Assembly: GCF_023055435.1 (NCBI RefSeq)
Contig: NW_025964372.1
Span: 6,758,001-6,822,000 of the forward strand
Source: Haliotis rufescens
Taxonomy: Eukaryota
DNA length: 64,000 bases
Direction of reading: 5' to 3'
Part shown: in pieces, positions 1 to 64,000 of the stretch
How the letters are laid out: each line of letters begins with the position of its first letter
How positions within the stretch are numbered: the first letter of the stretch is position 1
Notes under the pieces: generated by a model
What the model saw: only the letters and a program-made list of their open reading frames with translations
Databases searched by the model: none
What the model was told of the DNA's origin: nothing
Translations under genes and position numbers: made by a program

Positions 1-24
1 CTCATCTTCTTGCTAATTGTCACG

Positions 25-415
25 TGAGTCTTTTGCTATCTCACACCTTGATGTAACCAGGCCCTTGCTATTACAGACCTTGTTGTAGCCAGTCCCTTGC
101 TATATCAGACCTTGATATAACCAGTCCCTTGCTATTACAGACCTTGATATAACCAGTCCCTTGCTATAACAGACCTTGTTGTAACCAGTCCCTTGCTATC
201 TCAGACCTTGTTGTAACCAGTCCCTTGCTATTACAGACCTTGTTGTAACCAGTCCCTTGCTATTACAGACCTTGTTGTAACCAGTCCCTTGCTTTTACAG
301 ACCTTGTTGTAACCAGTCCCTTGCTTTTACAGACCTTGTTGTAACCAGTTTCTTGTAATCTCAGATTTTGTAACAAGACTTTCTCTCCCAGACTTGCTCA
401 GATCTTGTTATAGCT
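25..415. repeat. 32-bp minisatellite (GTAACCAGTCCCTTGCTATTACAGACCTTGTT)n
   Basis: Units start at 181, 213 and 245; about 11 copies with degenerate edges. Confidence 0.9.
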
Positions 416-579
416 AGCTACTTTCTCTGTCAGACTACTGCATGTGACATGGCCCTAGATACTAAGAACAATGCTTGCAAATTATTGAACCGATTCTCTA
501 TTAGGAAATACATGAAATATGTCCTACTAATAGAAATGTGGTTGAGGTCAGTTTTACATACAGACTTTCTTGTTTGCAG

Positions 580-744
580 GAGATGTGTTGATGATGGATG
601 ATTTGGGATACATGTATTTCCGCGACCGAACAGGAGACACGTTCAGATGGAAAGGAGAGAATGTGTCCACGTCAGAAGTAGAAGGCACCATCAGCAACGT
701 CCTTAAACTGCAGGACGCCGTCGCTTACGGTGTGGAAGTCCCAG
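580..744 (+). CDS. SLC27A4: Long-chain fatty acid transport protein (FATP/SLC27A1/4-like), internal exon
   Basis: Acceptor ttgcag|GA and donor CCAG|gtactg, phase 1-1. Encodes [35 protein letters not shown], the FATP/VLACS signature. The paralogue number is not resolvable. Confidence 0.95.
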
Positions 745-1237
745 GTACTGTCCTTGCCGGATCAGGTATACTCCTTGTCAGTTGATGAAACAGAGGTGGA
801 AATCATATTTCAATTCTGGTGACTCTGCCATGATGTATCTGGAATGGTGCAGGAAAAAGTGCTTATTGTAGACGAAAACCTTACTCATCTCACTCCAATA
901 CTTTTGTATTACCTTGGGTTTCAGTCTTGACATGATTGAGTTATATCTTTACACTGCCATTACTAACGAGTGAAGGAGTCCAGACCAGGCACACCAGTGA
1001 CTGAAACTATGAACAACAATCCACCTCATCGGTCACGCTGAGACAAATAGGGTACACAAAGTACGTGATCTGGACTACTAGTTGTCAGACTTCCAAGTCT
1101 TGGTGGCTGAGTGGGTTGGGTCACTGGCGATTAGGTGCCTTACTCTGAGGGTGTGGGTTCCAACCCAGGAAGAGACTCCACCGAAAAGGATTAGAATTTG
1201 TATTTTACTAAGAAAGTGCAATCCCAAATATAACATA

Positions 1238-2238
1238 CCGTATATCGCTGTGTATAAGGCGACCCCACGTATAAGACGACCCCCCTGTACACGCCTTAAA
1301 AATCAACCCAAAATCCTATACTCCGTGTATAAGGCGACCTGGAATGAAACACAGCACAAGTCTGACTGATATACCGGTAGAAGATTTAACGTGCTCTTGC
1401 CGACTGTAGCGTATTTCGCACACGGACATCACAAATTAGTTAGTTAGTTACTTTGGAGATTTAATGTGCGCTTTCCGACTGATGCGTATTTTGCTCACAT
1501 CACAAGTGCGCACACAAACCTTATATATGCAATAAAAATATGTTTATCTAGCGTTGTTTTTTTTCTACAATGATAGGTCGCGTGTGTAACTCCGGCACAC
1601 GTCGCCATTTTGTGTTTACACGGTACGACACCAAATTGGTGCCCGTAAAATAAAATTCATTTATGAAGTAATAACATATAAGAGACAATGGTGAGTAATT
1701 TAATCGCCAATTAACTATGTTGTAACTAACTAGGCTTATGTTTGCTTCACATTCAGCGTGTTTATTCCACAATCACTTGTACACACCGTCTCCAACACTT
1801 GTTAATACAACTGTACAAACAGCGGGAATTGATTTCAGCTTCACCGGTTATCACATGTTAGGTCACATGTGCAATATGCAAATGATTACCGGTACTTCCG
1901 GCTCTCTACTCACGGATGTTGATTGTTTTACCGTGTCAGGTGGTTTGACAATCTGCATCGAGGAGAGGGTCATTTCAACTTTTTTTGCAGAAATTATTAA
2001 ACTTTATTCGAGGAAAAGAGATACAAATCATGTTTATGTATGGAAATAGTTATTGGAACAGTTATTTAGGACGAAATGCGAAGTTTTATTGTCAAATGCT
2101 GGGCTGGCTATCGGACGCCGGTTGACATCGCCAGTGGAAAAAAATGTGAGATCTTCGACTCCGTGTATAAGACGACCCCCCTTCTTAGCCCCCTCATTTT
2201 AGGTACGAAAAACCCGCCTTATACACAGCGATATACGG
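1238..2238. mobile_element. Non-autonomous Tc1/mariner-pogo-type element (MITE) in FATP intron
   Basis: Perfect ~24-bp TIR CCGTATATCGCTGTGTATAAGGCG, TA on both sides, and internal repeats of the GTATAAGACGACCCC motif. Confidence 0.9.
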
Positions 2239-2396
2239 TATGATACATATGACCCCTTTCTAAAAGACATTGTCTATTCATATCTTTGTTGTAGCTGTTG
2301 AGACAAAAATTAACAAACCCTGAGTATTATCACTGCTGACTCTCTCCATGATGTGCCATGGGTGACAACCTGGTATCTGTGAGTTGTGTTGTGTAG

Positions 2397-2543
2397 GGTA
2401 CGAAGGTCGTGCTGGAATGGCTGCCATTGTGGATGAGACGAACTCCATCAACCTGGCTGACCTGAACCAGGCCCTGCAGCGGTCCCTGCCCCCATACGCC
2501 CGGCCGGTCTTCATCCGACTGACCAAGGAGGTGGACACTACAG
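2397..2543 (+). CDS. SLC27A4: FATP/SLC27A penultimate exon
   Basis: Acceptor gtgtag|GG and donor ACAG|gtaggc, phase 1-1. Encodes GYEGRAGMAAIVD...LPPYARPVFIRLTKEVDTT, typical of FATP. Confidence 0.95.
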
Positions 2544-2780
2544 GTAGGCCCCCCACTGAAGTAACAACACTGATGGCCAAGGGGCTTTGTATTAGGGGGG
2601 GTATATCAGCGGGGACGGAACTGGCACCAGCCCGCTAGCCAGAGGGCTTCAGTCAGCTTGTCTGATGTTGATCCTGAGGATGGAGGGGAGCAGGGAGCTT
2701 ACAGACATGTAATCACTGTTTTAGGTTTATACTGTAGCATTGTAATATTGTTAATACAGCAATATTCCATCTATAGTTGG

Positions 2781-4340
2781 GCTAGGATCAGGAGTACAAG
2801 GCTAAGATCAGAAGTACTGGACTAAGATCAGGACTACAGGGCTAAGATCAGAAGTACTGGGCTGAGATCAGAAGTACTGGGCTAAGATCAGGACTACAGG
2901 GCTAAGATCAGAAGTACTGGGCTGGGATCAGGACTACAGGGCTAAGATCAGGAGTACTGGGCTAAGATCAGGAGTACTGGGCAGAGATCAGGACTACAGG
3001 GCTAAGATCAAAAGTACTGGACTAAGATCAGGACTACAGGGCTAAGATCAGAAGTACTGGACTGAGATCAGGAGTACTGGGCTAAGATCAGGACTACAGG
3101 GCTAAGATCAGAAGTACTGGACTGAGATCAGGACTACAGGGCTAAGATCAGAAGTACTGGGCTGAGATCAGGACTACAGGGATAAGATCAGGACTACAGG
3201 GCTAAGATCAGGACTACAGGGCTAAGATCAGAAGTACTGGGCTAAGATCAGGACTACAGGGCTAAGATCAGGACTACAGGGCTAAGATCAGAAGTACTGG
3301 GCTGAGATCAGGACTACAGGGCTAAGATCAGGACTACAGGGCAAAGATCAGAAGTACTGAACAGAGATCAGGAGTACTGGGCTAAGATCAGAAGTACAGG
3401 GCTAAGATCAGGACTACAGGGCTAAGATCAGAAGTACTGGACTGAGATCAGGACTACAGGGCTAAGATCAGGACTACAGGGCTAAGATCAGAAGTACTGA
3501 ACAGAGATCAGGAGTACTGGGCTAAGATCAGGAGTACTGGGCTGAGATCAGGAGTACTGGGCTGAGATCAGAAGTACTGGGCTGAGATCAGGACTACAGG
3601 GCTAAGATCAGGACTACAGGGCTAAGATCAGGACTACAGGGCTAAGATCAGAAGTACTGGGCTGAGATCAGGACTACAGGGCTAAGATCAGGACTACAGG
3701 GCTAAGATCAGAAGTACTGAACAGAGATCAGGAGTACTGGGCTAAGATCAGGAGTACTGGGCTAAGATCAGGACTACAGGGCTAAGATCAGAAGTACTGG
3801 ACTGAGATCAGGACTACAGGGCTAAGATCAGGACTACAGGGCTAAGATCAGAAGTACTGAACAGAGATCAGGAGTACTGGGCTAAGATCAGGAGTACTGG
3901 GCTAAGATCAGGACTACAGGGCTAAGATCAGAAGTACTGAACAGAGATCAGGAGTACTGGGCTAAGATCAGGACTACAGGGCTAAGATCAGAAGTACTGA
4001 ACAGAGATCAGGAGTACTGGGCTAAGATCAGGAGTACTGGGCTAAGATCAGGACTACAGGGCTAAGATCAGAAGTACTGGGCTAAGATCAGGACTACAGG
4101 GCTAAGATCAGAAGTACTGGGCTAAGATCAGGACTACAGGGCTAAGATCAGAAGTACTGGGCTGAGATCAGGACTACAGGGCTAAGATCAGGACTACAGG
4201 GCTAAGATCAGAAGTACTGAACAGAGATCAGGAGTACTGGGCTAAGATCAGAAGTACAGGGCTAAGATCAGGACTACAGGGATCAGAAGTACTGGGCTAA
4301 GATCAGAAGTAGCTGTACTGGGCTAAGATCAGATCAGGAC
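2781..4340. repeat. 20-bp minisatellite (GCTAAGATCAGGACTACAGG / GCTAAGATCAGAAGTACTGG)
   Basis: About 77 tandem units in register in the last FATP intron. Confidence 0.97.
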
Positions 4341-4462
4341 TTGGCATATGTGTACATTTCACCAAAGTTGCGAACAATCTAAGTGACCTTGGGCTTTCCT
4401 TTGTTGCCATGATTCAGTACAAGACATACAAATACATGTACAGTAACTATCTCTACGTTCAG

Positions 4463-4620
4463 GCACCTTCAAGCTGAAGAAGACAGATCTGAGGAAGGAA
4501 GGGTACGACCCTAACGGTGTGAAGGACAGACTGTATTACATGAATGCCAAAGCTGGGATGTTTCAGCCCATTACTCAACAAGTCTACAAAGACATCTGTG
4601 ATACAAAGATCCGATTCTGA
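4463..4620 (+). CDS. SLC27A4: FATP/SLC27A last coding exon
   Basis: Acceptor ttcag|GC. Encodes GTFKLKKTDLRKEGYDPNGVKDRLYYMNAKAGMFQPITQQVYKDICDTKIRF* with TGA at 4618-4620. Missed by the ORF track. Confidence 0.93.
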
Positions 4621-6505
4621 GCTGTACCTCCGAGTGTTTGGTTTGTGTGAAACGTCGGACTCTCACCACAACGTTCCAAGTGCATTAATATTCAACCCCT
4701 CTTCAAGTTTGTACTGTGCCCCAAATGAAGTATATTTTATAAACAAACTGTTCTCCAATAACTGTGGATATAGACTATATGAGAGCCTAATAATCATTCT
4801 GTTGTTGGTTCTCCATAGGTTTTATTCTGTAGTAATTATGGTGTCTATGGTATAGATAGGAGTAGTTTTATATGTTTTGTTATGAGTACCGTAATATTTT
4901 TCATATTCAAGACTAAAGAGTGAAATATCATAACTTATGTCTTGTTATGAGAATTTGTTGACGTGTAGGTTTTAGTCTGCAAAGGACAGGTTATGATGTT
5001 CAACTGTTCGACGACTTGTCTATTCTCATTTTTGGACAGCCAGGGTGATGGAGTGTGTAAGTGTTACCAACACGGGTGATTTTCCAACTTCAAGATATAT
5101 CTAACTATGAGCAAGTCTGTGACCCAAGGGGAATTGTTTACCCTATATTTGTCTACGTCTAAGTACATTATCTTTGGTCAAATTATTGTTTAATTTCAAA
5201 TACAAATGATTCTTGAAAACCTCTTTTTGACTCTTCTTATTCTCACATACACAAGTAGTATTGTAAGTCAAAAACAAGAAAGTGTTGACAGTAAGAATGT
5301 CTGGTTACCATTCACAGCACACCCCTGATAAGATTTGCTCCTTTTTTAACTATGAACATACTGGAAGTAAAACACTCCCTTATCAGACCTTGTCCTTTAT
5401 TTGAATCTTGTTTGCATGTTTTGGCAATTTCTCGTAATCGTTGAGTTCTCTTATCCTGTTCAGTCTACCTCCATTTTATGACTTAGTACTGGTAGATTTA
5501 AGAAGTGAGAAAACACATCATGTAGTCTATCAGGCCTAAGATGTATATACAGCCTGTATCAAAATCATTAATAGGGAGCAGCAGAGAGACAGTTATCACA
5601 GCTACCATTCCAACAAGTTATTTGTAACAATATCATCAACAATTTTATTAAATACAGGCACTTGGTTAAAGTGTGATAGATTTATTTGGTTTTTCAATGC
5701 AAATATAAGGTAAACTTGTTTCTGAATATTGCCTTGCAAATATGGAGAACAAGGTAGTGTAAATAGAGTATTCATCATGAGTGGTTTTAAATATGGAAAA
5801 TATCAAGAGAGTCTTAGTCGGTATTTGCCGAGCCTGTGGTGAGTTTAATTAATTAACGATGTTTTGTTGTTAGGCATGTACTGTTTTTGCCAGCATTTAG
5901 ATCAAATGTTTTCAGGAAAATGGCATGTTTTCTCAGGGTTTTGGTACTCAGTGGAACTAATGTTGTGATGCAGCTGTTTGTTCCGTCATGTTGAGATACT
6001 GTATTTGAAATGTATTGTAAGTCTGGTGTTCATGTAAGTTCTACTGTGTTTTCTCTATGTGCTTTCAACATTTAGACCAAATCACCATGTCATTTGTTAA
6101 TTTTTTAAAAGTTAAAAGTGTGTCTGTTGAATTTGCTGTCTTAAAAATAAGCTTTAAGATGTTTTAATAAGGATGCGCATACAACCATTGTGATATTTCC
6201 ATAGCTTTTCACCTTGTATGCCTGGAGTTTACAGAGGGTAGAAGTTTCATTGACATTTGTGGGATCAGAACATTTCAGTGACAAATGTTTTTTGTAATGG
6301 TAATATGTTATACTCGTATGTGCCATGTTACTTTTTGAACTTGACCAGGAACAAAGTTAATCCAGTTATTTCAGTCAATATGGTTTATAGAGACATTTAT
6401 GGAACACCGTTCGGAAAATATCCAGTTTCTCTGGTTTATGTATACATGGATATAATACCTTATTATTCAATAACCAATGACAGAATAATCGGCATAATCA
6501 TACAA

Positions 6506-6915
6506 TTATTGTACCCCGACCTTAAAGGGCGGGGGATATATAGTTATACTAAGGAATTTCTTCAGTCTGTCCTTTGCGTGACCTACAACTTAAAAACTAC
6601 TACATTGTACATTGATTTTTTCAAACTTGAACACTTTTTATACCTTTTGGAGATGTGCAGTGCAAAGTTTGATAGTGATACGTGTATTTTCTGAAAACGT
6701 GTGTATTTCTTGTTGTGAACTTAGAACATATTTTTTATTTCAACATTTGTGCTACCAATGACTTGAAAACTACTCCATGGATTCTTTTCCAATTGAGGGA
6801 ACACTTTCTATACCAAAAGTTTGATTTCGAAAAGTGTATTTTTCTGAAAAAATATTGTTTTGAACTTAGAAATATGTTGGAGTCGAGGTTGGGGGTATAA
6901 GTGAGCCTCCTGCCT
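6506..6915 (+). mobile_element. Probable Helentron-associated non-autonomous element (HINE/DINE-like), degenerate
   Basis: 5' TTGTACCCCG...GGGGGATAT hairpin, GTCTGTCC, internal tandem units and a 3' GGGGGTAT. Confidence 0.45.
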
Positions 6916-9214
6916 TGTTATATATGAAGATAGTCCTGGCCCATGGTCTGAATATGTTACGGGATTGTATACCATATGTTTCTCCATTAGCGACATGTCA
7001 TGTTTTCACCCCGGGCTGATATGGCTCGTCAATGCATTAGGCTAAAAAAAATAATAGTCTTAGTTGTCAGGCACTGCCCACATCGTCACACAGTTACTTC
7101 CCTTTACATGCACACTGCTTTACTGCGCATCTCGTGTTGTGGTCATGGCGGCAATAGGACTTTGTATGCCTGTTAATATAGGGAGGCCCTTTCCCAGGCT
7201 GATGGTACACAACTGTTTATTTTGGAACATACCGGTACTAGTTCGAGCAAGCAAAAAAAACAACAAAAAAAACACCGCCCGCCCCCACTCTAATTTCAAA
7301 AGTCATTGCCTGAGAACCAATTCTTTTATTTATTTAAGCCTTATGAATGGGCAATCAACATTAGCCCGGGTGCTAGGAAATCATAGTTGCGTCACTTTGT
7401 GCATTTTCTGCTTGGTTGATATGGGATAATAGTATTTGACATAAACATTTATTTCATGGAATTCTTGTGCAGCAGTACTTCCAATTTCGGTTACATTTGG
7501 GGCTCCGCATTCTATCCATTTCTGTCACATTTTTTTCTCTCACGCTTTGATCAAATTCCTTTTATACCACAACACACTGTGTTGGTTCACTGTAAGGTAT
7601 CTCAATGTTTTCTGATACTTTCTAGTATTTCTTGCATTTACATGGTTCAAAAGTTGGATAGAACACTCTTCCTCGGTTTTGGTTGAAAATGTAAAACTAA
7701 CAATCTCTAAATATTGAAGCAGCATGCAGAGTAGACGGGTCTGTTGCATGCTGCATGACAAATAATGCAGATGTAACTAGCTTTCAAGCATTATGCAGAA
7801 TTATGAAAATATTTAACAGTTAATTTCACACCATACCTTCATGTGCGGTCATAGCTGAGGTTGACAATTACACATCCTCAAATCAAACGATGTGGGTTCA
7901 AACTCTGCTGGCAACACATGTTTTGGGAATAAAATTGAAATTATTCACTCGTCAATAAATGTAAAAAATAAAAAAGACACAGTTTATGGATAACAACTTC
8001 TTTAATACTGTAAAGTCGACGGTTCAGTATAGATCCTATTACCTTTGTCAAGCAAGACAGTCTAATCATGATAATTGTTCAAATCTCATCGTGTACATTT
8101 CATTCATGCCAAAAGAAATCCTGTTTATCTCATTACCTTTTATTTTGGTGAACGGACAGGACCACTCTATCATATTTAATACATAAATCACAGTCGTGTT
8201 TGACTTTCTGATGTATATATAAATAATGGACACATGGATATATTGTTATCAAAGTGACAGCCTTCAGCTGACAGAATGACTTTCTACCACATTGACATGA
8301 CGATCCCCTCCAGAACCTTCAGGTGATGTGTTACATGTATTAACAACATGATCAGGAAATCAGAGGGTTTAATCCACTTTGAATACATTAAGCTGCTACC
8401 ATGGTTACACTTGAGGAATTTAAGAGAGTTACAATATTTCATTTTTGTCAATTGATGCAATAGTTGCATCACTGTATTGCACCCCTGGGTGCCGTTGTAC
8501 AAAACAACCTTAGCGGTGCAACTTTTTTAAGTCAATGTTAAGATGTGGGTTGCGATCACCTTAGTTATAAAATCGCTTAGCACAACAGTACCCAGGTCTT
8601 AGGATATACTCAATCAACACTCAATATAATAATAATAATAATATCAGGTGGTCAGACTCCGTGACTTAGTTTATTGGGTGTCAATGTACCCCAAGGGCAT
8701 GGATCCTCTTAATAGCAGTCACTGGATTCTCTCCTCCAGACTGGAGTATTTACAGACCACCATCATACCCAGGGACGAGAGTCTGCCACTGATCCGTGAT
8801 TTTCCTTGAATTTTTGGGAAAACAAATTTGTTAAAATCTGATGGCTTCCCCCATACACACCCTTAAATTATGGACCACGCTCCATTGCAAAGATGTTTCA
8901 GCTGGAAATGAAAATAGCCATTCTCTTCCCTGTATAGCTGGAATATTGCTGAGTGCAGTCTCAAACAACAAACACATTGATGATAACTTTTGCATCTTCA
9001 CCAAGTGTACACAGTATGTATAAGCATGTTGTTTGATTTGGGTTGGTTTTGAGTTATTATTTTGCTCACCCTCAAGACAGAGGTGATGTTTATGGTGTGA
9101 AAATGTGCCAGTATGTTGTGTGACTGTATTTATTCAGAAATGATGAATTTATAATCTCTATCAGATGTAGTTCTGTACATTTGTAAATAGAAGGAAATCT
9201 ATCATTTGCTATGT

Positions 9215-9220
9215 AATAAA
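9215..9220 (+). terminator. Candidate polyadenylation signal of the FATP gene
   Basis: AATAAA preceded by several TGTA elements and followed by a GT/T-rich tract (ggggtgtttctt). Another AATAAA lies near 7954. Confidence 0.45.
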
Positions 9221-9317
9221 TCTGTCTTTATATCTGGGGTGTTTCTTATATCTTTATAACACGTTAAATCTGGAACGTTTTGCACCATTAAATTATTGCG
9301 AGTGGGTAACAACATCC

Positions 9318-9553
9318 TACGGAGGCCTTTTAGGGCAATTTGTTTTTTTCTTGTAATTTCTAGATACTAAGTTGAAATTCCAAGGTACTAAGTTGAAATT
9401 TCAAGATACTAAAAGAAATTTCAAGATACTAACAGAAATTTCAAGATACTAAGTTGAAATTTCAAGATCCTTATGTTGAAATTTCAACTAGTATCTTGAA
9501 ATTTCAATAAAAAAATATGAAAATACCCCAAATGGCCCTAAAAGGCTTCTGTC
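9318..9553. mobile_element. MITE with TAYGG-type termini and internal 21-bp tandem repeats
   Basis: TIR TACGGAGGCCTTTTAGGGCAATTTG / CAAATGGCCCTAAAAGGCTTCTGTC. Flanks acatcc/atatcc suggest a 6-bp TSD. Confidence 0.7.
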
Positions 9554-10397
9554 ATATCCTTAACTGCATGTGGAAAGTTTTGTGACTCCTTGGAAATGAT
9601 ATTGCCAAAGATGAAAGTTGCTTTTTTATTTTTTGTGAGTAGGAAGCAGTGGGATGAAAAGTTAGCTCAGTTTCAGTGTGTGTGTTTTAACTACAGATGG
9701 ATGTGTTGTAGGTGAAAAGTAAGGTTGGAGTAGCTGTTTAACTGACAGATAGTTTCTATAATAACTCAGTGTTATGTAAGGACACTGAGGTGATGTCGAA
9801 GGTAAGGGAACTTTCCTGATTAAACTATTGTCACAATGGGTAATAAGGGAACCAGTCTGTTTCAAGGGCTCTTACATCCACCCACAAAGTACTCCGTGTA
9901 AGAATATTATTGTAGAATATTATTGGACTGTTTATACCCCCAAGTTACGAAACCATTTACCATCAACCACACCAGCATATTTCGACTGTTAATGCCGTTT
10001 GTTACTAATTAGTAACAGGAAACAAGCATGAGTCCAACTTTTTATCCGTGGTAGCCTCACAAACTGTTGAGAGTTTAACGCAGATCCTCACTCTTGGAGG
10101 TTTTCTATGTAATTTACATTCGGACATGGTTTTCAACGTTACCAAATACGACAAACATCAAAAAGAAGAATTAGCTACAGTATACACTTATATCTTTGTA
10201 TATGGCTGTTATTCCCCTATATATCTTATCCTTTCTTCGTCTTTACCTCTTTGTATGATAGTATTACGTCTGAAAATATTCTCGGGTCTGACGTCCAACC
10301 CTTCGGTCACATATGACCGTAATTCGTAATTCTTAGTTGGACCTTTTAGCATTTCATCTCCATTCATGGAGCCATTTGTACACAATGTTCCCCACCC

Positions 10398-10884
10398 CTT
10401 CTTCCCGAGGCAAGGGAGTTAGGCTGGAATTCCCGAGTTTGGGCTGGACTAACATATCTATGCAGTCCAAACAAAATCGTGTAACTAAATCAACATCTGG
10501 CTCGTAAACTGCTGTGCAGATTTCGACCGATTGGAGGATTTGCAAAGCATATGTACCGTCAACTTGGCACCAACAGACTGATATTATCCAAATCTTTTCA
10601 TGTTTTGGTCAAGATACTCAAGTGATTTGATTCACTTCGCGAAGTAAGACCCGTTATATCACAATATAGAATTTGATTATCGATCAGATCGTCTTGATTC
10701 GCACCACCATTTTGTCTGAAGCAAATGCAAGTTATATGAGAGGTGGAATCTGATTGGTCAATAGGAGGGGCATAACTCATATCATAACCAATGGGAGCTA
10801 CCATCGAGTCCAGAAATTCCAGCCTAATTCGGCATGGGTGGAAACCGGACTTTTACTGTCAGTGAACTTTGCCTCGGGAAGATG
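10398..10884. mobile_element. Non-autonomous DNA element family with CATCTTCCCGAGGCAAG TIRs
   Basis: TIRs at both ends. The body matches copies at 60852-61337, 61956-62287 and 16380-16710. Confidence 0.8.
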
Positions 10885-11341
10885 GTTACTGTACACAGGT
10901 GCAGGCCTTTGGGTGACACATCTGTTAACGCTGAAATTCTTTCAAGATAAACAATGCCTCTGAAGACTCTGGATGCCCCTTTAAAGTAGGACTATTGTGT
11001 GTAAAGTTAATACAGGATTTGCCTAACATTTGTGTTTTATAAAGAAGATATTCAGCCGTCAAGAACATATTGTCTAGGTCATGACAGATCCGGATGTAAA
11101 CATGCCAAACCTGAACGGATGTACTTCCGACTTTGGTTTGGCTGTACTCCATGATCAGCATCCGGGTGACATCGTCGTTGTATTCCTCGTCGCGAGGACT
11201 TGAGGTATTCATTTCCGACGATGGCTGTTTGTGACTTCTTTGGATTTCTCATATTAGTGTTTACGCGCCCTCTGCGCCCTCTTGCTTATTCTGACCCCAT
11301 GAAGACTCTGTCCTTCTGCATACACGTTTATGTTGGGTCAG

Positions 11342-11603
11342 ATTTGTTTGTTTGTTTTTTGTTTAACGCCGCACTCAGCAATATTCCAGCTATATGACGG
11401 CGGTCTGTAAATAATCGAGCCTGGAACAGACAATCCAGTGATTGAGATCATGAGCATCGATCCACGCAATTGTGATACGATGACATGCATCAACCAAGTC
11501 AGCGAGCCTGACCCCGTTCGTCGCCTCTTATGACAAGCATAGTCGTCTTTTACAGCAAGCATGGGTTGCTGAAGACCTATTCTACCCCGGGTCTTTACGG
11601 GTC
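11342..11603 (-). mobile_element. Family A short retroposon (GACCCG head, (AAAC)n tail), inserted in GPCR pseudogene
   Basis: Full-length copy. TSD TGTTGGGTCA at 11331-11340 and 11604-11613. Confidence 0.9.
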
Positions 11604-12043
11604 TGTTGGGTCAAACGACATTCCACTTTGCATTGGGTGTGTCAGACGTTACATAACAATTGGCTGGCCATGGAAGTACATAAACAAATATAATCACACC
11701 TCCGGGGTTCATCGGAACCGTTGCGTTTACAGTTCTCTGAGGCGTTTGTCTTACGAGAGTGATCACCTCGACTGGAACCCACACGGAGTATGTTCAAAAT
11801 CTAGCCATGTCTCTATCCGCCTTTAAGAATGGTATACCTGGAACAGGGACTGGGTGTTCGGTGTTTTTGTGCTCCCGTGGAGTACGTTTGGAATTGTCGT
11901 GTTTTATTCCTGAAGTATCATTGCCAAAGTTTATCGTCGCCTACCGGAGTCTCTCGGTACAGAGTTTGTCCAAATCCTGACTTGTATTGATATCCTCCGA
12001 TGGCACTGTTGCCTCCTGGTGACTTCTGCGGATCTTGTGTGTC

Positions 12044-12206
12044 TTAAGGCCGCACTCAGCAATAGTCCAGCTATATGACATGCATCAAACAAGTCAGCGA
12101 GTCTGACCACCCGACCCCTTTATAGTCGCCTCTTACGACAAGCAGTCACCATTTGGGACAAGCACGAGTTGCTGAAGAGCTATTCTAACCCGGATCTTCA
12201 CGGGTC
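12044..12206 (-). mobile_element. Family A retroposon, internally deleted
   Basis: Head and tail match the family consensus. Confidence 0.85.
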
Positions 12207-12725
12207 AACCTTGCGATGGGCAAGAACATACATCAGTGGTTTGTTCACATTTGTTGTTGTGGTGTTTACTTACAGTAATCATGTGTTAATTTATACTGCC
12301 CCCTACCGGCCGTTTCGTGAAGCTATGACCTCTCCTCTGCCACGCCTACTACGGATGGAACCGCAGGACGGAGATGTTAAATGATTTTCCAGTGTCAGAT
12401 TTAACGTCTCACGGTGACGTCCAATTTTCTTCCCGTTTGACGTCATTTCTTGAGTCGATGTACGTGAACATCGAGATGGTGTGCGGACCACCCGGTCCAT
12501 TGAGCCACCTCACACGGCGAGCATAGCTTGCCGGGGACCTTTTCTAACCACGAATGACCACGGGGAGACAGATAGGTGGATGTTAAGATCATCGAGGGAT
12601 TGTAAGCCATTTAACGAGGGTGTCCGGCACATGAATGTTTCGATTAACTAAGAATAGTGAGTGAATCGAGTGAGTTCACGTTGTTGAACCTTTAGCCAGC
12701 AATGTTCAAGCTGTAAAACGTTTGG

Positions 12726-12966
12726 TCCCAGTGAGGATCCGTGTTACACTGGTTTGCAGCAGCCCATGTTTGTTGTAAGAGGCGACCAACGGGATGGGGT
12801 GGTTAGGCTCCCTAACTGGGTTGATGCATGTCATCGTATCCTGATTGCGTAGATCGATGCTCATGATGTTAATAACCGAATTGTCTATCCAGACTCAATT
12901 ATTTACAGACTGCCTTCACAAAGCTGGAATATTGCTGAGTGCGGCGTTAAACAACAAACATAACAA
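12726..12966 (+). mobile_element. Family A retroposon, diverged
   Basis: Similar to the consensus, including the GCTGGAATATTGCTGAGTGCGGCGTTAAAC tail. Confidence 0.85.
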
Positions 12967-13419
12967 TTTTTGCGTCATGTTAGAGATTTTACGAACGCTT
13001 TAGTAACAATAAAGAATGTGGTAAAACGAAGCAATAATCTTGTTATATCACGACGACCTGTATGTAGTTGACTGGGCCAGGCAAACCAGCGGTTGATATT
13101 ATGAGCACCTATCAACCAAGCCAACGAGACTAACCACCCGATCCGTCTTAGTCACCTTGAACGACAAGTATAACGTTCCCGGGACTGGTGGGGACCAATT
13201 CTATCCCGGAAAACCCCCACGTAGTGAAAAAGAATAAGGAGTATTTGTTTCAAAGTTGCTTTATCAAAACTAAGCTGACGTTCCCCTGTTCTTTTTTTTT
13301 TATTAATATAAGCATGACCATTCATTTGTGCGAATTTAGCAACTACGGGAAGCGCTCGTTAAATCTCCAACAATCATTCAGTCAGAGAAATATCCATTTT
13401 GCTTGGGACTATCATCAAT

Positions 13420-13894
13420 CTCATTGAAATCAGATCTTAGTTCTCGCAACCGCTAAACAAAGATCTGAAGACATCCCATTAGGGGTCACGTCAGAACGAC
13501 CTTTCATCCGACCAATCAGAGCGTCGCTTACCAGATTATGAAAGTGACAGTCGGAATGTGATTTCTAATCATGCAACCTCGAAAACTTTAACACGGGTTA
13601 TTCCGAACGATAGTTACGGGTTTAACGACTGAATCCACACAATCTAAATTAGCCATGCCAGAATGTTCTTTTGTTCAGGTTTCAAATTTGTAATCGAGAA
13701 TTTGTCAAAATATGTTTCGAAACGTAGTCGCCAATTTGAAATTAGTGCCGTAAAGCACGAGAAAGCTTCTTTCTGATTGTTCATTCCATTGGTCGGTCAA
13801 AGTTCGCGCAAGGTCGGTCTGACGCGACCCGTAATGGGATGTCCTCAGTTCTTTGTTTAGCGGTAGCGAGAACTAAAATCTGATTTTAATCGAG
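13420..13894. mobile_element. MITE with ~80-bp terminal inverted repeats
   Basis: AATCAGATCTTAGTTCTCGCAACCGCTAAACAAAG... is mirrored at 13815-13894. A related partial copy lies at 36371-36700. Confidence 0.85.
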
Positions 13895-13947
13895 TCATCG
13901 AGTTTTGATGACGTGGTTACAATCCGGCTGATGATCGACAGTCTATA

Positions 13948-14147
13948 TTGAGCTGTGTGTGCAGTGTGAGCAGTGTGTGCAGTGTGTGCTGTGTGAGCAG
14001 TGTGAGCTGTGTGTGCAGTGTGTGCTGTGTGAGCTGTGTGTGCAGTGTGTGCTGTGTGAGCAGTGTGTGCTGTGTGAGCTGTGTGTGCAGTGTGTGCTGT
14101 GTGAGCAGTGTGTGCTGTGTGAGCAGTGTGAGCAGTGTGTGCAGTGT
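13948..14147. repeat. 9-bp-unit simple repeat (CAGTGTGTG/CTGTGTGAG)
   Basis: Direct reading of the tandem units. Confidence 0.95.
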
Positions 14148-14377
14148 ACGAACTGAGAGAAAAAATCGTGTTGTATTTAAAGGGCTACTGACCAAATTCA
14201 CTGCTAAAATTAACCGATCGCAGTCACCTGACAACCGATTCTTCTCGATTGTAACCACGTGATCAAAACTCAATGATGATGTTTATCGCTTGCAAAATGC
14301 ATATTTCACTCCTACTCTCTTCGGGGGAGCAGATTTCTGTAAAACACCACATTTGATCGTTTTGATGAGGTTTCACT

Positions 14378-15485
14378 ATGCAACGGCAAAATGAAAATGA
14401 CAGATGGAGAGCCATGGGAATTCTGGAATCCGGTACCTCGCAGCGTGATGTCGCAAGTCATTTCAACAACGAGAGGAACGCCATATGGTATTTATGGCGA
14501 CGTGATCAACCACCACCACCACGTCAGGTGCCTTCCCCGTATTGGCCGTCTCCCGGGAACCACTCATCGGCAAGACATATGCATTAGAGCTACGCATCTC
14601 CAACACAGGTTCCAGACAGCAACTCTCTCAGCCGACCCGTGAAGATCCGGGTTAGAATAGGTCTTCAGCAACCCATGCTTGTCGTAACAGGCGACTATGC
14701 TTGTCGTGAGAGGCGACTAACGGGATCGGGTGGTCAGGTTTGCTGACTTGGTTGGTGCATGTAATCGTATCGCAATTGCGTAGATCGATGTTCATGACGT
14801 CCATGATTGTCTCGTCCAGACTCGATTATTTACAGACCCCCGTCATATAGCAGGAATATTGCGGAGCGCGGCATTAAACAACAAACAAACAAACAAAAAC
14901 AAACAAACAAACATATAGATTGGAACTACGCATCTTCAACACAGGTTCCAGACAGCAAATCACAGTCCGTACCATACCGGGCAACAGAGTCGTACCTGCG
15001 GGAACCGTCCTGGTGATATCTACGCATCTAGGGCATCCGTGCGAGGCGCCCAGCCAGAAGGCCAATCCTGACGGCAGAATGTCAACGTCAACGTCCCCGT
15101 CCCTAGTGATGCAGACAACACCTACGGTAGTCAGCACGTCAGGGGAGAAGGATCATCTGAACTGACGAGTTATATTACAGCATGACACGTGTATACAGGC
15201 GTCGAGATTCCTGAAGGCGATCGCCCTGGGGATGGTGGCGTTATGATTTGGAATGGAATAACCGCTCCAGGAAGGTTCAAATGATTGTGATTGATGGAAA
15301 TTTAATTTACCGGGATGAGATTTCTGCAAACGGCAATTTTACCGTTTTTGCAAAAACCATGTAATAACATTCCGGCACAATAACACCACAATGATGTTGG
15401 AGCTGTGCAGCAGTATCTGAACAATGTGTATCCCTGACCTGCAAAATGTCAAGTCATCAATCGAACATACCTAGCATGGAACTCG
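14378..15485 (+). mobile_element. Decayed Tc1-family (DD34E) transposase
   Basis: Colinear but frameshifted motifs: N-terminal HTH (RWRAMGILESGTSQRDVASHF), PRIGR.PGTTHRQD, GIRARRPARRPILT, GDGGVMIWNGI, IDGNL.YRDEI, FRHNN (FQHDN-like) and a degraded WPAKSPDLNPIEH. Confidence 0.85.
14634..14910 (+). mobile_element. Family A retroposon inserted in Tc1 remnant
   Basis: Full-length copy with a duplicated hairpin module. Confidence 0.9.
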
Positions 15486-15489
15486 CAGT

Positions 15490-15965
15490 AACTATCTTAC
15501 CATTCCTTAGATGTGGGAGTGGGTGATGTCAGGCACAAGGTGGATACACACCCTACTGCCTGTGTGGTGTTTGTTTGTTTGTTTGACGCCGCACTCAGCA
15601 ATGTTCCAGCAATTTGACGGCGGTCTGTATATAATCGTGTCTGAACCAGACAATCCAGTGATTGATCACTAGCATCCATCTACGTAACTAGGGTGACATG
15701 CATCAACCAAGTCAACGAGCCTGACTACCCAATCCCGTTAGTCGCCTCTTACGACAAGCACAGTCGCCTTTTACGGCAAGCATGGAAGAAGACCTATTCT
15801 ACCCCAGATCCTCACGGGTCTTCCTTGAAGTGGGGCAAGAACATATATTAGTGGTTTGTTCACATTTAATGTTGTTGCGGTGTTTACCAATAGTTTACCC
15901 CCTATCGGCCGTTTCGCGAAGCTTTGACCTCTTTCTTCCCGCCACGCCTAATATACGGATGGACC
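15490..15965 (+). pseudogene. Paralogous GPCR pseudogene fragment (TM6-TM7-H8) with the same retroposon insertion
   Basis: 15821-15962 aligns to 12207-12359. GYTPYCLCG (CWxP-like TM6) lies just before the retroposon. Confidence 0.55.
15569..15820 (-). mobile_element. Family A retroposon
   Basis: Near full-length match to the family consensus. Confidence 0.9.
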
Positions 15966-16734
15966 TTTTACGACACAGTCGCCTTTAACGGCAAACATGG
16001 GTTGCTGAAGATGCAGGTCCCCGTGTAGCTCCCTCTACGAACTGCTGCTTGTTATCCTACCTTCAGACGTTGTTCTCTAATTTCAACCACGGCAGTAAAT
16101 ACAGGTTTCTTACCCGATTCTATTTGTGCCGCAATAGCCTTTACATTTCAATACATCTACCTTTGGAGTTACTTGATTTAGTGGCGTGTGAGTGAGTATG
16201 GTTTTAAGCCGCTTTTAGCAATATTCCAGCAATATCACGTCAGGGGATAGGATTCACACATTGAACCCATGTTAGGCACCGAAGCCAAGTCGTTGACATG
16301 ACGAGGGACCGCTTGAACAACTAGTCTACCCCACAGACCCTAGCGGCGTGTGTATATGCATATATGTATTTCATGTCTACGAATCTTTTCATGTTTTTAA
16401 TCAGGTTATTTGATGCACTTCGCGAAGTATGACCCGTTTTATTACAATATAGATTTTGATTATCGATAGGATGGTTTTGACTGGGCGCGGCAAATTTGTT
16501 TGAAGCAAATGCAAGTGATATGAGAGGTGGAATCCGATTCGGCTTGTCCCGGAATGACACGAGTTGGTCACGAATGAGAAGGAACATAACGAGTAACGGT
16601 TACGGAAAAGGGCGAGGGGTGGCGAATGAACGAGTAAGAGCCACTGGTGGTGCTACGATCAAGCCCAGAAAGTCCTGCCCAGTTCGGCAAGGGTGGAAGC
16701 TGGACTTGAACATGGGAATACGTTCAATGATTAT

Positions 16735-16997
16735 GTTTTTGTTTGTTTGTTGTTTAACGCCGCACTCAGCATTATTCCAGCTATGTGACGGCGGTCTGTA
16801 AATAATCGTGTCTGAACCAGACAATCCAGTGATTGACATCATGAGCATCGATCCACGCCTTTGGAATACGATGACATGCATCAACCATGTCAGTGAGCAT
16901 GACCACCCTTACCCGTTGGTCTTACAACAGGCATAATCGCCGTTTACGACAAGAATGGGTTGCTGAAGACCCATTCTACCCCGGATCTTGACGGGTC
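16735..16997 (-). mobile_element. Family A retroposon
   Basis: Full-length match to the family consensus. Confidence 0.9.
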
Positions 16998-18091
16998 AAC
17001 GTTAGATGAAGACAAAGCATGTTAAATAAGGAATGTTTAATGGATAGTAAACACATGATCACAGACAAAACTAGAGAAACTCAAGGAAGGGAGGTAACTC
17101 TATTAACACTCTTCCCAGTCCATATAAGATGCGCAGTCGTGACTTATTATGGAACATACAAACGTATTTCAAACTTAATAAATATACATCGTTCTTGTCA
17201 TTCGACTAGTATGATAAAGAGAAGTTTCAAAGTGTATGGTCGTTTTGAGGCAGAGAATCGACTGCCTATGCGAAAATGAGAACCAGCGGAATCGGTGTAA
17301 GTGTTCTAAATTAAAACTCTAACCTTCAAAGATACGTTTTCATTCACACCGGTCTCAGATCATCCTCGATCATCCGGGATAGTATACCCATTCGTCACCA
17401 AAGTTTCGTTTAGGAAGTGACAACATCTAAATATCTCTTATTACAAAACCTAGCGTCAAAACGAAGCTATGTGAGCGAATTGCTCAAGGTAACGTAATGG
17501 ACAATCGAGGGTGCAAGTAGATATGATTTTTATTAATTAGGAATCTCATTTGCATTCTTTATTTCAGATACAGTTAGTACGAACCATACTTTCAATGGAC
17601 TTAGGCTGTCCTTAACAGCTTTTTGCCCTATTTAACAAATAAAGTAGGACTTCATTAATCCGGACGATTGTCTTTATACACCATCTGAATATATCCGAAC
17701 ATATATAAAATATAATATAGTTCCATTCTCTTTCGCAACAATTTGCACGTGAAGGGTTTTTGGAGAAACTGTCCAGCTGAACGAGATTCTTCACATTTTA
17801 GTAAACAACCGTAAATCAAATATAAGACACGCCATGTTACACTTAGATGCTTAAAGTTCCACGACGAAAAAGCATAGGCATTGCATATGTTGTGAAAAAT
17901 ACAATTAAAAGTTTAAAATACCTCTCACGTCTAAAATGAGACCCCACCTGTCACAAAACGTCAAATTGACCGTTGTCTCGCCCCGCATGTGGCTGCACGT
18001 GCAGCACGTACGCGTCAGCTTCAATCGCAGGTGTCGTCTCAGTTAGGTGTAATTGACACGCGCATTTTAGGCTCGTGCGTTGCACTATATT

Positions 18092-18382
18092 TGAGTGAGT
18101 GAGTGAGTGAATGAGTTGGGTTTAACGCCGCTTTTAACAGTATTCCAGTTATATCGCAGCGTGTCAGCTTAATGTGGGAGGAAAGCCAGAAGTGATGCAG
18201 GTCTCAGACGTTTACCACTTCGGTGAAACCCACGAGCACGGGTATGGTGCTGACAAACCTAGAAACATAATCGGGGCGAACCGGGATTCGAACCCACAAA
18301 CAGAGGTTTCTGGCGTGCCAAGGGGACGCAACTCTGCACAGCGAATCGCGGCGCCTTAGACGACTGTGCCACCCGTGCCCCC
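18092..18382 (-). mobile_element. tRNA(Leu)-like-headed V-domain SINE (family C)
   Basis: Head GTCTAAGGCGC...GGGTTCGAATCCC, V-domain-like GGCTTTCCTCCCAC and an (ACTC)n tail. A truncated copy lies at 18692-18880. Confidence 0.88.
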
Positions 18383-19693
18383 CACAATATTTGAAGTGCA
18401 TGCACACGTTAAATGACTGAAATGGCCATGAATCGACATTTCTCACTCTTATATTCATCAGCAAGAAAATACTCATGATAATGTGTTATGAACAAGATGA
18501 AGGTCAATTTCACATTTGCTTAAATTTGATAAAAATAATTCGCAAAACCGAAATGGACGGCTTTTAACTCGTTCCAGTTGAATTAGTGCAGATATTTTGT
18601 GCTGGTGAACAAACTTGATGCAGATCAAGCAATTCTCTCTCTCTGCGCGCGATGTCACGCTATATCAGTTAAAAGAGTTATTCCATTTCTAGTGAGTGAG
18701 TAAGTGAGTGAGATGGGTTTAACGCCGATTTTAACAGTATTCCAGTTATATCACGGCGTGTCAGCTTAATGTGGGAGGAAAGCTCGAAGTGATGCAGGTC
18801 TCAGACGTTTACCACTTCGGTGAAACCCACGGGTATGGTGCTGACAAACCTAGAAACATAATCGGGCCGAACCGGGATTATATTGCATTACTAACTTCCT
18901 TTCATTCAAGTATATTTCACTTTAAAATTGCCTGGGTTATACCCATGAATGCATGTGTCTGTTGCCAAATGGTCGGACTGTATGTCCCTATACACTTGTG
19001 TTCCTGTTCTGAAATCATTATGTCCTTATTTATAAATCCGAACCAGGTTGTACTCAAGAAACCTATTTGTCGACCTGAGTTTCAAATCTTAACATGCGAA
19101 CACACGACTCAAAACAGGAATTCAGTATCGCGGTGACCTTGTCAGTGAATACTTTGTCAAATCTCACCCCTTGACGTCATACTGGTAACCATTCGATCTG
19201 TCCTAATTCAAGGTCAAGGTCAAGGTCACCTGCAAATCGAAAATCGAAAACAGGTATAGGGACATCGAGTTTATGTCCTTAAACCAGTCCTTCAGTAAAG
19301 TCCAGAGTAGTTCCAGATTACCGTCTAACTTGAATAAAAAGATCTGGAGTAAAATATTCACAGTTTGCCTTTTTGTCAATGTTTATCAACCCTAGCCAAG
19401 TCAAAATCAAAATGACCAATTGCACAAATACATATGACTAAGCTGTGTACGATGCGAAATTAAGAAATAAATTAAAATATGATTATTCACAATAACAAAG
19501 AAATTAGTAATTCTAGTTTGCATTCCAATGGCACTTGGGCGTCCTTGACAAGGATAGTGCCATCAAAATACTTTCACTGACCCACTCAATATCCTTCTCT
19601 CTGATTGAGAGGAACAGCCATTCATTAATGTATAACAAATCGGTTCGCAGAAAATTGCCGTCCCAATTTCCCGTTTTACGGTATTAGCTATCC

Positions 19694-19780
19694 GTTGCTA
19701 TGGTAACACACTCCCATGATGCCCATATCCGGTGTGACCAACCACGACCGGTAAGGCAGGCTTTTGTGCCGCCATTTTGT
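19694..19780. promoter_or_regulatory. RFX X-box plus YY1 motif (promoter-like cluster)
   Basis: GTTGCTATGGTAAC at 19694-19707, GCCGCCATTTT at 19768-19778, and a + strand donor CCG|gtaagg at 19750. Confidence 0.45.
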
Positions 19781-19999
19781 TCACAACACTTTGTAAATCA
19801 GTCGGCTAGCTACAAGGCAGAAGTGGAGCGCGTTTGGATCTTAACAGCGTGATGAGAATGGTTGACTCGAATTCCACAAAAGTCTTCATCGTGTCAGAGA
19901 CGGACGCCACAGTTAAACGTCCACATCAGCGATTCTGTCACTTGAAAGACCAGCCTGTCGTCCCCATTAATTGCCGCTATTTCTCCAGCCTAATCGGTG

Positions 20000-20166
20000 T
20001 CATTGTGGCGGAAGTACATTTTTGCGAAATTCTCCTGGCATATTGTTATTCCCCGCTGGTCGGTACTGGGTCACCACGACATATCGATCTTGACCTTTCA
20101 CCTTGGATATTCCTACGCCAACTTCTGAAGTGGACCTCCAAATCATTTGGGTGAAATTCATTGCAC
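20000..20166 (-). CDS. GLIPR2: GAPR-1/GLIPR2-like CAP protein, last exon
   Basis: Acceptor tcctcag|GT. Encodes GAMNFTQMIWRSTSEVGVGISKVKGQDRYVVVTQYRPAGNNNMPGEFRKNVLPPQ*, with CAP1/CAP2 motifs and the GAPR-1-type NVLPP end. Confidence 0.93.
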
Positions 20167-21335
20167 CTGAGGAGGAAAGTAGATGCAATTATTTTTTCTC
20201 CAAGGAAGAACACTTCCACTCAAAATATAATATTTCATAAAATGATACATCACAAATTTATTATTTGGTCTCTGGTTATAATTCATATTTAGCTGGTCCA
20301 TCGCAAACCGTTTCATTTCCGACATATCGGAAACTACAAGCCCCGTGCAGCTCAAACACTGATGAATGACCCAAGCTGTGGTGTCTCTAAAAAGCGTACT
20401 CACAGAATTCTGATCCGGTTTTAAATAATGACCGCGGCAAACATATTGAAAATGCCATTTTCACCAATTACTGTAGAATATCGAATTTGATATGCAACCA
20501 GTATGTTACGAACGGAATCATTTCGACATCTGCTCTCAAAACTGTAGCATTATTTAACTGAAAAACGTTTGTTTTATTATCATAGCAGTGTTCTTTCCAA
20601 GGTGAAACACATGGTAAGGGGTAGCCTATCTATCGTTCTCTCGTCAAGCCGAAGACTATGGTTCGATTCCCCACATGGGTACATTACGTGACGCTTCTTG
20701 AGTTCTTCCGCCGTCATTTGGTTAGGGTGTTGCTACAAGCGGCATAAAACACGTCTCACCCACTGCAGCCCGTCGTCTAGAGTTTGACCATGCTTTCTGA
20801 AGCTCTATGTGGCTTTGTTATGAGAACGTGCAAATATTTTGTTGGAGTTAACCAACATTTTTCGACATCTGCTCTCAAACCTGTAGCATAATTTAGCTGA
20901 AAAAACGTTGTTGTTTTTTTATCCTAGCAGTGTTCTTTCCAAGGTTCGCGCACAAAATTTTGATCTGTCTTAAACATTGCTGTCAAATTTAAAATGTATT
21001 TTTTGCCCATAGCTCAGGCATATCTGCATGTATCATTATTACGTGATATTCGGTAATTATGTGGATGACTAACAATAACACATGTTGTATTTTGCTGTGT
21101 ATTGTAATACTTGTTTATTTAATCTTTGACCTTTTCTTACAGCAGCGGCTGCCATTTGTGCCGTGATGGCCCTGGTGAACATTGGCCCTTGGCATAACCA
21201 GCTACTCATCTATAAATGTGTAATTTATTGAAATTGTTTTTTGATCGTCTTATTACTAGGGTCCCCTCATATTTCTGTTGCTTATCTTCTTTTCAATTGT
21301 ACAACATTAAAACTGTATGTTGTATTCCAGGAAAC

Positions 21336-21502
21336 GGGGCGGTGGGGTAGCCTAGGGGTTAAAGCGTTCGCTCTTTACGCCAAAGTCCCGGGTTCGAATC
21401 CTCAACAGGGGTACAATATGTGAAGCCCATTTCTGTTGTCCGCCGTCAGGATATTCCTGGAATGTTGCTAAAAGCGGCGTAAAACCGTTCTCATTTACTC
21501 AC
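21336..21502 (+). mobile_element. Short tRNA-derived SINE (family B, (ACTC)n tail)
   Basis: A-box TAGCCTAGGGG, B-box GTTCGAATCC and 13-bp TSD TATTCCAGGAAAC. Confidence 0.92.
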
Positions 21503-21526
21503 TATTCCAGGAAACTTAAGAAGCTT

Positions 21527-22679
21527 GTGAGTTATATCTTAAATGTCACACTTATCCACTGCCCAATACAGTGAGTTAAATCTCATATGTCACACTTATC
21601 CACTGCCCAATACAGTGAGTTAAATCTCATATGTCACACTTATCCCCTGCCCAATACAGTGAGTTATATCTCATATGTCACACTTATCCACTGCCCAATA
21701 CAGTGAGTTAAATCTCATATGTCACACTTATCCACTGCCCAATACAGTGAGTTATATCTCATATGTCACACTTATCCACTGCCCAATACAGTGAGTTATA
21801 TCTCATATGTCACACTTATCCACTGCCCAATACAATGAGTTATATCTCATATGTCACACTTATCCACTGCCCAATACAGTGAGTTATATCTCATATGTCA
21901 CACTTATCCACTGCCCAATACAGTGAGTTAAATCTCATATGTCACACTTATCCACTGCCCAATACAGTGAGTTAAATCTCATATGTCACACTTATCCACT
22001 GCCCAATACAGTGAGTTAAATCTCATATGTCACACTTATCCACTGCCCAATACAGTGAGTTAAATCTCATATGTCACACTTATCCCCTGCCCAATACAGT
22101 GAGTTATATCTCATATGTCACACTTATCCACTGCCCAATACAGTGAGTTAAATCTCATATGTCACACTTATCCACTGCCCAATACAGTGAGTTATATCTC
22201 ATATGTCACACTTATCCACTGCCCAATACAGTGAGTTATATCTCATATGTCACACTTATTCACTGCCCAATACAGTGAGTTATATCTTAAATGTCACACT
22301 AATCCACTGCCCAATACAGTGAGTTAAATCTCATATGTCACACTTATCCACTGCCCAATACAGTGAGTTATATCTCATATGTCACACTTATTCACTGCCC
22401 AATACAGTGAGTTATATCTTAAATGTCACACTTATCCACTGCCCAATACAGTGAGTTATATCTCATATGTCACACTTATCCACTGCCCAATACAGTGAGT
22501 TATATCTCATATGTCACACTTATCCACTGCCCAATACAGTGAGTTATATCTCATATGTCACACTTATCCACTGCCCAATACAGTGAGTTATATCTCATAT
22601 GTCACACTTATTCACTGCCCAATACAGTGAGTTATATCTCATATGTCACACTTATCCACTGCCCAATACAGTGAGTTAT
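21527..22679. repeat. 44-bp minisatellite, ~26 near-identical copies
   Basis: Unit GTGAGTTATATCTCATATGTCACACTTATCCACTGCCCAATACA; starts at 21571, 21615 and onward. Confidence 0.97.
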
Positions 22680-23143
22680 TGAATTACGTTTGACGCAGCT
22701 TTGAACAGTATTTCATTATATCAAGGTTAAATGTAGGAGGCAACACGAAGGGATACCTTATACGTTTACCCGCGAGCACGGGTGTGGTGCTGACAAACCT
22801 AGAAACATAATCAGGGCGAACGAGGATTCGAACCGACGATCATAGGTTCCTGGTGTGTCCAAAGGACGCAACTCTGCGTAGCAAATGGACTTGACACATG
22901 TACCAATGCGGGGAAACGAACCCAGGCCTTAGGCGTGTCGGGCGAATGTTCTAAGCCCCTCCCCCTTCCCGATAGAACATGCAAATGATGTTTGTACTTG
23001 TTCCTTCAGATCCCACGACGAGTAATTTTGATAAGCCGGTTCACATGATGCTTTCATACAGAATATTTGTCAGATCAACCATGGTATGGAATATGATTTA
23101 ATTGTAGTTATTCCCTTGAATATGTTTAAGACAGTGTTCTCAC

Positions 23144-23266
23144 CTTTCCGCCATCTTGGACTCGAGTAGTCATATTTAGCACACTCCTTGTACCACTGTT
23201 TGGAGACCTCTTCTCCGACGGGATCCTTGCCGTTCAGGTCCAGAAAGATGATGTTCTCTCCCACGC
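23144..23266 (-). CDS. GLIPR2: GAPR-1/GLIPR2-like CAP protein, exon 3
   Basis: Acceptor ttgtag|GC and donor AAAG|gtgaga. Encodes GVGENIIFLDLNGKDPVGEEVSKQWYKECAKYDYSSPRWRK, with the GEN and WYxE motifs. Confidence 0.92.
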
Positions 23267-23510
23267 CTACAACAAAGAACACAGATACATCTCTTTATTA
23301 TACCCCCATGTCGGAATGACGAGGTCTGATTGGTCCAGGTGATCTTGATAAAATACTATGTATCCCTTCCTGAGGGAAATACATATCTGAAAGGGAGAAT
23401 AAATCCAGTATAACCCGCCACGAAGAAAACAGGCTGCACATGGATTTGTCTACGGGAAAATAAATCCTTTATACCCCGCTACGAAGCAGACAATCGCACG
23501 CTTTTTCAAA

Positions 23511-23585
23511 GAGAGAGAGAGAGAGAGGGAGAGAGAGAGAGAGAGAGGGGGGTGGGGTGGGGGGGGGGGGGGGGGGGGGGGGGGT
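23511..23585. repeat. (GA)n microsatellite plus poly-G tract
   Basis: Direct reading of the sequence. Confidence 0.9.
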
Positions 23586-24993
23586 GAATGTTGTTTTACG
23601 CCGATATTATGTTATCTATATCTCGTCTGAACAACGATCCATGGTGTCGGGGCACGATGACCCATAACCAGGTCATATTACTTGCAAACCACTCGATCCT
23701 CACTCTAATAGGCTCTAACGAACAAGAGTGGCAGTTCGGGGCCTATTCTACTGCAGAAATCCCATGGGTTCACAATCTTGATAACAACTTGATAAATCGT
23801 CGATCGATACCAATCCATTCGTAATGGAATAAAACCTACCATTGCATAATAATGAAATACTCCCCACACGCAACATGACATGCAAACCACTTGTACATGA
23901 CCAGATTAGCGCCTCTGGCCTTTTTACTATCGCGTGCTAGAGTCTCACAAACCTTACCTTTCTGGTGTGAGCAATGGCACCCGATCACGCATAGCATCAC
24001 CAGTCTAAATATACCATCGCAGACCCCGCCAATAATTACTGTATGTCCATATTCCATCGATTGAGATGCCAGTCATTTCACAAGGCTCGTGTTGATTTAG
24101 TTTTTGATGGGCCAACGTCCATTATCTACTCGGGCAGCTCTTGGGGAAGTGTCTTGTAAGTCTGACCAATTTGTTAAATGAAATGTCCAAATATGGTTTG
24201 TTTCCAGCATAGGATTTCGATGTCTATGTGTCGCTTGGAACTGGTTAGAGTGAAACCATTATCAGGATCTGGAAGAAAGTTCCTTAGAACCAGAGCCAAA
24301 TGTCTGAGAAGATCTGCAAAATATATTTCTGATTTGTGTTTATAACTAAGGCGTTTTTTTTGTGTCAACGGTGTTCATTTTTACTATATCTGTTCAGCCA
24401 GATATATATTTGATGTTACCTTGGCCGGAAGATTTATTTGAAACACATGGTAAGGGGTAGCCTATCTATCGTTCTCTCGTCAAGCCGAAGACTATGGTTC
24501 GATTCCCCACATGGGTACATTACGTGACGCTTCTTGAGTCCTTCTGCCGTCATTTGGTTAGGGTGTTGTTACAAGCGGCATAAAACACGACTCACCCACT
24601 GCAGCCCGTCGTCTAGAGTTTGACCATGCTTTCTGAAGCTCTATGTGGCTTTGTTATGAGAACGTGCAAATGTATTGTTGGAGTTAACCCCATAACGATT
24701 ATTTCTAACAGACTTAGCCAAGTCAGCATTTGGCCGCACCTTGAGCCGTTCAGTGTTAAGATGGAACGGTACATACATTCAAGTGCATTATGCATGCATA
24801 ACACTTACCGTAACCAAACTAAGTTGCTCACCCCTGAATCCCTAATACCAATGAAAGTTCTCTACAAAGTTTGTTTGTTTGTTTGTTGTTTAACGCCGCG
24901 CTCAACAATATTCCAGCTATATGACGTCTATATATTCGGCCCAATCAAGTCTGTTAGAGAAGTCGAGGGCGACTGCAAGTTCATGATATGAGT

Positions 24994-25268
24994 GGTCCAC
25001 GGGCGGCCCAGTCGACTAAGGCGCCGCAATTCGCAGTGCAGAGTTGCGTCCCCTAGGCACTCCAGAAACCTTTGATCATGGGTTCGAATCCCGGTTCGCC
25101 CCGATTATGTTTCTAGGTTTCTCAGCACGATACCCGTCCTCTAGGGTTCCGCCAAAGTGGTAAACGTCTGAAACCTGCATCACTTCGGGATTTCATCCCA
25201 CAGTAAGCTGACATGATGTGATGTAACTGGAAAACTGTTAAATCGGCGTTAAAACCAACTCACTCACT
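24994..25268 (+). mobile_element. Family C SINE
   Basis: Full-length match to 18092-18382. Confidence 0.88.
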
Positions 25269-25418
25269 TGTAACACGAGTACCCTTCTATTAGAAAACAT
25301 GTACAGTCAGAATAACTAATATTACTATTGAACAGGGGAACTGTTCAGTGCCGAGTTTAGAAACATCCGTTTTAGACCATAAAACAGCCCTATCGTGTCA
25401 AATTCAAAGAATTAAAAC

Positions 25419-25772
25419 CGGTGAGGTGAAATGGGTTTTAACGTCGCGTCCAAGATTATTGCACTTATATAGCGACGTGCATGTACGTGTGTGTGTTTGT
25501 GTGGCTGCTTGTACTAGTCCGGACTGATGCCGATTTATAGTGCTACTTCACTGAGATACTATGCCGCAGTTTAACATGAATACCCCACTCAGACACAGTA
25601 TACTGACTCCGAGCCGACCAGTCCTTGTTTTAGCCCCTTAATGCCGAGCGCCAGACAGGGTAACAACATGTACCATCTTTTAACGTCTTTTGGTTTGACG
25701 CGGTCGGGGATTGAACCCCGGACCTTCCGCTCTCCGGGCGGACGCTCTACCTCTAGACCACGGAGGCGGTCT
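25419..25772 (-). mobile_element. tRNA-derived SINE with Meta-domain-like body (family D)
   Basis: A/B boxes, CGCGTCAAACCAAAAGAC...GGCTCGGAGTCAGTATACTGTGTCTGAGTGG body, and TSD AATTAAAAC. Confidence 0.85.
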
Positions 25773-27129
25773 AATTAAAACAGACATAACTTGTCTGCTA
25801 GCTGAGAACTTACGATCTGTCTAGCAATGTATGGTTACAGACATTACAACGTCACAGTTTCGCCGACTACAATGTCTGGAATTGGTCGCAACCAGAAACC
25901 AGACCAAAGAGCGTAGTTCCTCTGTGAGCTCAAGGAGCAGGTTGAGACGTTCTGGGCAATAGCTGCCCCACTTTAACATGTTCGTATTAACCTCACAGCT
26001 CCTTAGAACACCCAGTCTCGCCCAGCGCCGATAAACCTGGCGTCTATTTCATTTGATATATCCCATGGTGGTTGTCATTTGACCCCTCAAGACATCTCCT
26101 TTGATTCAAGGAACTTCCTTCCACGCTTTTAAGCCGCATATTTTCCACGGAAACAGGGTCCATTTCGAGACATCTTCAAGAACAAAATAGAATATAAGTT
26201 GTTTTTCCAGGAAATTGAAAAAGAAATATAATGCACATGTTTTGATGTTCAAGGAGAATTCATTCGGAAACCCATTAAGGCCGTTGATTTGATATCCCCT
26301 TATTACCTAAAACAACTTAAGCAGTTTTTCTTTGTTTTGCAAAAGCCCATAATAGCTTTCGTCACGAGTGGAGTCATGACAATAACGCATGCAAAAAACT
26401 AATATTGATGACCACATGTACTTTTAGTTTTGAATTTATAATTCGATAATGCCTCACATAATCGAAATACAGAGTGAACCTTCAACTTTGATAAATACAA
26501 AAAACAATTGTTATGGTACGATTTTGTCTCCCGTTTCTAAAAATAGGTTCGTACCAGCAGCAAAGCACAAGAAATCGCAACAGAATACCACTTCGTGATG
26601 CCAAAGAAGAATTCTGAAATTTAATAGGATTGACAAGAATTTTGGGGAAGGATTGGGTAAAAAAGCGGATACTATTATTACAAAACGCGTTTGAAATTCG
26701 ATGCCCAATTCGTATCTAAGCCACTACATCATCGCCCTTGCAAGTAAGGTCACAATGACCTTGTAATGCGCTACATTCTGATCGTAGCATCGAGTATCGT
26801 CCCAAAGGCCTTCTCAGCCCCAGTGCATATCCACAGCTATATCAACCATGCCCACCACAATCCAATTAATCTAAAGCATTACTATCAAACATCAACCGAA
26901 TGACATAAAATATGACGACCGTCAAAAGCTAATGTATGTCTTTTGTGCATGACTTTGATTGTAGCTGAGATATTTGCACTGAATCCCTTTCTCAACAGCC
27001 ATGCAAACAAAGAGTTCGGCCTATCAATAAGCCCGTGTTTATCTATGTACTCTGTAATTATCGATGTCTATGACTGATGAAAGGAACAACGTTCACAATC
27101 CATCATTATTACTTTATTGATGAGGGTTG

Positions 27130-30100
27130 TAGTGTCCTGATAGCTATTCTGTTGTAGCGAGACGCTCTTCTGTTGTAGCGAGACGTTCTCCTCTTGTAGC
27201 GAATTGTTGTTCTGGTGTAGCGTGACGTTCTTCTGTTGAAGCGACATGTTGTTCTGTTGTAGCGAGACGATGTTCTGTAGTGTAGTGCCTGGTGTGTAGT
27301 GCCTGGTGTGTAGTGCCTGGTGTGTAATGCCTGGTGTGTAGTGCCTGGTGTGTAGTTCCTGGTGTGTAGTGCCTGGTGTGTAGTTCCTGGTGTGTTGTGC
27401 CTTGTGTGTAGTTCCTGGTGTGTAGTGCCTGGTGTGTAGTGCCTGGTCTGTAGTGTCTGGTGTGTAGTGCCTGGTGTGCAGTGTCTGGTGTTTAGTCCCT
27501 GGTGTGTAGTGTCTGGCGTGTAGACCCTGGTATGTAGTGCCTGGTGTGTAGTTCCTGGTGTGTAGTGTCTGATGTGTAGTGTCTGGTGTGTAGTGTCCTT
27601 TGTGTAGTGTCTGATGTGTACTATCTGGGTTGTAGTGACTGGTGTGTAGTGCCTGGTGTGTAGTGCTTGGTGTGTAGTGCCTGGTGTGTAGTCCCTGTTG
27701 TGTAGTGTCTGGTGTGTCTGGTGTGTAGTGCCTGGTGTGTAGTCCATGGTGTGTAGTTCTTGGTGTTTAGTATCTGGTGTGTAGTGCCGGGTGTGTAGTG
27801 CCTGGTGTGTAGTGCCTGGTGTGTAGTGCCTGGTGTGTCGTGTCTGGTGTGTAGTGCCTGGTGTGCAGTGCCTGTTGTGTAGTGTCTGATGTGTAGTGTC
27901 TGGTGTGTAGTGTCTGGTATGTAGTCCCTGGTGTGTAGTGCCTGGTGTGCAGTACCTGGTGTGTATTGTCGGATGTGAAGTGTCGGATGTGTAGTGCCTG
28001 GTGCGTAGTGCCTGGTGTGTAGTGCCTGGTGTGTAGTGCCTGGTATGTAGTGCCTGGTGTGTAGTGCCTTGTGTTTAGTGCCTGGTGTGTAATGCCTGGT
28101 GTTTCTGGTGTGTAGTGTCTGGTGTGTAGTGTTGGGTGTTTCTGGTGTGTAGTGCCTGGTGTGTAGTGCCTTGTATGTAGTGCCTGGTGTGTAGTGCCTT
28201 GTGTTTAGTGCCTGGTGTGTAATGCCTGGTGTTTCTGGTGTGTATTGTCTTGTGTGTAGTGTCGGGTTTGTAGTGTTGGGTGTTTCAGTGTGAAGTGCCT
28301 GGTGTGTAGTGTCTGGTGTGTAGTGTCTGGTGTGTAGTGCCTGTTGTGTAGTGTCTGGTGTGTAGTGTCTGGTGTGTGGTGTCTGGTGTGTAGTATCTGG
28401 TGTGTAGTGTCTGGTGTGTAGTGCCTTGTGTTTAGTGCCTGTTGTGTAGTGTCTGATGTGTAGTGTCTGGTGTATAGTGCTTGTTGTGTAGTGTCTGGTG
28501 TGTAGTGTCTGGTGTGTAGTGGCTGGTGTGAAGTGCCTGGTGTGTAGTGTCTGGTGTCTAGTGTCTGGTGAGTGGTGCCTGTTGTATAGTGTCTGGTGTG
28601 TAGTGCCTGTTGTGTACTATCTGGGTGGTAGTGTCTGGTGTGTGGTGTCTGGTGTGTAGTGCATGGTGTATAGTGCCTGGTGTTTAGTGCCTGGTGTGTA
28701 GTGCCTGGTGTGTAGTGCCTGGTGTGTAGTCACTGGTGTGTAGTGCCTCGTGTGTAGTGCCTGGTGTGTAGTGCCCGGTGTGCAGTGCCTTGTGTTTAGT
28801 GCCTGGTGTGTAGTGCCTGGTGTGTAGTGCCTTGTGTTTAGTGCCTGGTGTGTAATGCCTGGTGTGTCTGGTGTGTAGTGTGTGGTGTGTAGTGTCGGGT
28901 GATTCTGGTGTGTGGTGTCTGGTGTGTAGTGTCTTGTGTGTAGTGTCGGGTTTGTAGTGTCGGGTGTTTCAGTGTGAAGTACCTGGTGTGTAGTGTCTGG
29001 TGTGTAGTGTCTGGTGTGTAGTGCCTGTTGTGTAGTGTCAGGTGTGTAGTGTCTGGTGTGTGGTGTCTGGTGTGTAGTGTCTGGTGTGTAGTGTCTGGTG
29101 TGTAGTGCCTGGTGTTTAGTGCCTGTCGTGTAGTGTCTGATGTGTAGTGTCTGGTGTATAGTGCCTGTTGTGTAGTGTCTGGTGTGTAGTGTCTGGTGTG
29201 TAGTGGCTGGTGTGAAGTGCCTGGTGTGTAGTGTCTGGTGTGTAGTGTCTGGTGTGTGGTGCTTGTTGTATAGTGCCTGGTGTGTAGTGCCTTGTGTTTA
29301 GTGCCTGGTGTGTCTGGTGTGTAGTGTCGGGTGATTCTCGTGTGTAGTGTCTGGTATGTGGTGTCTACTGTGTAGTGTCGGGTTTGTAGTGTCGGGTGTT
29401 TCAGTGTGAAGTGCCTGGTGTTTAGTGTCTGGTGTGTAGTGTCTGGTGTGTAGTGCCTGTTGTGTAGTGTCTGGTATATAGTGTCTGGTGTGTGGCGTCT
29501 GGTGTGTAGTGTCTGGTGTGTAGTGTCTGGTGTGTAGTGCCTGGTGTTTAGTGCCTGTCGTGTAGTGTCTGATGTGTAGTGTCTGGTGTATAGTGCCTGG
29601 TGTGTAGTGTCTGGTGTGTAGTGTCTGCTGGTAGTGTCTGCTGTGAAGTGCCTGGTGTGTAGTGTCTGCAGTGTAGTGTCTGGTGTGTGGTGCCTGTTGT
29701 ATAGTGTCTGGTGTGTAGTGTCTGGGTTGTAGTGTCTGGTGTGTGGTGTGTAGTGTCTGATGTCTAGTGTCTGGTGTATAGTGCCTGTTGTGTAGTGTCT
29801 GGTGTGTAGTGTTTGGTGTGTAGTGTCTGGTGTGAAGTGCCTGGTGTGTAGTGTCTGGTGTGTAGTGTCTGATGTGTAGTGTCTGATCTATAGTGTCTGG
29901 TGTGTAGTGGCTAGTGTGAAGTGCCTGGTGTGTAGTGTCTGGTGTGTAGTGTCTGGTGTGTGGTGTCTGGTGTGTAGTGTCTGATGTGTAGTGTCTGATC
30001 TATAGTGTCTGGTGTGTCTGGTGTGTAGTGCCTGTCGTGTAGTGTCTGATGTGTAGTGTCTGGTGTGTAGTGTTTGGTGTGTAGTGTCTGATGTGTAGTG

Positions 30101-33100
30101 CCTGGTGTTTAGTGCCTGTCGTGTAGTGTCTGATGTGTAGTGTCTGGTGTATAGTGCCTGTTGTGTAGTGTCTGGTGTGTAGTGTCTGGCGTGTAGTGGC
30201 TGGTGTGAAGTGCCTGGTGTGTAGTGTCTGATGTATAGTGTCTGGTGTGTAGTGGCTGGTGTGAAGTGCCTGGTGTGTAGTGTCTGGTGTGCAGTGGCTG
30301 GTGTGAAGTGCCTGGTGTGTAGTGTCTGATGTGTAGTGTCTGGGTTGTAGTGGTGTCTGATGTGTAGTGTCTAGTGTGTAGTCCATGGTGTGTGGTGTCT
30401 GATGTGTAGTGCCTGGTGTGCAGTGTCTGATGTGTAGTGTCTGGTGTGTGGTGTCTGGTGTGTAGTGCCTGGTGTGTAGTGTCTGGTGTGTAGTGCCTGG
30501 TGTGTAGTGTCTGATGTGTAGTGTCTGGTGTATAGTGCCTGTTGTGTAGTGTCTAGTGTGTAGTGTCTGGTGTGTAGTGGCTGGTGTGAAGTGCCTGGTG
30601 TGTAGTGTCTGGTGTCTAGTGTCTGGTGTGTGGTGCCTGTTGTATAGTGTCTGGTGTGTAGTGCCTGTTGTGTACTATCTGGGTGGTAGTGTCTGGTGTG
30701 TAGTGTCTGGTGTGTAGTGCATGGTGTATAGTGCCTGGTGTGTAGTGCCTGGTGTGTAGTGCCTGGTGTGTAGTGCCTGGTGTGTAGTCCCTGGTGTGTA
30801 GTGCCTCGTGTGTAGTGCCTGGTGTGTAGTGCCCGGTGTGTAGTGCCTTGTGTTAAGTGCCTGGTGTGTAGTGCCTGGTGTGTAGTGCCTTGTGTTTAGT
30901 GCCTAGTGTGTAATGCCTGGTGTGTCTGGTGTGTAGTGTCTCGTGTGTAGTGTGTGGTGTGTAGTGTCGGGTGATTCTGGTGTGTGGTGTCTGGTGTGTA
31001 GTGTTGGGTGTTTCTGGTGTGTAGTGCCTGGTGTGTAGTGCCTTGTATGTAGTGCCTGGTGTGTAGTGCCTTGTGTTTAGTGCCTGGTGTGTAATGCCTG
31101 GTGTTTCTGGTGTGTATTGTCTTGTGTGTAGTGTCGGGTTTGTAGTGTTGGGTGTTTCAGTGTGAAGTGCCTGGTGTGTAGTGTCTGGTGTGTAGTGTCT
31201 GGTGTGTAGTGCCTGTTGTGTAGTGTCTGGTGTGTAGTGTCTGGGTTGTAGTGTCTGGTGTGTGGTGTGTAGTGTCTGATGTGTAGTGTCTGGTGTATAG
31301 TGCCTGTTGTGTAGTGTCTGGTGTGTAGTGTTTGGTGTGTAGTGTCTGGTGTGAAGTGCCTGGTGTGTAGTGTCTGGTGTGTAGTGTCTGTTGTATAGTG
31401 TCTGGTGTGTAGTGTCTGGGTTGTAGTGTCTGGTGTGTGGTGTGTAGTGTCTGATGTGTAGTGTCTGGTGTATAGTGCCTGTTGTGTAGTGTCTGGTGTG
31501 TAGTGTTTGGTGTGTAGTGTCTGGTGTGAAGTGCCTGGTGTGTAGTGTCTGGTGTGTAGTGTCTGGTGTGTAGTGTCTGGTGTGTGGTGTCTGGTGTGTA
31601 GTGTCTGATGTGTAGTGTCTGGTGTGTAGTGTCTGGTGTGTAGTGCCTGGTGTTTAGTGCCTGTCGTGTAGTGTCTGATGTGTAGTGTCTGGTGTATAGT
31701 GCCTGTTGTGTAGTGTCTGGTGTGTAGTGGCTGGTGTGAAGTGCCTGGTGTGTAGTGTCTGATGTGTAGTGTCTGGTGTGTAGTGGCTGGTGTGAAGTGC
31801 CTGGTGTGTAGTGTCTGGTGTGTAGTGTCTGGTGTGAAGTGCCTGGTGTGTAGTGTCTGATGTGTAGTGTCTGGGTTGTAGTGGTGTCTGATGTGTAGTG
31901 TCTAGTGTGTAGTCCCTGGTATGTGGTGTCTGATGTGTAGTGCCTGGTGTGCAGTGTCTGATGTGTAGTGTCTGGTGTGTGGTGTCTGGTGTGTTGTGTC
32001 TGGTGTGTAGTGCCTGGTGTTTAGTGTCTGGGTTGTAGTGCCTGGTGTGTAGTGTCTGGTGTGTAGTGCCTGGTGTGTAGTGTCTGATGTGTAGTGTCCT
32101 GTGTGTAGTGCCTTGTGTGTAGTGTCCTGTGTGAAGTGTCTGGTGTGTAGTGTCTGATCTGTAGTGTCTGGTGTGTAGTGCCTGGTGTGTAGTGTCTGGT
32201 GTGTGGTGTCTGGTGTGTAGTGTCTAGTGTGAAGTGCCTGGTGTGTATTGTCTGGTGTGTAGTGTCTGGGTTGTAGTGTCTGGTGTGTGGTGTCTGGTGT
32301 GTAGTGTCTGATGTGTAGTGTCTGGTGTATAGTGCCTGTTGTGTAGTGTCTGGTGTGTAGTGTCTGGTGTGTAGTGTCTGGTGTGTAGTGCCTGTTGTGT
32401 AGTGTCTGGTGTGTAGTGTCTGATCTGTAGTGTCTGGTGTGTAGTGCCTGGTGTGTAGTGTCTGGTGTGTAGTGTGTAGTGCTTGGTGTGTAGTGTCTGG
32501 TGTGTAGTGCCTTGTGTGTAGTGCCTGTTGTGTAGTGTCTGGTGTGTAGTGTCTGATGTGTAGTGTCTGGTGTGTAGTGTCTGGTGTGTAGTGCCTGGTG
32601 TTTAGTGCCTGTCGTGTAGTGTCTGATGTGTAGTGTCTGGTGTATAGTGCCTGTTGTGTAGTGTCTGGTGTGTAGTGGCTGGTGTGAAGTGCCTGGTGTG
32701 TAGTGTCTGATGTGTAGTGTCTGGTGTGTAGTGGCTGGTGTGAAGTGCCTGGTGTGTAGTGTCTGGTGTGTAGTGTCTGGTGTGAAGTGCCTGGTGTGTA
32801 GTGTCTGATGTGTAGTGTCTGGGTTGTAGTGGTGTCTGATGTGTAGTGTCTAGTGTGTAGTCCCTGGTATGTGGTGTCTGATGTGTAGTGCCTGGTGTGC
32901 AGTGTCTGATGTGTAGTGTCTGGTGTGTGGTGTCTGGTGTGTTGTGTCTGGTGTGTAGTGCCTGGTGTTTAGTGTCTGGGTTGTAGTGCCTGGTGTGTAG
33001 TGTCTGGTGTGTAGTGCCTGGTGTGTAGTGTCTGATGTGTAGTGTCCTGTGTGTAGTGCCTTGTGTGTAGTGTCCTGTGTGAAGTGTCTGGTGTGTAGTG

Positions 33101-34028
33101 TCTGATCTGTAGTGTCTGGTGTGTAGTGCCTGGTGTGTAGTGTCTGGTGTGTGGTGTCTGGTGTGTAGTGTCTAGTGTGAAGTGCCTGGTGTGTATTGTC
33201 TGGTGTGTAGTGTCTGGGTTGTAGTGTCTGGTGTGTGGTGTCTGGTGTGTAGTGTCTGATGTGTAGTGTCTGGTGTATAGTGCCTGTTGTGTAGTGTCTG
33301 GTGTGTAGTGTCTGGTGTGTAGTGTCTGGTGTGTAGTGCCTGTTGTGTAGTGTCTGGTGTGTAGTGTCTGATCTGTAGTGTCTGGTGTGTAGTGCCTGGT
33401 GTGTAGTGTCTGGTGTGTAGTGTGTAGTGCTTGGTGTGTAGTGTCTGGTGTGGAGTGCCTTGTGTGTAGTGCCTGTTGTGTAGTGTCTGATGTGAAGTGT
33501 CGGGTGTCTCAGTGTGTACTGTCTAGTGTGTCGTGCCTGGTGTGTAGTGTCTAGTGTGGAGTGCCTGGTGTGTAGTGCCTGGTGTGTAGTGCCTGGTTTG
33601 CAGTGCCTGGTGTGTAGTGTCTGATGTGTAGTGCCTGGTGTGCAGTGTCTGGTGTGTAGTGTCTAGTGTGTAGTCCCTGGTGTGTGGTGTCTGATGTGTA
33701 GTGCCTGGTGTGCAGTGTCTGATGTGTATTGTCTGGTGTGTGGTGTCTGGTGTGTCGTGTCTGATGTGTACTATCAGGGTTGTAGTGGTGTCTGATGTGT
33801 AGTGTCTATTGTGTAGTCCCTGGTGTGAGGTGTCTGATGTGTAGTACCTGATGTCTACTATCTGGGTTGTAGTGGTGTCTGATTCGTAGTGTCTAGTGTG
33901 TAGTGCCTGGTGTGCAGTGTCTGATGTGTATTGTCTGGTGTGTGGTGTCTGGTGTGTAGTGTCTGATGTGTACTATCTGGGTTGTAGTGGTGTCTGATGT
34001 GTAGTGTCTAGTGTGTAGTGCCTGGTGT
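27130..34028. repeat. ~6.8-kb satellite of 14-bp units (GCCTGGTGTGTAGT / GTCTGGTGTGTAGT), preceded by a short 21-bp repeat
   Basis: Roughly 480 units with higher-order duplications, inside intron 2 of the GLIPR2-like gene. Confidence 0.98.
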
Positions 34029-35149
34029 AACTTAAGTCGCCTCTGTCGCATGCCGAGATCTGTAACAGTTACAGAGTGGTGAACGTGGCGTAAACTCAAA
34101 ACACAAACAACCATAACCCATTCTACAATCATACTAACATTGCATCATAATTGTCATAATCTGGACTTTGATCCCCTGGTATGCACAAGGGGAATATGAA
34201 CCAAACCGAGTTTGAAATATTCACTAGGATGGTTGCCAATGCAGACGCCATTTTGAATGTAGCTGACATCGCACGGTCAGCGACAAAACATTGACTAATG
34301 CCTATACTTGAAGTATATTTATTTATTACACATGCGGGATCTGAAAGTCCCGAGATATGATGACACCAACGTCATGTCCATGTATTTTTGTACGTTGTCA
34401 ACAAATATTTCGCAATGCACAAGGTGAAGACTCGAATCTCGTGTACATCTATTTATAACCCAGCGCGTTCACTCTTCAAAGTTAACTGTGGGTTTGTTTT
34501 GCGTCAGCTTAAATCAGCATGCCCCGAGGTATTGATTATTTTTCCAAAGGTCTTCATGTACGGGGATATATTTTTCCAGATGTAGATTCATCCAATGTTT
34601 CGATCTCAAGTAAAATGCCACGAATATTCTCATTACGTTCAATGTGCCGTATGGAAATTTAAAAATACAATCAATCAAATGTCCCACGTCGGTGCAACGG
34701 TGATGCGAGGTGAATCGGGATGGCATGAGACTGTTTAAGGAACATGTACTAAGGTTTATTGGATCTTGGTCTTGATGAATCTTGTAGGAGAAAACTTAGC
34801 ACGAAAACCTCGTTTCTCTCTCCTGTCTGTCACGACCCCGCTTTGATTATCGCAGTTTAGTGGGTTTGACTGATAGATGGGATGTGTGTCAGATGAACTG
34901 ATGCGTCAGGGATGCGTATGTCTGATTAGGTATTGGGTCAGGGATGCGAATGAATGAATGAATGAATGAATGAATGTAAGGTGAGGTGATGCGTCAGGGA
35001 TGCGAATGAATGAATGAATGAATGAATGAATGTAAGGTGAGGTGATACGTCAGGGATGCGTATATCAGTTGATTTGTCAACCTAGATCAAACTAAACAAT
35101 GGTATCGGAAAGACGCTTAAAGTTCGACCGAGTGTTCAGGCGTGAGTGA

Positions 35150-36370
35150 CAGCCTAATGTAAGAGTGAGTGCATTATGTAAGAGTTGATTCGTAACGTAA
35201 GATCGAATGCCTAATGTAAGAGTGGGTGCCTAAAGTAAGAGTAAGTGTCCAACTTAAAAGTGGGTGCCTTACGTAAGATTGAGTGTCTTGAGTAAGAGTA
35301 AGTGTCCAACTTAAGAGTGGGTGCCTTACGTAAGAATGAGCGCCTAAAGTAAGAATAAGTGTCCAACTTAAGAGTGGGTGCCTTACGTAAGAATGAGCGC
35401 CTAAAGTAAGAGTAAGTGTCCAACTTAAGAGTGGGTGCCTTACGTAAGAGTGAATATCTAACGTAAGAGTAAGTGTCCAACCTAATGGGGCCGTCACACC
35501 ATGACGTTCTGGTCAGCGTTCTATGACGTTTGAGGAAACGTTGGTAGTCGCCCATGGTCGCTGGGAAAGCGCCAGAAGAGCGTTGTGTGAACGCTAGTGA
35601 ACGTCGGTGATCGCCGGGAATCGGCGGAGAACGCTGGTCCGGAAAAAAAAGTTTTGAACATGCACAAAAGTTCTCACTGAGACCAGCGTTCTTCAACGTT
35701 TAATTTTAAACGCTGAAGAACGTTTAAGAACGTTCGTGGAACGTTTTACTAACGTTCGCCGAGCGTTGCACGCGTTCGGCTATCGTTAGTCAGTCGTTAC
35801 TCTAGCGTTACTTGGTTGTTACTAATCGTTTGCTTTGCATTGAACGACTCACTGGCGACCTGTCAACGACCGCTGAACGGTCCCCTAGCGCACGCAGCGC
35901 ACGCAGACGCTATTCTGTCGTTATTCACACGTTAGTCACACGCTCAACACGCTCGTCTAACGTTGACAAATCGTTCGTCGCACGCCAGTGGCACGTTAGC
36001 ACACGCTAATGGTTTTCAGGGGGATCTTACTTGGCCGCTGTTACACGCTTCTCGTGCGTTAGACACACGCTAGTCATGCGTTAGGCACACGTTAATCACA
36101 CGCCAGATGTGTCATCCTCATTCTAGAACGCTCAAAAATTGAACGATTGAAATGTTCAGAGAACGTTGATCAGAACGTCATGGTGTGACGGCCCCTTAAG
36201 AGTGGGTGCCTTACGTAAGAATGAGCGCCTAAAGTAGGAGTAAGTGTCCAACTTAAGAGTGGGCGCCTAACGTAAGAATGAGTGTCCAACTTAAGAGTGG
36301 GTGTCTGACGTAAGAGTGAATGTCTAACGTAAGAATGAGTGCCTAAAGTAAGACTATTAATGAGTGCCAG
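35150..36370. repeat. 19-bp-subunit / 57-bp minisatellite split by a MITE
   Basis: TAAGAGTGGGTGCCTTACG-type units on both sides of 35486-36196. Confidence 0.9.
35486..36196. mobile_element. PIF/Harbinger-type MITE
   Basis: TIR GGGGCCGTCACACCATGACGTTCTG, with TAA on both sides. Confidence 0.8.
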
Positions 36371-36812
36371 TCTCATACAGATCAGATCTTAGTGCTACAC
36401 GAAGATCAAAGGAAATCCTATAACAGAAAGATCTTTTATCCGAGCAATCAGAGCATCGCTTACCAGATTGCGAAGTGAATTCCAGATGTGTTTTTTAATC
36501 ATGCAACCTCGAGAAGGTGAACATGTGGCATTCCGAGCGACGGTTACTGGCTGTTATGGGATAGACATTTAAAATGGAAGGGACTTTCCCAGCCCGTGGG
36601 AAGTACTGCCATACACTATCGGCCATCCATTAGACATTCCAGAATTGTCTTCAGTTTTCAAGTTTTGAATCAAGAAATTTGTAAAAATATTTTTAAACCA
36701 TAACCTGGAAAGGATACCAAGGTATCAGAATGAACGTAGGTTAACGCGGTGTAAAACCATCACCTTGATGAAGACCATATGTAAATTACGATAACTTTTG
36801 GAAAAGCTTCTA

Positions 36813-36995
36813 CAGTAAACTGCGGTTATAACGAACTCAAAGGGACCATTAATTTTAGTTCGTAATAACCGAATAACCGTAGTTCGTTATAAGCATATAT
36901 ACAACATATATACAACAAATGGTCGGGACTTAAAAATAAGTTCGTTATATCGGTCAGTTCGTTATAAGCGTGTTCGTTATTAACGTAGTTTACTG
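36813..36995. mobile_element. Tigger/pogo-type MITE
   Basis: TA|CAGTAAACT...AGTTTACTG|TA, with repeated GTTCGTTAT motifs. Confidence 0.85.
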
Positions 36996-37438
36996 TATGT
37001 CATAAGTAAACTATTGTTATCCTAGTTCAAGGTCGTCTGGAAAGATTTGACAAGTGGAGTCACTAGCTTATCTTTGATGTGGTTAATTTGATTCATTTAG
37101 GAGATAAACCTAGTATGTTTTGAAATTTGATGTAGTTCCACTGTAGAGTAGATACATCTTAGTTTAATTTGGAACCGAGCGCTTTAGCCATATGAAACAT
37201 GTTGTCACGAATAAAGTTTCTTCAAACATGCTTTATAATGTTTTATGTTACTGTCATTGTCGGTTGTTTCAATGAGGAAATAGCCTCTTCTGATTCTGGT
37301 CGCCACAGAATATCCCAAACAGTTTCATAAACATTTCATTTGTATGGAAAAGATATGCTACCGTTAAATCTTGTAATGACAACAACGTAGCAGTCAGGGT
37401 TGCGGCCTAGAACACCAAAGACATCCGATATCAAACTA

Positions 37439-37548
37439 CCGTATTTCCTCTATTAGACGCTAGGCCGTCTATTAATTTCGCCCTTGACTCGGCGTGTATT
37501 AGAGACCTGACTTGTATTTGAGACCCAGCGTATAATAGAGGAAATATA
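37439..37548. mobile_element. Small CCGTA-terminus MITE
   Basis: CCGTATTTCCTCTATTA ... TAATAGAGGAAATA. Confidence 0.65.
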
Positions 37549-37905
37549 GAAACATTTTACAGTTCATATGGGGTGATCGATCGGCATCCATTTTTTTATG
37601 AATCGATATGTGGACTATCGATGTATTCATACGCACGTTTTTTGTTCGAAAAGGCTAGATATATTTGAAAGGGGTTTCCGTAGCAAAAAGGAAAAGATAC
37701 CCACCCGGCTCGGTTCGCCTCGAACAGTAAAGGAGCAGTGATATAACTTCAGTTTAACCCTGATCGTGATGTATAAATAGTTCGTAAAACACAACTATTG
37801 TGTCAGTCAGTCAGTCAGTCAGTCAGTCAGTGCTAATGGATATCAGGTATACGCTTAAATATGAAGACACAAGTAAACGGCAACAAGTTTTAACAGAGAT
37901 ATAAG

Positions 37906-38013
37906 GTCCAGGGCTCCGTTCCGTAGCGTTAAGACGATCGTAAATCCCATACTTTAACATAGACTTACGATAGTCGTAGCTCTATGATGGCTTTGTGGAA
38001 CGGAGCCCTGGAC
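37906..38013. mobile_element. ~108-bp MITE
   Basis: 17-bp TIR GTCCAGGGCTCCGTTCC. Relatives lie at 8485-8595 and 44273-44370. Confidence 0.75.
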
Positions 38014-38128
38014 AACTGGCATGTTGCGTTGATACGGTCACGTGAACGAAAAGTTCCAATATGGATTCCTGCCAGTTCTGGCTGATGCTCTATTGGAATG
38101 ATCTGAGTCTAGTTTACAGTTACTCTAC

Positions 38129-38290
38129 CTGATGTTTCACTGTACTGAAGATACCCTCTCTCTGACAAACTGTTGGCCCACTCCTGCGATTCTTTACACA
38201 ATTCATCCGAGGGAGATAATTCTGGACTTCCGTGGCACACCCGGAACGAGTTATGTCCCTTTATCATTTCCTGTTTGAAGAGACTGAAAT
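38129..38290 (-). CDS. GLIPR2: GAPR-1/GLIPR2-like CAP protein, exon 2
   Basis: Acceptor ctcctttgcag|AT and donor TCAG|gtagag. Encodes DFSLFKQEMIKGHNSFRVCHGSPELSPSDELCKESQEWANSLSERGYLQYSETS, with the HNxxRxxH CAP motif. Confidence 0.9.
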
Positions 38291-40255
38291 CTGCAAAGGA
38301 GAAAAATAACGTATATATAAATATTACCACTTCATCAAATCTAGTCGTATTCTCTAACGCCATTTCACTCTGGTTATTCAAATAATACTCAAGTCTGACA
38401 AGGCAAGTTCCCACAGAATAGTAATAATGTATTCTGACAAGGCAAGTCCCCACAGAATAGTAACAATGTATCTGTTTAGTTTGGTATAAGGCAGATTCTG
38501 GGGCACGAATGGCCCATTTGTCTCAGGTTGAGATTGGCTCTGCAGAGTTCTATACCCTTGGCACCAGAAACCTATGATCGTGGGGTCGAATTCCGGTTCG
38601 CCTCGATTTTGTTTCCAGGTTTATTAGCACCATAACCGTGCTCTTGGATTTCACCAAAGTGGTAAATGTCTGAGACCTGCACCTAACTCACTCACCATCT
38701 CAGTTACTGACCTGACATGAATATTTCAGGGCTATTTTCACAACTGTTACGAACGGATAACTTAGAAATTACATGTAATTTATTAATAACAACATTTTTT
38801 GATGATTTTAGCCGTTGGTCAATCCTATAATGAAAAAGGAAATAAATTCATGGGTCCTTGATGCAAAACTGAAATGGTGGCTGAAATGAAACAAAGAAGA
38901 AATGGTTATCGCTGGTGACGTATTTGATACGGGTATCATAGTTGTGGCCTGGATCTTAAGGCTGCAGTATTTTTGCGACTGTTTTCAGCCAAGTAACGTT
39001 TTCAAAACGTTCGCAATTTGTTTTGTCACATCCAGTTTTCAAGTGTATACTTTCTTTTACGGGGAATTGAGTTTTTAAGCGTAATGGAGTAAACAGCTGT
39101 CAAAGGCAATAGCTACTGAATCATAGTCATGCATTTATTTATTATTTCTGCATCCATATCCAAGACGTGAAAATTTGTTACTATCTAAAAACTACACATA
39201 AGACCAAGTTTTAATGATGGCATTATCAGCAAAAACACCAGTGCGGTTGAAGTTTTTAAAGAAACAAGGACGGATTTGAATTGCTGAATCATATGAATAT
39301 GCTAAATAAACACATATAAACATGTGTTTCTTTCCAATGAGAAACATTACAACATTGACCGCATGGTTAGTCTGCTCCCTTCTAGGAAAAAATGTACCGG
39401 AACTAGCTACATACACTGAAAAACTGCGGAAACTCTCAACACCTTGCTGACGTTGTACGTCATTGACTGTATTTTTAAATCCCAACCGCTTCTCCCTTCG
39501 GTCCAAAGCACTTTCATATCTCTTATTCTGGCCAGGTGATTCTATGGTAGTAACATCTGCACACACGACTAATTTCATAGATTGACGTTTCTATCTGCTA
39601 CAAGAACATTTGATCAGCTGACCAACATTTTCTTTAAGGCTCAGGCAGGACAAACAGGCGTCACTAAAATGGCTGTTTTGCATTTAAAAAGTGTTTCAGT
39701 CGTGTTCTTGTGGATAATTAGCTGAGAACATAATTATAGTAAACAGCATGTCTTCCATGAAAAAGATATTAACGTTTCTCCCCGGAGGATATACATCTAC
39801 ACAGCCGAGAAGCGAGTTTCCATGTTTGTCGTTGTTAGTTGCGAGGGTCATGGTCACTAACGGAGTGTACGGGATTTTACGAGATGAATACACTTGTACA
39901 CCACGAGACTGAGGGTCAAGGTGTGAACATCAGCGTTCAACGCGTTAAATGCCATACACCCTACTATTGACACACGTAACACATCTGCCAATACGAATTG
40001 ACACAATACAAAGAACTGTAATTTGCTTGTGACAATATCTATCTAATGACCGGACTGGCAGTATGCTAACAAGCAAGTGACGTCACGTCAAACGACACAT
40101 GACTTCGTGATAACCGAACGTGGCGGCCGGCCGACCTCGCCGACCTGCAGGTGTTGCATGACGTACGAAGGTACCCTATTCTGTATGTTGGTTTTGAGAT
40201 CGGGGCCTCCAGATTGTCATGTAACACATGACGGAACAGATGCCAACACACTGAG

Positions 40256-40526
40256 TGAGTGAGTTGGATTTAAGGCCGCTTTTAACAATATTCTAGTTAT
40301 ATCGCGGCGTGTCAGCTTAATTTGGGAGGAAAGCCCGAAGTGACGCAGGTCTCAGACGTTTACCACGGTGAAACCCACGAGCACGGGTATGGTGCTGACA
40401 AACCTAGAAACATAATCGGGGCGAATCGGGATTCAAACCCACAATCATAGTTTTCTGGCGTGCCCAAGGGACGCAACTCTGCACAGCGAATTGCGGCGCC
40501 TAAGACGACTGGGCCACCCGTGCCCA
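40256..40526 (-). mobile_element. Family C SINE
   Basis: 13-bp TSD CCAACACACTGAG. Confidence 0.9.
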
Positions 40527-43500
40527 CCAACACACTGAGGGTGTAAAATCGGGCTGTGCAATCGTCACCGGTTGAGCCATGCAATCCACACTCGTCTGGC
40601 TATACAATCGACACAAGTGCATAATCTCGTCCCGCAAAACGGTGACAGTCTCAGTGGTCTTGTGGTAGAGCGTCCACCCGGAGAGCGGAAGGCCGGGTTC
40701 CCCAGCCGCGTCATAGACATTAAAAGAGTGTACTTATTTATTGCATTTAGCAAGATTTCGATAAATGTTCTCACACTGTTATGAAGCTGGAGAAATTTAG
40801 TATCTGTTGTTGTTGATTAATCTTTGAGTATGACAACATATCATGTATTTATACCTCTCGTCACTGGGTTGTAGTCTCTCCAGCTTGATACCACAGGAAC
40901 TCGATGATAGCGTGTGTAGCATAATATATTCGTATAGAAAAAATCACACCCCTCTATATACATATAGACAAGGAGTGACACCCGCCATCTTGGTCCTTAT
41001 TCAAGAATTCGTACTCGGTTCGAATCACAGCGAGGGTTCGAAATATGAATGTCACTTATTTCAACCTATTGGCACCTGCTAAACAAACCATAGGCTACAC
41101 AATCGCTTTCATCTGTTGTCACCTTACCTCGTATTTATTTTAAACAACCAACAAATGTCAGCTCTACGCTGCGCTGCTGAGGTAAACAAGAAAAAGGTGG
41201 CCGGAAATTATGGCGCTTCACGGGCTTGAACTCAGCAAACGTTTGTTCTTTAACTTCATTTGAGTAGTATAGTTGTTCTCGTTGTCCGCAAGTACAGGGG
41301 TGACAGTGAAACCGCAGGTATTCAATACGGAACAGTGACTATGTTTCAAGTCCATGCTTAAAACAGCGCGAAGCTCTTGTTGCACATTTCGGCAAACTGC
41401 GTCATAGCATTCGGCTGAACACCGCGCACTTGCGCGCGTTTTCCTACCCACGGGTAGACTTGAAAGAGAACCTCCAAACCTGACAATTGGCCCGTCTGAA
41501 TGTAATTAAGCGGAACAGGCCCACAGGCCAACGTATGCTGTAAATCTAGCATCTTCTTCAGAACGCTCCCGGTAGACTGACATTGGGCCCAAGAATAAAG
41601 TTATTTTATTTAAAAGCATATATCTACAAAATATATTTTTTTATCCAAATGGAGTCCAGAACCATCTTTATATTTTTCAGCCTTGAGCTGAGGCAATCCA
41701 GACTTGCAAAACATTCTAAATTTGAGTTGGACTTTTAAACATTTATTCTCTAGAGTCTGGGAGACTCTCGGGGGGGTCTCGTTCTTTCACCCACGGTAGA
41801 TCTGAACGATAACCCCCTCACCTGACAATAGATCCCTCTGAATAATAATTAGCGGAACAGTCCAAGACTGATAGGTATGCTGTATACCCGATCGAGAGGA
41901 GCTGGAACTCCAGTAACAATTACTTACACCATGGGAATATGTACAGTGTGGGTGATGTCATTAAATACACCAGCACATCGCCGTGCATGCTAGCGACGAC
42001 GCCAGTGTCAACTGACATCACATTGTAACAACCACGTGAGTGTATAGTGCACGTGCGCCATGTGCACGTTCATGTCAACCCCTGAACCTAAATGAACTCT
42101 ACCAAGTCACGGAGATCCCCTTTTTGTCAAACTTGTCACTTCCTCGCTGTTCAAACACGCTTGTATTCACAATGTGTTTGGAACGATGCACATACAAACA
42201 GTTTACATGAACTTGGTGTAGACGTGGCCAGTGCACATTATAGCCTGTCCGTTGACGTGCACGGAGTAATTTGGGAAGTTGACATAATAAGAGTGACCTA
42301 GAAAACCTCCTTGGATATCATTTGGTCATCCAACTTAAACCCCTTGTCTGCCTCGCAGAATTACATCAGAAGAATCTTCAAAACCCAAAACCCTAACGGG
42401 TCTTAGCCTGTCTCATTGTCTCTGAACCGTATTATTCCCCTTCCGCCCAACCTTACTGTAATGCTAGAGCAAGTCTAGATTTTCCACCGGAATCTTCCAT
42501 CTCACTATGGCTCCTTTTCAATTTAACAGGAGTTGTTTGTTTCTGTCAAAATTATATATTTTCAAAGACTAAGCTTCAGTCTATCTCTTACCCTGCAGTA
42601 CCTTACTGTATGCAAAACGCTTCGTGTTGTCAATATTGATTTCCTGATTTAGCCTTATGAGATGAAAAGATATGTACTTCTTACGCGTGTGCACAATAGT
42701 TATTTACTTAGTGTACAGATACACACATATGCTTTTACAAGCGACAACCAGTTACTATAGCGATCTCGTCAGACTGTTCTTGTTATCGACGTGTTTGCGA
42801 CATGCAGAGCTATATGAAACTATCAGCGACAGCTATCGAACGAAATATGTGAATTATTTTTGAAAGAAATATACTACAAAAAAGTTCAAGAACACCCGAA
42901 TTTTTCATATGACGACAGTTAATCTGTCCTTGCTGGTGTGTATTGCAAAACACAGCCTTCCAATTATAGGTGTTCCTTTACTTGTTTTAAGTAGTATATT
43001 ACACCCTGATGTAACCCTCTCGGGATAGCGACGGGTCGTATATATCGTTCCTTGTGGGTTCATGATGTCAAAGAATAAACGCAACACATATTTTTCAAAG
43101 AAATCCCAATAGCATTTGGGTGGTTCGACAACACAGTTCGACAACACCCGGGTTCGATTCCAAAAATTGGTACAATGTTTTTCCTGTCAACCGTCATATA
43201 GTTGGAATATTACCTAATTCGGCGCAAATTCCAACTCGCTACACAATCATAGTTGCTCAACCACGAACGTTTTAAACGTTAGGGACGCTTCATACCACTA
43301 GGTAGCCTTCTTTTCTGGTAGCCTAATCACATAATCAGTGGCAGTTGCTTTCTGCAGAGTCTATTTGAACCAAGGTACCTTGGTTTGTAAGCATGACATG
43401 ATATTTGAAACTGTTCGAAGCGACGTAAAACCAAACTCGTTTACTTCGAACAGGAGGCTGAGTTGGGATAGAGTCAGTTATAATTATCACTTTTGACGTT

Positions 43501-43549
43501 CATTGAGACAAGTGAATTGTTTAACTAAGAGCAATTTTCCACAATCAAG

Positions 43550-43818
43550 GACCCGTTAAGATCCGGGGTAGAATAGGTCTTCAGCAACCCATGCTTGCCG
43601 TAAAAGGCGTCCATGCTTGTCGAAAGAGGCGACTAACGGGATCGGGTGGTCAGACATGGTTGATGCATGTCATGGTATCCCTATTGCATTGATTGTTGCT
43701 CATAATGTCAATCGATGGATTGTCTTGTCCAGACTCGATTATTTACAGACCGCTGTCACATAGCTGGAATAATGCTGAGTGCGGCGTTAAGCAACAAACA
43801 AACAAACAAACAAACAAA
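43550..43818 (+). mobile_element. Family A retroposon
   Basis: TSD CCACAATCAAGG(A) at 43539 and 43819. Confidence 0.92.
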
Positions 43819-45072
43819 CCACAATCAAGGAAAGGGCGGCAAAGCGTGACATTCGAAGCAGCAACTTGCTGGTCGGTAATACTATTAAAACACACCAATT
43901 AAAAGAGATGTCAGAAGACTATTTCTCTGTTATGTTCAGCAACTTCACTCGCGATGAGTTCACGCCAGATCCTTGATAAGATCACTTAGTTTGACAGCCA
44001 GGATGGCACCTCAGTTTCAGGCCTGGCCGTGGTTTTATAGCACGAAATAGGATCGATGAATCGAGTCGTACAGCGATACAGATGCCCTCATTTCAAATTT
44101 ATTGAAATTGATCACTCGTGTAATCGTTTTCACATATTTCATGAATTGTAAATGTGAAAGCAATCATTTCTTCCAAAAAGGTGAAATACGCTTTGTTTGT
44201 GTTAGTTCTCGGCTGAAAGGATGAGTGTTCATCTGTGAATGCGGGTTGATGATAGAATGGTAACTTAAACATCTGGTCCCGTTCCTAAAAGCGATATTCG
44301 CTATGAAACGATCGTAACTCCTGTGCTTTAACACTGACATCCGACAGTCGCGGCGCTTAGTTGGCTTTGCGAGGACCGCTTCCGTGGTCTAGTGGACAAA
44401 GCGTCTTACCCTAGTGCGGAAGGTCGGTGGTTGTATTCACGGCTGCGTCATGCCAAGACGTTAAGAGATGGCACTTTAAGTAAAAACAAAGGACTGGTTG
44501 TCGCAGTCAGTAAACTGTGTCCGAGTTGGTTTTATCATATGTTTGTTTTTCAATTGAAAAAATCTCAAGTCAGTGGAGAACATATTATATCTCCAAAATG
44601 AACTGTAACTGTAAAATATTTTTTTAAAGTATAATTTGATTTAAACCTTTCAAAAATGTAATAAAACAACATTCGCATAATACACAACTGTTGATGGGTA
44701 CCTTAGACATCGTATCTTTGAAAATCAATAAATTTGCTTTTTTTCCGCACAAATTTACATGTGGTTGCAATTGCATTTCTTATCCCAGTCTTTTTACAGA
44801 TGTTGCAGGAATGAGGTAAGGTTAAAAGACAATCCAAATTTTAAACCGTTCTTTCAATTTTCAATTGCATAAAAAACAAACTCGGTATACTTTATTCGCC
44901 AATAAGTTTAGCTGGAAAATGGAGCGTGACCTTAAAAAATCATAAAATTAGACTTCCTGCTTAACAAGCCAGTCCCTGGATGAAAGAAATAAAGAACTGT
45001 ATTGCAACATCAACGTTAAACAGTGACTGGGTCGCTCTTCAAGCCGCTGTAACCACATCCCACTTACATCAC

Positions 45073-45280
45073 ACCCGTGAAGATGTGGGTTAGAATAAGA
45101 GACGACGATTGGGATCAGGTGGTCAAGCTCGCTGACTTGGTTGATGCATGTCACCGTATCCCAATTGCGTGGATCGTTGCTTATGATATCTATCACTGGA
45201 TTGTCTGGTCCAGCTCGATTATACCGCCGTCATATAACTGGAATATTGCTGTGTGCGGCGGTAACAATAAACAAACAAAC
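45073..45280 (+). mobile_element. Family A retroposon, deleted
   Basis: Head, body and tail match the consensus. Confidence 0.85.
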
Positions 45281-45569
45281 GCATCATTACAATCAGAACA
45301 CGATCGGGCATTTCGCTGAAACTCGCATTACTCGCAGCCATTGTAAGCCGGGAAGAAATTTGACCCCTCGACATCGCTAGCACGTGACCGTCACGTGATG
45401 TAAACATCCGACAACTGTGCATGTCTTGTCAGACGGAGAAGCCTCAGAAAATCTGCTAGTGGTTTGTGGTTATGAATAACGACAGTTCACTAATACTTGT
45501 TTTAGTAAATTCAATTACCGTTTGTTGTCAGTGCTAACGCAGGTATCCACATGCTTTTGTGTAGTCACC

Positions 45570-45637
45570 CATCTTTCCGAGGCAAGGGTGTTAACTGGAC
45601 TACAAAAGTTAGTAAACTTTTTGCCTTTGGGAAGATG
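45570..45637. mobile_element. 68-bp minimal derivative of the CATCTTCCCGAGG family
   Basis: Only the two TIR ends remain, joined together. Confidence 0.65.
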
Positions 45638-46736
45638 GCAGTCACCGTCAACTGTATTTTCAAAACTACGGTTGTATACAAGTATCTTTTGATTAAATCA
45701 GGATATAAACGTCTAAATTAGTAACTATACGTATATAGAAGACCAATGATAATTAATCAGTTAACGCAAAAACACTGGCATCCGCAAGCGTGTAGAGGCG
45801 GAAGCCTGTTTTCAGTATGCCGACAAGTTACCCCGTTTCCTCCATTCATAACCGAGTCAAGACGGTTACGGAAAGGGTCGAGGTTTGCCGAATGGCATCG
45901 TAAGTGGCATCGTTAGTGAAACGACCGTTCCGCGAAGTCAACACTGACTTCTTGAAACCGAACTTAATGAATCTACGATGTTTTTGAACCCGTTAATTCC
46001 TTAAAGCACAAAAACACCTCCGCATATTATGTAGCGTTATGAACTAACGTTATCACCGCTTTCCTTAAAATCGCATAAATCACGCGAGGAAGATCGTAGT
46101 CACTTAATTATCCTCCGCCGGGCCAGTTGATTGAACTGATGCAATAAACAAACCCCTAGTGACGGGCTCGCGGGGGGTCCTATCATCCCTCATGTAATTA
46201 TCTGATAACGGGAGACGTATCTTTCACTCGCCCAACCCTACAAGATGAGGTGTCACGTGTTTGGCGCTGAGCGTGCAAAGGGCAGGCTTCTCATACGCAC
46301 TTTGATTGGCTATATTCTCCGAGGACGGTTCAGAAACAAACACATTCATCATACCAGAAACGAGTACACCCAGACGCTCGTACGTTGAAGTAGAGACGAC
46401 ATATGGACTGTTTGTGGCCCCTAGTGGTAATAAACAATGAATTGATTCAATTCTGAATCTTATGGCTGATCTTGGTGATATTCATTAGCGTTCTGTCAAA
46501 AGGGTCTCTCGGTATGATTGAATTAACAATATTATCCAGAAACTAATCCGCTTAACAGATTATTGGGAGGAATGACGTCATAATCACTCGGTTATTTATG
46601 TATGTTATCCGTCCGCTTAGGATACATACAACTAGAATATTGCTGAAAGCGGCGTAAAACAACAAACAAACTATGTAAGAGCCAGGACTCGACTGCACCA
46701 ACCAGCCTTTCAAGACAGTTCAAGCCAAACCTCACC

Positions 46737-47078
46737 GACCGCCTCCGTGGTCAAGTGGTAGAGCGTCCGCCCGAAAGAAGCAAAAGGTCCGGGTTCGATC
46801 CCCGGCCGCGTCATACCAAAAAGACATCTAAAGATGATACTTGTTGTTACCCTGTCTTAAGCTCGGCAAGACGGGGCCTAAACACGGACTTGGGCGGCTC
46901 GGAGTCAGTATACTGTGTCTGAGTGGGGTATTCACGTTAATGCTTGGAATCTCAGTGGTCTAGCACAATAAAATCAGCATTAGTCCGGACTGGTACAAGC
47001 CCCCCCCCCCCCCCACACGTGCACGCACATACAAGTGCAATAATCTTGGACGCGACGTCCAACCCTATTTCACCTCAC
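46737..47078 (+). mobile_element. Family D (Meta-like) SINE
   Basis: Colinear with 25419-25772. Partial copies lie at 44375-44560 and 40645-40720. Confidence 0.85.
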
Positions 47079-48138
47079 CAAGCCTCACCAATACGACTAG
47101 CTTTTCAGGACTTCCGACAATTTCGCTCGGACATTCCAGGCCACAACCAACCGATTATCTGTTCGGCACAACCGCATCTATCCTTTACGCTGAATACGGG
47201 TTGACTTAAAGAAGTCCTACCGTTGTGGGTGTTTCGAACCGGGACTACCGAACTCCCAACTATACACGAGCGATGTCATGATCGCTTCAAAAGGAGCTTC
47301 AATAACACACACACAGAACCACTCTTTACCTCGAACTCGTTTAACTCGAAGTGTAGTTTAAGCCCACGTAACTTTTTGATCAAGAGAGAAACATTACCGT
47401 CACTCGACGTAGATCAGGATTCCGGTTGTCTCGAATAACAGATATTCGACATCTTCGAGAAATTCGAGTTAACGATATTTCGACATATCAATTAATGTTT
47501 TCTCGGTGATTCATTTGAAGCTATTATTTGAGTCACTACCATTCCCGGCTACTGACGTGTCTAAAGTCGATTGACGTTACAAGTAGGCTATTCCTAACCA
47601 TCTTTACTGCATAACCTGGCTTGACTTTTAACAACTCGATGCTTTCCCTTTAACGCTACGCTGAGCATCACTTTCAGCAAATGAGTACGTTTTCCCGTTA
47701 CTGTGAAAATAGATTTTGTGACCCAATCAAGCTAATGTCATCGCTGGGCCGAGATTGAAGTATGTCTGTGATGTCTGTATCAATAATAGATGCAATAAAC
47801 AACACTATTGATAATCGATGTCCGACACATGTGTATGTAGATTTCACTGAAATGGACAAGACTAGTCAGGCGGCTTCATGCTGCTCTAGGCGTGACTGTG
47901 ATGAAATATACTCGCCTCCAACGTGGTAGATAGCTGTCACGATTTGTCTAAAAGAGGAATCGTGATAGATGCGGATATGTAATTATTGTTGGCGGTATCG
48001 TGTTAAGTTGTGTGAGTTAGTTTGGTTGAACGCCATTTTGAAAAATATTTCAGTTGTATCACGGCGTGTCACCTTAAAAAAGCCCGAAGTGATGCAGGCC
48101 GTAGACTTAAACGACTTTGGCGAAACAACAAGCACGGG

Positions 48139-48358
48139 TTTGTTGTTTAACGCCGCACACAGCAATATTCCAGCTATATGACGGCGGTCTGTAAATTATC
48201 GAGTCTGGACCAGACAATCAAGTGATTGAAATCATGAACATCGATCCACGCAATTTGGATACGAAAACAAGTCAGCGGGCCTGATCACCCGATCCCGTTA
48301 GTCGCCTCTTACAAGCATGGGATGCTTAAGACCTATTCTAACCCGAATTCTACCGGAT
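48139..48358 (-). mobile_element. Family A retroposon adjoining a V-SINE fragment (48012-48138)
   Basis: Consensus match. Confidence 0.85.
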
Positions 48359-50402
48359 GTTTTAGGATGTATGTCAATTTAGTTACAGGCAACAAAGATA
48401 CAATGTAACAGTTGCACAGATAACACGAATAATAATTACGTCAATATCTAGGCTGGTGATATCTAGCCAGCACGTACAGCAATATTCCTGTATTGACCGT
48501 CGACCAACCTATGCCAGTACATCGTCATCATGGAGTATTGATGCGTCAACATCTGTCACGCGCAAGGGGCGACCTCGGATCAACGCAAGGCTCGTTCAAT
48601 AATGCATACACACCCATATTCATGTTACCGCACCTCCAGACGTCAAATAACTAGGTCATATCCACTACGTGTCCAAAATAAGATAATGCTACATTAGTAT
48701 CATAATCACGCGCGGATATTCGTTCGTGGAATTTCATGAATGATTGATATTCATCTTATTCCCTAATAATCTAAAAAGAATTTATTTATGAAGTTATTAT
48801 ATTGATAAATATGTCATTATAAACTCATCAGGCATTATTGCGAAGGTTTGTTTAAAAAACACGCATATAAAATGTTTTTAATTTGTAGATTTGAAGGAGA
48901 AAAAATGATATATCTTTAATAGTCGAGAAGTTGAATAAAGTGTATTGTAGGGGAATATTTACAATTTAATATATAATATATTTATGAGATTCAAATGAGA
49001 AAAAATAATATACATCTTTGATAGTCGAGAAACTGAATAAAGCTGAATAAAGCGTATTGAAGGGGAATATTTACAATTTAATATATAACATATTAATGAA
49101 TAGAGTGTGAATTTCTCAACGGTGCCCATTAAACATCTGCAATCTCGAATGTACCGTTTAGCTCGAATATAACGTCATGCAAACGGTAATCACAGAACTG
49201 AAGCTTCCACATATGCATTGGCCCAGTGGTAATCTTATTGACTGATCGTACAGGCCGTGTTCGATTCCCCAAAAGGACACAGTAATTATGTCATGAACAA
49301 AACGCGGACTACGTTTAAATCCAACACATCGAACAAACCAATAATGCTGAGATAACGAGATCACATATCGAGACAGCTATGGCCTATCTCGTGTATTCGA
49401 GCGAGGGAACTGAGTTTGAAACAATTTAAAAACGCCTTGATTCGATTAGAATTTCTCCTATTTGATTATGCAGCCGATGCATTGACAGATGAAACCCTTA
49501 ACCCATCTGACAATCCGTCAATAAAACCTGTTATACGACTTACCCACCAGATCTCAACTAAGACATTTTCTTCAGATAAAAAAAGACAATTCTAAGTAAG
49601 TTAGGGAGACTGCCAGTGCTCTACTTACATGCGTTTAAATTGGGACGCTCCATGTCGCCTATACTCGTCCTCAAACGAGGCACATGCCCTCAGAGTAGAA
49701 ATAATTCGATTTGGAATTCTAAACAGTTGTTCTACTTCAAAAGAGAAAATCGATACTAGCATCAAATAGTCTTTGTGACGAAGTCACGCTGACGTATAAA
49801 TTCCTTCGAGCCAAGAAGAAAATTCTAATTTCGGACTTTCAATGACGATAGGCGGACGTTTTGTTTGAACCGGAAGCCATGCTTCTGGGAGTTATGTGGT
49901 TTTTGAAAATAAGCATTTGCTGTAAAAGATGGTGTTTTTGTATAACATAGGACTTTCTTTCGACTTTAAATTTTAGGGGCACACAAGAGGTTGCAAGTCA
50001 GTGAAGAGTTATTTCACAAATACTTTTAGAGCTATTCAATGTTTATTGCAATATATGTTTTTTGTGTTTAACGGATCCGCTCTAACGACTTCTAGCGCGA
50101 TTGATTTTTCATTATTTGTATTGAGCGGTTTAAATGAAAATGTCCATATGTTTCACTAACGATTGATTTACCTACCAACTTTCGATATCACTCTTTCTCT
50201 CGGCATAAGGTGATTAACGACATTCTTAACAGTACATCAGGTCATCAAAACACAATGTGTGGGGAGAATTGTCGCTGTAGGTGGTGCCCATCTTCTTTTT
50301 GCATCTACATTACGTGCCAACCTGTACTCATCTTCCCGTGGCAAGGTGTCCACTAGCCTATCAAAGTCTGCATCCTTGCCATTTCATGCCAACTTTCCTT
50401 AC

Positions 50403-50418
50403 CTCGGCCGTCGGCCAT
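50403..50418 (-). CDS. GLIPR2: GAPR-1/GLIPR2-like CAP protein, candidate first coding exon (MADGR)
   Basis: ATG GCC GAC GGC CGA G|gtaagg is a strong phase-1 donor matching the phase-1 acceptor at 38290. It gives a 155-aa protein, close to the 154 aa of GAPR-1. Confidence 0.65.
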
Positions 50419-50668
50419 CGCATGTAGAAGACGAGTTGTGTCCCTTGTGATGAAAACGCGATATCCAATCAGATCGCTGTTCTTATTTCAAATGACTTCA
50501 TAAAGGCGACCACCATAGCACACGACCTGGTCAATCAGATAACGAAAGGTTTTGACATTTCATCGCTGACAGACAAACAGAATGACAGATTACCACAGTA
50601 AAGATACTTATTACTGCCGCATTACGCCCTCACAAGAACATAGGCATACAGATTAGAGCGATTACACA

Positions 50669-50925
50669 ACCCGCGAAGATCCGGGGTAGAATAGGTCTTC
50701 AGCAACCCGTGCTTGTCGTAAGAGGCAACTGTGCTTGTCGTAAGAGGCGAATAAAGGGATCGGGTGGTCAGGTTCGCTGACTTGGTTGATGCATGTCATC
50801 ACCTCCCAACTGCGAGGATCGATGTTTATCTTATCAATGACTGGATTGTCTGGTCCAGAGCCGTTTATTTACAGACCGCCGTCATGTAGCTGGAATATTG
50901 CTGTGTGCGGCGTTTTAACAAACAA
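50669..50925 (+). mobile_element. Family A retroposon just upstream of the GLIPR2-like first exon
   Basis: Full-length match to the family consensus. Confidence 0.9.
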
Positions 50926-52024
50926 AGTGAGACAAACGCTGACTGTCACTGCGACAAGCGTTCAGTCCTTTGGGTAAAACCCCCCAATGATTTTGCACTT
51001 AAATATATGAAAGTACTCGAGAGAGTTCATTGAAAACTTTGAACCACTTCAAAAATATTTGTCTTAATTGCTTAATTGTTGGAATAATTTCACCGCAAAT
51101 CGACAGAGTGACATGTTCGGAACACAAAAGGTTTATTTTGTAAAACGTTCTCTGAAGATGGACTGTCGATGTGTGCGATAGTCCACTCTTGTTTTAGCAC
51201 AAAAAGGAAGGGCTGGAAAGGCAAAGGTGTAAGCTAGGCTAGATATAGGCTGGTGGACACGCTTGCCGTGGGAACATGATCTGTACCTTTATCATGTCTT
51301 ATAATTGGGTAGTATAACAACAGCAACGTTATAACATCAATCATCATCATCATCATCATCATTATCATTATTATTATTATAGATTTGTCGTCCCCCTCCA
51401 CCCAAAAGGCATCGGCAGCAGCTCTTAGCACACGTCACAGAAATGATCTCTTTATGGCCGTTGTCGTGTTTGTCTATTTCTTCAGCTGACCAATCATCAT
51501 ATTTATGATCTCAGTCAAAGAGCTACACTTCCTGATAGTTAGGCCACATGTTGTTTTCTTGTTTCATCGTCTAGCGATCAAAATAATCGGATTTCTATTC
51601 AGATGTTAGCATGCTAGATTCGGATCCGTTGTCAGCATTTTTTCGTTTTATTTATTTTTCCGAAGTTGCACTTTTTGATGTAACCCGCTGTGATGACCAA
51701 AAATACCTTTCGTGACTTTGCAATGTTTTGCAGAGGAGGGACCTTCTTGTGCAACTGTGAATTTAGGTTGGAGGGAAATAGAAACGGCAAAAAAATAACT
51801 AAAAATTGACCTTCCCATTATATTTTAAGTGAGGAGAAACAATATTTTATGTTTTGTTAGAAAACGGCTTGATTGCTTGCCATCTCTTGGTGAGGCAGCG
51901 TACTATATGTCCATTTTATTATGATAAAACACCATGGACTCGTTGTCGTACGTTTGTTTTGGATGTGACCTTGCCCTGTCTTTCTTTTTCACCAATTACA
52001 TTACAATTAGAGCTCATCTCACGC

Positions 52025-52285
52025 GACCCGTGAATATCCGGGGTAGAATGGGTCTTCAGCAACCAATGCTTGCCGTAAAAGGCGACTATGCTTGTCGTAT
52101 GAAGCGACTAACGGGACCGGGTGGTCAGGCTCGCTGACTTGGTTGATGCATGTCATCGATCCCAATTGCGTGGATCGATGCTCATGATATTTATCACTGG
52201 ATTGTCTGGTCCAGACTCGATTATGTACAAACCGCCGTCATATAGCTGGAATATTGCTGAGTGCGGCGTTAAACAACAAACCAAA
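52025..52285 (+). mobile_element. Family A retroposon
   Basis: TSD TCATCTCACGC at 52014-52024 and 52286-52296. The element begins exactly at GACCCG. Confidence 0.93.
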
Positions 52286-54090
52286 TCATCTCACGCCTCA
52301 GTGTAATTTGATTGGGCGCTATTTTTATCACCGTCTCATTCGAATCACCCCCAAAACGAGGCTATGGTAGAGGCGGGATCAACTGTATTGATCATAATAA
52401 AAAGGAGATATAATTCTGTTCTGAATCGAGGATGGGGGTCGATACGTTTGTATCAGTTCGTGTTTAATGCCCAAGCTAACTCTGATCAAAGGATTATATT
52501 CACTACAGATATATTGGTGAATAGGTGAGTGAGTGAGTTTGATTTGACGCCTCGTTTGGCAATATTCCAGATTCACACATTGTACCCTTGCGGGAATCGA
52601 ACTCGGGTCTTCAGCGCGATGAGCTGTAACCAGCATGCTCCGCCACCGCCGAACCACCTCACCGCCTCCAACCATCATCGGTGGCAACATACTAGTGACG
52701 TCAACCCTTACTCGACCGAGACACCGCACTAATCAGGTAAACAAACTGTGAAATGACAAATTAAAATCCAACCCTGTAAACTACAATTTCGAAACCATGC
52801 GATCTTCTAGTTGAGAAACTGCACTATGGAAGTTTACAATTTAAAATCACACGTACACCACTGAAACATACATGCAGAGGAACCACACGACTGAAATCTT
52901 CCAACTGAAAAACCGCAGAATAAAAATCTTCAAACTGTGAGATTCCACTCTATTGAAAATGGAAAGTTGTCATACTTCTCAATTGGATTGTACAAATGAA
53001 GGGGCACAAATTAATTATGACCTAAGGCTATAAATTCAATTCCTTTCGAAGCAAGCCTTATTTTATTGCCATTGGTGATTCTGGGACTTCACTATTCTAC
53101 ACAGGACTTCAAGACCCAACCCTCGACCCGGCAGGTTCTGCTATGTTAAGTCCCGCACACCGAAACACTGACATGCGCGTCTTTCCTCCATGAAGACACG
53201 CGCGCCTTAAAGTTTCCAATCATACACACATTCATTATGAAATTGCCCGTCGCTCAGGGATAATTTTTTAGATTATTATACAAAATTAAATTGTCAAGCT
53301 TCGTCGACGAGGTAAACATGGGTTTGGCTGAAATCAATTCTTTTCGACCATTGCTGTTTTTTTTTATAATACCCTGAGATACAATTTTGCCAAAATTGCC
53401 TGCTTGTCCGATCTGATTGTATGGCGGGTATCTCCAGAAATGGGCTTTTAGTCCATTTGCTGATTTGCCTGAAAACTGCACACTTTAAGTTTAAGATCAT
53501 TTAAGGTTTGAATGGGCAATATTACAGCATACATATATTTGTCACCTTCATTACAATCACTAGCAGAATGATCGTTTTTACACGACACTCATTACTCCAG
53601 GAACATGTTTGTTACCATGAACCTTTTGGTTACTACTTTTCTGGATTGTTTGATTCAGTGGATATAGGGCATTCATCACCACTCGCCACTTTCTGTAACC
53701 TGCAAGAAGACTCGTCCCCCTATCGATGAATGTTATTTGCGAAAATACGACAAACCACGGACTTGTATATATATAGGTCCATGGACAAACCAAAGACGTA
53801 TATAGACAAACCAATCAGAGTGCGCGTATGATTTCAAGTTCTTCGTCAAAGAATCCCTCAGAAATAATTTTTATTTTACATATGTCTTGCATCTAAAAAT
53901 ATACCAAAGACACAGTTAAATGTGTTCACTCAAACTGAGTGCCGATGTGCTTTAAATTGCATCTGAAATATATATAATATATTGGGGAAATGTGTGAACC
54001 ATTGCGCAACGAGTTGACAATTGTTTTAGGTATGCCCGTTTGCGCTAAGACGGAACCCGGTCGCAAAAATTGCCACGAGAGGGGCACGAG

Positions 54091-54251
54091 CATTCGTGAC
54101 CAACTCGTGTTATTCCGGGACAAGCCGAATAGCGAGGTTACGGAAAGGGGCGAGTGGTGACGAATGGGGCACGAGTCGCTATTCGGCTTGTCCCGGAATA
54201 ACACGAGTTGGTCACGAATGGATATAGGGGTCGCCATTCGCCCCTTTCCGT
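54091..54251. repeat. Two interleaved inverted repeats (45 bp perfect; 22 bp near-perfect)
   Basis: Pairs 54091-54135/54176-54220 and 54140-54161/54230-54251. Confidence 0.9.
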
Positions 54252-55440
54252 CCCCCTATCGACCAATGTGATGTGAGAAGACACGAACTAACAGGTCAGA
54301 ATGTACTTTTGTCAAAGAATCCCTCACAATGTTTTGTTTTAACTTATAAGGTATAGATTTTATCTGAAAAATAACGATTTTAATAAACCGTGTTAATATA
54401 ACAAAACTGTCAATGTAAACTTACAAAGCAAAGACAGATGTCGTACACCAAGTTGGCCAGCCTGATTCCGTGTGTATCCTGCGCTGGCGTTCAGTGTAGC
54501 GCCAGCGCAGCATACCCAGGGAACCAGGCTGCAAGTTAGCTGTCTCTTTCGCTTCGCCCTTTTTAGCGTAGACGGAACCAAGTTAATAACATGGCGACGG
54601 AGGGGCACGAATCGCCTTTCGGTTTGTCCCGGAATGACGAGAATGGTTACGAATGAGGCTCGTGACGAGAGATAGATTCACTTTGGTATATGTAGTTTTT
54701 GGATATCACGCATGAATAATTACAGATGTGTATTGCCATGACACGAAGCAGTGGGGATGATGTTAATATTTTGGGTCATTTATTGAGATTAACGCGTCCT
54801 TGGATTACAAACTTAAATCATTAAGAACTTGTTTACCGCTATAACTGCGCTTTAATGGCAACCACGTGTCTATTCTCAGAACACCAAGATATTCCCAAAA
54901 CAAAACGAAATAAGTTTTTATTTCTTAAACTGAAAAAAGCTTGACATTTCTCATTCGTTTGATTTGACTTGGCAGTTGTTCTCGCAGTAGCCCATATTCT
55001 GGCGAAATCAATAACATGGACAATCAAGAATGGAAAGTAAGACGCAAAGACGTCTCGGCTTCCGTTTTCAAATTGTCAAAATTATGTTTACCCTAGGATT
55101 AATTGTTTATTTCAAAACGGAATCCCTTTTGGGAGGGATTAAAATATTGAAAATAAAACTTTTCCCCGCGGGATTGGGCTAATGATATAGATTGCCCATG
55201 CGCAGAAACACGGTCGCTGGGGTCCTTGCTGCTGATGCAAGCACTGATGGTGTTCATCATCATCAACCTCATGATCATGAAGATCATCATTATTATTATT
55301 ATAATTATGTCGACAACATGACGAGCGGTCAAATTCAGCTAAATCAACACTTGTAATGTACACAGATCCTACATCGACAGTCCACACGTTTAAAACTTGT
55401 TTATAATCACTTTAAAAACTGTGTAGGCACATAATGACAA

Positions 55441-55640
55441 ATAATAATGTTTATGCTTATATTGCGCTGAGCTCTATGCACTCAGTGCATACTTAAAGCG
55501 CTAACGTTATAACCCCGGTCAATGGCTCGTAGTGCACTCGATTTTCATTCTCAACTCCCTAGGGAGTATACAACCTAAACTGCCTTGTAAGGCGCTAGAA
55601 GGTTGACAGTCTCATTTTCAACTTATCCTCCATGGTACAT
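55441..55640 (-). mobile_element. Deu/Nin-domain SINE fragment with L2-type tail
   Basis: GTATACTCCCTAGGGAGTTGAG core, followed by AGCGCTTT...GCGCAATATAAG and (ATT)n. Confidence 0.55.
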
Positions 55641-55697
55641 GCAAGTCGAAATTTCATTGTATTTCATATTTTGATTTTCAACGTAAATTCCCAATTT

Positions 55698-56117
55698 ACC
55701 AGTGATGATCCGGGGTAGAATAGGTCTTCAGCAACCCATGCTTGCCGAATAAGGCGACTATGCTCGTCGTAAGAAGCGACTAACGGGATCGGGTGGTCAG
55801 GCTCGCTGACTTGGTTGACACATATCATCGATCCCAATTGCGTGGATCGATGCTCATGATGTCAGTCACTGGATTGTCTGGTCCAGTCTCGATTATTTAC
55901 AGACCGCCGTCATACAACTTGTTTGATAGGCATTACTTAGAAGTTGACGGATGACAAAGCTAGGACAGTCATGCTTGACAACGGTATAAGGATCTATACC
56001 GAAATGGCGCCTTCACAGTTTTTAATGAAGTTGTTATCCATAAATTGTGTCTACTTTGTCACCGTCATATAGCTGAAATATTGCTGAGTGCGGCATTAAA
56101 CAACAAACAAACAAACA
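55698..56117 (+). mobile_element. Family A retroposon with 147-bp internal insertion
   Basis: Consensus is split at a duplicated CCGTCATA. Confidence 0.88.
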
Positions 56118-57120
56118 AGAAATCACAATTGTATCAAAAATTAAAAAAACCCATTCCTTTAAAACACCGAAGCCTTTCATGATTTGCAAAATTACCACCC
56201 ATAAACACATTTGCTGGAAGTAAGAACCGGTTACATTGCAAAATGCAACCAGGACAGAATTTCTTTTCGTGAAATCTTTTTAAAAAAATCAGAGTTGCTC
56301 GGTGATGATAAACAAGAACATATTATTGTGTGGCCTGAACAAAAGTACAATCATTAATAACAAGCGTAAGACGTGACCAGTAAATACACCCACGACAGAA
56401 GACATTCAGGTGTTATGATTGCAGAAGCCATGTCAACAAAGTCAATGACACCCTACATTTCATGTCGATATCAGATTTCGCAAGTCAACAGCAGCGTAAA
56501 ATTAGCATTTCCCCACAGTAAATAACACGCCGTTGACATGTGGTCTCTTGTCCCGCCATGTATTTAATATTTACTGGCGTTAATACAACTGTGAGTTCCG
56601 CTGAATGTATCGAGTACCTTATAAGGAATTTATTGTTGATATCCGTAACGAGATCAGACTTGTGTGATTGAGCAACAATGGTTCTATTGATCGAGAGGAA
56701 GCATTTAGCCGCTTGACTACTCGCGCTAATCTGGACAAGTGATCAGTTCTAGGGGCTTAGGAACTGGTAGGAGTGAGTTACAGAGTGAGTGAGTGAGTGA
56801 GATGGGTTTAACGATGCCTTGTACAGTACTTCAGTCATATAACAACGCGTCAGCAAGTCATGTTTACCTTCTTGGAAAAACCCACGAGAACGGGTATATG
56901 GTGTTGACAAACACAGAAACGGAATCAAGGCGAATGTGTGATTCTAACCAACGATCATAGGATTCTGCTACGACTAAGGGAAGTAACTCTGCAAAGCGAG
57001 AGAGTCACCTGGCTAACTATTTCTTAAATGTCATGAATAAAACGAAAATGGATGCCTCGAAATTGATATCAAATAAATAAGCAGATATAAGACAATTCGT
57101 ATTTACACAACTGTCACAAA

Positions 57121-57388
57121 GTGAGTGAGTGAGTCAGGTTTAACGCCGCTTTTAACAGTATTCCAGTTATATCGCGGCGTGTCAGCTTGACGTAGGAGGA
57201 AAGCCCGAAGATGCAGGCCTCAGACGTTCTGACGGATTGGTGAAATCCACGCGCATAGGTGCTGACAAACCTAGAAACAAAATCGGGGCGAACCGGGAGT
57301 CGAAAACACAATCATGAGTTTCTGGTGTCGCCAAGGGACGAAACTCTGCACATCGTGCCCTTCGATGACAGGGCCACCAGTGCGCCCA
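57121..57388 (-). mobile_element. Family C SINE
   Basis: Consensus match with an AAAGTGAGTGA TSD. An older copy lies at 56785-57000 and a deleted copy at 38499-38695. Confidence 0.85.
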
Positions 57389-58624
57389 GAAAGTGAGTGA
57401 ATGCTAGAGTCATCAAAAGTACACCGTTACTAAGGTGCTACCCCAGTGCAACCAGGCGAAGATGCAAGATGCGAACATTTTTTATGATATTTGGGGTTAA
57501 AAACGAATATAAACTTGATAAATGTGTAACACTAGCTCCTAAATAGGTAAAATTCACTTAAATTTGAACGAAATAAATTTTTATACGTCGAACAGACAGA
57601 TTGTATTTTATCATTCTTAAATTTGTAGCAAGTGGACTCATCAGTTGTCTTCGATTAGACGGCACAACTCTTGAGTAACAAGCAACTCCTTTAAGTCAAT
57701 GATAAAATACAATAACATGTTTACATATCTTGTCAAGTTAAAAAAAGTTTTGTTTAAAGACAGACTTTTATATCCAAACAATCTGTTTCGTATGATGTAC
57801 GTAACGCATTCGTTTTAAAGATGATGGGTCCTAAGGTTCGTAGTTCGTTGCAGAGCATACATGATTCAGTGAAACGTTAAGTAAAATATTCCTGCATCTC
57901 AAAGATATATTTATACTAAGTTTTGATTGGCTGCTTTGCTCTTTGCTTGTGATTGGTTGCTGAACAAACATATGGTTACCTACTGGGGGCTAGTTTTAAT
58001 CGCATTAACGTTATGATTCGTTTGCAGTTTACAGTTTTTGAAATTTCACTGAACTATTGCTGTTCAATTTGACCTTAAAATACATCAACTGTTGTAATAT
58101 TCTTTCAGAACTATTTAGTGTGCGCATTAGACTTTATGTCAATGTTTAACTCATTTGCTTCCATGATGTATTACTTCGCAGACGTAATGTCCTAAACCGT
58201 TTATTTCTCATAAACAAAAACTTGGTTTAAATGTTAGATAATAAATAGGATCTCACCCTCGTATCTTTTGATATGAGATATATAATCACTCGATAAAAGT
58301 TATAAATGTTCTTGAAAAGCCTCTTACTTTTATGACGTTATATTGACTCGAGACAATATATTTGCTATCAAAAGACACTCAGGGGAGATCCTCCAGTTAT
58401 TGTTAATGACGATGAAGCTTAATGGTATCAGAACTATGGTCAAATATCGATATTCCGGTTGTTTTCGATGGTCTTCACGAATCCGAGTTGACCATTCTAT
58501 ATTTGTCCGTGAACACTTGAAAGCTCTGCTCTTATCCGTCACCAATTGATTGAGCGTGTTGGTACGTGTGCTTGCCAACCACCAGTTTCTGTTAACTAGT
58601 CTCAGATGGCGGGAGTACATGTTC

Positions 58625-58935
58625 TTGCTATCAATCCCCAGTTTGTGGCAACCAGACCCGAATTGTGTGGGTATGTTTTCTTGCTATCAACCCCCAGTTT
58701 GTGGTAACCAGACCCGAACTGTGTGGGTATGTGTTCGCGCTATCAACCCCCAGTTTGTGGTAACCAGACCCGAACTGTATAAGCATGTGTTCACGCTATC
58801 AACCCCCAGTTTGTGGTAACCAGACCCGAACTGTATAAGCATGTGTTCACGCTATCAGCCCCCAGTTTGTGGTAACCAGACCCGAACTGTATGTGTTCAC
58901 GCTATCAACCTCAGTTCGTGGTAACCAGATCCGCT
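58625..58935. repeat. 56-bp minisatellite (~5.5 copies)
   Basis: Unit CCCCAGTTTGTGGTAACCAGACCCGAACTGTATAAGCATGTGTTCACGCTATCAAC. Confidence 0.9.
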
Positions 58936-59728
58936 TTCTCTTCAGTTAATCCTAATAATACAGGATATTGTGTCGAACGGTAAGGCTGTTACCGTTACAA
59001 GCCTTGGGTGTGAGTTTGGTCAGCTGTGCACACAGATCTATTGGAACACTAATCGCTCTTGTCCAGATGTCCACGTTCACGCACACATTGCATCAAAGAA
59101 AGCCGCTTAACAAAATCGCTGTCAGAATTGATATTCACATATTTTCTGCATAAATACAGACAGAGACAAATATCTTTTTTTTTTAACAAACTATGATTAA
59201 GAAATAAACCAAATGTCATTACATTTTAAACACAAATCGCTGAGCTGAGTGTGTCCCTATAAGATAGCTACGCCATAATTCACACAGAACAATGAAGAAC
59301 GAAGCCTGGTTCTTTCAACGATAAAACATTGTTCTATCATGACGTCATTTCTGGAGATTCAAACATGCGTTCGCAACTTGATAACGTCGTAAATTGGACA
59401 TTATTTTTAAGAGGGGTGTGTCAAGTGAGTTGTTCCCCATAGATGTTGCTGGGCAACGTAGATAAACGCAAAAGCCGAAAGATCGCATACAAAAGTGGGA
59501 GAGATAGAACAACCGGTATTGAGAGAAAAGGTGTAGATAATCCACGTAAAAGTTGTGAGAATATGCGGGAAAGCCTAAATTTAACCGCCCTTATCATAAA
59601 ATGGACTTGTCCGACATTGCCGTGGTCGGATTCTATTCAGGTAGTCATCATTATCTAAATACTGGTAAATATTTTTAAAGCTTGTCCATTTTATTAACAT
59701 CCTTAAAGAGGCTGTACAAAATATTGTA

Positions 59729-59877
59729 TAAGAAATAAACTAGTCCTGGTCGTTGTTTATCGTACAATAAAACACGGAAGGGAGAATAAACCACTTGAGG
59801 CTGCGTCCCTCATGGTTTATTCTCCCTGTCGTGTTTTATTGTACGATAAACAACCTCCGCTCTTCGTTTATTTCTTA
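59729..59877. repeat. Foldback palindrome (hairpin MITE)
   Basis: Near-perfect inverted arms of about 45 bp plus 12-bp outer arms. Confidence 0.9.
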
Positions 59878-60021
59878 AATAAATGGCTTTTCAATGTGGC
59901 TGTCGCGGCGGGCAAAAATGAATCAGTTTTACGTCTTGAAAAACACCAACCATATTTTATTCAGATGATGCCCACCCATACGCTTTCTTGCCTATCAATC
60001 CAGTTCAAACATGAGTGAGTG

Positions 60022-60188
60022 AGTAAGTGAGTGAGTATGGTTTTACGCCGCTTTTAGCAATATTCCAGCAATATCACGGCGGGGGACACCAGAAATGGGC
60101 TTCACACATTGTACCCATGTCGGGAATCGAACCCGGGTCTTCGGCGTGACGATCGAACGCTCTTACCACTAGGCTACCCAACCGCCCC
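60022..60188 (-). mobile_element. tRNA-derived SINE family B, well preserved
   Basis: A-box TAGCCTAGTGG, B-box GTTCGATTCC and 16-bp TSD CAAACATGAGTGAGTG. Other copies near 16186, 20617, 24453, 43145 and 52525. Confidence 0.93.
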
Positions 60189-60525
60189 CAAACATGAGTG
60201 AGTGGGGGTGAGTTGGGGTTGATGTCGCTTTGAACAGTCGCAGAGTCAACTTGTGGTATGACCACCCACTGTGTCCCACGAAAACGAGTATTCAGTTAAC
60301 GAATCTGGGATTCGAACCCATGCTTAGCGGATCCTGGCGCAACTAAGGGACTTAACACCAGCACTGTATACCACTGGACCAACCGTGCCCTATAATTCAA
60401 ATATAACTACACAATATATCAACTTTAGATTAAAATCGTCTCCCACTGCACTGTACCCCTGTCTAAACCGACCTAAGTTTCGATTCCATACAGATTATGT
60501 CTACGTTGATTCCATTGACAACTTC

Positions 60526-60831
60526 ACCCGTGAAGATCCGGGTTAGAATTGGTCTTCAGCAACCCAGGCTTTCAGTAAGAGGCGACTAACGGGATCTAGT
60601 GGTCAGGACGTCAGGAGCATCGGTCTACACAATTGGGATCGATGACAATCATGCTTGTGGTAAGAGCCCGGCTGGCTGACTTGGTTGATGCATGTCATCA
60701 TATCCCAATTACGTAGGTCAATGCTCATGATGTCAATCACTGGATTGTCTGGTCCAGACTCGATTATTTACAGACCCCGTCATACAACTGGAATATTGCT
60801 GAGTGCGACGTTAAACGACAAACAAACAAAC
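60526..60831 (+). mobile_element. Family A retroposon with an inverted internal piece
   Basis: 60608-60648 is the reverse complement of the element's own body. Confidence 0.85.
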
Positions 60832-60851
60832 ATTGACTTCTTTCATTGTAT

Positions 60852-61337
60852 CATCTTCCCGAGGCAAGAGAGTTAACTGACTATAAAAGTCCAGTTTCCA
60901 CCCTTGCCGAACTAGGCTGGCATTATGTAGTTACACTTTGGCTGGACTAACGAGTCTATGCATAGTCCAATCAAAATCGCGCACCGAAATTGAAATCCGG
61001 TTCGTAAACTGTCGTGCAGATTTCGGTTGATTGCAGGATTTGCAAAGCATGTGCACCACCAACTCGTTGTCAGCAGATATTTTCCAAACCTTCTCATGTT
61101 TGTAATCAAGGTGCTCACGTGATTTGATGCATTTCGCGATACAAGACCCGTTTTATCACAATATAGATATTGATTATCGATCAGATCGTCCTGACCGGGC
61201 GCAACCATTTTGTGTGAAGCAAACGCAAGTGCTACGAGAGGTGGAATCTGATTGGTCCATAGGAGAGGCTTAGAAGGGACACAATTGGTAATAGCCACTG
61301 GTGGCGCTACGATCGAGCCCAGTAATTCCAGCCTAGT
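60852..61337. mobile_element. CATCTTCCCGAGGCAAG-TIR family copy (right end truncated)
   Basis: Colinear similarity to 10398-10884. Confidence 0.8.
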
Positions 61338-61740
61338 TGCGTGTCTAGTGCATGTGTAATTACTTTATATCATCTAACTTCATTCATAAATTGATTACCA
61401 CACTGCCAAAACACTCAAAGTCGACAGTGAAATTTTAATCTAACAAAGTACGTATCTCTATTAGTAACATCGACCGCAACGTAGTCCCGGTGCTGTGTAA
61501 CAGGTGTTTATGACGCAGCGACATGGCGAGTGTATACGATGTCTATTGCTCCATTGACAATTGAATGTTTGTTGTTAGGAACACCAATGAAACATACATT
61601 AATATCACAATATCATAACAGTCAGTAGGACGGACAATATATAATAATAGGCGTTCTGTATCCAACTCCACAAACAAACCATAACACGTCGTGTCACATC
61701 GAACACCCAAGTTGGTTTTCCTCGAGGAGGAACGGGTGTG

Positions 61741-61859
61741 TATGGAATCATGTAAGGGATATTCTCGCGATCTCGCATTCTCGTGTTTTGGGCATATTTA
61801 GGTCGTTTCCAAAGGTCGAGAATGCGAGATCGCGAGAATGTCCCTTACAGGATTCCATA
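61741..61859. mobile_element. Hairpin MITE with TATGG termini and 6-bp TSD
   Basis: 43-bp inverted arms; GGTGTG at 61735-61740 and 61860-61865. Confidence 0.85.
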
Positions 61860-61955
61860 GGTGTGTGGCGGGGTGGCAGGGTTGTAATGGTGGTTTTACA
61901 ATTTGTCAAGCCCATTCACCTATGCTGGAATATTGTTAATACATTGAGTAAAACT

Positions 61956-62287
61956 CATATTCCCGAGGCAAGGGAGTTAACTAACTATAAAAGTCCAGTG
62001 TCCACCCTTGCGGAACTAGGCTGGAATTATGGAGTTACCTTTTTGCTGGACTTACAGTCCACTCGACAACCGGTTAGTAAACTGCCGTGCAGATTTCGGT
62101 TGGTCACAGGATTTGCAAGGCATGTGTACCGCCAAATCGGCGTCAACAGATATTTTCCAAATCTTTTCATGTTTTCAATCTCAAGGTGCTCACCTGAGTA
62201 AGACACGTTTTATCACAACATAATTTTGTATTATCGATCAGATCGTCGACTTTAATAGTCAGTTAACTCCCTTGCCTCGGGAAGATG
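61956..62287. mobile_element. CATCTTCCCGAGGCAAG-TIR family copy (internally deleted)
   Basis: Both ~40-bp TIRs are present. Confidence 0.8.
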
Positions 62288-62299
62288 AGTTAATCTCAA

Positions 62300-62506
62300 C
62301 CCACTTCTCAACTCAACTTCCTTGGAACAATTTGTCAGTCAACCCGAGAATCACTAGATCCCTGGACTCTTTCAAGAGTCAGATAAAGACATTTATGTTA
62401 AGAAAATACTACAGCTACAATACTATCTCTAATTGCAGCATCTTGTTCGTACATGGAGTATAGCGCGGTACAAATACACTCTATTATTATTATTATTATT
62501 ATTATT
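62300..62506 (+). mobile_element. 3' end of an L2/CR1-type LINE
   Basis: WNNLSVNPRITRSLDSFKSQIKTFML resembles the ORF2 C-terminal WNxLP..FKxxLKT motif, followed by a short UTR and an (ATT)n tail. Confidence 0.7.
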
Positions 62507-62798
62507 GCTGTCGTCTTTGAGAAGGTGATACGGTGCGGCAGAGGCGTATGTGCAATATACATGCACAGGCTGTTGTCTATTTCATATGTACGTAAGAGAT
62601 ATGCGACAGGTTTAAAATATGCAAACATTTTACATTCAGTCGTAAACAATGGTGTGCAGTTCAGATACATGCACAGGTGGGATCTCCATATTGTACACCT
62701 CGACTGATGGACCACCCTGCTTCATTACAAACATCACAGACGTAGCATCATCGTGCGCGAATAAACACAATCTCATCTACAGATGTCGCTGTATACAG

Positions 62799-62970
62799 NN
62801 NNNNNNNNNNNNNNNNNNNNNNNNNNNNNNNNNNNNNNNNNNNNNNNNNNNNNNNNNNNNNNNNNNNNNNNNNNNNNNNNNNNNNNNNNNNNNNNNNNNN
62901 NNNNNNNNNNNNNNNNNNNNNNNNNNNNNNNNNNNNNNNNNNNNNNNNNNNNNNNNNNNNNNNNNNNNNN
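62799..62970. other. Assembly gap (N run)
   Basis: 172 Ns. Confidence 1.
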
Positions 62971-64000
62971 ACGGAACATCTGAGTCGCTGTACTGATGCT
63001 GATGGTGTTAATAGTGGTGTCATTGACAACATCTGAGCGCCGTGATGATTCTGATAATGACGCTGCTAATGATGGTAATGGTAGTGATGGTGACATTGAC
63101 AATATCTAAGACAGACGCCGGTGTCGAAGGAAATAAAGCACAGTCCTATATAGACAGCGCTATATCCACACATATCCACATAGCCTAACAATAAACCTTT
63201 GACTCTAAATCTTCATCGAAAATAAAATCCTCACTCTGACTTGTAGACGAATCTGGCTTATTGCATCAATGGACGGAGATCACCCCAGCGTGCACGGTCA
63301 ACGCGATCTGGGTCACTCTGACCCAGCCCGGGATGTACAAATGCCGTATTGAATCGAATCGATACGCGGTCGTATAAAAGCAAATAGTCGGCGTCCAATA
63401 ACGCACGGGGCTGTCTTATCAAAGAAGAACGAGTGGCAATTTATGAGAATTTGATTTTTGTTGAAAATGTTTACGATAACTAGCAGTAAAACGCACTCAA
63501 AGACGAAATGCCGCGAGCGGCGATCCATTCAGAACAAGGTTCCTCAAGGGACTGAGGTTGAATATATGTAAAATCGTTTCCATACTGAAGTGTTGACACT
63601 GAACTCGAGCTTACAGGAACTGAGTATGAATAGGCTCTAAGCTTTAAGGTGTTTTTTCCGATCACTGAGCAGTGTGATTGTTGTTGGCTGAGAATATTTT
63701 GTAAGTACACAAGGACAACTTGCTTACATAATTATGTCAAAAGCCTTCAAGAGAGGGCGTGCCAAAAGTATAAAGAAATTAAATGCCCACATCTAGTCTG
63801 TCTCACAGTCCCTGGGCCAGATTAAATCCCCTGACCTGCCCTTTCTGTAATGCCCTTAATGAAGCAAGTCTACATTTTCCTCAGATTCAGGTTCTGTATC
63901 TCCCACCTCACTGGGGCTCCTTTTCAATTTTAATGGTTTTTTTTGTTTCTATCAAAATTATATTTTTTTAAGCGTTAGTCTAACCCGCATCTATCAACCT

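Follow-up and report, generated by a model that had tools for sequence, protein, structure and literature searches.

The repeat at position 52025 and its copies

The head of the repeat that starts at position 52025 was confirmed, and it is present many times over in the window, which is the whole 64,000-nt stretch of DNA that was analysed. The repeat is SINE-like, with a head of about 70 nt, and its full copies are about 260 bp long, end in a (CAAA/CAAC)n tail and are flanked by target-site duplications (TSDs) of 10-15 bp. A 14-nt head pattern allowing up to two mismatches gave 10 matches in the window against 0.25 expected, and a covariance model located 16 window sites at E≤0.1, including 14 at E<1e-5, in agreement with the at least 13 copies counted in an earlier note on this DNA. 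That note had also described a non-tRNA family lacking Pol III A and B boxes, and indeed no tRNA was found in the window, and matches to the A and B boxes within the element all had one mismatch, with none exact. The copy at 52025 carries one pseudoknot mismatch and a damaged CCC arm. Its features and three further copies in the window are the following (the evidence is given in brackets):

52014-52024, plus strand: 5' target-site duplication of 11 bp (TSD comparison)
52025-52026, plus strand: element start, 1-2 nt 5' of stem P1; G1 is optional in the family (TSD abuts G1 in 16 of 25 TSD-bearing copies)
52027-52042, plus strand: stem P1, CCCG (52027-52030) with CGGG (52039-52042), closing an 8-nt loop (sequence and covariation)
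52031-52038, plus strand: P1 loop, composed of an invariant U (52031) and the 5' arm of the pseudoknot stem (52032-52038) (sequence and covariation)
52043-52050, plus strand: loop L3, a variable spacer and the near-invariant AGAAU(A/U/G) linker (AGAAT invariant in alignments A1 and A2)
52051-52058, plus strand: 3' arm of the pseudoknot stem, 7 bp and a weak eighth pair (pairing tests)
52063-52065, plus strand: 5' arm of stem P3, CCC in the family and CCA in this copy, with its partner at 52113-52115 (weak support)
52068-52088, plus strand: first (duplicated) hairpin unit (5' arm GCCG in 12 of 19 duplicated copies, breaking one stem pair)
52089-52115, plus strand: second hairpin unit, with a GUCG/CGAC stem, a U-A-N-R-A loop and two bulged purines (sequence; loop variants in LINE heads)
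Within 52089-52115, plus strand: UAA followed by the 3' arm of P3
52116-52241, plus strand: SINE body (without match to 7 LINE stretches except for inserted SINE copies)
52242-52273, plus strand: tail in common with the 3' end of an intact host I-group LINE, the likely partner (94% over 32 nt to L382)
52274-52285, plus strand: short (CAAA/CAAC)n terminal repeat
52286-52296, plus strand: 3' target-site duplication
11351-11603, minus strand: further full-length copy with TSD
14634-14889, plus strand: further full-length copy, the nearest to the family majority
43550-43802, plus strand: further full-length copy with TSD

The window also contains, at 27071-33662, an array of about 6.5 kb of short tandem units with long low-complexity open frames on the minus strand.

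A 464-kb sample of the host genome contained 36 heads by the strict pattern and 51 by BLAST, which extrapolates to roughly 100,000 SINE copies in the 1.33-Gb genome. The hairpin unit is doubled in 21 of the 36 heads of this sample, a duplication that had already been seen in many copies. Whole heads in tandem were observed in some repeat copies (L054:1370-1516, L012 and L017), as in two of the viruses described below. Three small-RNA runs yielded 11 reads on the SINE, with starts that do not pile up.

Among 76 SINE heads, 63 were followed by the tail and 25 had a detectable TSD, which ended directly before G1 in 16 copies, overlapped the first 1-3 bases in 5 and ended 1-2 bases earlier in 4; in the unbiased subset of TSD-bearing copies it abutted G1 in 7 of 12. 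The TSDs at 11603, 43550 and 52025, previously cited as clean, all abut the first G. The proposal that all copies start at the same base was correct as to the precision of the 5' ends but not as to the base, since position 1 is G in 23 of 35 unbiased heads and is therefore not fixed. G1 is present in 17 of 21 G19 copies against 6 of 14 T19 copies, which is the reverse of a strict rule of one base before P1. In four metagenome families the base preceding P1 is A (8 of 10 and 3 of 4 copies) or G (12 of 12 and 9 of 11). The elements begin about one base before P1, whatever that base, and these genomic ends, 1-2 nt 5' of P1, were read from DNA copies rather than from mapped RNA ends.

A covarying pseudoknot in the head

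The head is a covarying RNA fold, in which an H-type pseudoknot is followed by a T-loop-like hairpin. From 5' to 3' it comprises P1 (4-5 bp), an invariant U, a 7-bp stem, a variable spacer, the AGAAU(A) linker, the 3' arm of the stem, a variable P3 and the GUCG/CGAC hairpin. The P1 loop has 8-9 nt and is wholly taken up by the pseudoknot, and the linker spacer reaches 17 nt, and also 50-80 nt, in other families. The AGAAU linker may have an A-minor or docking role. Low-complexity inserts of 50-80 nt between P1 and AGAAUA, with complementary pseudoknot arms kept, were observed in L040, L058, L064, L084, L092 and L285 and in related SINE families.

Only the 3' hairpin was fixed in the scans used for collection, so that the upstream arms were free of selection by the search. 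The hairpin was found at 134 loci, 111 of them with AGAAU(A/U) 5-45 nt upstream, and these 111 loci were clustered blind to the 5' arm into 27 families. In this set, which includes decayed single copies of which about half rank poorly, the 8 nt after the linker pair better with the upstream sequence of their own family than with that of other families (0.646 versus 0.540±0.025, 0 of 20,000 permutations), whereas the next 8 nt after the 3' arm, taken as control, had no own-family pairing preference. Covariation of the pseudoknot arms, which the earlier note had proposed to test, is supported by this permutation test. In 17 sequences hand-picked for short linkers and a visible P1, 89.7% of the cells pair, compared to 64% in shuffled and 38-51% in slid controls, and 7 of the 8 pseudoknot pairs change on both sides. 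A retroelement-only alignment of 19 sequences gave 86.8% pairing versus 76.9%, with 5 of the 8 pairs changing on both sides, and compensated arms were also found in older subfamilies of the same genome. Among 136 pseudoknot cells there were 19 G-U and 0 A-C, so that the pairs are those of the sense-strand RNA.

The eighth pseudoknot pair was formed in just 9 of the 17 sequences, and for this reason the second stem is preferably described as 7 bp with an unpaired U that does not vary. With this correction to its second stem, the H-type pseudoknot postulated earlier is upheld by covariation across 27 families. The CCC/GGG stem (P3) that had been placed around the hairpin was weakly supported (515 of 20,000 permutations), and the hairpin stem itself showed no covariation, although its letters had been fixed by the search patterns. 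Nested folding is not unusually stable (z of -0.2 for the 52025 head and -0.9 for the 14634 head), so the support for the fold comes from covariation and not from energy.

The hairpin loop reads U-A-N-R-A-G-G, and in 37 LINE heads only positions 3 (A/U/C) and 4 (purine) vary, U1 and A5 being fixed by the pattern. T-loops have the consensus U-N-N-R-A with bulged 3' bases, and from its sequence the hairpin loop appears to resemble one. The T-loop has been described as containing a reverse-Hoogsteen U.A pair (PMC12397905). An alternative hairpin register, GYC/GGC, was considered on account of the GCCG variant; GCCG is mostly confined to the first, redundant unit, and the GUCG/CGAC register was kept.

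Host LINEs and viral genomes carrying the fold

Seven prokaryotic matches (GTDB, L282-L288) were rejected as bacterial occurrences; they involve contig ends, host-associated genomes and microsatellites, and look like contamination by eukaryotic repeats. One of these seven stretches carries a LINE ORF1. An ORF1 fragment located behind the head in one contaminant contig was used as query and retrieved 136 host loci; the head was present in 14 of the first 15 LINE loci and in 18 of 20 more picked for diversity, plus a 19th. The host LINEs have two ORFs, with a zinc knuckle in ORF1 and APE, RT and RNase H in ORF2, a layout that places them in the I group; the label Nimb for the partner LINE is based on PMC4758252 and PMC11481361. 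One of them (L382) ends in the tail of the SINE, and this common tail makes the L382-type LINE the likely SINE partner. The earlier suggestion of a motif shared with retrotransposon 5' ends was right: the head stands at the front of host I-group LINEs and is common to published LINE 5' ends.

LINE-A, one type of host LINE, starts without a ribozyme. In 27 of 30 copies the base ahead of P1 is a U, beyond which the flank is random, and one base further upstream G is present in 7 of 30 copies, with no excess. These starts bear on an internal Pol II promoter, which would set the 5' end and leave to the RNA fold a secondary, stabilizing role. In favor of it, the head is located at the extreme 5' end of SINEs and LINEs, starts are purines in most families, the optional extra G of the SINE is what a reverse-transcribed cap gives, and the 77-nt Pr77 segment of L1Tc is both promoter and RNA structure (PMC4758252). 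However, the arm sequences are swapped wholesale with pairing kept, RNA viruses that carry the fold lack a DNA stage, LINE-A starts at U with no upstream excess of G, and no copies of a second type of LINE (LINE-B, below) were found to begin at P1. Starting at U with no additional G also fits poorly with capped initiation by Pol II. A DNA promoter cannot explain the occurrence in RNA viruses or the covariation of the arms, and we consider this explanation very unlikely.

In LINE-B the start lies 59 nt further upstream, at a minimal HDV-like ribozyme, and an intact pseudoknot with its own compensated arms follows directly after it. The three best Rfam matches of this upstream module were all HDV-like families, the best of them at E=0.0033, below gathering level, and P1 with a first G-U pair, P2, P3, L3, P1.1 and the J4/2 cytosine were recognized by eye. 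The last strand of the ribozyme is exact in 849 of 886 LINE-B heads genome-wide, and a genome-wide pattern recovered no LINE-B copy starting at P1 with foreign flank, whereas in the control with the same pattern design 22 of 37 LINE-A copies started at P1. Within LINE-B, therefore, the fold makes no cut at its base, nor do transposable transcripts begin at that point, with the caveat that the putative junction lies inside the P2 helix of the HDV-like ribozyme and could be masked.

LINE-B (for example L366:724-782, L380 and L382) is a young, high-copy I-group LINE with about 850 exact heads, and the ribozyme of about 59 nt at its 5' end is almost devoid of P4. The six ribozyme-bearing clades listed in the text of PMC5786205 do not include Nimb/I-group elements. 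The same 5' boundary of LINE-B was found in contigs of two public runs. The family is dense in a few regions, with some nested copies (C445:31.2-32.1 Mb, C46:5.4-6.5 Mb, C101:8.6-9.0 Mb and C24:10.6-10.7 Mb). In one small-RNA run, 104 reads of a single 31-nt antisense species starting with U lie over the LINE-B pseudoknot (L380:875-905); this species is piRNA-like and, having a single start site, possibly consists of amplified copies. Target-site specificity of LINE-B was discarded, since the shared 59 nt upstream belong to the element and are preceded by random flanks without a nearby tRNA.

Strict scans of IMG/VR gave 7 contigs, and a loop-relaxed scan added one more among 9 new loci. The viral set is composed of six distinct +ssRNA-virus contigs and one 212-kb DNA-virus contig. 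The RNA-virus contigs encode RdRP, S-domain and nodavirus-type or peptidase-A21 capsid domains. Distances were measured for five of these viruses: from the last stop codon to P1 they are 6-101 nt, and from the end of the motif to that of the contig 27-119 nt; in the sixth the fold is likewise in the 3' UTR. Two RNA viruses carry tandem copies of the fold with different arms. A stop-codon read-through pseudoknot was rejected on the basis of the variable distance of 6-101 nt from stop to P1. In the DNA virus (L158:5982-6054) the complete fold is intergenic, between ORFs on the same strand, and its arms are close to those of this SINE. With a model built from retroelement heads only, 7 viral heads scored 37-74 bits, 80 control viral loci gave nothing at E≤1 and hairpin-only chance matches reached at most 24 bits. 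A shared ancestry of viral and retroelement folds is likely. A relaxed viral scan produced chance matches, with the fold in a single, already known one of 120 loci, 80 of which were reused as controls, and no match was obtained in GenBank phages.

These occurrences also bear on the proposal that the fold releases the element from read-through transcripts. Release in itself fits the precise 5' ends, but self-cleavage at the first G, the lead idea of the earlier note, is not supported as the leading explanation in view of LINE-B, where the fold stands behind an HDV-like ribozyme and no copy was found to start at the fold, and of its presence in 3' UTRs of linear RNA viruses. A new self-cleaving ribozyme cutting one or two bases upstream of P1 would account for the precise ends, and the pseudoknot is compact and has unpaired bases that do not vary. 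Many non-LTR elements begin with HDV-like, hammerhead or twister ribozymes (PMC6765202), and a P1 loop that forms a pseudoknot is a feature in common with pistol (PMC4604425). On the other hand, LINE-B retains its HDV-like ribozyme and no copy of it was found to start at P1 (though the site could be masked in the HDV P2), the base at or before the putative cut is not conserved, and efficient cutting would sever the motif and the last 27-119 nt of linear RNA-virus genomes. Such a ribozyme is decidedly unlikely.

Proposed exoribonuclease resistance and comparison with known systems

A single function must suit the 5' ends of SINEs, the 5' UTRs of LINEs, whether these start with a ribozyme or not, and the viral positions in 3' UTRs and between genes. 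The reading that we tentatively favor is that the fold may well be an exoribonuclease-resistant RNA (xrRNA), by which read-through transcripts would be trimmed and protected. The element would be carried by a read-through host transcript, and a 5'-to-3' exonuclease degrading this RNA would be halted at the base of P1. What remained would be a shielded element RNA, precise at its 5' end, that the partner LINE could copy. The ring could be closed by the AGAAU linker, or another strand, docking on the T-loop-like hairpin, and in viruses the fold may serve in the production of subgenomic RNA. The xrRNA is favored by ends that are fixed by their distance to P1, by the tandem 3'-UTR and intergenic placement and by the silence of the fold behind a 5'-OH ribozyme product. 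RNA cut by an HDV ribozyme carries a 5'-OH and would be no substrate for Xrn, which fits the retention of the ribozyme by LINE-B copies.

Several observations count against the xrRNA. xrRNAs are defined by a ring, which a simple H-type pseudoknot does not have to form; in some families the linker accommodates inserts of 50-80 nt; and the architecture is unlike that of class 3. The optional G1 is as a reverse-transcribed cap would give, and the G19/T19 pattern runs contrary to a start at one base before P1. Behind the HDV-like ribozyme, moreover, the fold stays intact although there is no end for it to set; it may have another role in that position. The 165 nt that follow the fold in LINE-B are as conserved as the fold itself (90-95%), so that its retention there is no proof of selection on it.

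This retention directly behind a ribozyme whose product is uncapped would be better explained if the fold bound translation factors or ribosomes in the manner of a 3'CITE or IRES, allowing ORF1 to be translated from uncapped LINE RNA, serving viral translation from the 3' UTR and docking the SINE near nascent LINE protein. The high conservation of the hairpin sequence is as expected of a protein site, 3'CITEs occur in the 3' UTRs of uncapped +ssRNA viruses (PMC12397905) and retroelement ribozymes may double as IRES (PMC6765202). However, a translation element alone leaves the ends one base before P1 unexplained in families without a ribozyme, compensatory changes maintain the fold in SINEs, which are non-coding, and the known 3'CITEs are described in PMC12397905 as specific to plant viruses. 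A translation element is considered unlikely, and a small probability falls to other functions.

Returning to the xrRNA, a fuller form of the proposal, put forward with somewhat more reserve, is that the fold could be a previously unrecognized xrRNA class exchanged among RNA viruses, a large DNA virus and the non-LTR retrotransposons of animals. It would give LINEs and about 100,000 SINE copies per genome their 5' ends through host 5'-3' decay, instead of through a promoter or a ribozyme. In non-LTR elements that are free to insert at any site, full-length RNA with a precise 5' end has been explained so far by internal promoters or self-cleaving ribozymes, and the fold offers a testable third option; if true, it would be a third route to a retrotransposon 5' end and a natural cellular xrRNA. 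Whatever its function, the presence of one covarying fold both at the 5' ends of retrotransposons and in the 3' UTRs of RNA viruses points to an exchange of modules, and the fold would add a structured element of about 75 nt that is absent from Rfam.

The Rfam search proposed earlier gave no gathering-level match in the window or in 10 LINE and virus loci, and relaxed E-values produced only a chance snoRNA fragment on the head and miRNA-type matches away from the motif. No HDV family matched the head even at E≤10, in a search that did detect the HDV-like module upstream in LINE-B. Like the HDV-like ribozymes of R2, RTE and L1Tc, the head is a structured module with which non-LTR elements begin at a precise 5' end (PMC3774820, PMC6765202), and a 5' HDV-like module may also protect uncapped RNA (PMC11331408); unlike them, it lacks P1.1, P3/L3 and the nested double pseudoknot of five helices, and its order of helices cannot be mapped onto theirs. 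An A-rich linker after P1 is found in pistol as well. [quoted passage not shown] The earlier statement that the topology is neither that of pistol nor that of HDV was thus correct.

Class 3 xrRNAs of plant viruses (ST9a, SCNMV and PLRV) halt Xrn1 precisely at the base of P1, have an 8-9 bp pseudoknot and a T-loop, and are located in 3' UTRs and intergenic regions (PMC12397905). In comparison with this description, the head has in common a 5' P1 with a loop that engages a 3' strand in a long pseudoknot, a linker starting with AG before that strand and the 3'-UTR and intergenic placement. Its T-loop-like hairpin and its element ends near the base of P1, read from DNA copies, may be further parallels. 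It differs in having neither P2 nor a J1/2 bulge, in the position of the T-loop-like hairpin, which is 3' of the pseudoknot and not inside the apical loop, in the linker (AGY there, AGAAU here) and in its occurrence in animal retroelements, where resistance is predicted. Coremin, or xrRNA-C, is a small Xrn1-resistant element with a conserved hairpin loop, also reported from tombus-like and noda-like virus genomes (PMC10520033). The head resembles it in being a small element with a conserved hairpin loop, but as described there coremin has a 5' hairpin of 4 bp with a YGAD/YGNNAD loop, a spacer and a second hairpin, whereas in the head it is the 3' domain that consists of the conserved hairpin, with the loop U-A-N-R-A-G-G. 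By the features tested, the fold is not a member of the HDV, pistol, class 3 xrRNA or coremin classes.

The closest published relatives of the element are the LP-SINEs, whose head of about 70 bp is common to the 5' ends of Nimb-17_LMi, I-3_DR and RTE-9_CPB (Matetovici et al. 2016, PMC4758252); locust, zebrafish, turtle and mollusc elements were thereby seen to share it. Abalone families of this type (Hdi/Hmi_LP) have 255 bp (PMC4758252). The features in common are a non-tRNA head of about 70 bp derived from and shared with LINE 5' ends, a length of about 255 bp, variable TSDs, a short tandem-repeat tail and a LINE-related 3' end. The scallop block published as 'Nimb-17 homology' contains, by eye, the same hairpin and linker with different yet complementary pseudoknot arms; a hexamer that reads AATATA in the published elements reads AATATT here. 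Compared by length and head features rather than with the Hdi_LP and Hmi_LP consensus, the element is most likely of the LP-SINE type of Matetovici et al. or a sister to it, and the head sequence as such is already published as the LP-SINE head (PMC4758252). HalSINE1, a MetaSINE with a tRNA head (PMC4824008), was rejected as a different family. In the text of the 2016 paper the head is proposed as a LINE promoter and the parallel with the promoter/ribozyme of L1Tc is mentioned, with no structure given (PMC4758252); the xrRNA proposal is a candidate mechanism for a 70-bp head left without one there. No description of the fold, of its viral occurrence or of a LINE combining ribozyme and fold was found in the literature outside subscription journals, Repbase/Dfam and bioRxiv supplements. 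Beyond the LP-SINE paper, the present analysis adds the covarying pseudoknot, the viral occurrences and a LINE family with an HDV-like ribozyme upstream of the fold.
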